A stretch of 30,887 bases of DNA from Escherichia coli. GTDB taxonomy: Bacteria > Pseudomonadota > Gammaproteobacteria > Enterobacterales > Enterobacteriaceae. The stretch lies in the NCBI RefSeq assembly GCF_003334335.1, contig NZ_QOWQ01000049.1. One strand, written 5' to 3'. Made by a program: the position numbers and the translations under genes. Below the pieces are notes generated by a model, which saw only the letters and a program-made list of their open reading frames with translations, was not told where the DNA came from and ran no database searches. Positions within the stretch are counted from its first letter, which is position 1, and each line of letters begins with the position of its first letter. This document shows positions 1 to 30,887 of the stretch, one piece after another.

Positions 1-59
1 TTTCTCTTCAACCGAACCGGCTGTTTGTGTGAAGTGATTCACATCCGCCGTGTCGATGG

Positions 60-115
60 AGGCGCATTATAGGGAGTTCTCCGCAGGCCGCAATAGAAAA
101 ATTGCAGAAAAATGA
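60..115 (-). promoter_or_regulatory. rrnE: rRNA-operon P1-type promoter reading leftward out of the window (rrnE by position next to purH)
   Basis: On the minus strand: -35 TTGCGG (plus coords 88..93), 16-bp spacer, -10 TATAAT (66..71), GC-rich discriminator GCGCCTCC, and an A/T-rich UP-like tract upstream (94..115). The CTCCCTATAATGCGCC core is the hallmark of E. coli rrn P1 promoters. The rRNA genes themselves lie outside the window. Confidence 0.6.
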
Positions 116-264
116 CTGACTGCTGCATTCCCCAGCAAAAGCCCGCTTTATACCTTTTTACGCACAGAGTTATCCACAATCATCAATGTAATTTCTGTAT
201 TTTGCCCACGGTAACCACAGTCAAAATTGTGATCACCATTGAAAGAGAAAAATTCGCGAGCGTT

Positions 265-280
265 GCGCAAACGTTTTCGT
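265..280 (+). promoter_or_regulatory. PurR operator-like site GCGCAAACGTTTTCGT, immediately followed by a TACAAT -10 candidate (281..286) for purHD
   Basis: Close match to the pur-regulon operator consensus (ACGCAAACGTTTTCGT) about 110 bp upstream of the purH ATG. The adjacent TACAAT hexamer is a plausible -10; I could not assign a convincing -35. Confidence 0.6.
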
Positions 281-318
281 TACAATGCGGGCGAAAAATA
301 AGGATGCCCCGTTAGGGG

Positions 319-354
319 CGTTAGCTGAGTTTTTCGCGAAAAATTCAGCTAACG
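319..354 (+). repeat. 36-bp near-perfect palindrome in the purH 5' leader (CGTTAGCTGAGTTTTTCG / CGAAAAATTCAGCTAACG), preceded by a small GC hairpin at 306..319
   Basis: Read directly. The two 18-nt arms are reverse complements except one position (g329/t344), which is a G-U wobble in the plus-strand RNA and a C-A mismatch in the minus-strand RNA. Confidence 0.85.
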
Positions 355-387
355 CTCTCTGTAATAGTCAAATCCAGGGGATTTACC

Positions 388-1977
388 ATGCAACAACGTC
401 GTCCAGTCCGCCGCGCTCTGCTCAGTGTTTCTGACAAAGCCGGTATCGTCGAATTCGCCCAGGCACTTTCCGCACGCGGTGTGGAGCTGCTGTCTACAGG
501 GGGCACTGCCCGTCTGTTAGCAGAAAAAGGTCTGCCGGTAACCGAAGTTTCCGATTACACCGGTTTCCCGGAGATGATGGATGGACGCGTGAAGACCCTG
601 CATCCGAAAGTACATGGTGGCATTCTGGGCCGTCGCGGCCAGGACGATGCCATTATGGAAGAACATCAGATCCAGCCTATCGATATGGTGGTTGTTAACC
701 TGTATCCGTTCGCCCAGACCGTGGCCCGTGAAGGTTGCTCGCTGGAAGATGCGGTTGAGAACATCGATATCGGCGGCCCAACGATGGTGCGCTCCGCCGC
801 CAAGAACCATAAAGATGTCGCAATCGTGGTGAAGAGCAGCGACTATGACGCCATTATTAAAGAGATGGATGACAACGAAGGATCGCTGACGCTTGCAACC
901 CGTTTCGACCTCGCCATCAAAGCCTTCGAACACACTGCCGCCTACGACAGCATGATTGCCAACTACTTCGGCAGCATGGTTCCGGCTTACCACGGTGAAA
1001 GCAAAGAAGCCGCCGGTCGCTTCCCACGCACGCTGAACCTGAACTTCATTAAGAAGCTGGATATGCGTTACGGCGAGAACAGCCACCAGCAGGCTGCCTT
1101 CTATATAGAAGAGAATGTGAAAGAAGCCTCCGTTGCTACCGCAACCCAGGTTCAGGGTAAAGCCCTCTCTTATAACAACATCGCCGATACCGATGCGGCG
1201 CTGGAGTGCGTGAAAGAGTTCGCCGAGCCGGCATGTGTGATTGTGAAGCACGCCAACCCTTGCGGCGTGGCTATCGGCAATTCCATTCTTGATGCTTACG
1301 ATCGCGCGTACAAAACCGACCCAACCTCCGCATTCGGCGGCATCATTGCCTTTAACCGCGAGCTGGATGCGGAAACCGCACAGGCCATCATTTCTCGTCA
1401 GTTTGTCGAAGTGATTATTGCGCCGTCCGCCAGCGAAGAAGCCCTGAAAATCACCGCCGCCAAACAGAACGTACGCGTTCTGACCTGCGGTCAGTGGGGC
1501 GAGCGTGTTCCGGGCCTCGATTTCAAACGCGTGAACGGCGGTCTGCTGGTTCAGGATCGTGACCTGGGGATGGTCGGTGCGGAAGAACTGCGCGTGGTGA
1601 CCAAACGTCAGCCGAGCGAACAGGAACTGCGTGATGCGCTGTTCTGCTGGAAGGTGGCGAAGTTTGTGAAATCCAACGCTATCGTCTATGCCAAAAACAA
1701 TATGACTATCGGCATTGGCGCGGGCCAGATGAGCCGCGTGTACTCCGCAAAAATCGCCGGTATTAAAGCGGCCGATGAAGGCCTGGAAGTGAAAGGTTCC
1801 TCGATGGCTTCTGACGCGTTCTTCCCGTTCCGCGACGGTATTGATGCCGCCGCCGCTGCGGGCGTGACCTGCGTAATCCAGCCTGGCGGTTCTATCCGTG
1901 ATGACGAAGTGATTGCCGCCGCCGACGAGCACGGTATTGCGATGCTCTTCACCGACATGCGCCACTTCCGCCATTAA
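388..1977 (+). CDS. purH: Bifunctional AICAR transformylase / IMP cyclohydrolase
   Basis: 529-codon ORF; translation recognisable throughout as PurH (N-terminal MGS-like domain, LSTGGTA motif). AGGGGA Shine-Dalgarno 8 nt upstream of the ATG. Confidence 0.97.
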
Positions 1978-1988
1978 TGGAGCAATAG

Positions 1989-3278
1989 ATGAAAGTATTA
2001 GTGATTGGTAACGGCGGGCGCGAGCACGCGCTGGCCTGGAAAGCGGCCCAGTCGCCGCTGGTTGAGACTGTTTTTGTTGCTCCGGGTAATGCAGGCACTG
2101 CACTGGAACCCGCGCTGCAAAACGTTGCTATTGGCGTGACCGATATCCCGGCGCTGTTGGATTTCGCACAAAACGAAAAGATTGATCTGACCATCGTCGG
2201 CCCGGAAGCGCCGCTGGTGAAAGGCGTGGTCGATACCTTCCGCGCCGCCGGGCTGAAAATCTTCGGCCCAACCGCAGGTGCGGCCCAACTGGAAGGCTCA
2301 AAAGCGTTTACCAAAGATTTCCTGGCCCGCCATAAGATCCCTACGGCGGAATACCAGAACTTCACCGAGGTAGAACCTGCGCTGGCGTATCTGCGTGAGA
2401 AAGGCGCGCCAATCGTCATTAAAGCGGACGGTCTGGCTGCCGGGAAAGGCGTTATCGTGGCGATGACGCTGGAAGAAGCGGAAGCGGCTGTTCACGATAT
2501 GCTGGCGGGCAACGCTTTTGGCGACGCGGGTCATCGCATCGTTATCGAAGAGTTCCTCGATGGCGAAGAAGCGAGCTTTATCGTGATGGTGGACGGCGAG
2601 CATGTGCTGCCGATGGCTACCAGCCAGGATCACAAACGCGTAGGCGATAAAGATACCGGACCAAACACCGGCGGGATGGGCGCTTACTCCCCCGCGCCGG
2701 TAGTAACCGATGACGTTCATCAGCGCACCATGGAACGTATTATCTGGCCAACCGTGAAAGGCATGGCGGCGGAAGGCAACACCTACACCGGTTTTCTCTA
2801 CGCGGGCCTGATGATCGACAAACAGGGCAATCCGAAGGTTATTGAATTTAACTGCCGCTTTGGCGATCCGGAAACCCAGCCGATTATGCTGCGCATGAAG
2901 TCCGATCTGGTTGAGCTCTGCCTGGCGGCCTGTGAAAGCAAACTGGACGAGAAAACGTCCGAGTGGGATGAACGCGCTTCTCTCGGCGTGGTGATGGCTG
3001 CGGGTGGATATCCGGGTGATTACCGCACCGGTGACGTGATCCACGGCCTGCCGCTGGAAGAAGTGGCAGGCGGCAAAGTGTTCCACGCGGGCACAAAACT
3101 GGCGGATGACGAGCAGGTAGTGACCAACGGCGGGCGCGTACTGTGCGTCACCGCGCTGGGTCATACCGTGGCAGAAGCGCAGAAACGCGCCTATGCCTTA
3201 ATGACCGATATCCACTGGGACGACTGCTTCTGCCGGAAAGATATCGGCTGGCGCGCTATCGAACGCGAGCAGAACTAA
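1989..3278 (+). CDS. purD: Phosphoribosylamine-glycine ligase (GAR synthetase)
   Basis: 429-codon ORF starting 11 nt after the purH stop; ATP-grasp family translation typical of PurD. Confidence 0.97.
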   Translation: MKVLVIGNGGREHALAWKAAQSPLVETVFVAPGNAGTALEPALQNVAIGVTDIPALLDFAQNEKIDLTIVGPEAPLVKGVVDTFRAAGLKIFGPTAGAAQLEGSKAFTKDFLARHKIPTAEYQNFTEVEPALAYLREKGAPIVIKADGLAAGKGVIVAMTLEEAEAAVHDMLAGNAFGDAGHRIVIEEFLDGEEASFIVMVDGEHVLPMATSQDHKRVGDKDTGPNTGGMGAYSPAPVVTDDVHQRTMERIIWPTVKGMAAEGNTYTGFLYAGLMIDKQGNPKVIEFNCRFGDPETQPIMLRMKSDLVELCLAACESKLDEKTSEWDERASLGVVMAAGGYPGDYRTGDVIHGLPLEEVAGGKVFHAGTKLADDEQVVTNGGRVLCVTALGHTVAEAQKRAYALMTDIHWDDCFCRKDIGWRAIEREQN

Positions 3279-4600
3279 CGCGACAGTTTTGCCAATAGCG
3301 TTTTGCGCGTGATCCCTAACTGACGGGCGGCTTCGGTTTTGTTGCCGCCCGTTTTCTCCAGCGCCGCCAGAATCACCTCTTTTTCCACTTCCACCAACGG
3401 CTGAATATCCTGACTTTGTCCCAGCGGGATCGGCGTACTGGCAATCGCCAGCGGCAGCTCGCGTTCGGAAATATATTCCCCGGTCAGCAGCACCACTGCC
3501 CGTTCCACCGCGTTTTCCAGCTCACGAATATTTCCCGGCCAGTCGTAATGAATCAACAGATCCATCGCCTGGGGCGTAAAACCTTTTACCGCCTTGCGAT
3601 TACGCTCGGCAAAGCGCTGCAGAAAATGGCCAGCCAGCAGAGGGATATCTTCCCGCCGTTGCCGCAGCGATGGTACTTCAATCGCCACCACATTCAGGCG
3701 ATAGTAGAGATCCTGGCGAAAACGCCCGGCATTCACCTCTGCGGCAAGATCGCGATGGGTCGCCGCAATCAGCCGGACATCAACCGAGATAATCTGGTTG
3801 CTACCGACACGCTGAACTTCGCGCTCCTGAATCGCACGCAGCAGACGCACCTGCATCATCGGCGAGATATCGCCAATTTCATCGAGAAACAGCGTGCCGC
3901 CGTCCGCCTCAACAAAGCGCCCTTCCCGGCGTTTATCGGCTCCAGTAAACGCCCCTTTTTCGTGACCGAACAATTCAGATTCCAGCAAGGATTCGTTGAG
4001 TGCCGCACAGTTGAGCGTTACCAGCGGTTTTTCGCTACGTGCGCTACTGGCGTGAATCGCCCTGGCGACCAGCTCTTTACCGGTGCCGGAATCGCCGTGG
4101 ATCAGTACCGTGGCTTCCGATGGCGCGACGAGGGCGATTTCACTGAGCAGGTGTTGCATCGCCGGGCTTTTACCGACCATACCGAACTGGCTGGCAGTCA
4201 CCGCAGGTGTTTCAGCATCAATACTGTGCGTATGCGCGAGCGCTTTTTCCAGCGTCGCCTGTAGGTTATCGAAATCCAGCGGCTTGATGAGATAATCCAG
4301 CGCCCCAGTTTTCAGTGCCTCTACCGCCGTCTCGACGCTGGAGTACGCAGTCATAATCAGCACCGGAATTGCCGGGTTTAACGCTTTGATCTCTTTCAGC
4401 GTGGCGATGCCGTCCATCTCCGCCATTCGCACATCGCAAAGCACAAGATCAAAAACCTGTTCCCGCACCTGCTCCAACGCCTGTCGCCCGCTGTTCGCCA
4501 GCGCGACGTTATAGCCCCAGCCGCGCAGTAAAGCCTGCAAAATAGTGCAGTGGCTAATGTCATCATCCACCACCAGAATATCGATATTATCGTGCGTCAT
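3275..4600 (-). CDS. zraR: Sigma54-dependent response regulator (receiver domain, AAA+ sigma54-activator domain with GAFTGA motif, C-terminal HTH)
   Basis: 441-codon ORF; NtrC-family architecture with GDSGTGKE Walker A, GAFTGA and Fis-type HTH. ATGA start/stop overlap with the upstream kinase gene. Confidence 0.95.
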
Positions 4601-5994
4601 CCTTGTGGGTCCTTACGCGTAATATTGACCGGAAGCCAGAGGGTGAACGTTGAGCCTTTTCCCTCCTGGCTTGCGACCTGAATTGTACCACCGTGTTGTT
4701 CAACAATATTATGCACGACCGCCAGCCCCAATCCGGTGCCTTCGGCTTTAGTGGTGAAGTACGGAGTGAAGATGGCATCAAGCTGATCTGCCGCAATTCC
4801 CTTACCGCTGTCGGTAACGCTGATTTTCACGCCCGCGCCGCTTTCGCTGGCCGTCACGCTAATCACGCCATGCTGACCAATCGCCTGAATAGCATTGAGA
4901 TAGAGATTCAACAGGACCTGAGTCAGCCTGTCCGGGTCGGCCTGAATTTCCGGTAATGTGTCGTTGGCGGTAAAGCGTAACTGGATCTCCCGGCTGTTTG
5001 CATCCTGACTTACCAGCTGTAATGAGTGGTTAATCAGCGTGTTGAGATCCACCGCCTGCAAAGCCAGATGCGTTGGCTTAACCAGTTCCAGCAACTCGCT
5101 TACCACGCGGTTTAAACGGTCGGCCTCTTTCGCCATCACCTGCGCCAGTTGATGCGCTTCTCCCCCTGCAGGCGCGCGCTCGGCAAAGTATTTCGCCAGT
5201 CCTTTAATCGAGGAAAGTGGGTTACGGATTTCGTGGGCAACGCCTGCCGCAAGATGCCCCAGCGCCACCAGCTTCTCTTTGCGCTTCATTTCATCTTGTA
5301 GAAGCTGGCGCGAGCGCAGATAGCGGCGATACCAGAAGAATGACAATACGCTTGCCAGCAAGACCGTCGCCAGGGCGAAGAGGATAATCAGGGTATTGCG
5401 CTTTTCCCCACTCTGGGTTGCAACCAGATCACTGGCATCAACGGCGATAAAAATAGCCTGTTGTGCATCTACTTGTGGCACAGCTTTGCCGTTACAGCGC
5501 GGCATATTGTGCATTCCATGCCGCCAGGGCGCTGACATTGGCTGGAACAAACGATAGACCTCAAGTGCAGGCGTAGTTTCCGTTTTCCCAAGCAGCCGCC
5601 AGCGGGAGTTTTCCTCTGGCTTTAATTTCTGCATTTCATCCGGCGAATAGAGCGCACGCCCGACCTTATCGGGGTCGCTATGAAGAATAATGATGCCCTG
5701 CGCATCGGTGACTGCGAACCACAACACTCCCGGCTGTCCCGCCATCTCTTCCAGAAGCGCCTGTTGCTGTACATGGTGCATTCGCATCCCCATCCCTACG
5801 CGGCTTCCCGACTCCAGAGCGCGGATAAGCACATTACCTTTTTCCAGTAATGCCTGGCGGTCTGCCTCGCTTGCCCGCCCATAATCACGAATCACAGTTA
5901 CCGCAAACAATCCCACCAGCCCAACAATGACCACGGGGAGGATCGCGCTTAACCATTTAGCTAAGGAGTCTTTAGAACGTTGCATAAAACGCAT
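4597..5994 (-). CDS. zraS: Sensor histidine kinase of the ZraSR two-component system
   Basis: 465-codon ORF with N-terminal transmembrane segment, periplasmic domain, second TM, H-box (GVAHEIRNPL) and HATPase motifs; translationally coupled to zraR. Confidence 0.95.
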   Translation of the reverse strand: MRFMQRSKDSLAKWLSAILPVVIVGLVGLFAVTVIRDYGRASEADRQALLEKGNVLIRALESGSRVGMGMRMHHVQQQALLEEMAGQPGVLWFAVTDAQGIIILHSDPDKVGRALYSPDEMQKLKPEENSRWRLLGKTETTPALEVYRLFQPMSAPWRHGMHNMPRCNGKAVPQVDAQQAIFIAVDASDLVATQSGEKRNTLIILFALATVLLASVLSFFWYRRYLRSRQLLQDEMKRKEKLVALGHLAAGVAHEIRNPLSSIKGLAKYFAERAPAGGEAHQLAQVMAKEADRLNRVVSELLELVKPTHLALQAVDLNTLINHSLQLVSQDANSREIQLRFTANDTLPEIQADPDRLTQVLLNLYLNAIQAIGQHGVISVTASESGAGVKISVTDSGKGIAADQLDAIFTPYFTTKAEGTGLGLAVVHNIVEQHGGTIQVASQEGKGSTFTLWLPVNITRKDPQG

Positions 5995-6025
5995 CTTCTT
6001 CTTTGCCTGCTCATCCCTTTCTGAC

Positions 6026-6041
6026 AGCAGAAATCATGCCA
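6026..6041 (-). promoter_or_regulatory. Sigma54 -24/-12 promoter for zraSR
   Basis: Minus-strand sequence TGGCATGATTTCTGCT has GG and GC at the consensus spacing of TGGCAC-N5-TTGCW, about 30 nt upstream of the zraS ATG. Confidence 0.7.
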
Positions 6042-6092
6042 TCTTTTATCAGCGCTTACCCTGCGCTGTAACACAAAGGCTTAAGTTTCAAT

Positions 6093-6138
6093 GAGTAAAA
6101 ATGACTCGCTACCCGCAGCAGGCGAGTCATTTTTACTC
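6093..6138. promoter_or_regulatory. Enhancer for ZraR: two 17-bp sites GAGTAAAAATGACTCGC / GCGAGTCATTTTTACTC in inverted orientation, each containing a GAGT-N7-ACTC dyad
   Basis: Read directly. It sits between the two divergent sigma54 promoters, the expected position for a bacterial enhancer-binding-protein site. Confidence 0.7.
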
Positions 6139-6180
6139 GTTTATCATGCCAGATTACCCGTCATATCAGCGTTTCATCGT

Positions 6181-6196
6181 TGGCACGGAAGATGCA
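6181..6196 (+). promoter_or_regulatory. Sigma54 -24/-12 promoter for zraP
   Basis: TGGCACGGAAGATGCA matches TGGCAC-N5-TTGCA at the GG and GC positions, about 36 nt upstream of the zraP ATG; GGAGG Shine-Dalgarno at 6221..6225. Confidence 0.75.
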
Positions 6197-6231
6197 ATAC
6201 CCGAAGTAAGACAACCACTGGAGGATTAACC

Positions 6232-6657
6232 ATGAAACGGAACACGAAAATTGCCCTGGTAATGATGGCGCTTTCAGCAATGGCGATGGGATCGACATCT
6301 GCATTTGCTCACGGCGGACACGGTATGTGGCAGCAAAATGCCGCGCCTTTGACCAGCGAACAACAGACAGCGTGGCAGAAAATCCATAATGACTTTTACG
6401 CTCAAAGCAGCGCACTGCAACAGCAACTGGTGACGAAGCGTTATGAATACAATGCCCTGTTAGCCGCGAACCCACCGGATAGCAGCAAAATTAACGCGGT
6501 CGCCAAAGAGATGGAGAATTTGCGTCAGTCGTTAGATGAGTTACGGGTGAAACGAGATATCGCGATGGCTGAAGCGGGTATTCCGCGCGGAGCCGGAATG
6601 GGCATGGGCTACGGCGGCTGCGGTGGTGGCGGTCATATGGGTATGGGCCACTGGTAA
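6232..6657 (+). CDS. zraP: Periplasmic zinc-associated envelope-stress protein ZraP (signal peptide; Gly/Met/His-rich C-terminal tail)
   Basis: True start is the internal ATG at 6232 (MKRNTKIALVMMALSAMAMGSTSAFA signal peptide, GGAGG RBS). The 188-aa track ORF from 6091 runs through the promoter and enhancer and is an over-extension. Confidence 0.9.
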   Translation: MKRNTKIALVMMALSAMAMGSTSAFAHGGHGMWQQNAAPLTSEQQTAWQKIHNDFYAQSSALQQQLVTKRYEYNALLAANPPDSSKINAVAKEMENLRQSLDELRVKRDIAMAEAGIPRGAGMGMGYGGCGGGGHMGMGHW

Positions 6658-6658
6658 A

Positions 6659-7354
6659 TCAGAACGTTTTCTCGTTGGGTTGCCAGCGACAGAAATCAGA
6701 GTTTGCCACTAACAGTAATTGCGAACCTTCGGGCGCTTCCAGCCATGCCACGCTGACATCAACAGAAGAGCGGCTCTGGCGGCGCTCGATATGCGCTATC
6801 GCCTGCGAATCTAAATCAGGTTTAATGGTTTGCCCTTCGCAGGTGGTCACGGTCTGTTCCATCGCATGCCAGCGCCCCTGGCGCAGCACGACTCTCCCCT
6901 GACGTAAGGCATCGCTAATCTGGCGGATCTGATCAGCACGATAACGGTATAAATCGATTTGGTCGTTAGAAAGCTGCTGCTTTTCCCCATCGGATTCACG
7001 TTGCATAAAGCTCAGATCACCGCGATCGTCAAAACGCGCGCGAATATTCACCGGCGGTTTGCTGTAAACATTGATATTGATGAGCGTGAGGTTATCGCCC
7101 TGCCAGCGATACTCTCGCGTCGTGGTATCGCCACTGCGCCACGGGCTAAACACGGCAAGCAGATGCACATTATCGCCGCTGTCTTTTCGCCAGATGCGTA
7201 CCGCGCCCTGGTCTTCAGCAAATCCACTGGCGGTAAAGGGAGGAAGTGAAGAGTTATGACTACAGGCAGTGAGAAGCAGAGCGCCAGCCAGCATCAATGA
7301 TCGACGCCAGAAAGACAAAAGGGGTGAAACCACCCCTTCGTTAAAACTGTTCAC
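6659..7354 (-). CDS. yjaH: Putative lipoprotein YjaH (DUF1481 family)
   Basis: ORF with lipobox LLLTAC-S. The track ORF starts at a GTG at 7360; a second in-frame GTG at 7354 gives 231 aa and is the start I favour from recalled protein length. Start is uncertain by 2 codons. Confidence 0.75.
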   Translation of the reverse strand: MNSFNEGVVSPLLSFWRRSLMLAGALLLTACSHNSSLPPFTASGFAEDQGAVRIWRKDSGDNVHLLAVFSPWRSGDTTTREYRWQGDNLTLININVYSKPPVNIRARFDDRGDLSFMQRESDGEKQQLSNDQIDLYRYRADQIRQISDALRQGRVVLRQGRWHAMEQTVTTCEGQTIKPDLDSQAIAHIERRQSRSSVDVSVAWLEAPEGSQLLLVANSDFCRWQPNEKTF

Positions 7355-7366
7355 TGCCACGCAATC

Positions 7367-7639
7367 TTACTTAACTGCGTCTTTCAGTGCCTTGCCAGAA
7401 ACAAATGCCGGTACGTTAGCTGCGGCAATTTTGATTTCTTTACCGGTCTGCGGGTTGCGGCCAGTACGCTCAGCGCGGTGGTTCACTTTGAAGGTACCGA
7501 AACCAACCAGTTGTACAGCATCGCCTTCTTTCAGAGACTCAGTAATTGCAGCCAGAGTGGACTCCAGAGCAGCTTTAGCCTGGGTTTTGGACAGTTCTGC
7601 TTTCTCTGCAATTACATCAATCAGTTGAGTCTTGTTCAT
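7367..7639 (-). CDS. hupA: DNA-binding protein HU-alpha
   Basis: 90-aa translation [90 protein letters not shown] is the HU-alpha sequence. Confidence 0.97.
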
Positions 7640-7825
7640 AAGTTATCCTTACAATGTGTTTATCGCTTGCTAAGCATCGAGTGCGACGGAAATGCCAGAA
7701 TAGCACTCTCCTGCATACACGCACCGATAGCCACTTTTTTTCGCCCCCCAAATGTAGACCAGACGGGGGGCGAAAGGGAAGACTCCAGGTACGACAAATC
7801 AGGCGTTAAATCACGTTTTCTGGTC

Positions 7826-8416
7826 TTATTGCTGAAAAATTATACCAATATTGCTCTCACCCGCCTCACGCAGGTCTGCCCTAAGGCCTTTTATCAGCTC
7901 GATATCGCGTTCTTCGCACTCAGCTAAAAGTCGGAATATTTCCCACTGAATGTCCCATTCTTGCTCTACAGCTGGGTTTTCTTTAAGCTCTTCATCGCTC
8001 ATTTCGCGACCAGCCTGAGTCATTTCCAGCATCGCAACGGTCGTGATGGAGGTCTTACTCACTTCCACCGCGTGTTCGAGCGTTTCACCACTCAAACGCG
8101 AATGGACCAGTTCACTTAACGCCACGCAGGCATCGATTGCCGGATAAACGCCGTACAGATCGAAATCGTCGGCTGAAGGAATCGCTTCTTCAAATTTCTC
8201 CAGTTGGCTGTCGAAATTTACTTTTGCGTCTTTAACGGTCAGCGTTTCCCAGATGAGATCGAGAATGCGACGGTAAATTTGCCCATCACCAAAACCGGTT
8301 TGCTGGCAGAACATGGCGTAATTGGGGTACATGCGTTCGCATAAGCAAGCCATGAAAGTGACATGCTGCCAGCTTTCCAGGCGCTCCAGACGCAGATGAA
8401 TTGGGTTTTGTAACAT
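7826..8416 (-). CDS. yjaG: DUF416-family protein YjaG
   Basis: 196-codon ORF, recognisable as the conserved enterobacterial YjaG; sits in the expected position between hupA and nfi. Confidence 0.85.
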   Translation of the reverse strand: MLQNPIHLRLERLESWQHVTFMACLCERMYPNYAMFCQQTGFGDGQIYRRILDLIWETLTVKDAKVNFDSQLEKFEEAIPSADDFDLYGVYPAIDACVALSELVHSRLSGETLEHAVEVSKTSITTVAMLEMTQAGREMSDEELKENPAVEQEWDIQWEIFRLLAECEERDIELIKGLRADLREAGESNIGIIFQQ

Positions 8417-8458
8417 GTTGAGTTCTCAAATACGGAAATTATCCGCAGTTTACCTGAA

Positions 8459-9130
8459 TTAGGGCTGATTTGCTGTATAGCGCACGAACGCCGGACGTTC
8501 CGAGGCCACCGCGTCCGCCCAGCGCGTTGGCTCCGGCAGACGATAGCCTTTCATGCAGCGTTGTACCCACGCCAGCGCGCTGTCCACGCTGACCCGATGG
8601 CCGGTAGCGATAAACAACGGGTTACAGCGCGCTTTGCTGCGCCAGACCCAGGCCAGCTGCTCGCCTTTATCCATCAGTGGGGCCAGCGCGCCCGGTTCGC
8701 TGGAGAGCGGTTCGAATTTACCGCAGAGCCGTTTTTTCGCCACGCCAATGGTCGGCACATCCACCAATAAGCCAAAATGGCTGGCGACGCCAAGACGGCG
8801 AGGATGCGAGATCCCATGACCATCGACAAACACTAAATCCGGCTTTTGCGACAGCATCTCCCACGCTGCCAGCAGCGCAGGATATTCGCGGAAGGAAAGA
8901 AAACCTGGAATGTAAGGCATGGTGGTGGCGATGCGGGCAACTTTATACTCGACCAGCTCAAGCGAGGGATATTTCAGCAGCACCATCGCCGCTCGCGTCA
9001 CTTCTCCGCCCTGCTCAAACCCGACATCGGCTCCGGCGATCAGATCCGGTGGATCTTTATCGAGTCGATCCTCGCGGATCACAGAAGAAGCCAGTTCGAT
9101 TTGTTGAGCGCGTAATGACGCGAGATCCAT
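8459..9130 (-). CDS. nfi: Endonuclease V (deoxyinosine 3' endonuclease)
   Basis: Endonuclease V family translation. The track ORF starts at a GTG (9136); the ATG two codons in (9130) gives the 223-aa protein and has an AAGGAG Shine-Dalgarno that overlaps the hemE stop codon. Confidence 0.92.
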
Positions 9131-9139
9131 AATCACTCC

Positions 9140-10204
9140 TTAGCGGTGATACTGTTCAGACAGTCGATGCACTGCCTCCACGAACACGCCAGCATGTTCT
9201 GGCGGCACATCCTGATGAATGCCGTGACCAAGGTTAAAGACATGACCTTCGCCGTGACCGAAACCTGCAAGTATAGTCGCTACTTCTTCTTCAATGCGGG
9301 CAGGCGGCGCGTACAGCATCGACGGATCCATATTACCCTGCAACGCGACTTTATTGCCCACACGGCGGCGCGCATCGGCGATGTCCGTTGTCCAGTCGAG
9401 GCCCAGCGCATCGCAACCGGTTTCTGCCATGGCTTCCAGCCACTGTCCGCCGCCTTTGGTAAACAGCGTGACCGGTACGCGGCGACCGTCGTTTTCACGC
9501 AGTAAACCATCAACAATTTTATGCATGTAATAGAGCGAGAACTGTTGATAATCGCGCCCGGTAAGCACGCCGCCCCAGGTGTCGAAAATCATCACTGCCT
9601 GAGCACCGGCTTTAATCTGCGCATTCAGATACAAAGTGACGCTTTTCGCCAGTTTATCGAGCAGAGCGTGCAGCGCCTGCGGATCGGCATACATCATTTT
9701 TTTGATCACGGTGAAGGCTTTGCTGCTGCCGCCTTCCACCATGTAGGTCGCCAGCGTCCACGGGCTGCCGGAAAAACCAATCAGCGGCACTTCGCCTTTC
9801 AGTTCGCGACGAATGGTACGCACCGCGTTCATCACGTAACCCAGTTCATCTTCCGGGTCCGGAATTGGCAGTTTATCGACGTCAGCTTTGCAGGTGACTG
9901 GCGAGGTAAAACGCGGACCTTCTCCGGCTTCAAAATAGAGCCCTAACCCCATCGCGTCCGGCACGGTGAGGATATCGGAAAAGAGGATCGCCGCATCCAG
10001 CGGGTAGCGACGCAGCGGTTGCAAAGTCACTTCGCACGCCAGCTCGGCGTTTTTGCACAGCGACATAAAATCGCCTGCCTGGGCGCGCGTGGCTTTATAT
10101 TCCGGTAGATAGCGACCCGCCTGGCGCATCATCCATACTGGAGTGACATCAACGGGCTGGCGCAGCAGCGCCCGCAGATAACGATCGTTTTTAAGTTCGG
10201 TCAT
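9140..10204 (-). CDS. hemE: Uroporphyrinogen decarboxylase
   Basis: 354-codon ORF; translation ([36 protein letters not shown]...) is HemE/URO-D family. Confidence 0.97.
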
Positions 10205-10243
10205 TTTGGCTGTTCCTTAGTGCGTCAGGCGGTCAGTGTATCA

Positions 10244-11017
10244 TCACTCATACTCTGCCCGACACATCGCCACCGTATCTTCTATCAGACGGCGCGCTAC
10301 GGTGCCGGGCGGCGGGAGTAACGGCAAATCGTCATAGCGATACCAGTTCGCCTCGAGCAATTCTTTCGGGTCGATCACGATGTCGCCGCTGTCATATTCC
10401 GCCATAAACGCGGTCATTAAAGACTGAGGAAACGGCCACGGCTGAGAAGTCACGTAACGCAAGTTTTTAACTTTAATTCCGCTCTCTTCCATCACTTCCC
10501 GCGCGACTGCCTGCTCGAGGGTTTCGCCCACTTCGACGAATCCGGCAAGTACTGTATGGACACCGTTACGATGGCGGGTATGCTGGGCGAGGAGGATCGA
10601 ATCATCGCGACGGATGGCAACAATAATGCAGGGGGCGATTTGCGGGTAGTAACGCTCACGGCAATGGCTGCACAGCATCGCCCATTCGGTTTTGCTCGGA
10701 TACATTTCATGCCCGCAGTAACCACAGTATTTATGCGATCGGTAAAACTCCGCCAGTTGTACGCCTCGTCCGGCCAGTTGAAACAGCCCAACATCGAGAT
10801 CAATGACCTGACGTACCGACCCCATATCGTGACGCCGCTGCTGTTGTACTAACCAAACAGGTTCCCCCTGCCATTCGCCGATTTGTAGTGCGCGCTGACC
10901 CACAAGATCGAAATTTGCCGCTTCGCCATATGGCAATTCTCCCTTCGGCAACCATAATTTTTGTTCATGGCTGACGACCCACCAGCCGTGATCTAATTTT
11001 TCAATTATACGATCCAT
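10244..11017 (-). CDS. nudC: NADH pyrophosphatase / RNA NAD-decapping Nudix hydrolase
   Basis: 257-codon ORF with zinc-ribbon cysteines (CGYCGHEM...CSHC) and a Nudix box ([22 protein letters not shown]). Confidence 0.95.
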
Positions 11018-11111
11018 AGCTCTTGCACTACCTTTGCATCACTGGCATGTTTAACATGGTTTTTACATTTCTCACTGAGCAGTTTTTGAATACAAACTTG
11101 CGGAGTCAATC

Positions 11112-11588
11112 ATGCTTAACCAGCTCGATAACCTGACGGAGCGCGTCAGAGGAAGTAACAAACTGGTTGATCGCTGGCTACATGTACGTAAGCATCTGCT
11201 CGTGGCTTACTACAATCTGGTTGGCATTAAGCCTGGCAAAGAATCGTACATGAGGCTAAACGAAAAAGCCCTTGATGATTTTTGTCAGAGCCTGGTCGAT
11301 TACTTGTCTGCCGGACATTTCAGTATTTATGAGCGCATTCTTCATAAGCTGGAAGGCAACGGGCAACTCGCGCGCGCCGCGAAGATTTGGCCGCAACTCG
11401 AAGCCAATACTCAACAGATTATGGATTACTACGATTCCAGTCTGGAAACCGCCATCGATCATGATAATTACCTTGAGTTTCAACAGGTTTTATCTGACAT
11501 CGGCGAGGCGCTGGAAGCGCGCTTTGTGCTGGAAGATAAGCTGATTCTGCTGGTGCTTGACGCCGCCCGCGTCAAACATCCTGCTTGA
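11112..11588 (+). CDS. rsd: Regulator of sigma D (anti-sigma70 factor Rsd)
   Basis: 158-codon ORF; translation is the Rsd/AlgQ family; divergent from nudC across a 94-bp promoter region. Confidence 0.95.
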   Translation: MLNQLDNLTERVRGSNKLVDRWLHVRKHLLVAYYNLVGIKPGKESYMRLNEKALDDFCQSLVDYLSAGHFSIYERILHKLEGNGQLARAAKIWPQLEANTQQIMDYYDSSLETAIDHDNYLEFQQVLSDIGEALEARFVLEDKLILLVLDAARVKHPA

Positions 11589-11622
11589 GTTCTGCGCTGT
11601 TAACGCGTAATTTACATTCAAT

Positions 11623-11650
11623 GCCCCATTTGCGGGGCTAATTTCTTGTC
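11623..11650 (+). terminator. Intrinsic terminator downstream of rsd
   Basis: 5-bp GC stem GCCCC/GGGGC with ATTTGC loop, followed by the T-rich tract TAATTTCTTGTC. Confidence 0.6.
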
Positions 11651-11735
11651 GGAGTGCCTTAACTGGCTGAGACCGTTTATTCGGGATCCGCGGAACCTGA
11701 TCAGGCTAATACCTGCGAAGGGAACAAGAGTTAAT
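11651..11735 (+). promoter_or_regulatory. TPP riboswitch (THI element) in the thiC leader
   Basis: Contains the conserved thi-box core CTGAGA (11667..11672) and the downstream AACCTGATCAGGCTAATACCTGCGAAGGGAAC segment, about 90 nt upstream of the thiC ATG. Confidence 0.85.
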
Positions 11736-11817
11736 CTGCTATCGCATCGCCCCTGCGGCGATCGTCTCTTGCTTCATCCGTCGTCTGACAAGCCACGTCC
11801 TTAACTTTTTGGAATGA

Positions 11818-13715
<1,898 letters not shown>

Positions 13716-13716
<1 letters not shown>

Positions 13717-14351
13717 TGTATCAGCCTGATTTTCCTCCTGTACCTTTTCGTTCAGGACTGTACCCGGTGGTGGACAGCGTACAGTGGATCGAACGTCTGT
13801 TGGATGCAGGCGTACGTACTCTCCAGCTACGCATCAAAGATCGGCGCGATGAAGAGGTGGAAGCCGATGTCGTGGCGGCAATTGCGCTGGGCCGCCGCTA
13901 TAACGCGCGATTGTTTATCAACGATTACTGGCGGCTGGCGATCAAGCATCAGGCGTATGGCGTCCATTTGGGGCAGGAAGATTTGCAAGCCACCGATCTC
14001 AATGCCATCCGCGCGGCAGGCCTGCGGCTGGGCGTTTCGACACATGACGATATGGAAATCGACGTCGCGCTGGCAGCACGCCCCTCTTATATCGCGCTGG
14101 GACATGTGTTCCCGACGCAAACCAAACAGATGCCTTCTGCACCGCAGGGGCTGGAACAGCTGGCACGGCATGTTGAGCGACTGGCGGATTATCCCACCGT
14201 GGCGATTGGCGGTATCAGTCTGGCACGCGCGCCTGCGGTGATAGCAACGGGTGTCGGCAGTATCGCCGTCGTCAGCGCCATTACTCAAGCCGCAGACTGG
14301 CGTTTGGCAACGGCACAGTTGCTGGAAATTGCAGGAGTTGGCGATGAATGA
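13716..14351 (+). CDS. thiE: Thiamine-phosphate synthase
   Basis: Translation from the ATG at 13716 (MYQPDFPPV...) gives 211 aa; that ATG shares one base with the thiC TGA stop (TGATG). The track ORF begins one codon earlier at a GTG. Confidence 0.93.
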
Positions 14352-15099
14352 CCGTGACTTTATGCGTTATAGCCGCCAAATCCTGCTCGACGATATCGCT
14401 CTGGACGGGCAGCAAAAACTGCTCGACAGCCAGGTGCTGATTATCGGTCTGGGCGGGCTGGGTACACCTGCTGCGCTGTACCTGGCGGGCGCTGGCGTCG
14501 GGACGCTGGTACTGGCAGATGACGACGATGTGCATTTAAGCAATCTGCAACGACAAATCCTCTTTACCACTGAAGATATCGATCGCCCGAAATCGCAGGT
14601 CAGCCAACAGCGACTGACACAGTTGAATCCCGACATTCAACTGACAGCATTACAACAACGGTTAACGGGTGAGGCGTTAAAAGATGCGGTTGCACGGGCC
14701 GATGTGGTGCTCGACTGTACCGACAATATGGCGACTCGCCAGGAGATTAATGCCGCCTGCGTGGCACTCAACACGCCGCTTATCACCGCCAGCGCGGTCG
14801 GATTTGGCGGTCAGTTGATGGTACTGACGCCGCCCTGGGAGCAGGGGTGTTACCGCTGCCTGTGGCCAGATAACCAGGAGCCAGAACGCAACTGCCGCAC
14901 GGCGGGCGTGGTTGGCCCGGTGGTCGGGGTTATGGGCACTTTGCAGGCACTGGAAGCCATTAAGTTATTAAGCGGTATAGAGACACCTGCGGGAGAACTC
15001 CGACTGTTCGACGGTAAATCGAGCCAGTGGCGCAGCCTGGCGTTGCGCCGCGCCAGTGGTTGCCCGGTATGCGGAGGAAGCAATGCAGATCCTGTTTAA
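14344..15099 (+). CDS. thiF: Sulfur-carrier protein ThiS adenylyltransferase (E1-like)
   Basis: True start [15 protein letters not shown] at 14344 (251 aa) with GxGxxG nucleotide-binding loop and C-terminal CxxC; overlaps the thiE stop by 8 nt. The 282-aa track ORF is an in-frame upstream extension inside thiE. Confidence 0.93.
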
Positions 15100-15283
15100 C
15101 GATCAAGCGATGCAGTGCGCCGCCGGGCAAACTGTTCACGAACTACTGGAGCAACTCGACCAACGACAAGCGGGCGCGGCTCTGGCGATTAATCAGCAAA
15201 TCGTCCCGCGTGAGCAGTGGGCGCAACATATCGTGCAGGATGGCGACCAGATCCTGCTTTTTCAGGTTATTGCAGGGGGTTGA
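15083..15283 (+). CDS. thiS: Sulfur-carrier protein ThiS
   Basis: 66-aa product [16 protein letters not shown]...LLFQVIAGG with the C-terminal Gly-Gly typical of ThiS; overlaps the thiF 3' end by 17 nt. Confidence 0.92.
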
Positions 15284-15284
15284 A

Positions 15285-16055
15285 ATGTTACGTATTGCGG
15301 ACAAAACGTTTGATTCACATCTGTTTACCGGCACAGGGAAATTCGCTTCTTCACAACTGATGGTGGAGGCGATCCGCGCTTCCGGCAGCCAGCTGGTGAC
15401 ACTGGCGATGAAACGTGTCGACTTGCGCCAGCACAACGACGCTATCCTCGAACCGCTTATCGCGGCGGGTGTGACCCTGCTGCCAAATACATCCGGGGCG
15501 AAAACAGCGGAAGAAGCCATTTTCGCCGCCCATCTGGCTCGTGAAGCGTTAGGCACAAACTGGTTAAAATTAGAGATTCACCCTGACGCCCGCTGGCTGT
15601 TGCCCGATCCCATCGAAACCCTGAAAGCCGCCGAAACGCTGGTACAACAGGGATTTGTCGTGCTGCCTTACTGCGGGGCCGATCCGGTATTGTGTAAACG
15701 TCTGGAAGAAGTCGGCTGTGCAGCGGTGATGCCGCTCGGCGCGCCGATTGGCTCGAATCAGGGACTGGAAACCCGCGCCATGCTGGAGATTATTATCCAG
15801 CAGGCCACAGTGCCGGTGGTTGTCGATGCTGGCATCGGCGTTCCCAGCCATGCCGCGCAGGCGCTGGAAATGGGGGCCGACGCGGTGTTAGTGAATACGG
15901 CGATTGCCGTCGCGGACGATCCCGTCAACATGGCGAAGGCATTTCGTCTGGCGGTAGAAGCAGGCCTACTGGCACGTCAGTCCGGACCGGGCAGCCGCAG
16001 TTATTTTGCTCATGCCACCAGCCCGCTGACCGGATTTCTGGAGGCATCGGCATGA
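15285..16055 (+). CDS. thiG: Thiazole synthase
   Basis: True start [20 protein letters not shown] at 15285 (256 aa), one nt after the thiS stop. The 342-aa track ORF is an upstream over-extension through thiF and thiS. Confidence 0.93.
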
Positions 16056-17185
16056 AAACCTTCAGCGATCGCTGGCGACAACTGGACTGGGACGACATCC
16101 GCCTGCGTATCAACGGCAAAACGGCTGCTGACGTAGAGCGGGCGCTAAATGCCTCGCAACTCACCCGCGACGACATGATGGCGCTGTTATCGCCTGCCGC
16201 CAGTGGCTATCTGGAACAACTGGCACAACGGGCGCAGCGTCTGACCCGTCAGCGATTTGGCAACACAGTTAGTTTCTACGTCCCGCTTTATCTTTCCAAT
16301 CTTTGCGCTAACGACTGCACGTACTGTGGATTTTCCATGAGTAATCGCATCAAGCGCAAAACGCTGGATGAAGCGGATATTGCCAGGGAAAGTGCCGCTA
16401 TACGGGAGATGGGCTTTGAACATCTGCTGTTAGTCACTGGTGAACATCAGGCGAAAGTGGGGATGGATTACTTTCGTCGTCATCTCCCTGCCCTTCGTGA
16501 ACAGTTCTCTTCACTACAGATGGAAGTGCAACCGCTGGCGGAGACGGAATACGCCGAGTTAAAGCAACTTGGTCTGGATGGCGTGATGGTTTATCAGGAG
16601 ACATATCACGAGGCGACTTATGCCCGCCATCATCTGAAAGGCAAAAAACAGGACTTCTTCTGGCGGCTGGAAACGCCGGATCGGCTGGGGCGTGCGGGGA
16701 TTGATAAGATAGGCCTCGGCGCGCTAATTGGCCTTTCCGACAACTGGCGCGTTGACAGCTATATGGTTGCCGAACATTTGCTATGGCTGCAACAGCATTA
16801 CTGGCAAAGCCGTTACTCTGTCTCCTTTCCGCGCCTGCGCCCGTGTACTGGCGGCATTGAGCCTGCGTCGATTATGGATGAACGCCAGTTAGTGCAAACC
16901 ATCTGCGCCTTCCGACTGCTTGCACCGGAGATTGAACTGTCACTCTCCACGCGGGAATCACCGTGGTTTCGCGATCGCGTTATTCCGCTGGCGATCAATA
17001 ACGTCAGCGCCTTCTCGAAAACGCAGCCAGGTGGCTATGCCGATAATCACCCCGAGTTGGAACAGTTCTCACCGCACGACGATCGCAGACCGGAAGCGGT
17101 TGCTGCCGCGTTAACCGCTCAGGGTTTGCAGCCGGTATGGAAAGACTGGGACAGCTATCTGGGACGCGCCTCGCAAAGACTATGA
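16052..17185 (+). CDS. thiH: 2-iminoacetate synthase (tyrosine lyase, radical SAM)
   Basis: 377-codon ORF with the radical-SAM CANDCTYC motif; ATGA overlap with the thiG stop. Confidence 0.95.
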
Positions 17186-17439
17186 GACGGAATGTAAGAA
17201 CGTAAATTTATTCCGAGCCGCTACGGAAGATGAAAAACGCAAGGTTGTTGAAAGCGTTGTGTTTTTTTATGGTAGTGCCGTCAGCAGGAATGTTGTCCAG
17301 GGCGAAAAGCTTCTTCCTCGTTTCGCCCTGCCTTTCTTAAAAATTCCGTAATGCAAAGTCTGAAGCCATCGCCTGTTGAGCAATGAAAGAGATCTGATTG
17401 TAAGAGAGTAAATACTCAACTATGATAGAGACGAAAATA

Positions 17440-17601
17440 AGAACACATGTTCTCATCTTCCAGGATGCAGCAGACTGAAGAAATTCAGACATCCCGCAAC
17501 CTGCGATTATCGCAAGGTCAAGGCAAAGTCCGGTAATGGCGTTCTGAATACCAGAGATAATTCTCTGGCGAAACCCACCTTAAGGTGGGTTTTGTTATTT
17601 T
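17440..17601 (+). ncRNA. sroH: Candidate small RNA at the 3' end of the thi transcript region (position matches the sRNA sroH reported between thiH and htrC in E. coli K-12); 5' end not determinable from sequence
   Basis: Two consecutive hairpins (CCAGAGA-TAAT-TCTCTGG at 17551..17568, then AAACCCACC-TTAA-GGTGGGTTT at 17571..17592) followed by TTTTGTTATTTT; the 3' end is well defined. The 5' boundary and the identity are from memory of the K-12 locus. Confidence 0.4.
17571..17601 (+). terminator. Strong intrinsic terminator (9-bp perfect stem, TTAA loop, T-rich tail)
   Basis: AAACCCACC TTAA GGTGGGTTT followed by TGTTATTTT, read directly. It is a good terminator only on the plus strand; on the minus strand the hairpin is followed by CGCC. 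Confidence 0.8.
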
Positions 17602-18134
17602 GAGGGCTGAGGAAGCTGCTTATTTCTCAATAAGTTGTAGGCAATGGTGAAAAATTTCACTGATTTACCTTTCTGTTTTTCAGAAATGGGATAAGCGCTA
17701 GTTACATGCAAACGGAGTTTTTTCTTTTCCCTGAAAGCCCTGAACGCAACAAAGTAAAATGCCTTATCTCCTCCGTCTAAGTCCACCTCAATCACGGCAT
17801 AGCTACCATACCCGGCATGAATAACGTTGCTTTCTGGCAGCGCCAAAATAGTTCTTTTTAAGTGTGTGCGCGCTAAGTTATAACGGTGCTGGCAGAAGGG
17901 ACGAGATTCTTTAGGCGCGTGGTACATTAACGATTGTTTTTCTTCGTTCGTCTGATGTTCATAATCTTTTGTGAAGCAGTGAAGAGAGTAGGTAACCCAA
18001 AAGCGATACTCTAAAGGCTCTTTGCCCTCATGATGCTGAACGTAGACAGCCTGATGAGCATCAAGAAATGATAAATCACGAATATCACCATCCGGATGTC
18101 CAAAAGGTCGCCACTTTTCCACTTCCTGTTTCAT
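17595..18134 (-). CDS. htrC: Heat-shock protein HtrC (YjaZ)
   Basis: 179-codon ORF in the conserved position between rpoC and thiH; translation (MKQEVEKWRPFGHPDGDIRDL...) recalled as YjaZ/HtrC. Identity is by synteny and memory, not domain logic. Confidence 0.8.
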   Translation of the reverse strand: MKQEVEKWRPFGHPDGDIRDLSFLDAHQAVYVQHHEGKEPLEYRFWVTYSLHCFTKDYEHQTNEEKQSLMYHAPKESRPFCQHRYNLARTHLKRTILALPESNVIHAGYGSYAVIEVDLDGGDKAFYFVAFRAFREKKKLRLHVTSAYPISEKQKGKSVKFFTIAYNLLRNKQLPQPSK

Positions 18135-18300
18135 TCTCGTTCCTTAAGAAAGTTACACAGGAATAGTATCGAATCCTTGCCGAGTTTGACTCAATTAGTT
18201 CAGTCAGTTTCAGGATATTAGTCATCTCTACATTGATTATGAGTATTCAGAAATTCCTTAAATATTCTGACAAATGCTCTTTCCCTAAACTCCCCCCATA

Positions 18301-18325
18301 AAAAAACCCGCCGAAGCGGGTTTTT
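18301..18325 (-). terminator. rpoC intrinsic terminator (hairpin flanked by A-run and T-run, potentially bidirectional)
   Basis: AAAAAACCCGC CGAA GCGGGTTTTT about 25 nt downstream of the rpoC stop; on the minus strand the stem is followed by UUUUUUAU. Confidence 0.85.
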
Positions 18326-18346
18326 ACGTTATTTGCGGATTAACGA

Positions 18347-21300
18347 TTACTCGTTATCAGAACCGCCCAGACCTGCGTTCAGCAGTTCTGCCAGGCTGGC
18401 AGATGCGTCTTCTGCAGTCACCTGCGGTGCAGCCGGAGCTTCACCCGCAGCACGGCGACGCATACGATCCTGGTGGTACGCGTAACCGGTACCTGCCGGG
18501 ATCAGACGACCCACGATAACGTTCTCTTTCAGGCCGCGCAGTTCGTCGCGTTTGCCCGCAACGGCTGCTTCGGTCAGCACGCGAGTGGTCTCCTGGAACG
18601 ATGCCGCGGAGATGAAGGACTCGGTTGCCAGAGACGCTTTGGTGATACCCAGCAGATCGCGGGAGTAAGTTGCACCCACTTTGCCGTTCGCTTCCAGTTC
18701 GCGGTTTGCGATCTTGACGCGAGAGTATTCAACCTGTTCGCCTTCCAGGAAGTCGGAGCTACCCGCGTTAACGATGGTAGCTTTACGCAGCATCTGACGA
18801 ACGATAACTTCGATGTGTTTATCGTTAATCTTAACGCCCTGCAGACGGTATACGTCCTGTACTTCGTTAACGATGTAACGAGTAACAGCATGAACACCAC
18901 GCAGACGCAGAATGTCGTGCGGCGCTTCCGGACCGTCGGAAATTACGTCACCACGTTCTACACGTTCACCTTCGAACACGTTGAGCTGACGCCATTTCGG
19001 AATCATCTCTTCGTACGGATCGCTACCGTCTACCGGGGTGATAACCAGACGACGTTTACCTTTGGTTTCTTTACCGAAGGAAACGATACCGCTGATTTCA
19101 GCCAGGATTGCCGGCTCTTTCGGACGACGTGCTTCGAACAGGTCCGCAACGCGCGGCAGACCACCGGTGATGTCCTTGGTACCGCCGGATTCCTGCGGAA
19201 TACGCGCCAGGGTGTCACCAGAGCTGATCTGTACGCCATCTTCCAGCTGAACAATCGCTTTACCCGGCAGGAAGTACTGCGCTGGCATATCGGTACCTGG
19301 GATCAGAACGTCGTTACCCTGAGCATCAACGATTTTCAGTGCCGGACGCAGATCTTTACCACCTGCGGTACGTTCTGCGGAATCCAGAACCACCAGCGAA
19401 GACAGACCGGTCAGTTCGTCGGTCTGACGCGTAATGGTCTGGCCGTCGATCATGTCAGTAAAGCGTACAAAACCGCTTACTTCGGTGATAACCGGCATGG
19501 TGTGCGGGTCCCAGTTTGCAACGGTTTCGCCGCCAGCAACCTGTTCGCCATCGCCTTTCGCCAGTACCGCACCGTAAGGTACTTTGTAGCTTTCTTTAGT
19601 ACGACCGAATTCGTCGATCAGTTTCAGTTCAGTATTACGGGAAGTGATAACCAGTTTACCGCTGGAGTTCACAACCGACTTCACGTTGCTGAGCTTGATG
19701 CTACCTTTGTTTTTCACTTGGATGCTGGATTCAGCAGCCGCACGAGATGCCGCACCACCGATGTGGAACGTACGCATGGTCAGCTGTGTACCCGGTTCAC
19801 CGATGGACTGTGCCGCGATAACACCGATTGCTTCACCCTTGTTGATGATGTGGCCACGCGCCAGGTCACGACCGTAGCAGTGCGCACATACACCAAAGTC
19901 GGTGTCACAAGATACAACAGAACGTACTTTAACCGCGTCGACAGAGTTCTCTTCCAGCAGGTCACACCACTGTTCGTGCAGCAGCGTGTTGCGCGGAACG
20001 AGGATATCAGCAGTACCCGGCTTCAGAACGTCTTCAGCAGTTACACGACCCAGTACGCGATCGCGCAGCGGCTCTTTAACGTCACCACCCTCGATAACCG
20101 GAGTCATCATGATACCTTCATGGGTACCACAATCGTCTTCGGTAACCACCAGGTCCTGCGCCACGTCAACCAGACGACGAGTCAGGTAACCGGAGTTCGC
20201 AGTTTTCAGTGCGGTATCCGCCAGACCTTTACGAGCACCGTGGGTGGAGATGAAGTACTGGAGTACGTTCAGACCTTCACGGAAGTTCGCGGTGATTGGC
20301 GTTTCGATGATGGAGCCATCCGGCTTCGCCATCAGACCACGCATACCAGCAAGCTGACGAATCTGTGCCGCAGAACCACGCGCACCGGAGTCGGCCATCA
20401 TGTAGATGCTGTTGAAGGAAACCTGCTTCTCTTCCTGACCGTCACGGTTAATCACGGTTTCAGTTTGCAGGTTATCCATCATCGCTTTGGATACACGATC
20501 GTTCGCCGCAGCCCAGATATCGATAACTTTGTTGTAGCGTTCGCCCGCAGTTACCAGACCAGACTGGAACTGCTCCTGAATTTCAGCAACTTCTGCTTCT
20601 GCCTCGGAGATGATTTCGTGTTTCTTCTCCGGGATGACCATGTCATCGATACCAACAGATGCACCAGAACGCGCTGCATAGGCGAAGCCGGTGTACATGA
20701 TCTGGTCCGCAAAAATAACGGTCGGTTTCAGACCGAGAATGCGGTAGCAGGTGTTCAGCATTTTGGAGATTGCTTTTTTACCCAGCGCCTGGTTGACGAT
20801 GGAGTAAGGCAGACCTTTCGGTACAATCATCCACAGAATGGCACGGCCAACAGTCGTGTCTTTCAGGCTGGTTTTCGCTACTAATTCACCGTTAGCATCT
20901 TTTTCATACTCGGTGATACGCACTTTAACGCGCGCATGCAGAGAAGCCAGACCAGAGCGATACAGACGTTCTGCTTCTTTCGGGCCAGTCAGCACCATGC
21001 CTTCGCCTTTGGCGTTAACACAGTCACGGGTCATGTAGTACAGACCCAGTACAACGTCCTGAGACGGAACGATGATTGGTTCGCCGTTCGCCGGGGACAG
21101 GATGTTGTTGGTAGACATCATCAGCGCACGCGCTTCCAGCTGGGCTTCCAGCGTCAGCGGTACGTGAACAGCCATCTGGTCACCATCGAAGTCGGCGTTA
21201 TATGCCGCACAAACCAGCGGGTGCAGCTGGATAGCTTTACCTTCGATCAGTACCGGTTCAAATGCCTGGATACCCAGACGGTGCAGAGTCGGTGCACGGT

Positions 21301-22570
21301 TCAGCAGTACCGGGTGTTCGCGGATAACTTCGTCCAGGATATCCCAAACGACAGCTTCTTCGCGCTCAACCATTTTCTTCGCAGCTTTAATGGTGGTAGC
21401 AAGACCACGCAGTTCCAGCTTGCCGTAGATGAACGGTTTGAACAGCTCCAGTGCCATTTTCTTCGGCAGACCGCACTGATGCAGACGCAGGTATGGACCT
21501 ACGGTGATTACAGAACGACCGGAGTAGTCAACACGCTTACCGAGCAGGTTCTGACGGAAACGACCCTGTTTACCTTTGATCATGTCGGCCAAAGATTTCA
21601 GAGGACGCTTGTTAGAACCGGTGATCGCACGACCGCGACGACCGTTATCCAGCAGGGCGTCTACCGCTTCCTGCAGCATACGTTTTTCGTTACGTACGAT
21701 GATGTCCGGCGCAGCCAGATCCAGCAGACGTTTCAGACGGTTGTTACGGTTAATGACGCGACGATACAGATCGTTCAGGTCAGAAGTCGCGAAACGACCA
21801 CCATCCAGCGGAACCAGCGGACGCAGATCTGGCGGCAGTACCGGCAGAACGGTCAGGATCATCCACTCTGGTTTGTTACCAGACTGAACGAACGCTTCCA
21901 GCAGTTTGATACGCTTGGTCAGCTTTTTACGCTTGGTTTCGGAGTTGGTTTCGTTCAGCTCTTCACGCAGCTGTTCGCACTCTTGCTCCAGATCCATGCT
22001 CTTCAGCAGAGCCTGGATTGCTTCCGCCCCCATCTTCGCGTCGAATTCGTCACCGAACTCTTCCAGCGCGTCCAGATACTGCTCTTCAGTCAGGATCTGC
22101 TGACGTTCCAGGTTGGTCATACCGCCTTCGATAACCACATAGGATTCAAAGTACAGTACGCGTTCGATATCGCGCAGCGGCATATCGAGCAGCAGACCGA
22201 TACGGGACGGCAGCGATTTCAGGAACCAGATGTGCGCAGTCGGGGAAGCCAGTTCGATGTGGCCCATACGCTCACGGCGTACTTTAGTCTGGGTCACTTC
22301 AACGCCGCACTTCTCACAGATGACGCCACGGTGTTTCAGGCGCTTGTACTTACCGCACAGGCACTCGTAATCTTTTACCGGCCCAAAGATACGGGCGCAG
22401 AAAAGGCCGTCACGTTCTGGTTTGAACGTACGGTAGTTGATGGTTTCCGGCTTTTTAACTTCACCGAAAGACCATGAACGGATCATGTCTGGCGAAGCCA
22501 GAGCAATTTTGATCGCATCAAACTCTTCGGTTTTAGTCTGCGCTTTCAGAAACTTTAATAAATCTTTCAC
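18347..22570 (-). CDS. rpoC: DNA-directed RNA polymerase subunit beta'
   Basis: 1407-codon ORF with GTG start and GGGAG Shine-Dalgarno; N-terminal zinc-binding cysteines and the NADFDGD catalytic motif are present. Confidence 0.98.
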
Positions 22571-22646
22571 GGATTTGCTCCCGTCGGAGTTAGCACAATC
22601 CGCTGCCGGGTTTTAACCCGACAGCAGTGACCTGTTTGAGCGAGAA

Positions 22647-25600
22647 TTACTCGTCTTCCAGTTCGATGTTGATACCCAGCGAACGAATCTCTTTCAACAA
22701 TACGTTGAAGGATTCTGGCATGCCCGGCTCCATCTGATGGTTGCCGTCCACGATGTTTTTATACATCTTGGTACGACCGTTCACGTCATCAGACTTAACG
22801 GTGAGCATTTCCTGCAGGGTGTATGCTGCGCCGTATGCTTCCAGCGCCCACACTTCCATCTCCCCGAAACGCTGACCACCGAACTGTGCCTTACCACCCA
22901 GCGGCTGCTGAGTAACCAGGCTGTAAGAACCGGTGGAACGCGCGTGCATCTTGTCGTCGACCAGGTGGTTCAGTTTCAGCATGTACATGTAACCAACGGT
23001 TACCGGACGCTCGAACTGTTCACCAGTGCGACCATCGTACAGGCGGATCTGACCGGAAGTCGGCAGGTCGCCAAGTTTCAGCAGCTCTTTAATTTCTGCT
23101 TCTTTCGCACCGTCGAACACCGGCGTTGCGATTGGCATACCTTTGCGCAGGTTTTCAGCCAGACGCATAACTTCTTCATCGCTGAAGGTACTCAGGTCAA
23201 CTTTCTGACGAACGTCAGCGCCCAGATCGTACGCACGCTGGATGAATTCGCGCAGTTTCGCGACTTCTTGCTGCTGTTTCAGCATGGCGTTGATCTTGTC
23301 GCCGATACCTTTCGCAGCCATACCCAGGTGGGTTTCGAGGATCTGACCGATGTTCATACGAGACGGTACGCCCAGCGGGTTCAGTACGATGTCTACCGGC
23401 GTACCGTTTTCATCGTAAGGCATATCTTCGATCGGGTTGATCTTAGAAATTACACCCTTGTTACCGTGACGACCTGCCATCTTGTCACCAGGCTGGATAC
23501 GGCGTTTAACCGCCAGATATACCTTAACAATCTTCAGCACGCCCGGTGCCAGATCGTCGCCCTGGGTGATTTTGCGGCGTTTCGCTTCGAGTTTCTTCTC
23601 GAACTCGTGTTTCAGTTCGTCATACTGCTCAGCCAGCTGTTCCAGCTGATTTTGTTTCTCTTCGTCTGTCAGGCCCAGCTCCAGCCAGCGATCGCGCGGC
23701 AGTTTGTCGAGCTTCTCAGCTTCAACGCCACCGGCTACCAGCACAGCACGGATACGGCTGAACAGACCCGCTTCGAGGATCTGCAGTTCTTCAGACAGGT
23801 CTTTCTTCGCCTGTTTGAGCTGCATTTCTTCGATTTCCAGCGCACGTTTGTCTTTTTCTACGCCATCGCGAGTAAAGACCTGAACGTCGATAACCGTACC
23901 GGATACACCGTTTGGTACGCGCAGAGAAGAGTCTTTAACGTCAGAGGCTTTCTCACCGAAGATCGCACGCAGCAGTTTTTCTTCTGGGGTCAGCTGAGTT
24001 TCACCTTTCGGCGTTACCTTACCAACCAGAATGTCGCCACCGGTCACTTCCGCACCAATGTAAACGATACCGGATTCATCCAGTTTGGAGAGCGCAGCTT
24101 CACCCACGTTCGGGATGTCAGCGGTGATCTCTTCCGGACCCAGCTTGGTGTCACGGGACACACACGCCAGTTCCTGAATGTGGATGGTGGTGAAACGGTC
24201 TTCCTGAACAACACGCTCGGATACGAGGATGGAGTCTTCGAAGTTGTAACCATTCCACGGCATGAACGCTACGCGCATGTTCTGACCAAGCGCCAGTTCA
24301 CCGAGGTCGGTGGACGGACCGTCTGCCAGCACGTCGCCACGTTCAACCGGTTCACCCAGAGACACACACGGCATCTGGTTGATACAGGTGTTCTGGTTAG
24401 AACGGGTGTATTTGGTCAGGTTGTAGATGTCGATACCTGCTTCACCCGGATACATCTCGTCTTCGTTAACTTTGATAACGATACGGGAAGCATCCACGTA
24501 CTGAACGACACCACCACGTTTAGCTACCGCAGTTACACCGGAGTCAACGGCAACAGCACGTTCCATACCAGTACCAACCAGCGGCTTATCAGCGCGCAGA
24601 GTCGGAACGGCCTGACGTTGCATGTTCGCACCCATCAATGCACGGTTGGCGTCATCGTGTTCCAGGAACGGGATCAGGGACGCACCGACGGATACCACCT
24701 GCTGGGTGGATACGTCCATGTAGTCAACCTGGTCGCGGCTGAACAAGCTGGATTCGCCTTTGCTACGGCAAGTTACCAGGTCTTCTACGAAGTGGCCTTC
24801 TTCATCCAAGTTGGAGTTCGCCTGGGCGATAACGTAGTTGCCTTCTTCGATAGCAGACAGGTAGTGAATTTCGTCAGTTACAACACCGTCGGTCACTTTA
24901 CGATACGGAGTCTCAAGGAAGCCGTATTCGTTAGTCTGTGCGTACACGGACAGAGAGTTGATCAGACCGATGTTCGGACCTTCAGGGGTTTCGATTGGAC
25001 ATACGCGACCGTAGTGAGTCGGGTGTACGTCTCGAACTTCGAAGCCTGCACGTTCACGGGTCAGACCGCCTGGGCCGAGTGCGGAGATACGACGTTTGTG
25101 CGTAATCTCAGACAGCGGGTTGTTCTGGTCCATAAACTGAGACAGCTGGCTGGAACCGAAGAACTCTTTCACTGCTGCGGAAATCGGCTTGGCGTTGATC
25201 ATATCCTGTGGCATCAGGGTATCCAGATCGCCCAGAGACAGACGCTCTTTCACCGCACGCTCTACACGTACCAGGCCAACGCGGAACTGGTTTTCCGCCA
25301 TTTCGCCAACGGAACGGATACGACGGTTGCCGAGGTGGTCGATATCATCGACTTCGCCTTTACCGTTACGGATATCGATGAGCTTTTTCATAACATCAAT
25401 GATGTCGTCTTTGCTCAGGATACCGGAACCTTCGATTTCTTCGCGCAGCAGAGAACGGTTGAACTTCATACGACCAACCGCAGACAAGTCATAACGGTCT
25501 TCGGAGAAGAACAGGTTCTCGAACAGGCTTTCAGCTGCTTCACGAGTCGGCGGCTCGCCAGGGCGCATCATGCGGTAGATTTCTACCAGTGCGCTCAGAC

Positions 25601-26675
25601 GGTCGTTAGTTGGGTCGACACGTAAGGTTTCAGAGATATATGGGCCGTGATCCAGATCGTTGGTGAACAGCGTTTCGATACGCTTGTGACCAGACTGGCT
25701 CAGCTTAGCCAGCAGATCCAGGCTCAGCTCCATGTTCGCTGCGCAGATCAGCTCGCCGGTAGACTCATCAATATAGTCTTTAGCAACCACTTTACCTGCG
25801 ATGTACTCAACCGGGACTTCGATCAGTTTGACGTCGTCTTTTTCCAGCTGGCGAATGTGGCGCGCAGTGATACGGCGGCCTTTTTCTACGTACACTTTAC
25901 CGTTAGCTTCGATGTCAAAAGATGCGGTTTCACCACGCAGGCGTTCCGGCACCAGTTCCATCTGCAGCTTGTTATCACGGATTTCAAAGATAACTTTTTC
26001 AAAGAACAGGTCGAGGATCTGCTCTGTGGTGTAGTTCAGGGCGCGCAGAATGATGGTCGCAGGCAGTTTACGGCGACGGTCGATACGTACGAACAGGTTG
26101 TCCTTCGGATCGAATTCGAAGTCCAGCCAGGAACCACGGTAAGGGATGATACGCGCGTTATACAGCACTTTACCCGAAGAGTGGGTTTTACCTTTGTCGG
26201 AGTCAAAGAAGACGCCCGGACTACGGTGCAGCTGGGAAACGATAACACGCTCAGTACCGTTGATAACAAAGGTACCGTTGTCTGTCATGAGCGGAATTTC
26301 GCCCATGTAGACTTCTTGTTCTTTAATGTCTTTTACGGTGCCTTCCGGCGCTTCGCGCTCATAGATCACCAGACGCAGTTTAACGCGCAGCGGTGCGGAA
26401 TAGGTCACGCCACGGATTTGACATTCCTGGACGTCAAACACCGGTTCGCCAAGGCGGTAGCTGACGTATTGCAGCTCGGAATTACCGCTGTAGCTCTGAA
26501 TCGGGAATACGGAACGGAAAGCAGCTTCCAGACCATACTGCCCTTCAGGATCTTGCTCGATAAATTTCTGAAACGAGTCAAGCTGGATAGAAAGGAGATA
26601 AGGTACATCCAGAACTTGTGGACGTTTACCAAAATCCTTACGAATACGTTTTTTCTCGGTATAGGAGTAAACCAT
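22647..26675 (-). CDS. rpoB: DNA-directed RNA polymerase subunit beta
   Basis: 1342 aa from the ATG at 26675 ([20 protein letters not shown]...), preceded by a GGAG motif. The track ORF carries 11 extra upstream codons that are not part of the gene. Confidence 0.98.
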
Positions 26676-26920
26676 AGGGTTCCTCAGCTCGCTGACAAGT
26701 CGACCCATCTGTCCATTGAGCGGACAGTTTGTGCAACACTATTTTGTTGACCGGAAAATGGAACACTTTCCGCAATGCCTGTTGCTATCACGCTTAAACC
26801 ATTTCATTGCGATTTACACAGAACGGACGTCCTGTCGCAGTATATTAAGTCGTCGATAGAAACAAGCATTGAAAGGCACAGCAGTAGTCAAACAGTGTGA
26901 AACGCTACTGGCGCCTTACA

Positions 26921-26954
26921 GCGCAAAAAGGCTGGTGACTAAAAAGTCACCAGC
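26921..26954 (-). terminator. rplL-rpoB intergenic attenuator (partial terminator)
   Basis: Perfect 9-bp inverted repeat GCTGGTGAC-TAAAAA-GTCACCAGC (26931..26954) which on the minus strand is followed by CUUUUUGCGCU; lies 41 to 64 nt downstream of the rplL stop. Confidence 0.75.
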
Positions 26955-26994
26955 CATCAGCCTGATTTCTCAGGCTGCAACCGGAAGGGTTGGC

Positions 26995-27360
<366 letters not shown>

Positions 27361-27426
27361 TTAAATTGTTCCTGAATATCAGAATAAGTTTATACGTAAG
27401 CGAATGCGTTAAAAAGATAACTGCGA

Positions 27427-27924
27427 TTAAGCAGCTTCTTTCGCATCGCGTACAGCAGCCAGAGTACGAACCAGTTTGCCAGCCGAAGCTTCTTTCATGG
27501 TTGCCATCAGGCGTGCAATTGCTTCTTCGTAGGTCGGCAGAGTTGCCAGGCGGTCGATCTGAGACGCCGGGATCAGCTCACCTTCAAAGGCAGCGGCTTT
27601 GACCTCAAATTTTGCATTCGCTTTCGCGAACTCTTTGAACAGACGAGCAGCAGCGCCCGGGTGTTCCATAGAGTATGCAATCAGGGTCGGACCAACAAAC
27701 GCGTCTTTCAGGCACTCGAACGGAGTACCTTCAACAGCACGGCGCAGCAGGGTGTTACGAACAACACGCATGTATACGCCAGCTTCGCGACCTGCTTTAC
27801 GCAGTTCAGTCATTTTATCTACAGTTACGCCACGGGAATCCGCAACTACTGCAGACAGCGCGCCTTTGGCTACTTCGCTGACTTCAGCAACAATCGCTTG
27901 TTTGTCTTGAAGATTTAAAGCCAT
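27427..27924 (-). CDS. rplJ: 50S ribosomal protein L10
   Basis: 165-aa translation [49 protein letters not shown]... is L10. Confidence 0.98.
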
Positions 27925-28336
27925 TAGCTTTGCTCCTGGATGTTTGCCAGAGAAAATCTCTGGAACTCACTTCACTCCTCCAAACGGAGAGAGCGTCTTA
28001 ATTACGGTGAGCAGAAACAAGCCAGAATATAAAAGAATAATCTTAGCGTTCTGTCACCGTCTACGCAGGGGATTAAGTTTCTTGCGAAACTCCTGCGGTC
28101 TTCGACGGAGGCCTGGATAGGCCAGGCTCCAACGAACAAATCTTTTCTATCCGTCGCTATTCTGCTTGTGACGGCGTTGGCTTCCTTCATTCGCACCAGT
28201 CACATAGTTAGCTATGCTCCTGGCGACTCACTCAGTTGCCGCCTTGCCACAACCCGAATATCTCGGATATACGTCTGCATTAAGCATTATACGTGGGGGT
28301 AAGATTGTAGACAAAATCACCGCCCACGTAAAGGCA
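27925..28336 (-). promoter_or_regulatory. Long untranslated rplJ leader / rplA-rplJ intergenic region (expected to hold the rplJL promoter and the L10-(L12)4 autoregulatory site)
   Basis: 412-bp non-coding gap in an otherwise compact operon. The regulatory function is from established knowledge of the E. coli rplJL leader; I cannot place the exact sites from sequence. Confidence 0.6.
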
Positions 28337-29536
<1,200 letters not shown>

Positions 29537-29631
29537 TTACGGGCAAGGCCCATAAAAACAAAAGGCGCGAAATTGTATTCCAATCTCACGCCTTGTGCAA
29601 CGATTAAATCGCCGCTTTTTTGATCGCTGGG

Positions 29632-30177
29632 TTAGGCTTTTTCAACCTGGCTGAAGTCCAGCTCTACCGGGGTCGCACGACCGAAGATAGAAACAGACAC
29701 TTTCAGACGAGATTTCTCGTAATCCACTTCTTCAACAACACCGTTGAAGTCAGCGAACGGACCATCATTAACACGGACCATTTCACCCGGTTCAAACAGC
29801 GTTTTCGGACGCGGCTTATCACCAACCTGCTGCAGGCGGTTCATAATCGCATCGACTTCTTTATCGCTGATTGGCGCAGGACGATCGGAAGTACCGCCGA
29901 TGAAGCCCATCACACGCGGTACGCTGCGCACCAGGTGCCAGCTCGCGTCGTTCATCACCATCTGAACGAGGACGTAGCCAGGGAAGAATTTACGTTCGCT
30001 TTTGCGACGCTGACCGCCACGGATTTCAACCACTTCTTCGGTTGGTACCATGACTTCACCAAACAAATCTTCCATGTTGTGTAATTTGATATGCTCACGC
30101 AGCGACGTTGCTACGCGGCCTTCAAAACCGGAAAACGCCTGAACGACGTACCAGCGCTTTTTAGGAGCTTCAGACAT
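29632..30177 (-). CDS. nusG: Transcription termination/antitermination factor NusG
   Basis: 181-aa translation [59 protein letters not shown]... with NGN and KOW regions. Confidence 0.98.
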
Positions 30178-30178
30178 C

Positions 30179-30562
30179 TCAGAACCTCAGGCCAGTGATA
30201 AAGGATACCAGGCGAACCAGAATACCATCCAGTCCCCACAGGATCAGTGACATTACTGCGGTAACCGCAGCCACAATCAGCGTGGTGTGCAATGTTTCCT
30301 GGCGAGTCGGCCAAATGACCTTACGGACTTCGGTACGCGCTTCACGGGCAAAAGCAACGGTAGCTTTACCTTTTGTCGTTAACAGCGCGACACCACCCGC
30401 TGCAGCAATCAGAATTACTACGGCCAGCGCACGCAGCGGCAGCATAATGTCGCGATAAAGATAGTTGCCGACAATCGCCACCAGGAGCAATGCCACCACA
30501 ACGACCCACTTCATCGCTTCCAGGCCGCGCCCGCTTCCTTGAGCTTCGGTATTCGCACTCAT
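30179..30562 (-). CDS. secE: Protein translocase subunit SecE
   Basis: 127-aa three-TM protein ([36 protein letters not shown]...); 1-nt gap to nusG. Confidence 0.97.
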
Positions 30563-30734
30563 AAACCAACCTGTCAGAAGTTTTCTACAAACATTTTCAC
30601 CCCGCGATCGCGAGGCAAACCAAATCGAAACGCGTATTAGCTTTTCGGATTATACGCCCTCAACAGAGCCTGTCTCAGCAATGATTATGACAAAGAAAAT
30701 CACTGATGAGCCAAGTTCTGGTACGAAAGCGTGC

Positions 30735-30761
30735 AAAAAGGGCATCAAATGATGCCCTTTT
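30735..30761 (-). terminator. tufB intrinsic terminator
   Basis: AAAAA GGGCATC AAAT GATGCCC TTTT: 7-bp perfect stem flanked by A and T runs, about 30 nt downstream of the tufB stop. Confidence 0.85.
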
Positions 30762-30791
30762 AGTGCGCATTGCGTCAAATGTTATCGGCAA

Positions 30792-30887
<96 letters not shown>

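Follow-up and report, generated by a model that had tools for sequence, protein, structure and literature searches.

A conserved two-box DnaA site between the divergent rrnE P1 and purHD promoters of Enterobacterales

The region that separates purH from the ribosomal RNA operon rrnE in Escherichia coli carries two promoters placed back to back, rrnE P1 and purHD, and between them a perfect copy of the DnaA-box consensus. An earlier note on this DNA, drawn from the sequence alone, had pointed out this 9-mer and left two explanations side by side, namely function and coincidence. The locus thus raises the question of whether DnaA binds here and, if so, which of the two neighbouring transcription units, if any, is concerned.

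The window, by which we mean the whole stretch of DNA that was analysed (30,887 bp), comes from E. coli K-12. Its positions 1..420 match the reverse strand of MG1655 (NC_000913.3) at every base in the purH to rrsE interval, window position x corresponding to MG1655 coordinate 4207920 - x. The window starts within the rrnE leader, in the P1-P2 interval, and the purH start codon is located at 388. A match to window 1..400 was retrieved from all 5,426 complete E. coli genomes (up to 100% identity), and extended over at least 80% of the length in 5,419 of them.

The promoter anatomy proposed previously, with an rrn P1 core at 66..93 and a PurR box and -10 hexamer in front of purH, matches the sequence (table 1). 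Read as its reverse complement, 58..93 gives TTGCGG, a 16-bp spacer, TATAAT and the discriminator, and is 100% identical to MG1655 rrnE P1. All the attributes of an rrn P1 promoter were found, i.e. the -35 hexamer, the 16-bp spacer, TATAAT, the discriminator, an A/T-rich UP region and a 16S gene downstream. The P1 core CTATAATGCGCC is common to the seven E. coli rrn operons, and the GCAA part of the -35 is kept across the Enterobacterales loci described below. The +1 was placed at the A of window 57, nine bases past the -10, by analogy with the numbering of rrnB P1, a convention that agrees with the well-known T-33A position in the -35. From general knowledge of rrn P1 promoters, we take 94..117 to be the UP element of rrnE P1. 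The Fis site I candidate is strongly conserved across the Enterobacterales loci and sits where Aiyar et al. (2002) reportedly found Fis site I of rrnE P1; the Fis sites of all seven rrn P1 promoters are said to have been mapped by Hirvonen et al. (2001). The neighbouring TTATAC block, nearly invariant (1.7-1.9 bits per column in 49 Enterobacterales loci), could belong to a Fis site upstream of site I. It was rejected as a third DnaA box, positions 7-9 not being conserved, and also as a -10 hexamer, the position of the would-be final T not being conserved either.

On the purH side, the PurR operator is recognizable by its sequence, of which GCAA[A/T]CGTTT is kept in nearly all Enterobacterales loci, and its binding by PurR is well established. 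The start of purH transcription was placed near window 293 (7 nt past the -10). A consensus promoter scan called no promoter, and even the known rrnE P1 was missed because its -35, TTGCGG, is only a 3/6 match. An Rfam scan of window 1..700 returned sub-threshold matches only, and an RNA family was accordingly dismissed as an explanation of this region. One of these matches, to the Yersinia sRNA Ysr197 (26..85, minus strand; 26.9 bits versus a gathering score of 167), extends over the rrnE P1 core into the first part of the leader; the model of this family probably includes an rrn leader segment.

Table 1. Sequence features between the rrnE leader and purH (window positions; negative numbers are relative to the rrnE P1 start).
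Feature	Position	Strand	Sequence and remarks
rrnE P1 discriminator	58..65	-	GCGCCTCC, G+C-rich; from sequence
rrnE P1 -10 hexamer	66..71	-	TATAAT; from sequence; upstream of rrsE, identical to MG1655
rrnE P1 -35 hexamer	88..93	-	TTGCGG; from sequence; 16-bp spacer to -10
UP-element region of rrnE P1	94..117	-	agtcatttttctgcaatttttcta, A/T-rich; about -37..-60; from sequence
Fis site I candidate	122..136		GCTGGGGAATGCAGC, read in rrn direction; centred at -72; 15-mer with G and C ends
TTATAC block	148..153		-96..-91, between Fis site I candidate and left DnaA box
Left, weaker DnaA box	158..166	+	TTACGCACA; 7/9 to consensus; -109..-101
Right DnaA box	170..178	+ (purH strand)	consensus TTATCCACA; 9/9; -121..-113
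Variable spacer	179..240		carries about 54 bp absent from most other genera; no cross-genus conservation; polymorphic within E. coli
PurR operator	265..280	+	GCGCAAACGTTTTCGT; 14/16 match to 16-bp palindrome ACGCAAACGTTTGCGT; abuts purHD -10
purHD promoter -10 hexamer	281..286	+	TACAAT; from sequence; TA[C/A]AAT in relatives

The perfect 9-mer was confirmed at its reported position and within the upstream (Fis) region of rrnE P1; it lies at about -123..-115 relative to the putative purH start, and is the single perfect copy of TTATCCACA when both strands of the window are searched. Its rarity, put at once per few hundred kb in the earlier note, is a weak argument. Indeed, with equiprobable bases and both strands counted, one perfect 9-mer is expected per 131 kb, which amounts to 0.24 per window, 0.0017 in the 229-bp interval of the note and about 35 per 4.64-Mb genome. 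The E. coli genome contains 32, of which only 13 are bound by DnaA (PMC11317965). Considering that about 35 are expected by chance, 32 are present and 13 are bound, the 9-mer by itself is weak evidence. The note had, moreover, missed a partner box: TTACGCACA and TTATCCACA form a direct repeat with a 3-bp spacer between rrnE P1 and the purHD promoter, so that the site is a two-box unit. The combined pattern TTNNNCACANNNTTATCCACA, for which 0.01 occurrences are expected per window, was found once, at this site.

Other sequences related to DnaA sites or to replication control were noted nearby. A 7/9 DnaA-box match, GTAACCACA, lies at 211..219 on the same strand, 41 bp to the right of the consensus box. 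It is polymorphic among E. coli strains (GTAAACACT, GTAGCCACT), was discarded as a third DnaA box on account of this variability and is probably non-functional. The only GATC (Dam/SeqA) of the first 400 bp is located at 231..234, in the lineage-specific spacer and 53 bp from the DnaA site; no GATC cluster of the kind seen at oriC or at the dnaA promoter was found in these 400 bp.

DnaA binding at the purH-rrnE site is already known from published ChIP-seq and mutagenesis. Using SPA-tagged DnaA in MG1655, Stringer, Fitzgerald & Wade (2024, Microbiology 170:001474; PMC11317965) detected 16 bound regions, including a ‘purH’ peak at 4207740 with a 124-fold enrichment over control, to be compared with 123-fold for polA and about 200-fold for oriC, datA and DARS2. 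This peak was assigned to a ‘double DnaA box’, tTTACGCACAgagTTATCCACAa, which corresponds to window 157..179; the published qPCR amplicon corresponds to window 89..210 and the peak to window 180. Seven chromosomal mutants of the purH site were assayed by ChIP-qPCR in the same work (PMC11317965). The DnaA signal was greatly reduced when either box or both were mutated, and also when one base was added between the boxes; removing one base, or turning the left box into a consensus, had no effect on binding. The authors infer DnaA regulation of purH from binding alone, and mention rrsE solely as a read-mapping nuisance (PMC11317965). The purH-upstream site was recovered in a second, independent ChIP-seq study in 2026 (PMC12926920), and a 2025 paper on DnaA titration counted purH among the regulon genes of the oriC-proximal, box-rich zone (PMC12371093). 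We note that the footnote to Table 1 of PMC11317965 gives NC_000913.2, and that only with NC_000913.3 numbering does 4207740 lie 2 bp away from the box. This mismatch is harmless to the identity of the site, because the printed site sequence settles it either way.

From these published experiments, the site is bound by a DnaA pair in growing E. coli, with an occupancy close to that of polA, and both boxes as well as their 2-3 bp spacing are required. Two DnaA molecules bind cooperatively to the head-to-tail boxes, the strong box alone being insufficient. Published DnaA occupancy, proposed in the earlier note as a check, is thus found at this site in two ChIP-seq studies (PMC11317965, PMC12926920). 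Together with the dependence of in vivo occupancy on the boxes and with the order-wide conservation reported below, this decides the choice between function and coincidence in favour of function where binding is concerned, and coincidence falls. The purH-rrnE two-box unit is almost certainly a real DnaA-binding site.

The history of this site was followed with a PurH protein scan, one genome being taken per species. This provided 80 loci, of which 49 from Enterobacterales reach the site and 30 belong to other orders. Most of the Enterobacterales contigs end a few hundred bases upstream of purH, which fits an rRNA operon at this place since such operons end contigs in this way, and the rrn P1 core is visible in most. 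All 49 Enterobacterales loci display two boxes with a 3-bp spacer and one to three mismatches in total. The genera covered include Escherichia, Citrobacter, Kluyvera, Enterobacter, Cedecea, Pluralibacter, Dickeya, Brenneria, Erwinia and Pantoea, as well as Tatumella, Rosenbergiella, Serratia, Rahnella, Yersinia, Photorhabdus, Proteus, Moellerella and Budvicia.

Of the 49 loci, 45 have a perfect TTATCCACA in the right slot. In Tatumella and two Rosenbergiella loci the arrangement is the reverse of that in other genera, with the perfect box in the left slot and an imperfect one, TTACTCACA, in the right; these swapped pairs (L038, 1299..1319; L043, 196..216; L044, 186..206) lie at an unchanged distance from both promoters. 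The Pseudocitrobacter locus has a box with one mismatch in each slot. The left slot follows the pattern TTnnnCACA, in which positions 1, 2, 7 and 8 are invariant (49/49) and position 9 is A in 47/49, whereas positions 3-5 vary, as is the pattern for DnaA boxes. In an ungapped, box-anchored alignment, the nine columns of the box hold 2.0 bits each and the 15 columns to their right hold 0-0.3 bits; conserved blocks are also seen at the P1 core, at the -35, at the Fis site I candidate and at TTATAC. The box positions are accordingly under purifying selection in these 49 loci.

Within E. coli, 5,414 of 5,426 genomes contain the 65 bp that surround the site. No change touches the right box in the E. 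coli variants sampled or in E. albertii, and the variation sampled falls in left-box position 5 (degenerate), in the inter-box spacer (E. albertii) and in the flanks. The comparison made here shows that the two-box unit is ancestral at the rrn-purH junction and locked in position throughout Enterobacterales.

The same unit was sought elsewhere. Among the seven rrn P1 upstream regions of MG1655, only that of rrnE has the two-box site. The 30 loci from other gammaproteobacterial orders (Vibrionaceae, Pasteurellaceae, Aeromonas, Shewanella, Pseudoalteromonas and others) contain no double box above the null within 700 bp upstream of purH, the best scores being 4-7 mismatches versus 4-8 in random 700-bp pieces of the window, and none has a 16S gene within 1.5 kb of purH. 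The site therefore belongs to the Enterobacterales rrn-purH junction, as it is absent both where purH has no rrn neighbour and at the other rrn operons. One Vibrio displays a perfect single box 587 bp upstream of purH, without partner and within chance expectation. A datA-like or DARS-like locus was considered and rejected: rather than the several-box cluster and IHF site of datA, we found two boxes plus one non-conserved 7/9 match, and no IHF consensus WATCAANNNNTTR in window 1..400; rather than the three-box core with oppositely oriented boxes of DARS, two direct boxes on the plus strand and no third.

The distances that separate the pair from each promoter were then compared across the loci. 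On the rrn side, the left box and the ATTATAGG that belongs to the P1 core are 92 bp apart in 41 of 42 loci, and 91 bp apart in Proteus. On the purH side, 42-44 bp separate the right box from the PurR box in 40 loci, drawn from many genera, while the interval reaches 96-108 bp in nine others (97 bp in the window); named among these nine are Escherichia, Pseudocitrobacter, Kluyvera, three Citrobacter and one Enterobacter (L004, L005, L006, L008 and L014 included). The long spacers exceed the others by 53 to 65 bp, which is near to five or six turns of the helix, and represent only two or three independent indel events. The first 15 bp or so of the box-PurR spacer are unalignable although its length is held at 42-44 bp, and the purH leader of the same loci ranges from 69 to 280 nt. 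This conservation of length without conservation of sequence suggests that the distance to the purH promoter matters. Relative to the putative purH start, the pair is centred about 71 bp upstream in most genera, just upstream of a conserved A-tract, and about 125 bp upstream in E. coli. The inserts of E. coli and Citrobacter in the 179..240 region look unrelated in sequence. In E. coli TW01221 (L090), a 15-bp deletion at the equivalent of window 189..203 alters the helical phasing of the DnaA site relative to the purH promoter.

The purH 5' leader holds another conserved element, a long and near-perfect hairpin at window 319..356 (GCGTTAGCTGAGTTTTTCG/CGAAAAATTCAGCTAACGC); the RNA fold of 293..400 reaches -35.6 kcal/mol (z = -4.2). 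The base of its stem, CGTTAnCTGA…TCAnnTAACGCTCT, is kept across Enterobacteriaceae, Erwiniaceae, Pectobacteriaceae and Yersiniaceae (leaders of loci L002-L037), and so, at 33-40 nt in most loci, is its distance from the start codon. The top of the stem spans 12 to more than 60 nt, and the sixth pair switches between G-C, C-G and T-A. The stem was misplaced by regular-expression anchoring in a few loci, E. coli included. The hairpin is absent in Morganellaceae and Budviciaceae and matches no Rfam family. We regard it as a candidate for a conserved leader RNA structure or a DNA palindrome.

Several roles can be envisaged for the bound DnaA pair. They are not mutually exclusive, and we rank control of purHD first, an action on rrnE P1 second and titration only third; our literature search found no published measurement of purHD or rrnE transcription as a function of DnaA. 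In the preferred reading, the head-to-tail boxes (158..166 and 170..178) that the DnaA pair binds, which lie in control DNA common to the divergent rrnE P1 and purHD promoters, would serve as an operator through which DnaA tunes purHD transcription, and we infer this to be their most likely job. DnaA, the replication initiator, would in this way make the supply of purine nucleotides depend on its own state, as it does at nrdAB. A site of such high occupancy, 282 kb from oriC, must also hold some DnaA and so contributes to titration. Taken as a whole, with purHD control as its most likely output, this explanation comes near to an even call while falling slightly short of it, and is held less firmly than binding because the purHD step is a deduction. 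In its favour stand the near-constant distance from the boxes to the PurR operator, to be set against the free length of the leader, the suggestive proximity of the long spacers to whole helical turns, and the same view of purH regulation taken by the ChIP authors (PMC11317965). However, the literature search found no expression result linking DnaA or the boxes to purHD and, in what is an indirect test, triple deletion of datA, DARS1 and DARS2 left most of the DnaA regulon at wild-type protein level, only FliC, GlpD and NrdD being reported as changed and PurH not being singled out (PMC12371093). The distance of about 125 bp in E. coli is too long for a simple contact with RNA polymerase, and the helical-phase argument counts two or three independent indel events only. 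Moreover, rrn P1 is at a still more constant distance than purH, and the site tracks the junction rather than purH alone, the 30 loci from other orders having neither rrn neighbour nor double box. These last observations also speak for a different role, in which the double box is part of the upstream activating region of rrnE P1 and DnaA at -121..-101 modulates this rRNA promoter, a possibility that we consider real but doubtful. DnaA could compete or cooperate with Fis where rrnB P1 has its Fis site II, or alter the geometry of the DNA upstream of Fis site I. The distance to the P1 core is unchanged in the very loci that gained 53-65 bp on the purH side, no conserved block of the rrn side lies farther out than the boxes, with conservation stopping directly to their right, and the site occurs only where purH abuts an rrn operon. 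At oriC, DnaA oligomers extend from R4 toward the C1 (weak-box) side. Here the strong box has its weak partner toward rrn, in an order that matches the R4-C1 arrangement (Table 1 of PMC11317965), but the strong/weak swap in Tatumella and Rosenbergiella argues against an essential directional growth of an oligomer. A constant P1 distance is expected anyway because the intervening UP element, Fis site I and TTATAC block are themselves conserved, and the other six E. coli rrn P1 regions have no comparable site, so that it is no general rrn feature. At rrnB P1, sequences upstream of Fis site I contribute little, which also counts against an effect on rrnE, and our literature search found no effect of DnaA on rRNA promoters. 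A stronger version, which makes of the double box an ancestral component of the region upstream of rrnE P1, kept at -121..-101 in every Enterobacterales lineage examined, with DnaA acting with or against Fis on rrnE instead of or besides purHD, seems to us a little less likely again; if true, the replication initiator would be wired directly to rRNA synthesis.

The site might also have no transcriptional role and be a conserved DnaA titration site near oriC, buffering free DnaA once the region has been replicated. We find this rather improbable, even though occupancy is high (124-fold; PMC11317965) and the oriC-proximal zone is enriched in DnaA boxes and linked to titration (PMC12371093). Also in its favour, most regulon proteins are unchanged when the DnaA-ATP/ADP balance or titration is perturbed, and promoter boxes could serve both titration and regulation (PMC12371093). 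Two bound DnaA molecules are nevertheless a small sink compared with datA, whose box cluster and IHF consensus are missing here, and a pure sink gives no reason for a register fixed with respect to both promoters over the history of the order. The last alternative, a chance 9-mer or a sequence conserved for another protein such as Fis, with incidental DnaA binding, is scarcely credible. Perfect 9-mers are no commoner than expected (32 versus 35) and most are unbound, and the region is the zone of the upstream Fis sites in other rrn operons. Yet box-specific mutations remove DnaA binding in vivo (PMC11317965), and both slots show the DnaA-box pattern, with invariant TT and CACA, variable weak-box positions 3-5 and a perfect box retained in either the left or the right slot; a Fis site would not keep an exact 9/9 DnaA consensus across about seven families. 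The box mutants and the conservation pattern thus largely refute this last alternative.

To the known binding, the present analysis adds the order-wide conservation of the site, its fixed geometry relative to rrnE P1, its near-fixed geometry relative to purH and its absence where purH has no rrn neighbour. The purH-rrnE site ranks with the strongest that DnaA has outside oriC, datA and DARS2. Its two-box unit has persisted throughout the history of Enterobacterales, with an operon for purine biosynthesis on one flank and, on the other, a promoter of the strongest kind that the cell possesses. With a fixed register to an rRNA promoter and a near-fixed one to purH, it offers a clean place to study how DnaA couples replication to nucleotide supply or to ribosome synthesis. 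The comparative result sharpens, without answering it, the question of the target, be it purHD, rrnE P1 or titration.

Among known systems, the closest is the published purH double DnaA box itself, which is the identical locus with the same 23 bases (157..179) and the same conclusion of pair binding; rrnE P1, cross-species conservation and promoter spacing are not discussed there, and no purH expression data are given (PMC11317965). Relative to the upstream Fis sites of rrn operons, the pair occupies the same zone upstream of Fis site I as Fis sites II and III of rrnB P1 (-102 and -143), the left box spanning -109..-101. It is, however, a DnaA site without a recognizable Fis site, and is unique to rrnE among the seven operons. 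The box within guaB, a gene of purine nucleotide metabolism, is like that of purH a perfect TTATCCACA, but it is single and unbound in vivo (PMC11317965); it illustrates why a 9-mer by itself should not be taken as diagnostic. Both the datA double box (…ACAgagTTATCCACA) and the R4-C1 pair of oriC have the layout of the purH site, with a weak box followed by the gag spacer and TTATCCACA, and its 2-3 bp spacing rule is that of the low-affinity oriC sites (PMC11317965). oriC and datA possess extended box arrays and IHF sites, and oriC an unwinding element as well, whereas the purH site consists of two boxes without IHF consensus.

The pairs at nrdA (gTTATCCACAaagTTATGCACTt) and polA (tTTATGCACAaagTTATCCACAt) are built like the purH site, with a consensus and an imperfect box in direct repeat separated by 3 bp (PMC11317965), and nrdAB is, like purHD, an operon for nucleotide supply. 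A transcriptional effect of DnaA is reported for nrdAB and polA. Unlike both, the purH site stands between two divergent promoters, one of which is an rRNA P1.

Follow-up and report, generated by a model that had tools for sequence, protein, structure and literature searches.

The near-perfect palindrome in front of purH of Escherichia coli is most probably a functional RNA structure of the sense strand, a reading to which we assign a probability of about 0.9. Judged by comparative sequence analysis, its stem, named HP2 here, is an RNA helix on the purH strand that is kept by compensatory evolution in four families of Enterobacterales. The compensated pairs lie on the transcribed strand, in front of the same gene and in different taxa, as is characteristic of a cis-acting structured 5' untranslated region. 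The stretch of E. coli DNA analyzed, called the window in the following, spans 30.9 kb (30,887 nucleotides) and contains purH-purD with rrnE upstream in divergent orientation. Here, HP2 would represent the central helix of a structured purHD 5' untranslated leader of ~94 nt, transcribed from a PurR-controlled promoter with its -10 at 281-286 and an inferred start.

The element carries no annotation. As early as 1990, Flannigan et al. reportedly pointed out that the purHD mRNA carries, at its 5' end, two dyad symmetries that exclude each other. A full-text search, covering RNase III, CsrA, Term-seq, start-site and Nus-factor studies as well as the sequence string, found neither a description of the purH leader nor an experiment on it; the purHD sequence papers of 1989 and 1990 lie outside its scope. 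The first-pass annotation, made on this DNA from the letters alone, had named no described leader control element of purHD beyond PurR repression. This holds insofar as no functional study of the leader was found, but not for the regulators, since a RegulonDB-derived table names RbsR and PhoP as further regulators of purHD.

Layout of the purH leader

All features described here lie on the plus strand. The PurR operator (pur box) GCGCAAACGTTTTCGT at 265..280 corresponds, in reverse complement, to the PurR ChIP-chip site ACGAAAACGTTTGCGC given for purH-purD (PMC3159470) and is kept in the orthologous loci. Directly 3' of the pur box, in the Enterobacterales loci retrieved by protein similarity, lies TACAAT (281..286), which is assigned as the -10 hexamer of the purHD promoter. 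Because a consensus promoter scan of the purH upstream region returned no full -35/-10 pair, this assignment rests on conservation and position. The hexamer is followed by a GC-rich discriminator, GCGGGCG (287-293), and orthologues display 7-8 GC-rich nucleotides and then an A-rich run. The conserved -10 and the discriminator place the putative transcription start near A294; the supplements of start-site studies that were searched contain no purH entry. From these two features together with the wobble asymmetry described below, we infer that HP2 is located inside the transcript.

The predicted transcript begins with an A-rich single-stranded 5' tail, AAAAAUAAGGAU (within 287..305). Next comes HP1 (306..319), a small hairpin of the form GCCCC-GUUA-GGGGC. 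The HP2 core (320..353) is the palindrome itself, with a 15-bp stem formed by 320-334 and 339-353 and an apical loop CGCG at 335-338. It can be prolonged to a helix of 20–24 bp (313..361), the extended HP2, which excludes HP1. The near-invariant 3' flank CGCUCUCUGUAA (353..364), which is boxA-like in relatives, belongs to a single-stranded linker to the ribosome-binding site, and HP3 (AAAUCC-AGG-GGAUUU, 370..384) holds the Shine-Dalgarno sequence AGGGGA (376-381). The purH coding sequence of 529 amino acids occupies 388..1977 according to the RefSeq annotation of identical E. coli loci, and purD (1989-3278) follows 3' of it. The palindrome is therefore situated between the PurR operator with the conserved TACAAT and the purH ribosome-binding site. 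The first-pass annotation had described this context correctly (PurR box and -10 at 265..286, purH ribosome-binding site downstream), given the ChIP-chip match, TACAAT at 281-286 and purH from 388.

Several other readings of this region were tried and discarded. Reiterative transcription at the A-run 294-298 was rejected, as the run is not conserved. An upstream small ORF (AUG304-CCC-CGU-UAG) would encode just MPR before its stop in E. coli, and many Enterobacteriaceae would have MPRKGR followed by a stop. It was rejected, as its AUG is lost in many genera (GGAC...), frame and stop are not kept in Pantoea or Serratia, and the Shine-Dalgarno-like GGA abuts the AUG. A CsrA-bound leader was dismissed as well, since purH reads 'No' in four columns of a table in the supplement of PMC5694010, taken as CLIP-seq binding calls, and the upstream GGA is lost via G302A in some E. 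coli strains and reads AGA in several genera.

Compensatory evolution of the palindrome

The palindrome at 320-353 reads GTTAGCTGAGTTTTTCG followed by CGAAAAATTCAGCTAAC; depending on how it is delimited, it begins at 318 or 319 and ends at 354 or 355. An inverted-repeat search returned arms of 21 nt at 318-338 and 335-355 with 95% complementarity, the strongest short-range inverted repeat across the whole window. As RNA, this corresponds to 17 pairs (318-334 with 339-355) closed by the loop CGCG, and the 5-bp GC hairpin at 306-319 abuts this 17-bp near-perfect stem. Both elements had been seen in the first-pass annotation, including GCCCC-GTTA-GGGGC at 306-319 and the sole imperfection, g329 opposite t344, and all of this was recovered. 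By a hand estimate from base composition, 31 kb should contain ~1e-4 palindromes of the 18+18 type with no more than one mismatch. Folding of 290-400 yields -37.2 kcal/mol on the plus strand (z = -4.2, 0/200 shuffles as good) and -35.0 kcal/mol on the minus strand (z = -3.7), and HP2 forms with a probability of ~1 in every partition-function model.

For the comparison, 120 distinct purH leaders with a PurR box were retrieved, and the stem is present in 109 of them, distributed over Enterobacteriaceae, Erwiniaceae, Yersiniaceae and Pectobacteriaceae. Within 66 distinct sequences, two-sided compensatory changes occur at 8 of the 15 basal HP2 pairs. Here, 88.1% of the HP2 cells are paired vs. 77.4% in shuffles, with 0/500 shuffles reaching this value, and 101 cells carry two-sided changes vs. 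40.7 in shuffles. Slid controls pair in only 30–46% of cells, and the raw pair table of the 109 leaders agrees with the covariation. Read on the purH strand, wobbles over the whole stem amount to 62 G-U cells vs. 18 A-C cells, and the pair 329/344 is G-U (29), A-U (27) or G-C (10) in orthologues and never A-C. This supports the earlier proposal, drawn from the one wobble pair, of selection for RNA structure in the sense transcript, and the comparison of orthologous purH leaders suggested there has thereby revealed compensatory changes at eight HP2 pairs.

Conservation is unevenly distributed over the element. The basal pairs GUUA/UAAC and the flanks GGGGC and GCUCU are near-invariant over the four families. 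Among orthologues, the apex measures between 34 and 85 nt, conservation is lacking at the centre of the palindrome, and some clades tolerate mismatches at pairs 6 and 8. Within the species, 5333 of 5420 E. coli genomes (98%) share an identical 77-nt leader, and 1064 of 5102 (21%) share an identical neighbouring spacer. The variants found are G302A in the 5' tail, C319U at the wobble-tolerant junction and C335U in the apical loop. The leader is under purifying selection within E. coli.

A role at the DNA level is scarcely credible in view of these data. The palindrome would then be an operator for a dimeric regulator, such as the LacI-family members RbsR, Cra or PurR, or a supercoil-absorbing cruciform beside rrnE. 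Its near-perfect symmetry fits such a role, its arms hold GCTGA/TCAGC, which we take to resemble LacI-family half-sites, and RbsR and PhoP are among the tabulated purHD regulators. However, instead of a fixed half-site sequence at a fixed spacing, the arms are 34 to 85 nt apart and covary (GCTGAG/TTCAGC, GATGAG/TTCATC, GGTGAG/CTCACC) around a variable centre, which disfavours the operator that the first-pass annotation had kept as its fallback. Furthermore, the wobble asymmetry indicates RNA, and Vibrio-type purH leaders possess a long hairpin without a neighbouring rrn operon. A more plausible site for RbsR is the pur box, as the similarity of the operators suggests.

The element is also not a repeat. 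It is found at one locus per genome in the 5420 E. coli genomes, which excludes a REP/BIME-like repeat or mobile palindrome; the second place reported per genome most likely reflects a self-match of the palindrome to the opposite strand. In line with this, a covariance model of the enteric leaders has the leader itself as its sole match within the window. A minus-strand terminator proposed by a scan (GCCCCTAACGGGGC and ATCCTTATTT) was rejected, as its U-tract is not kept on the Pantoea and Klebsiella reverse strands and the wobbles favour the plus strand. An Rfam scan returned no match at the gathering threshold in the leader of the window or anywhere in 14 orthologous loci. At E<=10, only a chance mir-725 hit was obtained for the leader, well below threshold; a Ysr197 hit likewise falls short of the threshold, and both are meaningless for this feature.

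Predicted competition of helices around the ribosome-binding site

HP1 and the palindrome helix compete for G318 and C319, since both helices use these nucleotides, and the competition widens when HP2 is extended, as HP1 and the extension both need G315-C319. The extension exists in two registers, G315-C319 with G354-U358, or U313-G317 with C357-G361 and U356 bulged. It is pairable in 94.8% of cells and displays no covariation signal. For HP1, 86% of cells pair in the Enterobacteriaceae leaders, two-sided changes are absent and one pair is C-U in 21/47; its loop is a GNRA tetraloop (GUAA, GAAA, GUGA, GCAA) in most relatives, and compensatory variants occur outside Enterobacteriaceae, with CCUC/GAGG and CCUGG/CCAGG in one leader each (L010 and L022). 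The RNAalifold consensus of the 47 Enterobacteriaceae leaders contains the HP2 extension and not HP1. All six HP3 pairs are invariant in these 47 leaders and therefore uninformative for or against pairing. HP3 is missing from the Erwiniaceae, Yersiniaceae and Pectobacteriaceae leaders, and so the output of the leader may differ among the families.

In the partition function of a transcript starting at 294, the extension reaches ~0.8, HP1 ~0.2, the long-range pairing CCCC:GGGG ~0.48 and HP3 ~0.37. The pairings CCCC:GGGG in Enterobacteriaceae and CCCUU:AAGGG in Erwiniaceae and Yersiniaceae fit an anti-Shine-Dalgarno role, and the minimum-free-energy structures of Pantoea contain the same pairing. 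It is predicted above 0.3 in just 38% of 105 leaders. Since HP1, the extension and HP3 are near-invariant without covariation, the competition between HP1 and the extension rests on thermodynamic prediction.

Based on these predictions, we tentatively favour, at odds well below even, a bistable leader that gates access to the Shine-Dalgarno sequence and thereby acts as a switch on translation. The G-run 315-319 would alternate between two partners. In the first conformer it would pair with CCCC (307-310) to form HP1, and the pyrimidine-rich linker GCUCUCUGUAAU would stay unpaired. In the other conformer its partner would be GCUCU (354-358), so that HP2 would grow to 20–24 bp and the linker would be buried; this would free CCCC, which could then pair with GGGG (377-380) of the Shine-Dalgarno sequence. 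The balance of both conformers would determine how often ribosomes start on purH, with a secondary effect on mRNA stability and premature termination, and would add a post-transcriptional layer on top of PurR repression. Both predicted conformers have a paired Shine-Dalgarno sequence. Against this mechanism stands that no sensor or trigger was identified.

A comparable arrangement is found in the pyrC and pyrD leaders of E. coli and Salmonella, where the Shine-Dalgarno sequence is masked in a nucleotide-sensitive manner and the choice of the start site is set by the CTP/GTP pools. These leaders share with purH a gene of nucleotide biosynthesis, a Shine-Dalgarno sequence that can be paired within the leader and a position downstream of a PurR-type operator. 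In contrast to their short hairpin, the purH leader comprises three hairpins with a long central helix and gives no sign of start-site switching.

The way in which HP2 is conserved would also fit processing by RNase III, which is unlikely, though with a real chance of being correct. Here, cleavage would set the half-life or translatability of the purHD mRNA, as in the rnc, pnp and adhE leaders. Helix geometry is kept rather than sequence: the long stem is mostly perfect, single mismatches are tolerated, and apex and length are variable, as would be expected of a site recognized by an enzyme that binds double-stranded RNA. RNase III takes ~22 bp (PMC6212723), a length that the 17-bp palindrome would mimic via its 20–24 bp extension or by coaxial stacking on HP1. 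Thus, the leader resembles those of rnc, rpsO-pnp, adhE and betT in being a long, near-perfect and sequence-variable double-stranded RNA of the 5' untranslated region, about two turns long when extended. Nevertheless, RNase III does not demand an invariant sequence such as that at the base of the purH helix, and neither GUUA/UAAC nor the GCUCU flank is explained by geometry alone. In the portion of the RNase III site lists that was covered, the purH-rrsE intergenic region is represented by the rrnE leader site (4207874) alone, and the purH leader has no entry.

It is rather unlikely that the leader is a constitutive structural module without regulation, which would give the linker and the ribosome-binding site a defined accessibility and serve as insulator, standby-site organizer or brake on RNase E decay. 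Such a static fold would agree with the HP2 probability of ~1 in every model, the E. coli helix without an internal loop resembling a ligand pocket and the tolerated mismatches at pairs 6 and 8. However, a generic spacer helix would require neither that GUUA/UAAC, GGGGC and GCUCU be invariant over four families nor a 98% identity across E. coli, and the ~12-nt single-stranded 5' tail means that the hairpins do not cap the 5' end.

The same competing helices have the classical topology of an attenuator, in which extended HP2 with a U-rich tract would be the intrinsic terminator and HP1, sequestering the 5' strand of the terminator base with its own 3' strand, the antiterminator. The tails of relatives are U-richer, e.g., CUCUUUUAUUG in Serratia-like leaders, and the Vibrio-type purH hairpins have tails of the type UCUUUAUUUUUAAC and A-rich stretches upstream. 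The E. coli tail after the extended stem, CUGUAAUA, contains only 3 U in 8 where at least 5 in 8 are expected of a terminator. A terminator scan yielded no plus-strand terminator in 1-600 of the window, and a simple scan yielded none in a Serratia-like locus (L091) or a Vibrio locus (L047). Moreover, purH does not appear in the searched supplements of PMC7815308, a study that mapped 3' ends in E. coli, and no sensor for the antiterminator is apparent. We consider attenuation improbable.

GCTCT is located directly 3' of the stem in almost all of 105 leaders, and this flank could turn the leader into a nut-like site. The hairpin and the boxA-like sequence would recruit NusB/NusE, with NusA, NusG and SuhB, to RNA polymerase on purHD; translation would be repressed and Rho termination promoted as at suhB, or else the transcript would be protected from Rho. 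As in rrn boxB-boxA, lambda nut and the suhB boxA, a hairpin is followed by (C/U)GCUCUU in a 5' leader, tens of nucleotides from the Shine-Dalgarno sequence. After the stem, 27/105 leaders, those of Erwiniaceae, read CGCTCTTA (RNA CGCUCUUA), the exact lambda boxA octamer, and 8/105, from Dickeya and Serratia-like bacteria, read GCTCTTTA (RNA GCUCUUUA), the rrn boxA core; the background frequency of boxA 8-mers is 0.013–0.053 per kb. The boxA consensus is GYTCTTTAANA, suhB has a documented functional boxA in its 5' untranslated region close to the Shine-Dalgarno sequence, and a putative boxA precedes prsA, likewise a gene of nucleotide synthesis, in three genera (PMC5725501). In addition, NusB-NusE has a double-stranded RNA site contiguous with its boxA site (PMC3177189).

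In contrast to these boxA sites, the E. coli-type flank CGCTCTCTG (RNA GCUCUCUG) is degenerate: it fits 6/8 core positions, short of a boxA match, and has C where the T6C substitution of the non-functional suhB boxA mutant C4T/T6C also places C. The purH hairpin is far longer than boxB, and GCUCU may be kept just for pairing with the G-run, which explains its conservation equally well. Vibrio-type purH hairpins end in AUAUCUU without G2 and C3 needed by NusB, and Vibrio purH does not adjoin an rrn operon. Terms for purH did not occur in those supplements of PMC5725501 that were searched. Taken together, the nut-like reading has a low probability.

Vibrio-type leaders and implications for purine synthesis

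A long hairpin is also present in the purH leaders of Vibrionaceae, Aeromonas, Shewanella and Ferrimonas, apparently undescribed so far. It shares with the enteric type the gene and position, the long stem, the variable apex and a closing GGG:UCU, to be compared with GGGG:CUCU. It differs in the stem base, GGGUAUUU/AAAUAUCUU, and has a U-rich tail in Vibrio. The enteric covariance model did not detect the Vibrio-type purH hairpins, which are at most putative homologues of the enteric type.

With this counterpart in Vibrio, Aeromonas and Shewanella, the purH leader might be a metabolite-sensing RNA of a new class, built from HP1, the long helix and the invariant G-run/GCUCU junction, although we regard this as a long shot. 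It would report a signal of the purine pathway or of one-carbon metabolism, e.g., ZMP/ZTP, PRPP or 10-formyl-tetrahydrofolate, in gamma-proteobacteria without the pfl/ZTP riboswitch. Like the ZTP (pfl), purine and PRPP riboswitches of other phyla, it is a structured leader ahead of purH or pur operons; unlike these, it has no Rfam match, and the E. coli helix lacks an internal loop or junction of the aptamer type. If true, the purH leader would be the missing ZTP-responsive element of enteric bacteria, in which ZTP was first described.

The purHD operon is a textbook case of PurR regulation in the best-studied of all bacteria, yet its leader contains an RNA helix whose structure is clearly under selection in four enterobacterial families and to which the literature searched assigns no function. 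The well-defined covarying pairs make HP2 an easy target for mutate-and-restore work. Should the leader act on translation, stability or termination, purHD would have a PurR-independent control point at the step from AICAR to IMP, which is where ZMP/ZTP builds up during folate stress. In relatives, the boxA-like flank raises the possibility of a link between purine synthesis and the Nus-factor pool for rRNA transcription. Finally, the analogue in Vibrio, Aeromonas and Shewanella suggests that such a control architecture is widespread in gamma-proteobacteria.

Locus and promoter of purHD

The window is E. coli chromosome, and the region is present in 5420 of 5426 complete E. coli genomes, many at 100% identity. 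Here, purH (388-1977) is followed by purD (1989-3278), and the diverging rrnE 16S rRNA gene lies upstream of purH; RefSeq annotates no feature between these two. An rrn P1-type promoter (TTGCGG...TATAATGCGCCTCC; window 1-100, minus strand) is directed away from purH and is that of rrnE. A sub-threshold Rfam match to the Yersinia sRNA Ysr197 at 26-85 (26.9 bits vs a gathering score of 167) is probably due to conservation of the rrn leader.

Within window 1-720 the order of the elements is GCGCAAACGTTTTCGT TACAAT GCGGGCG AAAAATAAGGAT GCCCC GTTA GGGGC GTTAGCTGAGTTTTT CGCG AAAAATTCAGCTAAC GCTCTCTGTAATAGTC AAATCC AGG GGATTT ACC ATG. Read on the opposite strand, the pur box GCGCAAACGTTTTCGT (265-280) is identical to the site given for purH-purD by PurR ChIP-chip (PMC3159470). 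Directly 3' of it lies TACAAT, followed by a 7-nt GC-rich discriminator and an A-run. Since this arrangement recurs in purH orthologues, transcription of purHD most likely starts near A294, which would give a leader of about 94 nt. The discriminator between the -10 element and this inferred start (287-293, GCGGGCG) reads GCC(C/G)CGC in relatives. GC-rich discriminators are a hallmark of ppGpp/DksA-sensitive promoters, for example rrn P1, here the neighbor of the purHD promoter.

A conserved RNA stem in the purH leader

The first-pass annotation had described a small hairpin and a palindrome in the purH leader, and repeat search, folding and a window-wide comparison place both correctly and far beyond chance. 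The inverted-repeat search revealed a 21-nt palindrome (arms 318-338 and 335-355, 95% complementary), the best short-range inverted repeat across the 30.9-kb window, with g329 opposite t344 as sole imperfection. The second-best repeat (30726-30771, 22-nt arms, 82% complementary, AAAGCGTGCAAAAAGGGCATCA / TGATGCCCTTTTAGTGCGCATT) looks like a terminator hairpin. On the purH strand, RNA 290-400 folds with -37.2 kcal/mol (z = -4.2) into a hairpin at 306-319 (HP1) stacked on a 15-bp stem at 320-353 (HP2), while the centroid structure favors a longer stem of 19 pairs; the reverse strand is slightly weaker (-35.0 kcal/mol, z = -3.7).

Within E. coli, 5333 of 5420 genomes (98%) share the same 77 nt of leader at 296-372, which occupy a single locus, the second place reported per genome being most likely the palindrome matching itself on the opposite strand. 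For the 77-nt spacer that separates rrnE P1 from the purH promoter (180-256), identity holds in only 1064 of 5102 genomes (21%), and about 320 lack it or give no match. The few leader variants observed in Escherichia are G302A in the single-stranded tail, C335U in the apical loop and C319U at the junction, where wobble pairing with G306 or G354 is still possible.

Loci of purH from 80 species, gathered via protein similarity, and 120 metagenomic stretches, gathered via the pur-box/-10 pattern, were pooled into 120 distinct leaders. The long stem is present in 109 of these, with carriers among Enterobacteriaceae, Erwiniaceae, Yersiniaceae and Pectobacteriaceae, and is absent from the purH leaders of Rosenbergiella, Morganella, Budvicia and Edwardsiella. 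In carriers its flanks GCGUUA...UAACGCUCU hardly vary, the interior covaries (GCUGAG/UUCAGC, GAUGAG/UUCAUC, GGUGAG/CUCACC, CCUGAA/UUCACG, CAUGAG/CCUGAUG), and the apex ranges from a 4-nt loop in the 34-nt element of E. coli to branched inserts of up to 85 nt. The two Photorhabdus leaders (L036, L037) lack the enteric flanks and retain the stem base (AU)GUUAUUG...CAAUAAC(AU); the GUUA/UAAC pairs, which do not vary in the other families, are thereby preserved, so that the GCUCU flank may be younger than the stem base.

When the 15 basal pairs of 66 distinct sequences were aligned without gaps, 88.1% of cells (one pair in one sequence) were paired, in comparison to 77.4% in column shuffles, and 101 cells held two-sided changes vs 40.7 expected; none of 500 shuffles reached either value. 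Compensatory changes in orthologous leaders, a comparison already suggested by the first-pass annotation, were found at eight of the 15 pairs, and sliding the partner by 1-3 columns lowered pairing to 30-46%. The anchors were picked by maximizing pairing over 12 positions, a mild bias towards structure that affects neither the changes on both sides of pairs 5, 6, 11 and 12 nor the one-sided alternation of G-U, A-U and G-C at pair 10. A covariance model derived from 47 Enterobacteriaceae leaders matched only the purH leader site in the window and recovered long forms in Cedecea, Pantoea, Erwinia and Serratia-like loci.

On the purH strand, non-Watson-Crick cells comprise 62 G-U and 18 A-C, and the E. 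coli G-U pair (329/344) is G-U, A-U or G-C in relatives, never A-C. This wobble asymmetry, together with variable arm spacing and covarying arms, argues for a helix formed by the sense RNA, which the first-pass annotation had suggested on the basis of a single base pair. The same features exclude its fallback, a DNA operator for a dimeric protein, whose probability is negligible.

A second long hairpin type is present in purH leaders of Vibrio, Photobacterium, Grimontia, Aliivibrio, Ferrimonas, Shewanella and Aeromonas (loci L043-L054, L063, L069, L072, L079), about 30-150 nt upstream of purH at locus coordinates of roughly 2330-2480. It has the base GGGUAUUU(N)CCAAA... / ...UUUGG(N)AAAUAUCUU, a variable apex, covariation visible between genera and, in Vibrio, a U-rich tail. 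No Rfam family matches it at gathering threshold and the enteric covariance model does not detect it; its closing GGG:UCU pairs are similar to the enteric GGGG:CUCU, and it is apparently analogous to the enteric stem.

Alternative pairings and possible mechanisms

Most relatives have HP1, and its loop is frequently of the GNRA type. Among the 47 Enterobacteriaceae leaders none of its pairs changes on both sides, and one pair is C-U in 21. A tiny ORF, AUG-CCC-CGU-UAG, overlaps it at 304-315 and has six codons in many Enterobacteriaceae, stopping at UAG within GUUAGC; it is probably fortuitous, being not conserved beyond this family and devoid of a spaced Shine-Dalgarno sequence.

Alternatively, the G-run 315-319 can pair with G354-U358, an extension with which the long stem reaches 20-24 bp. 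This pairing is possible in 94.8% of cells, but with almost no variation on either strand the figure is uninformative. The RNAalifold consensus of the 47 leaders selects the extension, and the partition function of a transcript from 294 assigns about 0.8 to it and about 0.2 to HP1, about 0.48 to CCCC307-310:GGGG377-380 and about 0.37 to the local Shine-Dalgarno hairpin at 370-384. HP1 and extended HP2 are thus modeled as mutually exclusive and close in energy. Flannigan et al. reportedly described in 1990 a pair of mutually exclusive dyad symmetries in purHD mRNA.

We favor, with a probability of roughly one in three, a bistable leader in which HP1 would compete with extended HP2, and this balance would decide ribosome access to the pyrimidine-rich linker and the Shine-Dalgarno sequence. 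Anti-Shine-Dalgarno pairing is predicted above 0.3 in 38% of orthologues (105 leaders), inconsistently across them; the combinations present in different families, CCCC/GGGG and CCCUU/AAGGG, would permit it.

An RNase III site in the helix is doubtful: selection on helix geometry and a length near 22 bp, which RNase III accommodates (PMC6212723), would fit, but in the portions of RNase III site lists consulted only the rrnE leader site appears. A passive structural module is rather improbable, a riboswitch very much so, and regulation by CsrA is unlikely.

For the sequence after the stem, a nut-like hairpin with boxA has been considered, since CGCUCUUA (27/105 leaders) equals the lambda boxA octamer, GCUCUUUA (8/105) the rrn core, and NusB-NusE has a double-stranded RNA site adjoining its boxA site (PMC3177189). 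However, E. coli reads GCUCUCUG, the T-to-C state that together with C4T inactivated the suhB boxA (PMC5725501), Vibrio-type hairpins end AUAUCUU without the G and C needed by NusB, and GCUCU conservation may merely serve pairing, so that for E. coli this is quite unlikely. A transcription attenuator is held to be equally so: the topology fits, and Serratia-like and Vibrio leaders have tails with more U, but the E. coli tail is poor, terminator scans of E. coli, Serratia-like and Vibrio leaders found none on the purH strand, and the part of the E. coli 3'-end mapping data consulted (PMC7815308) contains no purH leader 3' end.

Known families and significance

Elsewhere in the window, Rfam matches include a TPP riboswitch (11640-11740, plus strand, 74.8 bits, above gathering score), presumably the thiC leader, a full-length sroH sRNA (17433-17593, plus strand, 201 bits) and the Pseudomonas sRNA P26 family (26929-26990, minus strand, 74.5 bits), the last of which, by E. 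coli gene order, presumably lies between rplL and rpoB.

No Rfam family matches the purH leader in E. coli or 14 orthologous loci, RefSeq carries no annotation on the element, and the literature searched contains no paper that prints the leader sequence or treats a leader RNA of purH; the dyad symmetries as such had probably already been noted in 1990. We regard the element as a conserved cis-acting structured 5' UTR element, which sits with unusually clean covariation in a textbook E. coli operon, at a metabolic step tied to ZMP/ZTP.

What the first reader, a model, noticed from the sequence alone, without database searches (positions are those of the whole stretch)
3275..3278. Convergent purD and zraR overlap at their stop codons
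The purD TAA (3276..3278) and the zraR TAG (minus strand, 3275..3277) share bases, so there is no intergenic room for terminators between two convergently transcribed units. Termination of each must occur inside the other gene, or the transcripts collide.
Basis: seen in the sequence. Interest (0 to 1): 0.25.

Follow-up and report, generated by a model that had tools for sequence, protein, structure and literature searches.

The report
purD–zraR convergent stop-codon overlap
Two well-known E. coli genes on opposite strands, purD and zraR, end on the same four bases (CTAA), so each messenger RNA has to finish inside the other gene; this is a real but ordinary arrangement that has already been catalogued.

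Summary
The window is E. coli K-12 MG1655. purD (1989..3278, +) ends in TAA at 3276-3278. zraR (3275..4600, -) ends in TAG at 3275-3277. The coding sequences share CTAA (3275-3278), exactly as in RefSeq.

The overlap is conserved. It is 4 nt in 11 of 12 zraR-bearing loci from at least six enterobacterial genera, and 11 nt in Klebsiella aerogenes.

CTAA overlaps are a described class, with 58 convergent overlaps counted in E. coli. The zraR-purD pair is already listed as an overlapping-transcript pair ("excludon").

How each transcript probably ends:
- **purHD (inferred):** a hairpin with eight G-C pairs (3324-3351) followed by UUUUCUCC lies 46-81 nt past the purD stop, antisense to ZraR codons 415-426. 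All five four-fold wobble sites in its stem are invariant across 11 orthologues, against 12% gene-wide. No published 3' end confirms that it terminates transcription.
- **zraSR (published data):** there is no terminator-like hairpin past its stop. A bicyclomycin-sensitive Rho termination region maps about 190 nt into antisense purD.

The two mRNAs would therefore share roughly 270 nt of complementary 3' ends. Interest is low.

The parts
388..1977 (+). purH CDS, first gene of the purHD operon
   Evidence: NCBIfam TIGR00355, 908 bits; RefSeq annotation.
1989..3278 (+). purD CDS (phosphoribosylamine--glycine ligase); stop TAA at 3276-3278
   Evidence: ORF list; TIGR00877 over 1-425 of 425; RefSeq. 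The C-terminal tail ...RAIEREQN* has a normal length compared with relatives.
3275..3278 (.). Four shared bases, CTAA. Position 3275 is the purD Asn wobble base and the third base of the zraR stop. Positions 3276-3277 belong to both stop codons. Position 3278 is the third base of the purD stop and the wobble base of ZraR Arg441.
   Evidence: Read directly from the sequence. Conserved in 11 of 12 orthologous loci. The tetramer class is described in PMC2174442.
3275..4600 (-). zraR CDS (sigma-54-dependent response regulator); stop TAG at 3275-3277 read on the minus strand
   Evidence: ORF list; NF007689 over 1-441 of 441, 995 bits; RefSeq.
3324..3351 (+). Hairpin in the purHD-sense RNA. Arms CGGGCGGC (3324-3331) and GCCGCCCG (3344-3351) form eight G-C pairs around a 12-nt loop with two inner pairs. 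Predicted free energy is -18.4 kcal/mol, or -21.4 for 3322-3353. It is the candidate intrinsic terminator stem and lies antisense to ZraR codons T417-R426.
   Evidence: Folding. It is the only site of its kind in the window, against 0.15 expected from shuffles. It is invariant in 12 of 12 orthologous loci. All five four-fold wobble sites in the stem are invariant, against 11.9% gene-wide: Fisher p = 1.4e-5, gene-wide scan p = 0.008.
3352..3359 (+). U-rich tract directly after the stem: TTTTCTCC in E. coli, TTTTTTC in most other genera
   Evidence: Sequence; orthologue alignment. It is weaker in K. grimontii (TTCTTTC).
2954..3194 (-). Zone of likely Rho loading and termination for the zraSR transcript. 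This is untranslated RNA antisense to the purD 3' end with more C than G. The published Rho-score peak, NC_000913.3 position 4204911, maps to about window 3084.
   Evidence: C is 31-40% with a C/G ratio of 1.17-1.82, from 80 to 320 nt past the zraR stop. Adams et al. 2021, Supplementary file 2: 4204911 (+), antisense to purD; reads upstream/downstream 74/17 without bicyclomycin and 172/169 with it; Rho score 4.28, p = 5.7e-8. No hairpin plus U-tract lies on this strand.
4597..5994 (-). zraS CDS, upstream gene of the zraSR operon. It overlaps zraR by ATGA (4597-4600).
   Evidence: ORF list; NF007688; sequence.

Best explanation
purD, the last gene of the purHD operon, and zraR, the last gene of the zraSR operon, converge and share the tetramer CTAA, so there is no intergenic DNA. 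Each mRNA ends inside the other gene, by a different route.

1. **purHD mRNA (inferred).** It runs 46-81 nt past the purD stop to an intrinsic terminator: a hairpin with eight G-C pairs at 3324-3351 followed by UUUUCUCC. The hairpin is written on the antisense strand of the ZraR helix-turn-helix codons (E415[11 protein letters not shown]426). The Gly-Gly codons GGC GGC pair with the Ala-Ala codons GCC GCC. These synonymous choices are held fixed by selection.

2. **zraSR mRNA (published data plus composition).** It has no hairpin or U-tract past its stop. Once ribosomes leave at the TAG, the RNA antisense to purD is untranslated and richer in C than G. Rho loads there and terminates about 100-300 nt into purD.

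The two mRNAs would therefore carry roughly 270 nt of complementary 3' ends (about 3084..3357). That is typical for convergent E. coli operons.

The overlap itself is simply the most compact stable way for two convergent genes to abut. It arose when the zraP-zraSR cassette came to lie between purD and yjaH.
For: **Shown here**
- Overlap and gene identity.
- Conservation of the overlap and of the hupA-yjaH-zraP-zraS-zraR><purD-purH gene order in at least six genera.
- The hairpin with U-tract is the only such site on either strand of the 30.9-kb window, against 0.15 expected from shuffles. Its predicted free energy is -18.4 kcal/mol.
- The stem is invariant in 12 of 12 loci. The four-fold site in the loop (Thr422, ACN) shows all four bases.
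- All 5 stem wobble sites are invariant, against 18 of 151 (11.9%) gene-wide. Fisher p = 1.4e-5; permutation p for any such window in zraR = 0.008.
- purD shows no comparable cluster of invariant synonymous sites.
- The closest E. coli paralogue, AtoC, has a different motif (EGNRTRTAL) and no such hairpin.
- Four relatives that lack zraPSR at this site (Pluralibacter, Cedecea, Shimwellia, Mangrovibacter) carry a classical hairpin plus T-run directly after purD. So purHD is normally ended intrinsically.

**Published**
- Rho termination region at 4204911 (+), antisense to purD (PMC7815308).
- That dataset lists no Rho region on the purD strand within zraR.
- zraR-purD is listed as a convergent excludon (PMC12288877).
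- 75% of convergent E. coli operons overlap at their 3' ends, by 286 nt on average (PMC4161252).
- In 21 of 58 E. coli convergent overlaps at least one gene has a predicted rho-independent terminator, which in such pairs has to lie in coding sequence (PMC2174442).
Against: - No measured RNA 3' end supports the hairpin. The curated Term-seq 3' ends of Adams et al. (LB and M63 media) have no entry anywhere in 4203900-4205099 except the Rho region at 4204911.
- No other dataset I could open covered this locus.
- The E. coli U-tract is short (four U, then CUCC) and the loop is long (12 nt). The tool's standard terminator scan missed the site for that reason. Termination may therefore be partial.
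- The stem never varies, so there is no covariation evidence. The same palindrome also folds in the zraR sense RNA, so the synonymous constraint could serve zraR.
- The Rho-score peak comes from 800-nt windows and is imprecise.
- Mapping it to window coordinates uses NC_000913.3 gene coordinates that I recalled. I checked them only against the paper's gene labels and against the identical purD-zraP span.
- Salmonella was not sampled.
Confidence: 0.6

Rival explanations
1. The hairpin is conserved for reasons internal to zraR, or as a DNA-level palindrome, and is not the purHD terminator. Possible reasons include sense-strand mRNA structure, local control of translation speed or accuracy at the helix-turn-helix, or mRNA stability. 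On this reading purHD transcription reads far into zraR and zraS as antisense RNA and fades out through Rho or RNA decay.
For: - The palindrome folds equally well in the sense RNA.
- No published 3' end lies at the site.
- The U-tract is modest in E. coli and weaker still in K. grimontii.
- The antisense-zraR RNA also has more C than G (C/G up to 2.4 at 3339-3416), so Rho could act there.
Against: - The U-rich tract lies on the purD-strand side only. On the zraR strand the hairpin is followed by CAGUUAGGG.
- The hairpin sits 46 nt after the purD stop, where four relatives without zraPSR at this site carry a classical terminator.
- Adams et al. list no bicyclomycin-sensitive region on the purD strand within zraR.
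- A hairpin inside a translated CDS, 15 codons before the stop, has no obvious sense-strand role.
Confidence: 0.22
2. Head-on collisions between converging RNA polymerases set the 3' ends of both transcripts. This is the collision-driven bidirectional termination model of Ju et al. 2019 and Wang et al. 2022. The hairpin would act as a pause element rather than a classical terminator.
For: - The model was proposed for convergent E. coli gene pairs, with an RNA hairpin in the overlapping region that pauses polymerases (bioRxiv 10.1101/2022.10.23.513370).
- This pair has no spacer, so polymerases on the two strands must meet whenever both operons are active.
Against: - zraSR is a sigma-54 operon induced by zinc or lead, whereas purHD is a PurR-controlled housekeeping operon (established knowledge). 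Frequent simultaneous transcription from both sides is therefore unlikely.
- In the published data, efficient collision termination was analysed for gene pairs expressed on both sides.
- The zraSR-side end is sensitive to bicyclomycin, meaning Rho-dependent. The bidirectional class was described as Rho-independent.
- There is no A-tract 5' of the hairpin, so it has no terminator-like character in the zraR direction.
Confidence: 0.08
3. The overlap is a regulatory excludon. Complementary 3' ends or transcriptional interference would make purHD and zraSR expression mutually antagonistic, linking purine supply to the envelope and zinc stress response. This can coexist with the best explanation.
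For: - zraR-purD is in the ExcludonFinder 'excludome'.
- The predicted complementary region is roughly 270 nt.
- The arrangement is conserved across genera.
Against: - Any two expressed genes whose CDSs overlap meet the ExcludonFinder criterion trivially.
- I found no data showing reciprocal expression, RNase III cleavage or a phenotype.
- A conserved embedded terminator would limit interference rather than promote it.
- The conserved gene order is explained by vertical inheritance.
Confidence: 0.08
4. The overlap is an annotation artefact, with one of the two genes really ending earlier.
For: None found.
Against: - Both proteins match their curated family profiles to the last profile position.
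- Stop codons are fixed by the reading frame, not by an annotator's choice.
- Both C-termini are conserved in orthologues.
- Rare E. coli alleles that lose the TAG extend ZraR by 15 or 28 residues into antisense purD, which shows that the TAG is the working stop.
Confidence: 0.01

Closest known systems
Convergent (tail-to-tail) 4-nt gene overlaps at CTAA/TTAA/CTAG/TTAG (Lillo and Krakauer 2007, Biol Direct, PMC2174442)
   Same: This is exactly that configuration. Two stop codons on opposite strands are packed into the tetramer CTAA. It is one of the E. coli convergent overlaps, of which that paper counted 58. The paper also makes the point that a rho-independent terminator must then lie in the partner's coding sequence.
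   Different: Nothing categorical. I could not check whether this pair is among the 21 overlaps that paper scored as having a predicted terminator.
Overlapping 3' ends of convergent operons, or 'excludons' (Conway et al. 2014, PMC4161252; ExcludonFinder 2025, PMC12288877)
   Same: The convergent transcripts have complementary 3' ends. The pair zraR-purD is named in the ExcludonFinder list. The predicted overlap of roughly 270 nt is close to the 286-nt average.
   Different: A regulatory consequence, which is the defining idea of an excludon, has not been shown for this pair. Here the overlap is forced by the CDS overlap rather than by a leaky intergenic terminator.
Rho-dependent termination of untranslated or antisense RNA downstream of a stop codon (Adams et al. 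2021, PMC7815308)
   Same: The zraSR side shows bicyclomycin-sensitive read-through, with a peak about 190 nt past the stop. The RNA there is untranslated and has more C than G.
   Different: The terminating region lies wholly inside an essential-pathway gene on the other strand. No synonymous-site constraint is visible in purD there.
Collision-driven bidirectional terminators between convergent genes (Ju et al. 2019; Wang et al. 2022 preprint, 10.1101/2022.10.23.513370)
   Same: A convergent pair with a hairpin-forming palindrome in the region that both polymerases traverse.
   Different: There is no intergenic region. The hairpin has a U-tract on one side only and no A-tract on the other. 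One side depends on Rho. The two operons are unlikely to be highly active together.
Classical intrinsic terminators that follow purD in relatives without zraPSR at this site (Pluralibacter, Cedecea, Shimwellia, Mangrovibacter)
   Same: A G+C-rich hairpin and T-run lie within about 20-110 nt of the purD stop. This is the same presumed job of ending purHD.
   Different: In those genomes the terminator is intergenic. In E. coli and its zraR-bearing relatives the equivalent element has to double as ZraR helix-turn-helix codons.

Membership tests
Convergent 4-nt CDS overlap (CTAA class) | Two genuine protein-coding genes on opposite strands, each complete to its C-terminus | tested here: met
   PurD matches TIGR00877 over 1-425 of 425. 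ZraR matches NF007689 over 1-441 of 441. RefSeq annotates the same ends.
Convergent 4-nt CDS overlap (CTAA class) | Both stop codons are contained in one of the tetramers CTAA, TTAA, CTAG or TTAG | tested here: met
   CTAA at 3275-3278. The tetramers are defined in PMC2174442.
Convergent 4-nt CDS overlap (CTAA class) | The arrangement is stable in orthologous loci and not a strain-specific accident | tested here: met
   The junction stretch is present in 5421 of 5426 E. coli genomes. Eleven of 12 loci from at least six genera have CTAA, and K. aerogenes has an 11-nt variant.
Intrinsic (Rho-independent) terminator | A stable G+C-rich stem-loop in the nascent RNA | tested here: met
   Eight G-C pairs, -18.4 kcal/mol. 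The 12-nt loop is long for the class.
Intrinsic (Rho-independent) terminator | A U-rich tract immediately 3' of the stem | tested here: inconclusive
   UUUUCUCC in E. coli (four consecutive U), UUUUUUC in most other genera, UUCUUUC in K. grimontii. This is adequate but not strong.
Intrinsic (Rho-independent) terminator | Located shortly downstream of the last stop codon of a transcription unit, on the sense strand | tested here: met
   The stem starts 46 nt after the purD TAA, on the purD strand.
Intrinsic (Rho-independent) terminator | An RNA 3' end or transcript release at the U-tract, in vivo or in vitro | tested here: inconclusive
   No 3' end is listed in 4203900-4205099 in the curated tables of Adams et al.. 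Absence from a thresholded list is weak evidence.
Rho-dependent terminator | Read-through increases when Rho is inhibited with bicyclomycin | tested here: met
   Looked up, not measured here. PMC7815308, Supplementary file 2: 4204911 (+); 74/17 reads without bicyclomycin and 172/169 with it; Rho score 4.28, p = 5.7e-8.
Rho-dependent terminator | An untranslated RNA segment with more C than G upstream of the release zone (a rut-like loading site) | tested here: met
   C is 31-40% with C/G of 1.17-1.82, from 80 to 320 nt past the zraR stop on the minus-strand RNA.
Excludon | Transcripts of neighbouring opposite-strand genes overlap | tested here: met
   Listed in ExcludonFinder Table 1. This is also forced by the CDS overlap.
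Excludon | The overlap causes mutually exclusive expression, through interference or RNase III processing | not testable with these tools
   No expression or cleavage data for this pair were found.
Bidirectional terminator (Ju et al. 2019 class) | An intergenic hairpin element that gives defined 3' ends in both directions, independent of Rho | tested here: not met
   There is no intergenic DNA. The hairpin has no A-tract on its 5' side. The zraSR-side end is sensitive to bicyclomycin.

The most novel reading that the evidence does not exclude
The embedded hairpin is a dual-use element under selection that sets how much purHD transcription invades zraSR. The roughly 270-nt complementary 3' ends, or polymerase collisions, would then couple purine-biosynthesis activity to the level of the ZraSR envelope and zinc stress system. 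That would make it a functional excludon whose 'valve' is written into the synonymous sites of a transcription factor's DNA-binding helix.
Probability: 0.08. Interest if true: 0.4.

Novelty: already known. Interest (0 to 1): 0.12.

Why it matters
It matters little as a discovery. The overlap is in the standard E. coli annotation. The CTAA class and its consequence for terminators were described in 2007. The pair is also already listed among overlapping-transcript pairs.

The useful by-product is a clean, testable example of dual coding. An apparent intrinsic terminator for a housekeeping operon is built from the Gly-Gly and Ala-Ala codons of a convergent regulator's helix-turn-helix, and synonymous-site conservation across genera supports it.

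This is relevant to anyone who recodes or deletes zraR, or who designs synonymous libraries. Changing codons 417-426 or removing zraR could alter purHD 3' end formation.

Tried and rejected
- **Standard terminator scan of 2300-4300.** It gave four hits against 2.6 expected and none at the junction. It missed the 3324-3351 hairpin because its loop limit is 8 nt. The minus-strand hits at 2960 and 2672 are at chance level, so I did not use them.
- **Folding the minus-strand RNA past the zraR stop.** The z-score was -0.84 and there was no terminator-like structure.
- **Published 3' ends for purHD.** The Adams et al. tables have none here. The TERMITe supplements have no purD or zraR entry. The SMRT-Cappable-seq supplements have none. 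No supplement text is held for Choe 2022, Dar and Sorek 2018, Conway 2014, ExcludonFinder, the Rend-seq annotation paper or the Nanopore paper. Ju et al. 2019 is not held.
- **Full-text searches.** Searches for purHD with terminator, for hydG/purD overlap and for the hairpin sequence itself found nothing relevant.
- **Protein search with E. coli ZraR.** It returned only Escherichia clusters. A second search with Kluyvera ZraR was needed to reach other genera. Salmonella was not recovered.
- **Rfam on the whole window.** Nothing at the junction.
- **'The hairpin is a generic by-product of NtrC-family helix-turn-helix motifs.'** The closest paralogue, AtoC, lacks both the motif and the hairpin. 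The wobble-site test also argues against codon bias alone. Only one paralogue was checked.
- **'purD or zraR was extended or truncated to create the overlap.'** Both tails have normal length.

Full report
**1. The observation**

The window is identical to E. coli K-12 MG1655 over the 1.2 kb tested. Its RefSeq annotation runs purH, purD, zraR, zraS, zraP, yjaH, hupA and on to tufB.

Around the finding the plus strand reads ...cag aac TAA cgc....
- The purD ORF (1989..3278) stops at TAA, 3276-3278.
- The minus-strand ORF (3275..4600) stops at TAG, the reverse complement of CTA at 3275-3277.
- The stop codons share two bases, and the coding sequences share four (CTAA, 3275-3278).

Both proteins match their curated families to the final profile position. 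PurD matches TIGR00877 over 1-425 of 425, and ZraR matches NF007689 over 1-441 of 441. The ends are therefore real.

**2. Chance or stable feature?**

The junction stretch 3236-3375 is present at 95.7% identity or better in 5421 of 5426 complete E. coli genomes.

A scan of one genome per species with PurD returned 80 loci across Gammaproteobacteria. zraR lies convergent to purD only in Escherichia, Citrobacter and Kluyvera among these.

I fetched seven more zraR orthologues: Klebsiella grimontii, K. aerogenes, Kosakonia arachidis, Phytobacter diazotrophicus, Kluyvera intermedia and two others. All show the same gene order, hupA-yjaH-zraP-zraS-zraR><purD-purH.
- The overlap is 4 nt (CTAA) in 11 of the 12 loci aligned.
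- K. aerogenes has an 11-nt overlap. A 1-nt deletion shifts the purD frame past CTAA to a TGA 7 nt further on.
- CTAA is kept even where purD is one codon longer (K. grimontii, Phytobacter).

Rare E. coli alleles show what happens when the TAG is lost.
- A change to CAG also turns the purD TAA into TGA, and it extends ZraR by 28 residues.
- A change to TAY extends ZraR by 15 residues.

Enterobacteriaceae that lack zraPSR at this site have purD and yjaH converging across a roughly 50-150-nt spacer. They include Enterobacter asburiae, Leclercia, Pseudocitrobacter, Pluralibacter, Cedecea, Shimwellia and Mangrovibacter.

**3. Where the purHD transcript probably ends (inferred)**

Folding the plus-strand RNA past the purD stop gives one dominant hairpin (z = -2.6 for 3260-3380).
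- Its arms are CGGGCGGC (3324-3331) and GCCGCCCG (3344-3351).
- It has a 12-nt loop and a predicted free energy of -18.4 kcal/mol.
- It is followed at once by UUUUCUCC.

I ran a relaxed scan requiring at least 7 perfect pairs, at least 6 of them G-C, a loop of up to 14 nt and at least 4 T in the next 5 bases. This is the only such site on either strand of the 30.9-kb window. Dinucleotide shuffles give 0.15 per window. The tool's own scan missed it because of the loop length.

The hairpin is antisense to ZraR codons T417-G-G-N-K-T-E-A-A-R426 in the helix-turn-helix. The Gly-Gly codons GGC GGC pair with the Ala-Ala codons GCC GCC.

The protein motif constrains codon positions 1 and 2, so I tested only wobble positions across 11 zraR orthologues (76-93% nucleotide identity to K-12).
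- Of 151 four-fold-degenerate sites in columns with an invariant amino acid, only 18 (11.9%) are invariant.
- Five of those 18 are exactly the five stem wobble sites.
- The four-fold site in the loop (Thr422) shows all four bases.
- Fisher's exact test for 5 of 5 against 13 of 146 gives p = 1.4e-5.
- A permutation test for any window of six consecutive four-fold sites with at least five invariant gives p = 0.008. The hairpin is the top window in the gene.
- purD has no comparable cluster.

The closest E. coli paralogue, AtoC, has EGNRTRTAL at this position and no hairpin. The U-rich tract is TTTTTTC in most other genera. Four relatives without zraPSR at this site (Pluralibacter, Cedecea, Shimwellia, Mangrovibacter) carry textbook terminators right after purD.

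Together this makes an intrinsic terminator embedded in zraR the best reading. It remains an inference, because I found no measured 3' end at the site.

**4. Where the zraSR transcript ends (published data plus composition)**

Past the zraR stop, the minus strand has no hairpin or U-tract.

Adams et al. 2021 (PMC7815308, Supplementary file 2) list a Rho termination region on the genomic plus strand. Its highest Rho score is at 4204911, classified as antisense to purD.
- Reads upstream/downstream are 74/17 without bicyclomycin.
- They are 172/169 with bicyclomycin.
- The Rho score is 4.28 and p = 5.7e-8.

With purD at 4204717-4206006, that is about 190 nt past the zraR stop, or about window 3084. 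I recalled those coordinates. I cross-checked them against the paper's gene labels and against the identical 4668-bp purD-zraP span in the record.

The minus-strand RNA 80-320 nt past the stop is 31-40% C, with a C/G ratio of 1.17-1.82. That fits Rho loading on untranslated RNA. The Rho score uses 800-nt windows, so the position is approximate.

**5. Consequence**

The two mRNAs would be complementary over about 3084-3357, roughly 270 nt. Conway et al. 2014 found that 75% of 370 convergent E. coli operon pairs overlap at their 3' ends, by 286 nt on average (PMC4161252). ExcludonFinder (PMC12288877) names zraR-purD among 165 convergent pairs whose transcripts overlap in at least 50% of 58 MG1655 RNA-seq samples.

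**6. Comparison with what is known**

[quoted passage not shown] They count 58 convergent overlaps in E. coli. They note that rho-independent terminators for such genes must lie in coding sequence. They find predicted terminators for one gene in 19 overlaps and for both genes in 2.

The present case is a member of that class.

It does not fit the bidirectional, collision-driven terminator class of Ju et al. and Wang et al..
- There is no intergenic element.
- There is no A-tract on the other side of the hairpin.
- One side depends on Rho.

Whether it is a functional excludon with reciprocal regulation is untested.

**7. Verdict**

The finding is ordinary and already catalogued.

The one modest addition is the hairpin and U-tract inside the ZraR helix-turn-helix codons, conserved at synonymous sites. 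It is a plausible dual-coding terminator for purHD and needs a direct 3'-end measurement.

- Interest: 0.12.
- Novelty: already known. The embedded terminator, if confirmed, would be a new member of a known kind.

Noticed in passing
window 6655-6661 (zraP 6232..6657 +, yjaH 6659..7354 -): The other edge of the zra cassette is just as tight. The zraP TAA and the yjaH TGA (plus strand TAAaTCA) are one base apart. Adams et al. list a strong Rho termination region at 4201402 (+), antisense to zraP, with Rho score 17.2. That maps to about window 6593, roughly 65 nt past the yjaH stop. ExcludonFinder also lists yjaH-zraP.
   Followed up: partly
window 4454-4474 (-), ZraR residues 43-49: ZraR length varies among E. 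coli strains at 437, 441 and 445 aa. The cause is the copy number of an in-frame 12-nt repeat that encodes EQVR in the receiver domain: [16 protein letters not shown] or [14 protein letters not shown]. Other in-frame duplications also occur, for example DYLIKPL and [18 protein letters not shown].
   Followed up: no
window 3275-3278; proteins P0001 and P0002: Rare E. coli alleles lose the zraR stop. TAG to CAG simultaneously turns the purD TAA into TGA and extends ZraR by 28 residues, read antisense through purD. TAG to TAY changes the last purD codon and extends ZraR by 15 residues. Each was seen on a single contig.
   Followed up: partly
L083 (Klebsiella aerogenes), junction at locus 4322-4332: This locus has an 11-nt purD/zraR overlap instead of 4 nt. 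A 1-nt deletion near the purD end (gagcaaaacTAA becomes gagaaaactaacggcTGA) shifts the frame past CTAA, giving the PurD tail ...AREKTNG*.
   Followed up: yes
L004-L020 versus L003, L006, L029, L082-L088: zraP-zraSR is present or absent as a block between purD and yjaH among Enterobacteriaceae. It is absent in Enterobacter asburiae, Leclercia, Pseudocitrobacter, Superficieibacter, Phytobacter massiliensis, Pluralibacter, Cedecea, Shimwellia and Mangrovibacter. It is present in Escherichia, Citrobacter, Kluyvera, Klebsiella, Kosakonia and Phytobacter diazotrophicus. I did not resolve whether this reflects insertion or loss. Several genomes without the cassette have a CCCTCTCCC...GGGAGAGGG hairpin with no T-run after purD.
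   Followed up: partly
L002 (Escherichia albertii NBRC 107761), 3308-4631: zraR appears disrupted in this strain. The longest ORF is 266 aa (3831..4631), and the PurD-proximal part is out of frame. The CTAA junction and the hairpin sequence are nevertheless intact.
   Followed up: no
hit H1, NZ_AP025180.1 (E. coli JP538): An IS1A element interrupts the matched 1.2-kb purD/zraR stretch in one strain. The match falls in two pieces, and zraR is annotated as two fragments: an HTH domain protein and a sigma-54-interacting regulator.
   Followed up: no
window 4597-4600: zraS and zraR overlap by ATGA, the zraS TGA stop inside the zraR ATG start. This is the usual co-directional 4-nt overlap associated with translational coupling. 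Similar co-directional junctions occur in the thi operon: thiC/E share 1 nt, thiE/F 8 nt, thiF/S 17 nt and thiG/H 4 nt.
   Followed up: no
window 11640-11740 (+), 17433-17593 (+), 26929-26990 (-): Rfam matches at gathering score are the TPP riboswitch upstream of thiC, the sRNA sroH between thiH and yjaZ, and a 'P26' match just downstream of rplL. All are expected for this region of E. coli.
   Followed up: no

Follow-up and report, generated by a model that had tools for sequence, protein, structure and literature searches.

The zraS–zraP spacer of Escherichia coli as a ZraPSR regulatory region with divergent sigma-54 promoters and a shared ZraR enhancer

The NtrC enhancer of glnAp2 consists of two dyad sites, each about 17 bp long and spaced, from centre to centre, by about three helical turns. 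It is located upstream of the sigma-54 promoter, where NtrC activates by oligomerisation and looping, and with sites at approximately −108 and −140 it serves this one promoter. At norR-norVW, sigma-54 dependence is known for norVW only. ZraPSR is an envelope-stress and zinc-responsive system, and its regulatory region is the 237-bp spacer between zraS and zraP. The abstract of Leonhartsberger et al. 2001 reportedly describes the binding of HydG to inverted repeats with a 14-bp spacer between them. The zraP-zraSR promoter already serves as a zinc and lead biosensor. Both zra promoters carry the EcoCyc status 'P' (predicted) in a 2015 ChIP-seq table (PMC4591121), and a 2016 review on Salmonella gives the consensus of the ZraR enhancer as 'NK' (not known).

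We analyzed a stretch of 30,887 nucleotides from E. coli (the window) that contains this spacer. A reading of the raw letters, made beforehand and called here the sequence-only reading, had proposed that zraSR and zraP are transcribed from divergent sigma-54 promoters on either side of a shared enhancer, and that the response regulator encoded next to it acts there on both units. Below we compare this proposal with gene models, motif statistics, orthologous loci and published binding data.

Genes around the zraS–zraP spacer

The DNA of the window is that of E. coli K-12. Positions 20000-30887 are 100% identical to the K-12 derivative ER1709, and the spacer is 100% identical to records annotated zraP/zraS, that is, to the locus of E. 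coli K-12 formerly called yjaI-hydHG. The ORF map gives the gene order purD-zraR-zraS/zraP-yjaH-hupA, followed by yjaG, nfi, hemE and nudC; the order from purD to hupA is conserved. The genes up to zraP are:

1989-3278, plus strand: purD (ORF list)
3275..4600, minus strand: zraR, sigma-54-dependent response regulator of the NtrC family (ORF list, NCBIfam equivalog)
4597..5994, minus strand: zraS, sensor histidine kinase, leading the zraSR operon (ORF list, NCBIfam equivalog)
6232..6657, plus strand: zraP, periplasmic chaperone of the Spy/CpxP family and feedback partner of ZraS (NCBIfam equivalog NF008584)

The identities of zraS, zraR and zraP had been assigned without database searches. We could confirm all three, since each protein passes the cut-off of an NCBIfam equivalog model: ZraR scores 994.8 bits on NF007689 (cut-off 760), ZraS 841.6 bits on NF007688 (cut-off 479) and ZraP 274.4 bits on NF008584 (cut-off 200). 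Residues 141-441 of ZraR match the structure deposited as 'ZraR' (PDB 1OJL, E = 2.7e-177), and GAFTGA is readable in the translation. The orthologues of ZraR contain the Pfam domains Response_reg, Sigma54_activat and HTH_8, and the homologues of ZraP match PF13801.

The spacer between zraS and zraP measures 237 bp. Together with its flanks it is annotated zraP/zraS in 5,421 of 5,426 complete E. coli genomes, and five of the 5,426 contain no match to it at all. In the complete genome of E. coli WS0115A (NZ_CP035882.1 3872049-3872816) a deletion takes the 5' part of zraS along with the entire regulatory spacer, so that 17 bp remain between zraP and a truncated zraS pseudogene.

As the start codon of zraP we accept ATG 6232 and reject the in-frame ATG at 6091. 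One public gene model describes a 186-residue 'ZraP' that begins at ATG 6091, two bases 5' of the left enhancer site (site L, see below), and a second model of 183 residues begins at an ATG within this site. On the opposite side of the spacer, a Salmonella record (L011:850-2436) calls ZraS as a protein of 528 residues that spans most of the spacer. The zra locus warns of gene models that begin within regulatory DNA.

Elsewhere in the window, three matches exceed the Rfam gathering score: a TPP riboswitch at 11640-11740 (+), ahead of a 631-aa ORF (11821-13716), the sroH sRNA at 17433-17593 (+), and a match to the 'P26' family at 26929-26990 (−), just upstream of rpoB.

Promoter and enhancer elements within the spacer

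The elements that we distinguish between the two start codons are listed here with the evidence for each.

6026..6042, minus strand: zraS sigma-54 promoter, 17-mer ATGGCATGATTTCTGCT (weight matrix, ChIP-seq motif OS39, conservation)
6056..6086, no strand: moderately conserved stretch TTACCCTG ... ACACAAAG from the zraS promoter to the enhancer (alignment A1, columns 66-88; ungapped 16-taxon comparison)
6093..6109, plus strand: enhancer site L, GAGTAAAAATGACTCGC, with core 6093-6107, GAGTAA-AAA-TGACTC (repeat, conservation)
6110..6121, no strand: 12-bp spacer between the 17-mers, TACCCGCAGCAG (sequence free, length clade-dependent)
6122..6138, minus strand: enhancer site R, the same 17-mer, with core 6124-6138 (repeat, conservation)
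6180..6196, plus strand: zraP sigma-54 promoter, 17-mer TTGGCACGGAAGATGCA (weight matrix, ChIP-seq motif OS38, conservation)
6220..6225, plus strand: zraP ribosome-binding site GGAGGA (sequence; kept as GGAG/GAGG in alignment A1)

On the zraS side, TGGCATGATTTCTGCT is read along the minus strand from 6041 to 6026, with GG at 6040-6039 and GC at 6028-6027. On the zraP side, TGGCACGGAAGATGCA occupies 6181-6196 of the plus strand, with GG at 6182-6183 and GC at 6194-6195. Both motifs share the one spacer and face away from each other, and their ends are 35 or 31 bp short of the start codon that each precedes. The −24/−12 elements had been placed at 6026..6041 on the minus and 6181..6196 on the plus strand, and these coordinates are exact. 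Both motifs fit the strict pattern TGGCAY-N6-TGCW without mismatch, and they are one and two bases off the full consensus.

To judge the significance of these motifs we scanned the entire window. A loose pattern (TGGCAC-N5-TTGCW with up to two mismatches) proved uninformative, as it produced 22 matches where 19.3 are expected. Therefore, we used the strict pattern and a weight matrix instead. The strict pattern occurs three times against an expectation of 0.36, and three occurrences were reached in 1 of 100 shuffles. The matrix was derived from 40 independent ChIP-supported intergenic sigma-54 sites (table in PMC4591121) with both zra sites excluded, and the training sites themselves score between 9.1 and 21.9 bits (median 15.7). 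Across all positions and both strands of the window, the zraS motif ranks first (17.9 bits) and the zraP motif second (15.5 bits), so that a weight-matrix scan, which the sequence-only reading had named as a check, singles out precisely these two sites. Two scores of this height anywhere in a random window were obtained in 4.3% of simulations. In the region 5800-6800 we found no sigma-70-like promoter (1.0 expected), the type of site that had been named as evidence against the proposal, and published data, discussed below, show rpoN dependence. A search of the same region for terminator-like sites also returned none.

The third strict match, TGGCACCGGGCGTGCT at 23536-23551 (−), was rejected as a promoter: it lies within rpoB in sense direction, scores less than 9.9 bits on the matrix and coincides with no high-stringency sigma-54 ChIP-seq peak. 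The next-best matrix matches in the window are found at 30677-30693 (−), 11022-11038 (+) and 10614-10630 (+), with scores of 13.5-14.6 bits. None of the three carries a high-stringency ChIP-seq peak, and the GG dinucleotide is absent from the first two.

Transcription start sites were set by the rule '19 bp from motif centre' (PMC4591121). By this rule, zraS is predicted to start near 6015, with a leader of 21 nt to the ATG at 5994, and zraP near 6207, with a leader of 25 nt. We also noted a 12-nt inverted repeat with 92% complementarity (6170-6181 / 6228-6239) around the zraP promoter and start codon. Chance is the probable origin of this repeat, given that its left arm precedes the predicted start and that conservation is lacking here.

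Between the two promoters, GAGTAAAAATGACTCGC occurs at 6093-6109 on the plus strand and again at 6122-6138 on the minus strand, forming an element of 46 bp. This 17-mer is expected 0.08 times in the window, and two occurrences were reached in none of 100 shuffles. In K-12 the arms pair at 17 of 17 positions, or at 19 of 20 when extended as in the repeat search, which widens them to 20 nt with 95% complementarity (6090-6109 / 6122-6141). The two inverted 17-bp sites that had been described for 6093..6138 are thus present and 12 bp apart, but the conserved unit within each of them is 15 bp long. This unit, GRGTAA-AAA-TGACYC, is a near-palindrome with the half-sites GAGTAA and GAGTCA, which are one base apart; judged from its symmetry, it would suit one ZraR dimer per site. 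The 14-bp spacing of Leonhartsberger et al. 2001 would presumably fit arms of 16 bp (6093-6108 / 6123-6138), and the division into 17 + 12 + 17 bp and the 15-bp cores are the same palindrome of the K-12 locus drawn differently.

The centres of the two cores are 31 bp apart in E. coli, in mirror-image arrangement and separated by about three helical turns. Measured from the predicted starts, they fall at approximately −76 and −107 for zraP and at approximately −85 and −116 for zraS. At least two dyad-symmetric sites about 70-150 bp upstream of a promoter, the arrangement by which we define an enhancer, are therefore in place. We searched the DNA on both sides of the enhancer, up to each promoter, for an IHF-like site (WATCAANNNNTTR with up to one mismatch) that could assist looping across these short distances, and found none. 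Directly after site R, at 6143-6151, the −24 half of the zraS promoter, ATCATGCCA, recurs without mismatch (minus-strand TGGCATGAT); this copy lacks a −12 partner, and its conservation does not extend beyond E. coli.

Conservation and geometry across genera

Orthologous spacers were collected by a genome scan for ZraP, from named ZraP homologues and by scanning metagenomes for the enhancer core, GTAAAAATGAC-N16-24-GTCATTTTTAC. Alignment A1 contains 12 sequences, one per taxon, from six genera, in which conservation is limited to the two promoters, the two 15-bp cores and the ribosome-binding region. Over these 12 taxa, mean column identity amounts to 0.96 for the zraS promoter (13 of 17 columns invariant), 0.95 for the core of site L (12 of 15), 0.98 for the core of site R (14 of 15) and 0.95 for the zraP promoter; the flanks and the inner 16 bp range from 0.56 to 0.66, with 0.64 for the inner 16 bp. 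Variation of the cores across genera is confined to position 2 (A/G) and position 14 (T/C). These two positions show no strict covariation, as the combinations A/T, G/C, G/T and A/C all occur. The innermost two bases of each 17-mer differ among species. This cross-genus conservation settles that the promoters and the enhancer cores are selected elements, and the comparative data define the ZraR site more cleanly, as GRGTAA-AAA-TGACYC.

The same architecture is retained in Escherichia, Salmonella, Citrobacter, Kosakonia, Pluralibacter, Kluyvera and Klebsiella. In the metagenome scan, enhancer-type matches adjoin a zraP-like or zraS-like gene in 79 of 80 cases, and nearly all of these show both. 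The one exception (L044:120-340, JGI contig Ga0207913_1000646) is situated just 3' of an unrelated NtrC-family two-component pair. The response regulator of this pair is 37% identical to ZraR, and zraP is absent. The element comprises sites of the GAGTAAAAATGAC type with a 12-bp gap as in E. coli, plus a third site, GGGTCAAAATGACCC, and a possible sigma-54 promoter, TGGCTCGGGTTTTGTA, follows about 110 bp downstream. Beyond this promoter is a gene whose product resembles SulP-type transporters at its N-terminus. Another system may thus share a DNA specificity similar to that of ZraR.

A separate group of 45 matches from human-gut metagenomes with a 24-bp gap (L015, L016 and 43 others) was rejected as an unrelated palindrome without the G.G...C.C flanks. 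These contigs contain the long perfect palindrome TGTAAAAATGACGAAAAAAAACGATCGTTTCTTTTCGTCATTTTTACA (e.g., L016:2978-3023), which shares an 11-nt core by chance.

We also rejected the idea that the inter-site spacer is invariably 12 bp long, since the metagenome scan revealed spacers of 13 and 14 bp too. The gap between the 17-mers measures 13-14 bp in Klebsiella and Kluyvera, and its sequence varies even within Escherichia. In Escherichia, Salmonella, Citrobacter, Kosakonia and Pluralibacter, 31 bp separate the centres of the two cores. The corresponding distance is 32 bp in Kluyvera and the Klebsiella oxytoca group, whereas K. pneumoniae, K. variicola and K. aerogenes have 33 bp. All three distances are near three helical turns.

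Across the seven genera, 75-76 bp separate the centre of the palindrome from the GG of the zraS promoter at every locus except one (L116, 66 bp). This locus stems from a Citrobacter-like metagenome contig, and its zraS-side distance, 9 bp shorter than elsewhere, could be a real variant or an assembly error. On the other side, the distance to the GG of the zraP promoter is 77-80.5 bp outside Escherichia, a drift of about 3.5 bp, and 67 bp in most Escherichia species (about 66 bp in E. albertii). This shortfall corresponds to an 11-bp gap in A1 columns 182-192. Because the longer form is found in all outgroups, the difference would most simply be explained by a deletion of about one helical turn in the Escherichia lineage. 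The fact that such a loss keeps the helical phase is suggestive but no proof, since other genera tolerate 1-3 bp of drift there.

These distances raise the possibility, which we put forward as a doubtful one, that the geometry of the shared enhancer is unevenly constrained, tight on the zraS side and looser on the zraP side, and this may be an undescribed property. If true, such uneven geometry would point to IHF-free, helix-face-dependent looping that is stricter on the autoregulatory side, and one activator ring might choose between two promoters. The natural spacing variants (12, 13 and 14 bp between the sites; the loss of 11 bp in Escherichia) could guide experiments with one enhancer and two promoters.

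ZraPSR control and comparison with known systems

Published data locate both sigma-54 and ZraR at this spacer. The sigma-54 ChIP-seq motifs OS38 and OS39 are exactly TTGGCACGGAAGATGCA at zraP and ATGGCATGATTTCTGCT at zraS, with occupancy scores of 39 and 9, respectively (PMC4591121). Reconstituted sigma-54 holoenzyme produces a gSELEX peak on the zraP/zraS spacer in vitro, and zraP and zraS are both rpoN-dependent in arrays, in a study that lists the same promoter sequences (PMC2831329). The orthologous motifs of Salmonella bind sigma-54 by ChIP-chip; with a promiscuous activator, zraP increases 16-fold and hydHG 3.7-fold in a sigma-54-dependent manner (PMC3844500). The Salmonella zraS motif, TGGCATGATCTCTGCT, is that of locus L011. 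As to ZraR, 81 of 86 gSELEX clones contained the zraP/zraS spacer, which identifies it as the single high-affinity target (PMC8249747), and ChIP-exo peaks were observed upstream of zraSR and of zraP (PMC7657598); both methods place ZraR at the level of the spacer only. Under zinc, knockout of zraR lowers the expression of zraS by 3.18 log2 units (PMC7657598). These reports agree with the earlier assignment of zraSR and zraP to divergent sigma-54 promoters and with the accompanying claim that the response regulator autoregulates and drives zraP.

The difference in occupancy (9 at zraS vs 39 at zraP) could also mean that the enhancer serves zraP alone, with the zraS motif as a bystander sigma-54 site and zraSR expressed from another promoter. 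The absence of zraS from the ZraR iModulon (PMC7657598) and the many non-productive sigma-54 sites in E. coli (PMC4591121) would be compatible with such a situation, as would the requirement of any two-component system for some basal expression. However, the putative bystander is the top sigma-54 match in the window, is conserved with a column identity of 0.96 across six genera, and keeps its distance from the enhancer within 1 bp at all loci save one. Moreover, zraS depends on rpoN and on zraR in the experiments cited above, hydHG responds in Salmonella, and the region 5800-6800 is free of sigma-70-like promoters. We consider a zraS motif without function in zraSR expression very unlikely.

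Still less credible is the idea that the 46-bp palindrome acts as a cruciform, RNA hairpin or terminator instead of as a pair of protein-binding sites. The fully complementary arms in K-12 would allow for such a structure, but the element lies upstream of both predicted starts and would therefore be transcribed from neither promoter. The terminator search was negative, and the spacer contains no Rfam match. The loop length shifts from 12 to 14 bp between taxa, and the substitutions in the arms are non-compensatory (e.g., GGGTAAAAATGACCCGG on the left and GAGTAAAAATGACTCGC on the right in C. amalonaticus), which speaks for recognition by a protein and against a hairpin. What is conserved is the sequence and not the pairing, and ZraR binds the zraP/zraS spacer.

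Recognition of the repeats by a different regulator such as CpxR, suggested by the GTAAA in each enhancer site and by the overlap of Cpx and Zra stress responses described in papers, is just as improbable, because in CpxR boxes GTAAA is repeated directly with a spacing of 5 bp, the two GTAAA here are inverted and about 30 bp apart, and the element accompanies zraS/zraR at every enterobacterial locus found. In addition, gSELEX with ZraR picks the zraP/zraS spacer almost exclusively (PMC8249747).

The elements and their conservation are documented here, and the cited papers document that sigma-54 occupies the promoters, that ZraR binds the spacer and that expression depends on rpoN and zraR. We estimate a probability of about 95% that the spacer is the ZraPSR regulatory region, in which divergent sigma-54 promoters share a ZraR enhancer that operates by the AAA+ ring mechanism. 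In the following arrangement, we infer which bases ZraR contacts, in what stoichiometry it binds, that the DNA loops and where exactly transcription starts. Sigma-54 RNA polymerase would wait as a closed complex at the zraSR and zraP promoters, and two ZraR dimers would occupy the mirrored 15-mers, one each. Phosphorylation of ZraR by ZraS would allow the bound dimers to form an active AAA+ ring, probably together with a further dimer from solution. This ring would loop about 75-115 bp of DNA to reach either promoter and would spend ATP on opening. A single enhancer would thus provide positive autoregulation of zraSR as well as strong induction of zraP, and ZraP in turn dampens ZraS.

The sequence-only reading had described this control region as established biology, and rightly so, as the zraP-zraSR locus is already known. 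Mildly new are the cross-genus geometry and the refined binding site. The region is a textbook-grade sigma-54 two-component circuit and has little weight as a discovery. Its value is that of a positive control, since both promoters and the enhancer were correctly identified from the raw sequence.

Compared with E. coli K-12 zraP-zraSR, the locus has the same divergent sigma-54 promoters and the same binding of ZraR (HydG), with no substantive difference. NtrC at glnAp2 belongs to the same activator family, and ZraR scores 458 bits on the NtrC model, which is below the cut-off. The ZraR enhancer differs from that of glnA in that it is placed between two promoters, is nearer to them (at the distances given above) and has a different recognition sequence. 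NorR at norR-norVW resembles ZraR by acting on a divergent pair with the activator gene beside the target and through multiple short dyads (GT-N7-AC for NorR), and by being a single-target regulator in gSELEX (PMC8249747). Unlike ZraR, NorR is not a two-component response regulator, and it requires three sites, according to a passage in PMC2831303. Besides zraP/zraS, E. coli has one more pair of sigma-54 promoters placed back to back, that of hycA and hypA, controlled by FhlA, with motifs OS27 and OS28 at a distance of 128 bp compared to 154 bp for zraP/zraS (PMC4591121). In contrast to ZraR, FhlA does not belong to the response regulators, has its gene elsewhere and recognizes the site CATTTCGTACGAAATG.

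Follow-up and report, generated by a model that had tools for sequence, protein, structure and literature searches.

The convergent genes zraP and yjaH end one base apart in the window, a 30,887-nucleotide stretch of Escherichia coli DNA (contig NZ_QOWQ01000049.1), and the arrangement is probably an ordinary spacer-less convergent junction at which each transcript runs on into the opposite gene and is terminated there by Rho. The zraP stop codon (TAA, 6655-6657) is followed by a lone A and by the TCA at 6659-6661, which is the yjaH TGA on the minus strand, so that direct reading across the junction gives ...CAC TGG TAA A TCA GAA.... The open reading frame list (frames 6091..6657 on the plus strand and 6659..7360 on the minus strand) and the RefSeq annotation (zraP 6232-6657, yjaH 6659-7354, with a gap of 1 nt) agree with this reading, and the coordinates and gene names under which an earlier note on this DNA had reported the one-base gap between the two stops are correct. 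Around the junction the sequence matches E. coli K-12 MG1655 at 100% identity, in an orientation reversed relative to the standard map. The same note had taken zraP to be driven by sigma54, which is borne out by a promoter element, TTGGCACGGAAGATGCA at 6180-6196, identical to the sigma54 ChIP-seq motif that Bonocora et al. (2015) attribute to zraP and that lies 25 nt ahead of the gene. The features on which the analysis relies are collected in the table.

Table. Features at and around the zraP/yjaH junction, in window coordinates.
Feature	Position	Strand	Basis or remarks
purD (+)/zraR (-) stop overlap, CTAA, 4 nt	3275..3278	both	sequence
zraP sigma54 promoter TTGGCACGGAAGATGCA, -24 GG / -12 GC	6180..6196	+	read in sequence; ChIP-seq motif match
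zraP CDS	6232..6657	+	141 aa; RefSeq WP_000828222.1; PF13801 on homologues
C-rich, G-poor tract past the yjaH stop; candidate rut site	6480..6658	-	composition
Published Rho termination region, "antisense zraP"	6518 (K-12 4201402, "+")	-	Adams et al. 2021
ZraP Gly/Met/His-rich C-terminal tail codons	about 6580-6654	+	
Single intergenic base A	6658	none	kept across Escherichia
yjaH CDS as annotated	6659..7354	-	DUF1481 lipoprotein, 231 aa; PF07356 on homologues
First modest C>G tract past the zraP stop; possible Rho loading zone	6828..6945	+	suggested by composition
hupA intrinsic terminator, hairpin GAAGGGGTGGTTTCACCCCTTT then U tract	7318..7339	-	strict scan; Term-seq

The 1-nt spacer leaves no space for a terminator, as had been stated earlier, and neither a strict consensus scan nor a relaxed scan for a hairpin plus U tract found an intrinsic terminator at the junction on either strand. 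The strict scan picked up solely the hupA terminator (7339-7318, minus strand), and the relaxed scan added no more than the same hairpin on its reverse face and a pair of weak candidates; a weak, imperfect candidate lies near 6491 (-9.5 kcal/mol) on the yjaH-strand side. An inverted-repeat search at the junction returned no significant structure, RNA folds of about 200 nt per strand were no stabler than shuffled sequences (z = -0.24 and -1.27), and an Rfam search of the whole window gave no match in the zraP/yjaH locus. A GC stem-loop between the two stops, with or without a U tract, is thus lacking in E. coli; such an element is present in Salmonella and in genera devoid of the zra genes. In the absence of a terminator between the genes, transcripts from either side necessarily extend into the opposite gene, where they would continue as untranslated antisense RNA until ended by Rho.

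Both overlapping transcription at the zraP/yjaH pair and Rho termination on the yjaH strand are already contained in published datasets, and for that strand bicyclomycin data show that yjaH transcription enters zraP and is ended there in a Rho-dependent manner. Adams et al. (2021; eLife, PMC7815308, supplementary file 2) report at K-12 position 4201402 (+) a strong termination region with a Rho score of 17.2 (p = 9e-85), at which the upstream/downstream reads are 444/40 in the untreated sample and 294/456 upon bicyclomycin addition. Coordinates were converted as window = 6659 + (4201261 - K12), where the yjaH end at 4201261 was derived from the "internal 39" label of the 3' end at 4200605 in the same study (PMC7815308), and the conversion was checked against the hupA 3' end. 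This places the Rho region some 141 nt beyond the yjaH stop, on the downstream edge of a C-rich tract, as an approximate coordinate only, being the best position within +/-800-nt windows of which the downstream one reaches into zraS. On the minus strand, all 78-nt windows with a start between 6658 and 6558 (down to about 6480) have a C/G ratio of 1.9-2.5, the 95th and 99th percentiles over the whole window being 1.67 and 2.09. The tract starts directly after the yjaH stop, hence in untranslated RNA, and its roughly 170 nt lie antisense to the GGN-rich codons that encode the ZraP tail. Such a composition is characteristic of Rho loading sites, and we infer the tract to be a putative rut site, its connection to Rho loading being correlative. 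Read-through raised by bicyclomycin, a C-rich untranslated tract and the lack of a hairpin with U tract are therefore found together on the yjaH strand. In mechanistic terms, the ribosome would leave at the yjaH stop, the RNA would enter the C-rich, G-poor stretch, and Rho would end the transcript inside zraP. The region shares with the other Rho regions of Adams et al. (2021) the bicyclomycin-sensitive drop in coverage past a stop codon on C-rich, hairpin-less RNA, and it is unlike the usual case in that the rut-like tract is antisense to the coding sequence of another gene and that one strand is documented. The earlier note had stressed the opposite direction, from zraP into yjaH; the only direction-resolved read-through that we found is that from yjaH into antisense zraP (Adams et al. 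2021).

As yjaH, zraS and zraR are co-directional, a Rho site near 6518 would keep read-through from hupA and yjaH off the zraP promoter region and out of zraSR. On the minus strand, positions 4597-6658 comprise zraP antisense lying between yjaH and the co-directional zraS/zraR, and the site would block hupA/yjaH read-through from driving sigma54-independent transcription of zraSR. Weak support for such insulation comes from the reads upstream of K-12 position 4204911, which rise from 74 to 172 with bicyclomycin (Adams et al. 2021, PMC7815308).

On the zraP strand, a literature search on zraP termination, antisense transcription and strand-specific RNA-seq with zinc turned up nothing on where zraP transcripts end under inducing conditions, and the LB and M63 datasets of Adams et al. 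(2021) hold neither a Term-seq 3' end nor a Rho region for this strand at the locus, as one would expect of a gene that stays uninduced in both media. Antisense transcription over yjaH from induced zraP is nevertheless plausible, and for some distance it is almost unavoidable. Once the sigma54 promoter is switched on by ZraR, transcription would proceed beyond the zraP TAA and cover the 3' part of yjaH in antisense. The plus-strand C/G ratio reaches 1.36-1.53 at 6828-6945 (about the 90th percentile) and 1.56 at 6978-7055, and because this enrichment is only modest, Rho would probably act a few hundred nucleotides into the yjaH antisense, as judged from base composition. For any zraP transcript that escaped, the first hairpin-like element ahead would be the hupA terminator read in reverse, some 680 nt further on.

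Conservation of the junction was followed within Escherichia and in related genera. Of 5426 complete E. coli genomes, 5421 gave an ungapped match to a 65-nt junction probe, at an identity of at least 99% in 5260, and in divergent E. coli where zraP is 6 nt shorter the gap is still 1 nt. In E. albertii, E. whittamii and other Escherichia clades the junction is TGGTAAATCA throughout. The C-termini are constant across genera, ZraP ending in ...GHMGMGHW* and YjaH in ...WQPxxKTF*, with the C-terminal length of YjaH kept as well; on the strength of this conservation both stop codons are genuine and ancestral, and an annotation artefact or a recent extension is ruled out for either of them. The zra genes occupy the same locus in other genera, and there the zraP/yjaH spacer ranges from 1 to 85 nt: 1 nt with no content in Escherichia, 12 nt lacking a strong hairpin in Kosakonia and Pluralibacter, 41 nt with a 12-bp GC hairpin (-21.5 kcal/mol, no U tract) in Salmonella, and 84-85 nt of REP-like palindromes in two Citrobacter loci. 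The Citrobacter spacers (L014, 2939-3023, 85 nt; L015, 2939-3022, 84 nt) contain palindromes such as GCCGGATGACGGCTTTGCCTTATCCGGCCTAC, which shows that spacer length at this junction varies as mobile palindromes are acquired and lost. With the stops ancestral and only the spacer differing between genera, the 1-nt tightness looks like neutral spacer loss.

The zraP-zraSR block is flush with its neighbors on both sides. The earlier note had likened the junction to that of purD and zraR, and the parallel holds, as the purD and zraR stop codons share 4 nt (CTAA, 3275-3278), leaving a 3.4-kb block (window 3275-6657) bounded by this overlap and by the 1-nt zraP/yjaH gap. At the sister junction, a Rho region antisense to purD at K-12 4204911 (+), with a Rho score of 4.3 (Adams et al. 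2021, PMC7815308), is the zraR counterpart of the site in antisense zraP. In Leclercia, Siccibacter, Cedecea and a Sodalis, which have no zra genes, yjaH converges directly on purD; the first three have a yjaH/purD spacer of 32-50 nt that holds a strong shared hairpin, against 218 nt in the Sodalis. In the zra-less Leclercia, Siccibacter and Cedecea a shared GC hairpin thus separates yjaH from purD, and in Salmonella one separates zraP from yjaH, whereas the E. coli junction has no hairpin. From this distribution, the zra block looks like an insertion at a former bidirectional-terminator site, or else it was lost in the zra-less genera.

To place the junction among others of K-12, we took four arbitrary 50-kb stretches of the annotation (200 kb), which hold 29 convergent CDS pairs. 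Six of the 29 have a gap of at most 1 nt, and nine a gap of at most 12 nt. The six are sxy/yccS (gap -38), lysR/ygeA (-14), iraD/hypT (-8), zapC/ycbX (-4), yccX/tusE (-4) and yebB/ruvC (+1; NZ_CP174267.1 2510760-2511885, or 10760-11885 in our locus L020). At this base rate (6/29 in the sampled annotation) the 1-nt gap was rejected as a statistically remarkable feature. The zraP/yjaH junction is real and fixed, yet it is a common layout, with about one in five convergent pairs equally tight. Compared with these six other spacer-less pairs, the layout is the same, stops abutting or overlapping, with no structural difference; the zra case stands out only in that a 3.4-kb block is flush with its neighbors at both of its ends.

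Both junctions of the block have been catalogued, yjaH-zraP and zraR-purD being among the 165 convergent excludons in Table 1 of ExcludonFinder (Sanmartin et al., NAR 2025, PMC12288877), for which a pair had to occur in no fewer than half of the 58 MG1655 RNA-seq samples. The two genes lie tail to tail on opposite strands, and their transcripts overlap according to this listing, with which the bicyclomycin-sensitive yjaH-strand coverage into zraP agrees independently. The expectation that transcription reads through the junction accordingly stands as regards transcript overlap at the pair, but transcription does end inside the neighbor, on the yjaH strand through Rho. At a gap of 1 nt any 3' UTR scores as overlap, and the listing thus says nothing on function. 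Seven of the nine short-gap (at most 12 nt) pairs of the K-12 sample are on the ExcludonFinder list as well. The yebB/ruvC (+1) and iraD/hypT (-8) pairs are missing from it, unlike most of the short-gap pairs sampled. What zraP/yjaH shares with the convergent excludons is therefore overlapping transcription units, catalogued as such; the hallmarks of a regulatory excludon are mutual exclusion and RNase III processing, and the membership of zraP/yjaH rests on layout and overlap.

Other outcomes for the zraP transcript can be weighed against Rho-terminated run-on. The minimum free energy fold places a stem-loop over 6652-6708, with an inner hairpin CGUUGG-GUUG-CCAGCG, which could be taken for a cryptic intrinsic zraP terminator within the first 60 nt or so of the yjaH antisense that would keep read-through minimal. 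This is highly improbable, as the stem is not followed by a U tract, its fold is no better than shuffled (z = -0.24, with 82 of 200 shuffles at least as stable), and it was missed by the strict and the relaxed terminator scans alike. Alternatively, zraP read-through might escape Rho, cross the whole of yjaH and stop at the reversed hupA hairpin or by head-on collision with polymerases arriving from hupA, a highly expressed gene. The weak plus-strand C>G bias over yjaH speaks for this, as does the fact that the only appreciable plus-strand hairpin is the hupA terminator reversed (7317-7336, -10.3 kcal/mol, tail TTCGTTAA), a hairpin in the overlap region being required by the collision model (bioRxiv 10.1101/2022.10.23.513370). 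The U tract on that face is poor, however, and on the yjaH strand of this junction termination clearly depends on Rho. Some 680 nt of untranslated RNA, normally ample for Rho, precede the hairpin. Antisense transcription is moreover generally suppressed by Rho (Adams et al. 2021, introduction, PMC7815308), and we regard escape from Rho over this distance as unlikely. The bidirectional, collision-type terminators of Ju et al. 2019 are Rho-independent in the account given in bioRxiv 10.1101/2022.10.23.513370. On that account, the theme shared with the present case is how convergent pairs end their transcripts; the E. coli junction has neither spacer nor hairpin, and its documented strand is Rho-dependent where those elements are Rho-independent. 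At the zraP/yjaH junction there is no hairpin, the yjaH strand depends on Rho, and no discrete Term-seq ends are listed, which sets it apart from a terminator of the collision type.

A further reading takes the junction for a regulatory excludon, in which the zero spacer was selected and zinc-induced zraP silences yjaH through collision or RNase III, and vice versa. The pair does belong to the published E. coli excludome, its 1-nt junction is fixed across Escherichia, and zraP, under the control of ZraR and sigma54 from a confirmed promoter, can be very strongly induced. Against this, excludome listing is near-automatic at a 1-nt gap, and tightness is not conserved with the pair, since in Salmonella and Citrobacter both genes are retained around spacers of 41-85 nt with hairpins or REP-like elements. 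The only co-expression datum found also goes the wrong way for mutual exclusion, yjaH and zraP changing in the same direction (-2.3 and -3.8) in a 2007 macroarray paper that used double-stranded PCR-product arrays, which do not resolve strands. Taken together, a regulatory excludon is quite unlikely here. We had also considered the macroarray co-variation as evidence of read-through and set it aside as ambiguous, double-stranded probes being unable to separate the strands. Decidedly long odds attach to a more elaborate scenario, in which loss of the hairpin spacer in Escherichia would have created a zinc-responsive switch lowering YjaH via zraP antisense (possibly up to the hupA terminator), and the Gly-rich tail codons of ZraP would be kept partly because their antisense, as a rut site, protects zraP and zraSR against read-through from the very highly expressed hupA.

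The hupA terminator bears on the other end of yjaH. It is situated 39 nt into the yjaH CDS as annotated (start 7354), and the corresponding Term-seq 3' end, at K-12 4200605 and window position about 7315, has an intrinsic score of 5.76, a Rho score of 0.74 and, in one growth condition, a Term-seq score of 102752 (Adams et al. 2021, PMC7815308). Across genera the stem carries compensatory changes (GGGGTG/CACCCC, GGGGCG/CGCCCC and GGGGCT/AGCCCC) and the encoded residues change. Because the stem compensates while the residues do not hold, the comparison argues that an RNA hairpin, and not an N-terminal YjaH peptide, is conserved there. Given a terminator inside the CDS whose stem changes in this compensatory manner, the annotated yjaH start is probably too far upstream, and a TTG at 7318-7316 (MSFWRRSLMLAGALLLTAC, with the lipobox LTAC) or an ATG at 7294-7292 are likelier starts. 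One gene caller starts a Citrobacter yjaH orthologue downstream (213 aa).

The significance of these observations is small and mainly one of bookkeeping: a lack of room between convergent bacterial genes usually means Rho termination inside the neighbor, and not unbounded transcription. For work on the ZraPSR envelope-stress system, it implies that yjaH expression data that are not strand-specific would be contaminated by zraP read-through whenever zraP is induced, and that the Rho site in antisense zraP probably insulates zraSR from hupA/yjaH read-through. Elsewhere in the window, the Rfam search detected a TPP riboswitch (11640-11740, plus strand, 74.8 bits), the sroH sRNA (17433-17593, plus strand, 201 bits) and a member of the "P26" family (26929-26990, minus strand, 74.5 bits).

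Follow-up and report, generated by a model that had tools for sequence, protein, structure and literature searches.

An inverted repeat between yjaG and hupA of Escherichia coli overlaps the core elements of the hupAp1 promoter

In the stretch of Escherichia coli DNA analysed here (30,887 nucleotides, referred to as the window), hupA lies downstream of yjaG on the same strand, and the two genes are separated by a spacer of 186 nt (Table 1). The region between positions 7300 and 8420 matches E. coli K-12 MG1655 exactly; there, the inverted repeat that forms the subject of this work occupies coordinates 4,200,145-4,200,181. Of 5,426 complete E. coli genomes, almost all carry the whole spacer at 100% identity, and a 59-nt promoter block is unchanged in 5,358 of these 5,426. 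Because this block is identical in so many genomes, the C and G homopolymer runs that it contains are not phase-variable. Both the 186-nt and the 59-nt query occur in a median of one place per E. coli genome, and a dispersed palindromic repeat of the REP/BIME or ERIC type is ruled out, the inverted repeat being single-copy per genome.

The preliminary description of this DNA reported a hairpin between yjaG and hupA, and its coordinates and sequence proved exact. The repeat search of the window returns two arms of 11 nt (TTTCGCCCCCC and GGGGGGCGAAA) that are 100% complementary and spaced by 15 nt, so that the order on the gene strand is CCC-TTTCGCCCCCC-GTCTGGTCTACATTT-GGGGGGCGAAA-AAAAGTGG. The approximate distances given there, 50 nt past the yjaG stop and 100 nt before the hupA ATG, are also borne out, with measured values of 50 and 99 nt. 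Both genes, and with them the strand that matters, are on the minus strand, a point absent from the preliminary description. The further statement that an A-run follows the stem on both strands is accurate for the minus strand, where the final AAA of the stem extends into an A7 tract (7741-7735), but not for the plus strand, where GGGAAG follows (purine-rich, with no A-run) and a T7 tract precedes the stem.

When folded as single-stranded RNA, the minus (gene) strand reaches -24.8 kcal/mol (z = -3.4), a value equalled by 0 of 200 shuffles, and the plus strand reaches -25.6 kcal/mol (z = -4.1). Perfect 11-bp inverted repeats with a loop of 3-20 nt are observed at 5 loci in the window, compared with 0.13 expected under a first-order Markov model. 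The inverted repeat exceeds the expectation for random sequence, though in real genomes such repeats are not rare. The repeat search did not find a larger second inverted repeat at the hupA promoter, only the two 8-bp pairs listed in Table 1. In the pair whose copies are 55 nt apart, AGACCAGA directly follows the yjaG stop codon and TCTGGTCT spans -19 to -12 of hupAp1; this pairing is probably due to chance, judging by the drift of the upstream (outer) copy in other genera.

Elsewhere in the window, a perfect 15-bp inverted repeat with a 12-nt centre is present at 6095-6136 (GTAAAAATGACTCGC … GCGAGTCATTTTTAC), about 100 nt upstream of the likely start of zraP (MKRNTKIAL…). It is presumably the ZraR enhancer-binding site of the zraP-zraSR intergenic region. 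Matches to Rfam families above the gathering score are included in Table 1.

Table 1. Features of the hupA locus, with promoter coordinates relative to the hupAp1 start site, and Rfam matches elsewhere in the window
Feature	Position in window	Strand	Remarks
hupA CDS (HU-alpha, 90 aa)	7367..7639	minus	
hupA ATG	7637-7639	minus	MG1655 4,200,281
hupA 5' UTR, 105 nt	7640..7744	minus	starts GCGAAAAAAAGUGG; near-invariant across Enterobacteriaceae
8-bp inverted repeat pair	7679-7686/7914-7921		repeat search
3' arm GGGGGGCGAAA	7739..7749	minus	-5 to +6; G-rich discriminator, start site, first transcribed bases
hupAp1 transcription start site	7744	minus	MG1655 4,200,176; within the 3' arm, at the final G of its G-run
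'Loop' GTCTGGTCTACATTT	7750..7764	minus	-20 to -6; holds the -10 hexamer
-10 hexamer TACATT	7751..7756	minus	-12 to -7; C at -13
8-bp inverted repeat pair, 55 nt apart	7756-7763/7819-7826		minus-strand reading TCTGGTCT (7756-7763) / AGACCAGA (7819-7826)
5' arm TTTCGCCCCCC	7765..7775	minus	-31 to -21; last base of the -35 hexamer and upstream half of the spacer; C-run at -26 to -21
Probable -35 hexamer TTCCCT	7775..7780	minus	-36 to -31; 18-bp spacer to the -10 hexamer
yjaG CDS (DUF416)	7826..8416	minus	upstream of hupA, same strand; stop codon 7826-7828
TPP riboswitch	11640-11740	plus	Rfam, above gathering score
sroH sRNA	17433-17593	plus	Rfam, above gathering score
'P26'	26929-26990	minus	Rfam, above gathering score; coincides with an 11-bp inverted repeat at 26930-26955

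The hupAp1 promoter and its start site

Directed 5'RACE has placed a transcription start of hupA at -105 relative to the ATG; it is classed as 'Known', assigned to hupAp1 and placed at distance 0 from the RegulonDB position (Mendoza-Vargas 2009, Table S1, PMC2760140). The placement of hupAp1 used here is based on this one published table and its agreement with RegulonDB. The SMRT-Cappable-seq supplements contain no entry for hupA, and the supplements of Kim 2012 include neither the gene nor the coordinates. A full-text literature search gave no match for yjaG together with hupA, nor for the hupA promoter together with a transcription start.

With the start site placed in this way, the 5' arm of the repeat lies just downstream of a weak, probable -35 hexamer, TTCCCT, and the 15-nt loop carries the -10 hexamer TACATT. 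The 3' arm comprises the G-rich discriminator, the start at the last G and five further transcribed bases, running into the A7 tract. TACATT, with A as its second base and T as its sixth, ends at -7 and is invariant in 35 of 35 aligned sequences. TTCCCT is the probable -35 hexamer; it matches the consensus at 3 of 6 positions in E. coli, many other genera have TTCACA at 5 of 6, and the CTTC of the -35 region is invariant in the alignment. Published predictions for this region include GTCTTCCCT as the sigma-70 -35 box of the -105 start site, and TCTACATTTG as a -10 element of the sigma-38 type with a PATSER score of 5.58 (Mendoza-Vargas 2009, PMC2760140). A consensus promoter scan of the window did not call hupAp1, owing to its weak hexamers (about 7 of 12 consensus positions, as counted here) and 18-bp spacer. 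Among the possibilities raised in the preliminary description was a protein-binding dyad in the hupA promoter region. This proposal identified the right neighbourhood but understated the overlap, as the repeat is the core promoter itself, with the -10 element in the loop and the transcription start site in the 3' arm.

Additional or minor 5' ends of hupA are listed at -52, -45 and -4 (Mendoza-Vargas 2009, Table S1, PMC2760140), and given these starts the promoter architecture may be more complex. The -52 start, represented by three 454 reads in the same study (PMC2760140), is associated with an extended -10 element, TGcTATTCT, at 7691-7705 on the minus strand. The A of TATTCT is confined to Escherichia, TTTTCT being read in every other genus and in one E. 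coli strain, and the internal promoter behind this start may be lineage-specific, judging from the aligned sequences. Upstream of hupAp1, a Fis site has been predicted at TATTGGTATAATTTTTCAGCAATA (7827-7850, minus strand), which corresponds to about -106 to -83 of hupAp1 and falls within the 3' end of yjaG (Mendoza-Vargas 2009). Just downstream of this predicted site, the motif AAAACGTGA (7819-7811) is near-invariant across genera and constitutes a candidate regulator half-site.

Transcript ends and RNA structure

The terminator scan identified no terminator at the inverted repeat nor elsewhere between yjaG and hupA. A canonical hupA terminator was found at 7339-7318, and a Term-seq end at 4,200,605 (about window position 7315) is located at this terminator (Adams et al. 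2021, PMC7815308). The same Term-seq data, obtained under three growth conditions, contain no 3' end in MG1655 4,200,000-4,200,199 on either strand, and the tables attribute no 3' ends to yjaG; one 3' end, at 4,200,389, lies within hupA (Adams et al. 2021, PMC7815308). An intrinsic terminator is rejected, given that the stem is followed by AAAAGTGG on the minus strand and by GGGAAG on the plus strand and that no 3' ends are mapped to it. The earlier judgement that neither strand of the hairpin forms a terminator is therefore upheld, with neither a T-run after the stem nor Term-seq 3' ends at that position. Term-seq was among the checks proposed in the preliminary description, and the published tables, having no 3' end at the hairpin, show within their sensitivity that it is not a non-canonical terminator either.

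A related explanation concerns transcripts reading through from nfi-yjaG, which the RNA hairpin would end, either as a terminator without a U-tract or as a 3' protective stem of the yjaG mRNA, with its overlap with the promoter being incidental. The hairpin is suitably located, 50 nt past the yjaG stop and on the same strand, and there is no alternative terminator-like site between yjaG and hupA; however, it has no T-run, and Term-seq gives no 3' end there in three conditions and none assigned to yjaG. The strong RNA fold of -24.8 kcal/mol would suit such a role in E. coli, but the hairpin is far weaker in most genera, and its 5' arm is unconserved, without compensation. A precedent is provided by the paralogous hupB promoter, which is overlapped by the canonical lon terminator. 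Considering all of these points, a function of the repeat in ending or protecting read-through transcripts is very unlikely.

For the hupA mRNA, the suggestion of a processing or stability element fails, as this mRNA carries only GCGAAA of the repeat. Since transcription starts within the 3' arm, at 7744, the hupA mRNA contains no more than half an arm and is unable to form the hairpin. A cis-regulatory RNA in the hupA 5' UTR is likewise rejected: the 5' arm and the loop are untranscribed from hupAp1, no Rfam family is found and covariation is absent. In a permissive Rfam scan of 7300-8000, the only match was a chance one to mir-4716 (16 bits, where the gathering score is 76; E = 2.7).

The leader of hupA has features of its own. 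Weak 'orphan' Term-seq ends are listed at 4,200,251/253 (window 7667-7669, minus strand), 28-30 nt before the hupA ATG, in two of three conditions (PMC7815308); they could reflect premature termination or processing. The 5' UTR (7640-7744, minus strand) is near-invariant in Enterobacteriaceae, Erwinia, Pantoea and Dickeya, except for a variable patch at about 7701-7688. This patch forms the loop between the complementary sequences GAGTGC (7708-7703) and GCACTC (7684-7679), and together with its flanks it looks like a conserved UTR stem-loop. In Dickeya fangzhongdai (locus L082, about 1919-2042), an insertion of about 125 nt is situated exactly in this variable loop, with the flanking UTR unchanged. 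The inserted sequence (…GAATCCCCGTGAGCTTACTTGAGTAAGTGAATGGGGTGAGCG…) is, by resemblance, a candidate ERIC-type intergenic repeat.

Conservation of the repeat across Enterobacterales

The comparison covered 80 Enterobacteriaceae loci, obtained by a profile search of genome contigs with a YjaG alignment and having YjaG identity of at least 90%. Erwinia, Pantoea and Dickeya were added via exact-protein look-up. In 78 of the 80 loci, hupA follows yjaG at a nearly constant distance of 186 +/- 1 nt. A near-invariant block extends from the loop GTCTGGTCTACATTT to the hupA ATG, and the sequence upstream of it is far more variable. Conservation of the individual segments was expressed as mean identity to E. 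coli over 34 distinct Enterobacterales sequences. Conservation is highest in the loop (0.99, with 13 of 15 columns invariant), followed by the outer part of the 3' arm, CGAAA (0.96), the C-run (0.93) and the G-run (0.92), while the outer part of the 5' arm, TTTCG, reaches only 0.64. As seen in the alignment, this pattern is the reverse of that of a structural hairpin and as a promoter would predict, with the -10 element and the transcribed bases fixed and the spacer near the -35 hexamer drifting.

The pairing itself is poorly maintained. All 11 Watson-Crick pairs are kept in 2 of the 34 distinct sequences, and the C6/G6 core is perfect in 11 and mismatched in the remaining 23. No covariation was detected: 79.9% of cells are paired, compared with 79.6% in column shuffles, and 200 of 500 shuffles are at least as good. 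Substitutions in both arms are uncompensated. TTTCG is replaced by TTCCG, ATCTG, ATTGG or ATTAG with the opposite CGAAA unchanged, and GGGGGG is replaced by GGAGGG, GGGAGG, GGAAGG or GTGGGG with the opposite CCCCCC unchanged; GGAGGG or GGGAGG facing an intact CCCCCC is found in Klebsiella, Raoultella, Kluyvera and Salmonella diarizonae. Stability was compared by single-strand folding of 47 nt with the hairpin at their centre. The RNA form folds with -24.4 kcal/mol in E. coli, with a median of -14.3 kcal/mol elsewhere and a weakest value of -7.6 kcal/mol; as DNA, the corresponding values are -14.0, -5.95 and, in some genera, -2.0 kcal/mol.

A conserved RNA hairpin is rejected by the covariation count, the segment conservation and the start site inside the arm. 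The comparison points to no detectable selection on dyad symmetry. The preliminary description tied the standing of the hairpin to its conservation outside this strain, and on this point sequence and structure have to be distinguished: the sequence block is highly conserved, and the pairing is not.

The conservation data also bear on the possibility that the repeat is an operator for a dimeric repressor reading two GC-rich half-sites around the -10 element. The dyad has the -10 region at its centre, where repressors typically bind, but 26 bp separate the centres of its half-sites. Both GC runs are conserved, whereas of the symmetric outer bases TTTCG/CGAAA just one side is. No known operator has, to our knowledge, half-sites resembling homopolymeric C6/G6. 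No candidate factor was found; the regulators named in the sources are HU and the upstream predicted Fis site. An operator of this kind is extremely improbable.

Interpretation and comparison with known systems

The reading that best accounts for these observations is that the repeat is promoter DNA, with the GC runs acting as spacer and discriminator/start region, and that it is irrelevant as a structure of the hupA mRNA (estimated probability of about 0.85). Each GC run would owe its conservation chiefly to its own role in the promoter, one as discriminator and the other as spacer, and the perfect 11-bp dyad of Escherichia would be largely a lineage-specific extension.

The inverted repeat is already known, having been described in the 1990s, and the promoter is included in RegulonDB. 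According to a later summary (PMC3969353) of Kohno et al. 1994 (J Biochem 115:1113), the hupA promoter is overlapped by an inverted repeat with cruciform potential; in this account, HU may promote the cruciform structure, and autoregulation may proceed via steric hindrance. The 'large' inverted repeat named in the summary is most likely the 11-bp repeat, since this is the sole sizeable repeat overlapping the promoter.

This proposal from the literature (Kohno et al. 1994, via PMC3969353) leads to a functional cruciform or hairpin switch, in which the dyad itself is selected. Negative supercoiling and bound HU would extrude the repeat as a cruciform, the -10 element would leave the duplex and hupA would be turned off. 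In its favour, the perfect repeat (11 of 11 bp, -31 to +6) overlaps the promoter and brackets the -10 element exactly; however, a stem of 11 bp around 15 unpaired nt does not lend itself to extrusion as a cruciform. HU prefers cruciform and junction DNA. hupA has been reported as activated by DNA relaxation, a responsiveness in keeping with the switch, and the conservation of the spacer C-run is unusual for spacer DNA. The comparative data, in turn, count against selection of the dyad. Pairing across Enterobacterales is at the level of column shuffles, the arms are unequally constrained (64% for the outer 5' arm versus 96% for the outer 3' arm, and 11 pairs in only 2 of 34), and the C6/G6 core is mismatched in 23 of 34 distinct sequences. 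The median stability of the DNA hairpin is -5.95 kcal/mol, falling to -2.0 kcal/mol in some genera, while every other promoter base is invariant. A cruciform switch is consequently regarded as unlikely, although with some real chance of being correct.

A narrower version concerns the C6/G6 core, as opposed to the 11-bp Escherichia stem. The C-run is 93% conserved in a spacer that is usually free to vary, which standard promoter recognition does not explain; it could stem from a genuine requirement for pairing with the G-run. On unwinding, the two runs would pair within one strand, C in the spacer with G in the discriminator. The core might then serve as an Enterobacterales-wide DNA switch read by HU, coupling hupA to the HU level and to superhelicity, with the frequent single mismatches tuning the set-point in each genus instead of marking a lack of function. 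The probability of such a switch is judged to be low.

Under the preferred reading, that of promoter DNA, the main consequence is a correction of annotation: the hairpin should not be labelled as an RNA structure, a terminator or a processing site. The cruciform model of HU autoregulation is still cited; the comparative data give no support for dyad selection, and the model merits a direct re-test. As a discovery, the repeat carries little weight, since it belongs to a textbook E. coli K-12 gene and was discussed about 30 years ago.

Among known systems, intrinsic terminators resemble the hupA repeat in having a GC-rich stem soon after a stop codon, but the hupA repeat differs in having no U-tract on either strand, a loop of 15 nt and no 3' ends. 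The paralogue hupB, encoding HU-beta, offers a closer parallel: the GC-rich terminal hairpin of the upstream gene lies over promoter elements. The lon terminator, at positions 369-412 of L085 (the MG1655 lon-hupB spacer), is canonical, with 18-nt arms, an 8-nt loop and a T7 tail, and it overlaps the -35 box GGCTTGCCA predicted for a hupB promoter (Mendoza-Vargas 2009, PMC2760140). The two cases differ in that the lon hairpin overlaps the -35 box, whereas the hupA repeat brackets the -10 element and the start site. At each of the two HU genes, then, the promoter is covered by a GC-rich dyad, but the dyads are of differing kinds.

Promoters with a G+C-rich discriminator, such as rrnB P1, tyrT and fis, form a further group for comparison, as hupA, judged by its sequence, is likewise G/C-rich between the -10 element and +1. 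The promoters of rrnB P1, tyrT and fis are stringently controlled or supercoiling-sensitive, and hupA is growth-phase-regulated and belongs to the nucleoid/translation class. fis is opposite to hupA with respect to the reported activation of the latter by DNA relaxation. Finally, E. coli hupAp1, as treated by Kohno et al. (1990, J Mol Biol 213:27; 1994), is the same locus, identical to MG1655 and with the same start site. What the present analysis adds to that work is the comparative result that, beyond Escherichia and a small number of Enterobacter-like lineages, the dyad symmetry is not kept.

Follow-up and report, generated by a model that had tools for sequence, protein, structure and literature searches.

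The TPP riboswitch of the thiCEFSGH leader in an Escherichia coli contig: identification and comparative support for the published switching model

We have identified the element that lies between rsd and thiC in a 30,887-base stretch of Escherichia coli DNA (hereafter the window, numbered from its first base) as the E. coli thiC TPP riboswitch. It stands at the 5′ end of the thiCEFSGH mRNA and shuts the operon off when TPP is high, exerting two levels of control through one structural switch. We assign this reading a probability of roughly 0.96, and nothing that contradicts the TPP riboswitch identification was found. The riboswitch is already known, being annotated in RefSeq, belonging to a well-known family and having been dissected on this exact sequence. 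Its use here is that of a positive control, in which a riboswitch was correctly recognised from raw sequence. The by-products are comparative support for the published model and the finding that a structurally conserved hairpin lies immediately next to the mapped 5′ end.

Family match, locus and operon

A first-pass annotation of the window, made from the letters alone, had proposed a TPP riboswitch in the thiC leader and had named a covariance-model scan as the check. All 30,887 bases were scanned on both strands against the 4227 families of Rfam 15, and the result was clearly positive: the TPP riboswitch family (RF00059, THI element) matches at 11640-11740 (+) with 74.8 bits (gathering score, 54.3; E = 3.3e-13). 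The cmscan alignment is untruncated, spanning model positions 1-105 of 105. P1, P2, P3 and P4/P5 are all aligned around the three-way junction, with non-standard pairs only in the variable P3 and P3a stems. The identification is borne out as well by RefSeq, whose annotation of an E. coli genome with 100% identity places a feature named "TPP riboswitch" exactly there (locus 6641-6741, corresponding to window 11640-11740). The match lies between rsd and thiC on the thiC strand, with 81 nt from its end to the AUG at 11821.

The thi-box can also be read directly, with CUGAGA at 11667-11672 and ACCUGAUCAGGCUAAUACCUGCGAAGGGAA at 11694-11723. These agree with the consensus (CUGAGA; ACCUGAUC..GG.UAAU.CC.GCG.AGGGA), and the P4-P5 arm, ACCUGAUC...GCGAAGGGAA, falls within 11694-11723. 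The ligand contacts of this arm (11696-11721) are presumably those assigned from TPP riboswitch crystal structures. Folding stability was not in excess of that of dinucleotide shuffles for either the aptamer (z = 0.10) or the full leader (z = -0.11); with z-scores this near zero, folding energy is uninformative, and the evidence consists of the covariance model and conservation.

The range first proposed for the element, 11651-11735, takes in the thi-box core and begins downstream of the 5′ strand of P1 (11645-11649). Its boundaries are good to about 10 nt, the aptamer starting some 6-12 nt earlier (by 11645 or 11639). The functional switch reaches to approximately 11825, because the expression platform includes the SD and the AUG.

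Window positions 11581-11880 are identical to K-12 MG1655, so that experimental results published for the thiC riboswitch carry over at every base. Over the whole of rsd to thiC, the window and MG1655 differ by a single substitution, at 13380, which lies in thiC. Many complete E. coli chromosomes are 100% identical to the window over its first 24 kb, and a search with a 401-base query spanning the leader was positive in 5421 of the 5426 complete E. coli genomes. In one chromosome, NZ_CP031912.1 (E. coli O111:NM), the 401-base rsd-thiC query is found in two pieces over 644 bases (4801929-4802572), and the match overlies an annotated "IS3 family transposase", which suggests an insertion near the riboswitch in that strain.

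The gene order, taken from the RefSeq annotation of the 100%-identical genome, is hemE(-), nudC(-), rsd(+), the riboswitch, thiC-thiE-thiF-thiS-thiG-thiH(+), yjaZ(-) and rpoC(-). Operon coordinates are from the same annotation, with the locus shifted by +4999, together with the list of open reading frames:

11821-13716, + strand: thiC
13716-14351, + strand: thiE
14344-15099, + strand: thiF
15083-15283, + strand: thiS
15285-16055, + strand: thiG
16052-17185, + strand: thiH

The genes thiE, thiF, thiS, thiG and thiH are contiguous or overlapping downstream of thiC, giving a regulated operon at 11821-17185 (+). Control of thiCEFSGH by the element, as first claimed, is supported by the position of the leader 5′ of the operon on the same strand, by the contiguity of the operon, and by the identity of the leader to that of K-12, for which control by TPP has been published.

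Three Rfam matches in the window exceed their curated thresholds, and the TPP riboswitch is the sole one typed "Cis-reg". The first-pass description of it as the one clear cis-regulatory RNA in the window therefore holds for Cis-reg matches at the Rfam gathering level, but is too strong as a general statement, since a P26 match is also present between rplL and rpoB. This match (26929-26990, - strand; 74.5 bits against a gathering score of 36) comprises two hairpins followed by a U-run, at what we take to be the site of the attenuator or processing region classically placed between rplL and rpoB. A full-length match to the sroH sRNA (RF00372; 17433-17593, + strand; 201 bits) occupies the gap between thiH and yjaZ on the thiH strand; its end is two bases short of the stop codon of yjaZ, a gene on the opposite strand. 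In the rplA-rplJ leader, the Actinobacillus sRNA model Arrc08 gives a sub-threshold match (27916-28183, - strand; 37 bits against a gathering score of 219; E = 6e-7), and weak matches to the S15-leader and V_AS5 models lie nearby. The region 27916-28183 is probably the conserved autoregulatory leader of rplJ (L10), for which the match list holds no dedicated enterobacterial model. We assume that the rplJ and rplK leaders and the rplL-rpoB element in the window are classical ribosomal-protein autoregulatory or attenuator RNAs. A low-stringency Rfam scan of the whole window revealed no further credible cis-regulatory family, the rplJ-leader matches being well below their gathering scores.

Leader architecture, switching and conservation

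Published residue numbers were transferred to the window by placing +1 of PMC5234074 at 11639. With this numbering 10/10 named residues match (C7, G16, G31, A138, C158, U160, U184, U186, C187 and U188), and no alternative offset within ±15 nt gives seven or more matches. The parts of the leader are as follows:

11639, + strand: published 5′ end (+1) of the thiC mRNA, equal to NC_000913.3 4196280 on the minus strand; primer extension (PMC5234074)
11639-11644 with 11729-11733, + strand: extended P1, nt 1-6 with 91-95; PMC5234074 and MFE structure of the 124-nt transcript
11640-11740, + strand: TPP aptamer; RF00059 and RefSeq feature
11645-11649, + strand: 5′ strand of P1, CUUGU, nt 7-11, pairing with 11724-11728; Rfam alignment and MFE structure of the 124-nt transcript
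11667-11672, + strand: CUGAGA of the pyrimidine-sensing arm, in which G11669 is the ligand-contact residue G31; direct reading and coordinate mapping
11696-11721, + strand: P4-P5 arm CCUGAUCAGGCUAAUACCUGCGAAGG, the pyrophosphate-sensing thi-box helix; Rfam alignment
11724-11728, + strand: 3′ strand of P1, ACAAG, nt 86-90; Rfam alignment
11738-11778, + strand: C-rich, G-poor linker, nt 100-140, proposed rut site; composition, with the rut assignment from PMC5234074
11784-11792, + strand: 3′ strand of anti-P1, UCUGACAAG, nt 146-154, predicted to pair with 11645-11653 (CUUGUCGGA) in TPP-free RNA; MFE structure of the 173-nt transcript and PMC5234074
11787-11800, + strand: 5′ strand of the RBS/AUG-sequestering stem, GACAAGCCACGUCC; full-leader MFE structure
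11811-11825, + strand: 3′ strand of the sequestering stem, with the SD-like GGA at 11811-11813 and the AUG at 11821-11823 (nt 183-185)
11822 and 11825, + strand: pause and Rho termination points U184 and C187; mapped from PMC5234074

Growing transcripts of the leader were folded computationally. The MFE structure of the 124-nt transcript has the aptamer closed by the extended P1. That of the 173-nt transcript, which is the RNA outside a polymerase paused at 187, contains a 9-bp anti-P1 (7-15 with 146-154), and in the full-length leader 149-162 pairs with 173-187, a pairing that takes in both the AUG and the SD-like GGA. Because 11787-11792 is part of both anti-P1 and the sequestering stem, only one of the two helices can form at a time. 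The unconstrained MFE structure of the full leader is without P1, as expected for a ligand-stabilised helix. The linker at nt 100-140 has 16 C and 9 G in 41 nt (16 C and 8 G in the 40 nt of 101-140), the strongest bias of C over G in the leader, and the same linker holds a predicted local hairpin at about 11741-11762. A scan for a hairpin plus T-run found no intrinsic-terminator-like site on the + strand in 11640-11820, as would be expected if termination between the aptamer and the AUG depends on Rho and is not intrinsic.

The 3′ strand of P1 can also pair with the linker (11722-11730, AACAAGAGU, with 11766-11775, CUCUUGCUU), and this helix (84-92 with 128-137) appears in the MFE structures of transcripts of 144 nt and longer. 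As a candidate second lock on P1 it was rejected, being significant in only 14 of 101 platforms among the matches listed; it is probably lineage-specific or incidental, and is not counted as part of the switch.

In the model to which these helices belong, the aptamer (11640-11733) would be made first and would bind TPP co-transcriptionally, closing P1 (11645-11649 with 11724-11728). With P1 closed, 11787-11800 would be free to pair with the SD/AUG region at 11811-11825, blocking ribosome binding, and the C-rich linker would be exposed as a loading site for Rho. The polymerase would pause on the start codon, where Rho and NusG would end transcription (11822/11825). When TPP is lacking, the 5′ strand of P1 would instead pair with 11784-11792 once the polymerase reaches the pause, and the resulting anti-P1 would prevent both P1 and the sequestering stem, so that transcription and translation could go on. 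The family match, the identity to K-12, the alternative helices with their mutual exclusivity, and their conservation in relatives come from the present analysis.

TPP-dependent control of the K-12 thiC leader was reportedly described by Winkler, Nahvi and Breaker in 2002, as cited in Chauvier et al. 2017. For TPP binding, Rho/NusG dependence, the pause sites and translational repression we draw on published work on the identical sequence. Chauvier et al. 2017 (PMC5234074) found that thiC-lacZ translational fusions are 65% repressed by TPP, that transcriptional fusions are also repressed, and that G31C abolishes the response to TPP. Regulation of thiC is abolished by the Rho inhibitor bicyclomycin and retained in rne-131 (PMC5234074). 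In vitro, TPP-dependent termination at U184/C187 amounts to about 16% with Rho and about 64% with Rho and NusG, and the control reaction from which Rho was omitted gave neither premature products nor intrinsic termination (PMC5234074). Pause sites of RNA polymerase were mapped at A138, C158 and C187. While the polymerase waits at C187, RNA without TPP is held by the anti-P1 stem in a conformation of low TPP affinity, and mutations in anti-P1 (147-149) bring this affinity back in the EC-187 complex (PMC5234074). The same study reports Kswitch values for TPP, shows the accessibility of the proposed rut region by nuclease probing, and shows TPP to repress in vitro translation (PMC5234074, Fig. 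1g-h).

To collect relatives, a degenerate pattern of 40 nt was taken from the aptamer and matched against the DNA of one genome for each species, which gave at least 120 loci. The listed loci all belong to the Enterobacterales, ranging from Escherichia to Proteus, Photorhabdus and Dickeya. Among these listed matches, the N-terminus of ThiC is encoded approximately 130-260 nt downstream in 115 of 120 loci, and rsd lies upstream on the same strand in 87 of those listed.

The expression-platform pairings that compete with P1 are conserved in these leaders. An alignment of 88 distinct segments running from anti-P1 to the AUG, drawn from the matches listed, has GACAAGC and GCUAUGUC invariant. Within it, 94.6% of the cells of the sequestering stem are paired, a share that drops to 28-42% once the 3′ partner is shifted by 1-3 columns (88 relatives among the matches listed). 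The bulged position of the stem varies freely in the same alignment of listed matches. One clean compensatory pair was observed in the stem, being C-G in 40 and A-U in 42 of the 88 segments from the matches listed, and it may reflect a single clade split. Covariation in the platform is thin because most paired positions never vary.

Among the matches listed there are 101 distinct platforms, and in 99 of them the duplex between the 5′ strand of P1, CUUGUCGGAG, and the platform outscores 95 or more of 100 dinucleotide shuffles. Its median energy in that listed set is -12.6 kcal/mol, and it forms at the GACAAG box in 99/101 platforms. The distal part of anti-P1 differs between lineages: UCU is directly adjacent in Escherichia-type leaders, Proteus has CCGACAGG, and Serratia- and Yersinia-type leaders have CUCC after a one-base bulge of variable identity. 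Taken as supporting evidence and not as independent proof, since the relatives were picked through the aptamer pattern and are not an independent sample for the aptamer, this comparison of 101 distinct Enterobacterales leaders among the matches listed supports the published model of anti-P1 and the sequestering stem at the level of sequence.

Some leaders depart from this arrangement. Eight from Providencia and its relatives (L017, L040, L050, L052, L054, L060, L087 and L120) and one from Hafnia (L025) have the same aptamer, but the 70 nt next to the AUG contain no GACAAG box. In the Providencia-type leaders GUGACAAUGUCAGGAAAUUGCUAUGUC adjoins the start codon, and the length is greater by as much as about 120 nt. 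The expression platform looks rearranged in these leaders.

A smaller difference concerns the T-run at 11804-11808, in the loop of the sequestering stem. The window and K-12 have 5 T here; E. albertii, E. whittamii and two other E. coli representatives (L004, L079, L026 and L043) have 4. This variation is a one-base length polymorphism in the loop.

The same evidence bears on how the switch is read out. If TPP acted solely by hiding the SD and the AUG, loss of mRNA would be secondary, untranslated message being degraded or terminated with no direct control by Rho. Such translational control is the classical model for enterobacterial TPP riboswitches. It is in keeping with a sequestering stem over the SD-like GGA and the AUG that is the most conserved part of the platform, and with the repression of in vitro translation by TPP (PMC5234074). 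The purely translational reading is nevertheless very unlikely: it is largely refuted by the in vitro assay, in which the termination of about 64% with Rho and NusG depends on TPP in a purified, ribosome-free system. It is further opposed by the in vivo regulation of transcriptional fusions, which is lost with bicyclomycin and kept in rne-131 (PMC5234074). Intrinsic attenuation in the Gram-positive style, in which TPP would let a terminator hairpin and U-tract form in the leader, is the common arrangement among Firmicutes TPP riboswitches, and the local hairpin at about 11741-11762 could be considered for that role. That hairpin is followed by CGUCUCUUGC and not by a U-tract, and the terminator scan and the Rho-free control described above (PMC5234074) lead us to reject an intrinsic-terminator platform, for which we see next to no chance.

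Equally improbable is that the resemblance to a TPP aptamer is due to chance or decay, or that control is exerted through a small leader peptide encoded by the TTG-start ORF at 11646-11804. This ORF of 52 codons does run across the leader in the list of open reading frames, and the folding energy of the leader is no better than that of its shuffles. This reading is opposed by an E-value of 3.3e-13 over the whole window against 4227 families and by a leader that is invariant relative to K-12 and found in nearly all complete E. coli genomes (5421/5426). The leader peptide was rejected because the distance from aptamer to AUG steps by single nucleotides among the relatives in the matches listed (133, 134, 135, 136, 137 ... 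nt), so that no reading frame survives, whereas the RNA pairings do. A Rho-dependent TPP riboswitch that also controls translation remains our preferred reading of the leader.

The rsd hairpin and the 5′ end of the thiC transcript

The first-pass annotation had also placed the riboswitch directly after the rsd terminator, and a hairpin answering to that description is present just past the rsd stop codon:

11623-11638, + strand: GC hairpin GCCCC-AUUUGC-GGGGC, followed by UAAUUUCUUGU; terminator scan

The hairpin has five G-C pairs (-10.6 kcal/mol) and lies 35 nt past the stop codon (11586-11588). Its U-rich tail overlaps the start of the riboswitch and runs into the P1 strand. A hairpin of at least 5 pairs occurs at this position in 40 of 41 distinct Enterobacteriaceae-type intergenic regions among the matches listed. 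Among the same listed regions, the hairpins have 27 different 5′ arms, and at least 5 T follow within the next 10 nt in 36/41. Structure is kept where sequence is not, which argues for a real terminator-like element, and we infer that it terminates rsd transcripts.

Primer extension cannot tell primary ends from processed ends or reverse-transcriptase stops. The published +1 (11639), which is based on primer extension of total RNA (PMC5234074), is one base past the hairpin. A consensus scan of 11400-12000 found no sigma-70 consensus promoter, and a literature search for genome-wide TSS data bearing on the thiC +1 turned up only Chauvier et al. 2017, with its primer extension. In Serratia-, Yersinia-, Photorhabdus- and Proteus-type relatives among the matches listed, a near-consensus -10 (TATACT/TATAGT) occurs 7-9 nt upstream of the first base of P1. 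In these distant relatives it sits inside the loop of the equivalent hairpin. From this position transcripts should start at P1, in agreement with the +1 of E. coli.

In the Enterobacteriaceae the hairpin loop is not -10-like, and a conserved box, TTAACGnGTA(A/G)TTTACA, is found at 11600-11616. TTGAGW over the rsd stop codon, followed after exactly 17 nt by TA(A/G)TTT, is present in 38 of 46 distinct Enterobacteriaceae-type sequences among the matches listed. In the window this promoter-like pair is TTGAGT at 11585-11590 and TAATTT at 11608-11613, with a spacing of 17 nt. Judged from its motifs, the pair may act as an alternative promoter whose transcripts would begin near 11620 and include the hairpin in their leader; the coding of rsd may account for some of the conservation seen here. 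It is conceivable, if unlikely, that thiC is transcribed from this pair or by read-through from rsd, that the hairpin belongs to the thiC leader, and that 11639 is a processing site or a reverse-transcriptase stop. If this were true, expression of the sigma-70 antagonist Rsd would be coupled to thiamine biosynthesis, and a terminator-like gate would stand directly before the riboswitch. The E. coli promoter serving the riboswitch is not evident from the sequence.

Comparison with known systems

The riboswitch shares its sequence, its gene context and all mapped residues with the K-12 thiC riboswitch, and the leader is without any difference. The E. coli thiM and thiB (tbpA) riboswitches have in common with thiC the Rfam family, the thi-box core, a platform that sequesters the SD, and the anti-P1/anti-sequestor logic. 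Pausing close to the start codon is reported for thiM and thiB (tbpA) as well (PMC5234074; PMC11487190, PMC10578472). The operons differ, thiM and thiB serving a salvage kinase and transport, and both loci lie outside this window. The thiC platform, at about 90 nt, is presumably also longer than those of thiM and thiB, with a C-rich proposed rut region and Rho termination at the start codon.

Ligand-dependent Rho termination in a leader that has no intrinsic terminator links thiC to the FMN riboswitch of E. coli ribB and to the Mg2+-responsive mgtA leader of Salmonella. In contrast to these, thiC modulates both rut accessibility and pause half-life (PMC5234074), and the aptamer class differs. 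The TPP riboswitches of Firmicutes, such as those of the B. subtilis tenA and thiC leaders, share the aptamer family, the ligand and the OFF logic, whereas their platforms are terminator/antiterminator pairs, and the E. coli thiC leader has no such terminator. Among TPP riboswitches that depend on Rho, the element described here is the type example, and it is identical at every base to the one that has been studied.

Follow-up and report, generated by a model that had tools for sequence, protein, structure and literature searches.

The 18-codon reading frame at the 5' end of the Escherichia coli sroH gene is very probably a chance ORF across the promoter and start of the small RNA

Does the short reading frame that begins in the spacer between thiH and yjaZ of E. 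coli specify a peptide, or does it run by chance through a gene whose product is RNA? In the 30,887-nt stretch of E. coli DNA analysed here (the window), a sequence-only reading had described an 18-codon ORF inside a candidate sRNA and had offered a small protein, a leader peptide or nothing as its meaning. The letters are as that reading gave them: an ATG at 17422-17424 is followed by an in-frame TGA at 17476-17478, the translation is MIETKIRTHVLIFQDAAD*, and a purine tract (AAGAGAG, 17402-17408) has its last base 13 nt before the ATG. Our analysis leads to the conclusion that the 57-nt frame is very probably a chance ORF that spans the sroH promoter and the start of the RNA, and that it is at most weakly and spuriously translated. 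The frame and the genes around it are as follows.

16052-17185, + strand: thiH, last gene of the thiCEFSGH operon (ORF listing, megablast, K-12 annotation)
17422-17478, + strand: 18-codon ORF, stop TGA (translation), judged a chance ORF
17433-17593, + strand: SroH, a known E. coli sRNA (b4691; Rfam RF00372 and K-12 annotation)
17595-18134, - strand: yjaZ (htrC), convergent with sroH, its stop codon 1 nt from the SroH 3' end (NCBIfam NF007263, 430 bits)

The window is a K-12-type chromosome segment with the order thiH, sroH, yjaZ and rpoC, as established from the ORF listing and from megablast against 5,426 complete E. coli genomes. The match to RF00372 reaches 201.1 bits (E = 1e-49, against a gathering threshold of 80 bits) and covers model positions 1-161 of 161. 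In the K-12 RefSeq annotation, yjaZ and thiH flank sroH, which lies on the minus strand at 4190327-4190487 in the orientation of thiH, and the window copy occupies the same position relative to the thiH and yjaZ ORFs. Window positions convert to K-12 coordinates by subtraction from 4207920, which puts the ATG of the ORF at K-12 4190498. SroH was reportedly first found in the RNomics screen of Vogel and colleagues in 2003. Elsewhere in the window, Rfam matches comprise the expected TPP riboswitch upstream of the thi operon (11640-11740, + strand) and a 'Pseudomonas sRNA P26' match (26929-26990, - strand, 74.5 bits) at a position that we take, from its coordinates, to be the rplL-rpoB spacer.

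Frames of this length are common in sequence of this composition. When the 409-nt thiH-yjaZ spacer was shuffled 2000 times with dinucleotide frequencies preserved, 86% of the shuffles contained at least one ATG-initiated ORF of at least 18 codons on the given strand (mean 1.6), and the actual spacer contains three on the + strand; the 18-codon ORF is thus no more than chance expectation. The peptide itself has VLIF as its sole hydrophobic stretch, and at 18 aa it falls outside the description of type I toxins as hydrophobic transmembrane proteins of ~20-60 aa. It contains neither a run of regulatory codons nor a repeated codon class, and in the RefSeq E. coli rows inspected no CDS is annotated beneath the region of the ORF.

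The position of the start codon is accounted for by a promoter. A scan of 17100-17700, repeated by a second scan, returned a single sigma-70-type site.

17398-17403, + strand: -35 hexamer TTGTAA of the predicted sroH promoter (promoter scans; 4/6 consensus)
17421-17426, + strand: -10 hexamer TATGAT of the predicted sroH promoter (promoter scans; 5/6 consensus; 17-nt spacer from the -35)

The ATG at 17422-17424 constitutes bases 2-4 of the TATGAT hexamer. The AAGAGAG tract begins within the -35, sharing its last two bases, and continues into the spacer. Six nt separate the -10 hexamer from G17433, the SroH 5' end according to Rfam and to the K-12 annotation alike; this distance is that expected for a start site (5-8 nt), and the 17-nt spacer lies within the usual 16-18 nt. 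The description of the ORF as inside the sRNA therefore holds for 46 of its 57 nt, which fall in the 5' part of SroH, and fails for the ATG and the first 11 nt, which Rfam, the K-12 annotation and the promoter scan place upstream, in the promoter. Since the SroH 5' end lies 11 nt past the ATG, the main transcript lacks the start codon of the ORF, and inspection of the transcript from 17433 found no ATG, GTG or TTG in the ORF's frame. In the mechanism we propose, TTGTAA, the 17-nt spacer and TATGAT would form a sigma-70 promoter, transcription of SroH would begin at G17433 and leave the start codon off the main transcript, the supposed Shine-Dalgarno tract would be the -35/spacer region, and the stretch would work as DNA and as RNA rather than as coding sequence.

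Published records bear on the start site in general terms. The supplementary table of Kim et al. (2012) records an sroH transcription start site in E. coli and K. pneumoniae as a tick with no coordinate, and Maes et al. (2017) use the wording 'SroH primary transcript'. Position 17433 is presumably the dominant SroH 5' end in the source strain as well. We also considered leaderless translation from a transcription start at 17422 and rejected it; the -10 element required for such a start, TAAATA at 17409-17414, has only 3/6 consensus bases and lacks the final T.

Promoter elements recur near the RNA in other lineages. Homologues have TATTAT, TATAAT or TAATAT -10 boxes at comparable or core-proximal positions, and five plasmid-type copies (from Serratia, Enterobacter, Klebsiella, a 2.4-kb E. 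coli plasmid and S. fonticola) have a strong -10 (TATAAT, GATAAT, TAGAAT or TACAAT) 14 nt before the conserved RNA core with a -35 17 nt upstream of it. In these copies the RNA probably starts at the core and would lack the 25-33 nt leader of the E. coli chromosomal and P1-like copies; since the -10 lies so close to the core, promoter DNA would there take the place of the ORF.

If the main transcript does not carry the ATG, an RNA that does must come from upstream, and read-through from thiH is the only possible source. Past the thiH stop codon, and before the ATG, the predicted fold has two hairpins.

17233-17270, + strand: terminator-like hairpin 1 after thiH, an A-tract/hairpin/U7 arrangement (fold)
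17297-17330, + strand: terminator-like hairpin 2 after thiH, a 10-bp GC-rich stem followed by CCUUUCUU (fold)

The two hairpins are probably the terminators of the thi operon; neither was flagged by a consensus terminator scan, so that we infer rather than observe this function. Alignment with strains that lack sroH-yjaZ (for example IAI39) shows homology ending at 17342/17343, just past the second hairpin, which is consistent with the thi operon ending at that hairpin. Read-through past the hairpins would accordingly be expected to be rare, and any initiation at the ATG would need this rare thiH read-through RNA and would amount to low-level, unselected (pervasive) translation. The ribosome-binding site of the ORF is weak and misplaced: its Shine-Dalgarno-like pairing, which ends 12-13 nt short of the ATG, is worth -4.1 kcal/mol, compared with -9.3 kcal/mol for thiH and -6.1 kcal/mol for yjaZ.

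Conservation of the reading frame was assessed at two depths. Within E. coli, essentially none of the 3,737 genomes with the sroH-yjaZ island has a broken ORF. This is uninformative about selection, since in 3,736 of these genomes the 101-nt ORF region shows identity of at least 99%. The divergent allele of strain E69 has two changes in the ORF, both non-synonymous (E3Q and Q14L). At greater distance we compared 22 distinct SroH homologues ranging from enterobacteria to a cyanobacterium. In the frame of the ORF, 13 of the 22 have no ATG-initiated ORF, as in-frame stops intervene, one has an ORF of only 5 codons, and the remaining eight have ORFs of 18-54 codons whose N-termini are unrelated. 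When near-identical lineages were collapsed to 18, the numbers with an ATG-initiated ORF reaching the core were 5, 5 and 3 for the three frames, and hence no frame is preferred. The stop codon of the ORF is not conserved, with the hairpin arm that contains it switching between CUGAA and CUGG. In three copies on P1-like phage-plasmids the same frame does hold an 18-codon ORF (MTVKEWYMLNQTFEDAAD), with an unrelated N-terminus and an ATG that abuts a TATTAT -10 box; we attribute the equal length to a shared spacing from promoter to core. Across the homologues the frame is thus disrupted while the RNA structure is kept, an outcome that the sequence-only reading had named as evidence against coding.

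The part that is conserved in all 22 sequences begins at (A)AGGAUGCAGCAGAC, corresponding to about 17462 in the window, and upstream of this point (the promoter and the 25-33 nt leader) the sequences of the homologues are unrelated. Alignment and folding divide SroH accordingly into a variable leader and a structured core.

17433-17461, + strand: lineage-specific 5' leader hairpin of SroH, holding ORF codons 4-13 (alignment and fold)
17462-17593, + strand: conserved, structured SroH core, holding ORF codons 14-18 and the TGA (alignment, covariation)
17463-67 with 17490-94, + strand: helix GGAUG/CAUCC of the core (RNAalifold)
17475-79 with 17484-88, + strand: inner hairpin CUGAA/UUCAG of the core (RNAalifold)
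Around 17551-17568, + strand: hairpin of the core (RNAalifold)
17569-17594, + strand: SroH terminator stem (RNAalifold)

The leader hairpin varies between lineages and is conserved in form and not in sequence. The core additionally holds a long-range CGC/GCG helix, whose covarying pairs switch between G-C and A-U. RNAalifold on 21 sequences gave 34 pairs in six helices, with 98.3% of cells paired and compensatory changes in 14 pairs. The covariation score was 0.222, compared with 0.093 in column shuffles (the observed score was reached by 0 of 500), and it was at most 0.05 when pairing partners were slid by 1-3 columns. The structure is strand-specific (27 G.U cells versus 0 A.C cells), and the E. 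coli SroH sequence folded singly has z = -6.05. The Rfam entry RF00372 marks the terminator helix alone, whereas four further helices are supported here by covariation.

The structure accounts for such conservation as the ORF displays. All 21 aligned sequences keep the AUG of GGAUG, an invariance explained by its pairing with CAUCC, and the conservation of codons 14-18 and the TGA follows from their location in the invariant GGAUG/CAUCC helix and the CUGAA/UUCAG hairpin. In the proposed mechanism, codons 4-13 would belong to the lineage-specific 5' hairpin and codons 14-18 with the TGA to the invariant GGAUGCAGCAGAC...CAUCC helices, whose sequence would be fixed by RNA structure. The conserved element of the stretch is RNA and not a coding frame.

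The alternative that survives best is a genuine but young, E. coli-specific micro-protein, with weak translation of RNA that reads through from thiH or comes from an unmapped start farther upstream, in which case the sroH locus would be dual-function. Its strongest support comes from Fesenko et al. 2024 (PMC11188072), a smORFer re-analysis of retapamulin data from MG1655 and BL21 and Onc112 data from MG1655. Table S4 of that study lists exactly this ORF in BL21 (NC_012971.2 4098495-4098549, - strand), with a TIS count of 18 (TIS fraction 1) and an RPF count of 13 (RPF fraction 0.74, that is, reads over 74% of the ORF). These counts imply that some RNA carrying the ATG exists in BL21 and can bind initiating ribosomes, and the intactness of the ORF in the island-carrying E. 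coli genomes can be read in the same direction. However, the study has no MG1655 row for the ORF under either retapamulin or Onc112 in the same pipeline, so that one of three datasets is positive, and the BL21 counts are far below those of most known small proteins in the same table. Peptide and coordinates were each found at no other place in the text searched, in which the MG1655 rows precede those of BL21. The authors class the ORF as 'Intergenic', meaning no predicted coding potential (cluster size 1385), and remark that known small proteins give much stronger TIS signals than ORFs of this kind, for which many signals 'might result from spurious translation' (PMC11188072). The tabulated dN of 0.038 with a dS of 0 also counts against a selected peptide. 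The supplements of Schumacher 2023 contain no match for the ORF. The BL21 signal is weak and without sign of purifying selection, and we infer that the initiation it records is spurious. Together with a start codon that falls in the -10 box and precedes the annotated 5' end, a weak and misplaced Shine-Dalgarno sequence, a frame that homologues do not keep and two hairpins between thiH and the ATG, these data make a small protein very unlikely, and we give the micro-protein only a slight chance of being correct.

Two further frames overlap SroH: a 29-codon ORF within it (17447-17536, + strand) and an antisense ORF of 51 codons (17337-17492, - strand) that includes a hydrophobic stretch, neither of them conserved. 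That one of these is the real coding element of a dual-function RNA is less probable still. Both are present in the window, and the invariant AUG of GGAUG is an internal Met codon of the 29-codon frame; this invariance is, however, already explained by the pairing with CAUCC, and the frame read from the invariant AUG reaches a stop anywhere from 17 to 95 nt past the anchor (5 to ~31 codons) across homologues. The antisense ORF likewise ranges from 3 to 55 codons, and the Shine-Dalgarno pairing of the 29-codon ORF is only -2.9 kcal/mol. The last alternative, a leader peptide controlling a downstream gene or terminator by attenuation, has in its favour the short size and the stable hairpins nearby and nothing else, and it is almost certainly wrong, being excluded by a gene layout in which no co-directional gene follows, yjaZ is convergent and the SroH terminator lies 1 nt from the yjaZ stop codon, and being opposed also by the absence of a regulatory codon run in the peptide, by a start codon outside the main transcript and by the unconserved frame. 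Of the three meanings that the sequence-only reading had left side by side, it is thus 'nothing' that the evidence supports.

Among known systems, the ORF resembles those of the dual-function sRNAs SgrS/SgrT, Spot 42/SpfP and AzuCR in being a very short ORF over a structured base-pairing sRNA; the protein encoded by Spot 42 has only 15 aa (PMC8916003). In those RNAs, however, the start codon is inside the mature RNA and translation has been demonstrated, whereas here the ATG is upstream of the 5' end, no good ribosome-binding site lies at a functional spacing and homologues of the RNA do not conserve the ORF. The attenuator leader peptides (thrL, hisL, pheL) are similar in length (14-30 codons) and have hairpins nearby, but the present ORF has no downstream co-directional gene, no regulatory codons and no terminator/antiterminator alternative. 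The 'Intergenic' smORFs of PMC11188072, a class of unselected frames with weak ribosome-profiling signals, include this exact ORF as a row, with low TIS in one strain and dN/dS not below 1; there is no difference of substance from that class, and what is added here is that the ATG lies within a -10 box.

The analysis of homologues also bears on what SroH travels with. By blastn, sroH-like sequence was found on 104 plasmids of Serratia, Enterobacter, Klebsiella, Citrobacter and others, and a DNA pattern search found an SroH copy on three P1-like contigs of IMG/VR; a phage collection gave no blastn match to the sroH region. A search of genome contigs with exact YjaZ peptide words, which is strict, yielded one locus only, that of E. 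coli E69, and to this the plasmid matches and YjaZ-encoding contigs were added. Directly past the yjaZ stop codon, Rfam sroH matches of 63-112 bits occur in Salmonella, Erwinia, Aeromonas, Oceanimonas, Thiolinea, Serratia fonticola and the cyanobacterium Waterburya. At every yjaZ locus examined (~17 distinct lineages) an SroH-type RNA is convergent with yjaZ and begins 1 to ~20 nt after its stop codon. These loci (17433-18134 in the window, and L003-L007 and L010-L030 in the comparison) are found on the E. coli chromosome, on P1-like phage-plasmids, on IncF and other large plasmids and on small ColRNAI/ColE1-type plasmids. The Pantoea copy of SroH adjoins a yjaZ pseudogene remnant, and the copy on the 2.4-kb plasmid adjoins a truncated yjaZ. 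Only the IncFII Enterobacter-type copies are without yjaZ, and in these a relE/relB type II toxin-antitoxin operon takes the convergent place of yjaZ. An example of such an orphan SroH is on the Enterobacter cloacae IncFII plasmid pCRE37_1 (positions 772-1529 of locus L008), with similar plasmid matches (H45-H53).

In E. coli itself sroH-yjaZ is an accessory island (~17343-18340) present in 3,737 of 5,426 complete genomes and missing from ~31%. The strains without it, IAI39 among them, are B2/D strains according to Skippington & Ragan (2012); IAI39 has a DUF4867 gene and a large hypothetical gene in its place. YjaZ (PF27200, NF007263) is 47-78% identical across taxa, with invariant His, Lys and Arg residues, namely H52, K56, H106, K138, R141 and H143. 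Its AlphaFold model is confident (pLDDT 88.9) and had no significant Foldseek match in PDB; in AFDB50 it matched mostly its own uncharacterised family and a few rows with inconsistent names.

Convergent cis-antisense pairs of an sRNA and an mRNA that overlap at their 3' ends include GadY/gadX and B. subtilis type I pairs such as txpA/RatA. They offer an analogy for SroH and yjaZ, which are likewise convergent with abutting 3' ends at every yjaZ locus examined. SroH differs from simple antisense RNAs in that its internal structure covaries, is deeply conserved and lies outside any coding sequence, and YjaZ is a 179-aa soluble protein rather than a small hydrophobic toxin of the txpA type; the likeness is one of gene layout. 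RNAduplex comparison of SroH with the yjaZ 5' region scored no better than shuffles at nine of ten loci (z from -0.2 to +2.0) and gave z = -3.1 at locus L019, in both cases with full-length duplexes that are unrealistic, and no conserved pairing of SroH with the yjaZ 5' region was found among the ten loci scored. None of the papers searched links SroH with YjaZ/HtrC. A tentative suggestion, which we hold to be rather less than even in its prospects, is that SroH, instead of being a stand-alone E. coli sRNA, may belong with YjaZ to a horizontally mobile two-gene module, of which it would be the RNA half; the SroH-yjaZ linkage is a lead and not a result.

The reading of the 18-codon frame as a chance ORF removes a false candidate, in that an ORF seemingly within an sRNA is explained by a -10 box that contains ATG, and it places the lone, weak published retapamulin signal for the ORF in context. 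It also carries a caution for smORF calling near sRNA genes, where -10 boxes of the TATGAT type create start codons 7-12 nt upstream of RNA 5' ends. For the two orphan genes themselves, the conserved and covarying structure of SroH and its travel with yjaZ on mobile elements across phyla provide a testable lead.

Follow-up and report, generated by a model that had tools for sequence, protein, structure and literature searches.

The two adjacent hairpins that follow rplL in Escherichia coli are probably the two stem-loops of a single conserved element, corresponding at once to the rplL 3' UTR, to the tL7 attenuator and to the Rfam family P26, an account that extends to a spacer role for the upstream hairpin. 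The upstream hairpin was designated hp1 and the terminator hairpin hp2, and we are highly confident that hp1 is a component of the known attenuator and does not represent the RNase III site. Because of the match to the Rfam model RF00630 and of the literature on P26 and tL7, the pair of hairpins is to be regarded as an element that is already known and catalogued. The analysis was carried out on a stretch of 30,887 nucleotides (hereafter the window), which carries the E. coli rplKAJL-rpoBC cluster on its minus strand.

The 501-nt stretch surrounding the two hairpins was found with at least 99% identity in 5419 of 5426 complete E. coli genomes, and the RefSeq annotation of the identical E. coli sequence placed the two-hairpin region between rplL and rpoB, with no RNA gene annotated in this spacer. 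The distance between the rplL end (26995) and the annotated rpoB start (26675) is 319 bp. The value of 286 bp given in the initial annotation had to be corrected, as it arose from an ORF list that took an in-frame upstream ATG as the rpoB start; this ATG, at 26708 (-), lengthens the mechanical rpoB ORF by 11 codons past the annotated start (26676-26708). A function of the plus strand was considered and discarded, since all that this strand showed was antisense ORFs judged spurious and a terminator-like match, due to chance, to the hp0 complement. Elsewhere in the window, Rfam searches returned sroH at 17433-17593 (+) with 201 bits and a TPP riboswitch at 11640-11740 (+) with 74.8 bits. A weak terminator-like hairpin at 27409-27436 (-) overlaps the rplJ stop codon, and a minor Term-seq 3' end (MG1655 4180511, window 27409) falls by this hairpin. 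A rplL-rpoB fragment has also been reported to induce filamentation in two independent over-expression screens (PMC3614548, PMC6206680). The coordinates of the features discussed below are collected in Table 1.

Table 1. Features of the rplL-rpoB region, in window coordinates.
Feature	Position	Strand	Evidence
rplL CDS (ribosomal protein L7/L12)	26995..27360	-	ORF list and RefSeq annotation
rplL stop codon TAA	26997-26995	-	ORF list and RefSeq annotation
hp0, CAACC-CUUCC-GGUUG, weak 5-bp hairpin	26978..26992	-	folds: -3.9 kcal/mol, z -3.3
Rfam RF00630 (P26), full-length match	26929..26990	-	74.5 bits vs gathering score 36
hp1, CAGCCUGA-GAAA-UCAGGCUG, perfect 8 bp, GAAA loop	26958..26977	-	folds, repeat search, Rfam consensus helix
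hp2, tL7 attenuator/terminator hairpin, GGCUGGUGACU-UUUU-AGUCACCAGCC, perfect 11 bp	26930..26955	-	terminator, fold and repeat searches
U5 tract of the terminator	26925..26929	-	sequence; in vivo 3' ends
Long interrupted hairpin, ~24 bp lower stem, outside the two-hairpin element	26773..26871	-	fold: -37 kcal/mol, z -3.5
Annotated rpoB start codon	26673..26675	-	annotation; sets the spacer at 319 bp

Three contiguous hairpins, hp0, hp1 and hp2 in this order, come after the rplL stop codon in the RNA, and the whole rplL 3' UTR is folded with linkers of 0-2 nt. hp0 lies directly after the stop codon and has a 0-nt linker to hp1, hp1 is joined to hp2 by the dinucleotide AU, and the terminator begins 39 nt past the stop codon. 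Post-stop hairpins resembling hp0 were also observed in many Gammaproteobacteria. Inverted-repeat searches returned arms of 8 nt for hp1 (26958-26965 and 26970-26977) and of 11 nt for hp2 (26930-26940 and 26945-26955), in both cases 100% complementary and enclosing a 4-nt loop. The initial annotation had described a second perfect 8-bp inverted repeat, upstream of the attenuator on the minus-strand transcript and devoid of a U-tract; its coordinates and sequence were reproduced exactly and the repeat was located 2 nt from hp2. The attenuator with its U-tract had likewise been correctly identified, but the interval assigned to it, 26931..26954, comprises just the inner 10 bp of the 11-bp stem 26930-26955. 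hp2 and its tail form an intrinsic terminator, a G+C-rich stem-loop with a U-tract directly behind it, with 11 pairs (7 G-C), a loop of 4 and the tail TTTTTG. hp1 is followed by AUGGCUGG and, lacking a U-tract, is not by itself an intrinsic terminator.

The predicted stability was -13.1 kcal/mol for hp1 (z -5.8) and -20.5 kcal/mol for hp2 (z -7.4), and the two hairpins together reached -35.9 kcal/mol (z -9.4), a value attained by 0 of 200 shuffled sequences. The 86-nt segment folded with -42.2 kcal/mol (z = -7.9). Both the minimum free energy and the centroid folds returned the same two helices, whose pairs had a probability of 0.99 in a 220-nt context. Each of the two hairpins folds on its own, and their energies add up (-14.2 + -21.7 = -35.9 kcal/mol).

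A covariance-model search aligned the region to positions 1-66 of the 66 positions of the RF00630 model. The consensus of this family consists of a 5' stem-loop, equivalent to hp1, followed by 2 nt and then by the terminator stem-loop, and both helices are present in E. coli. The location also agrees with membership of P26, as the match lies between rplL and rpoB on the coding strand. The model scored above threshold in 10 of 20 diverse rplL loci tested, and matches after rplL were recorded in Klebsiella, Photorhabdus, Vibrio, Enterovibrio, Pseudomonas and others. In the accessible text of Livny 2006 (PMC1524904), P26 was predicted in P. aeruginosa 4 nt past a 366-nt ORF and 151 nt short of a 4071-nt ORF in the same orientation, a context that places P26 between rplL and rpoB in this organism too. 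A later study (Qi et al. 2014, PMC4324240), in its available part, regards P26 as a partial terminator with E. coli tL7 as its homologue. A strong match to a different family, Rfam P27, was observed in the Pseudomonas asuensis locus (L072, 437-621 (-), 168.7 bits), upstream of rplL and on the opposite strand.

The in vivo ends were taken from the curated Term-seq data of Adams et al. 2021 (supplementary file 1, PMC7815308), and genome coordinates were converted by setting the rplL end at MG1655 4180925 equal to window 26995. A 3' end at 4180995 (window 26925) is listed with scores of 61408.7 and 23672.2 in two conditions, and one at 4180997 (window 26923) with a score of 4962.7 in a third condition; according to the printed sequence context, 4180995 is the final U of the U5 tract. 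The spacer has no further curated 3' ends and none at or near hp1, the flanking entries being internal to rplL (4180887) and to rpoB (4183172). The Term-seq comparison that had been proposed as a check thus places the spacer ends at the U-tract, and the assignment of the U-tract hairpin as the rplL-rpoB attenuator was confirmed by a textbook intrinsic terminator with a very strong 3' end on its last U. The rplL-internal end corresponds to window 27033 (-) and has a score of 865. According to supplementary file 2 of the same paper, a bicyclomycin-sensitive region, indicative of Rho, starts at 4181000 (window about 26920), just past the U-tract, with a Rho score of 1.99 and p = 3.9e-46 (PMC7815308). 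A rut-like C-rich tract past the U-tract was looked for and rejected, the excess of C over G being only modest at 26904-26845 (C/G 1.5). The accessible portion of Qi et al. 2014 (PMC4324240) describes tL7 as a partial terminator with about 80% termination, read-through producing the rpoBC mRNA, and states that read-through at P26/tL7 increases in polymerase-impaired rpoB mutants. According to the available text of another report (PMC9765468), the rplL terminator was put to experimental use as a stable terminator with a 5-U tail, a tail that was reported to be too short for Hfq binding.

The conservation of the element was evaluated on the sequence following the stop codon in 80 rplL loci from one-per-species genomes, giving 81 sequences in the counts. 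A loose search detected a terminator of the same kind in 55/81 sequences, while the strict pattern GGCUGGYG...CRCCRGCC-UUU occurred after rplL in 33 of the 81 species, distributed over Gamma- and Betaproteobacteria, and in 0/81 on the reverse complement, so that the terminator stem is kept in sequence and not in structure alone. The terminator 5' arm contains GCTGGTGG, which is the E. coli Chi octamer, in 20/81 species; E. coli itself has GCTGGTGA. A hairpin precedes the conserved terminator in most of the Gammaproteobacteria sampled, with a linker of 0-2 nt in the Enterobacterales, Vibrionales, Alteromonadales and Pseudomonas loci, and its stem often differs in sequence, as in a Shewanella (CCCGA/UCGGG), a Psychromonas (AGUCAU/AUGACU) and Parashewanella (CACUCAAU/AUUGAGUG). 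Betaproteobacteria carry the same terminator stem 16-18 nt after the stop codon without hp1, which indicates that termination as such can do without hp1.

Folding of the 28 nt that precede the terminator gave a mean z of -2.26, compared with -0.07 for a downstream control (49 taxa; Wilcoxon 3e-9), in a test that was alignment-free and used shuffles preserving mononucleotide content only. Covariation was then evaluated with a covariance model built from six sequences and used to align 20 taxa, a MAFFT alignment of 16 elements having misaligned hp1. Seven of the eight hp1 pairs showed changes on both sides, with 88.5% of cells paired; structures slid along the alignment reached at most 49%, and the whole-structure measures exceeded all 500 shuffles. 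These figures are to be read with the caveat that the covariance model fits the alignment to the structure and that the taxa are not phylogenetically independent. The hp1 core (GCC/GGC) is conserved in sequence, and the 15-nt GGCUGAUGGCUGGUG is identical in E. coli and a Pseudomonas. A single copy of the element was present in the window even when 3 mismatches were allowed, which gave no indication of a REP-like repeat family.

The possibility that hp1 is a functionless chance inverted repeat was weighed against these data. Perfect 8-bp inverted repeats are not rare, and a window as long as this should contain about 3 by chance; 7 distinct ones were counted in the 31 kb against about 3.3 expected from a first-order Markov model. 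Nevertheless, a hairpin is found at the same place in many taxa with different sequences, and the 5419 E. coli genomes show no variation in hp1. That hp1 lies 2 nt from the terminator and is conserved in other taxa shows that it is not a product of chance, a reading to which we assign a practically negligible probability. The initial annotation had rather suggested that hp1 might be an RNase III processing site, starting from the notion that the spacer is both attenuated and processed by this enzyme, while fairly leaving the hairpin unassigned on the basis of sequence. Partial termination of about 80% is on record for the spacer, and the processing of the rplJL-rpoBC transcript within it was documented by Barry et al. 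1980, as reported in papers citing that work. hp1 is moreover a perfect duplex without a terminator tail, and coaxial stacking of hp1 and hp2 would make a helix of about 19 bp. However, a duplex of about 22 bp fits into the RNase III dimer, and 24 stem positions make up its signature in vivo, according to the available text of Altuvia 2018 (PMC6212723), so that the 8-bp stem of hp1 falls well short of a substrate. A stacked hp1/hp2 helix would be interrupted by the 2-nt junction and by two loops, Term-seq records no 3' end at hp1, hp1 lies within the P26 element, and it is conserved with the terminator even where the rest of the spacer is unrelated. A canonical candidate exists downstream, in the hairpin at 26773-26871, whose lower stem of about 24 bp is broken by three 1-nt bulges and attains the length of about 22 bp expected of a substrate; both strands of this lower stem are kept in Klebsiella, Acerihabitans and Photorhabdus, and the apex varies. 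On these structural grounds the 26773-26871 hairpin is likely to be the RNase III site of read-through transcripts. The site of Barry et al. 1980 is probably this same hairpin, to judge from the structural fit. The accessible text of Altuvia 2018 and Gordon 2017 makes no mention of a rplL-rpoB RNase III site. The assignment of hp1 as this site, or as a part of it, thus appears extremely improbable, and placing hp1 in the attenuator avoids a mis-annotation.

An alternative-pairing switch, in which hp1 would represent one state (antiterminator or anti-antiterminator) and make rpoBC read-through dependent on rplL translation or on a trans-acting factor, was suggested by the repetition of the terminator base in the arms of hp1, CAGCC and GGCUG occurring in both. 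Blocking the hp1 3' arm frees the hp1 5' arm for pairing with that of the terminator (-7.2 kcal/mol). An 83% match exists between the terminator 3' arm and the hp1 3' arm extended by the linker, and folding of the E. coli sequence predicts a helix between the rplL stop region and the nascent terminator 5' arm. These alternatives do not compete with the native two-hairpin fold, which has a probability of 0.99 and is favoured by more than 14 kcal/mol in constrained folds, and the CAGCC/GGCUG relation is missing in loci where the hp1 sequence differs (L016, L022). The near-tandem repeat GGCUGAU-GGCUGGU at 26929-26963 permits the 83% alternative register, which is energetically uncompetitive. A translation-coupled antiterminator formed by the terminator 5' arm and the stop region, with hp0/hp1 closing a three-way junction, was examined in 55 taxa and discarded, the pairing showing no enrichment (0.147 vs 0.188 for shuffled stop regions) and being absent even in Klebsiella. 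A trp-type attenuator was also rejected, as no competing antiterminator was found and the alternatives were at least 14 kcal/mol worse in constrained folds. Since hp1 has no U-tract and no competing pairing, and folds independently and additively, it is considered neither a terminator nor a switch, and the switch model is very unlikely. Still less credit can be given to P26 as an independent small regulatory RNA acting on trans targets, with hp1 as its body. Rfam files P26 under Gene, a Northern signal was reported in P. aeruginosa in the accessible text of the original description (PMC1524904), and the 3' end at 26925, the one documented end of this RNA, is very abundant. On the other hand, the same text shows that the authors ascribed the multiple bands, of about 250 nt, to overlap with the neighbouring UTRs (PMC1524904), the later work, in its available part, deals with P26 as a partial terminator (PMC4324240), and the 5-U tail is reportedly too short for Hfq in the accessible portion of its source (PMC9765468). 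No promoter is evident, because the element starts 4 nt after the rplL stop, and RefSeq annotates no RNA gene at the element.

The preferred reading, that of hp1 as a component of the tL7/P26 attenuator, can be described as follows. RNA polymerase proceeding from rplL transcribes hp0, hp1 and then hp2, and at the U5 tract about 80% of the polymerases terminate with a 3' end at 26925, the remainder reading through to produce the rpoBC mRNA. RNase III would act on these read-through transcripts at the hairpin of about 24 bp located some 55-150 nt further downstream. hp1 may function as a structured spacer and accessory stem, which together with hp0 would keep the stretch of about 40 nt from the stop codon to the terminator double-stranded, thereby setting the terminator beyond the footprint of a ribosome releasing at the rplL stop. 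With hp0 and hp1 folded, RNase E, Rho or Hfq would find no single-stranded stretch on which to enter, and the very abundant terminated rplJL mRNA would acquire a compact double-hairpin 3' end. This specific role as structured spacer or accessory module is put forward tentatively, as somewhat less than an even chance. In the 49 taxa, equilibrium insulation by the upstream sequence was not detected, the accessibility of the terminator 5' arm being 0.378 for the real sequences and 0.366 when the upstream 28 nt were shuffled (p = 0.32). A protective role would be marginal: exonucleases already meet the stronger barrier in hp2 (-20.5 kcal/mol, against -13.1 for hp1), and the Term-seq data contain no decay intermediate with its end at hp1 (PMC7815308).

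The conservation of the hp1 core and the identity of GGCUGAUGGCUGGUG exceed what a mere spacer would need, and this sequence conservation may point to a factor that recognises hp1, or else to very tight kinetic tuning. hp1 might accordingly be a recognition or kinetic element, such as a pause or anti-backtracking hairpin or a component of NusA- or Rho-assisted termination, which tunes partial termination and balances beta/beta'. The hp1 core and the 15-nt stretch shared by E. coli and Pseudomonas, conserved beyond structure, would fit this idea, as would the terminator stem conserved in 33/81 species, the fixed distance of 0-2 nt between hairpin and terminator, the rise of P26/tL7 read-through with impaired RNA polymerase (PMC4324240, accessible part) and the bicyclomycin-sensitive region from 4181000 (PMC7815308). 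Nonetheless, contact with a factor is conjectural, Betaproteobacteria manage with the terminator alone, chance alone would produce the pause-like G-10/Y-1/G+1 matches seen downstream of hp1, and the Rho signal may come from termination farther along the untranslated spacer; we regard this proposal as unlikely. An equally doubtful extension would make hp1 and the conserved terminator stem (GGCUGAUGGCUGGUG) a sensor recognised by a factor or by the polymerase itself, with hp1 required for a rate-sensitive, NusA/Rho-assisted termination that sets beta/beta'. If true, it would turn the element into a dedicated regulatory RNA module, not a generic terminator with a neighbouring hairpin.

The rplL-rpoB attenuator determines how much ribosomal protein mRNA is made relative to RNA polymerase mRNA and acts as a buffer of polymerase activity, an impaired polymerase leading to more read-through. 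Apart from hp1, the finding belongs to ordinary and well-trodden biology. hp1, however, is kept beside the terminator across Gammaproteobacteria, in part by its sequence, and the question why seems never to have been raised.

Among known systems, the structured mRNA 3' ends that block 3' exonucleases, namely terminator hairpins and REP elements, resemble the present element as stable stem-loops ending an abundant mRNA. Unlike REP elements, hp1/hp2 is present only once in the window, and the terminator hairpin by itself is already the stronger barrier. The RNase III site of Barry et al. 1980 shares with hp1 the same 319-bp spacer and acts on read-through transcripts, but such a site needs a duplex length that hp1 lacks and that the separate hairpin at 26773-26871 provides. 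The closest relative is tL7 (atn), which by organism and locus is the E. coli element itself, its terminator with the U5 tract ending about 70 nt after rplL, and with which the in vivo 3' end on the U-tract and the partial termination are shared. This partial terminator was described by Barry, Squires & Squires 1979/1980 and by Morgan & Hayward 1987, as reported in citing papers, and the accounts of tL7 in the accessible literature discuss only the U-tract hairpin, with no role found there for the upstream one. The likeness to RF00630 comprises the full-length match, the two-helix consensus that includes hp1, and the same-strand rplL-rpoB context. The hp1 of Pseudomonas P26 has an internal loop and a longer apex, whereas that of E. 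coli is shorter, with 8 bp and a tetraloop. Finally, RF00630 was named from Pseudomonas and typed as a gene/sRNA, while the E. coli evidence favours a 3' UTR and attenuator over a free-standing sRNA.
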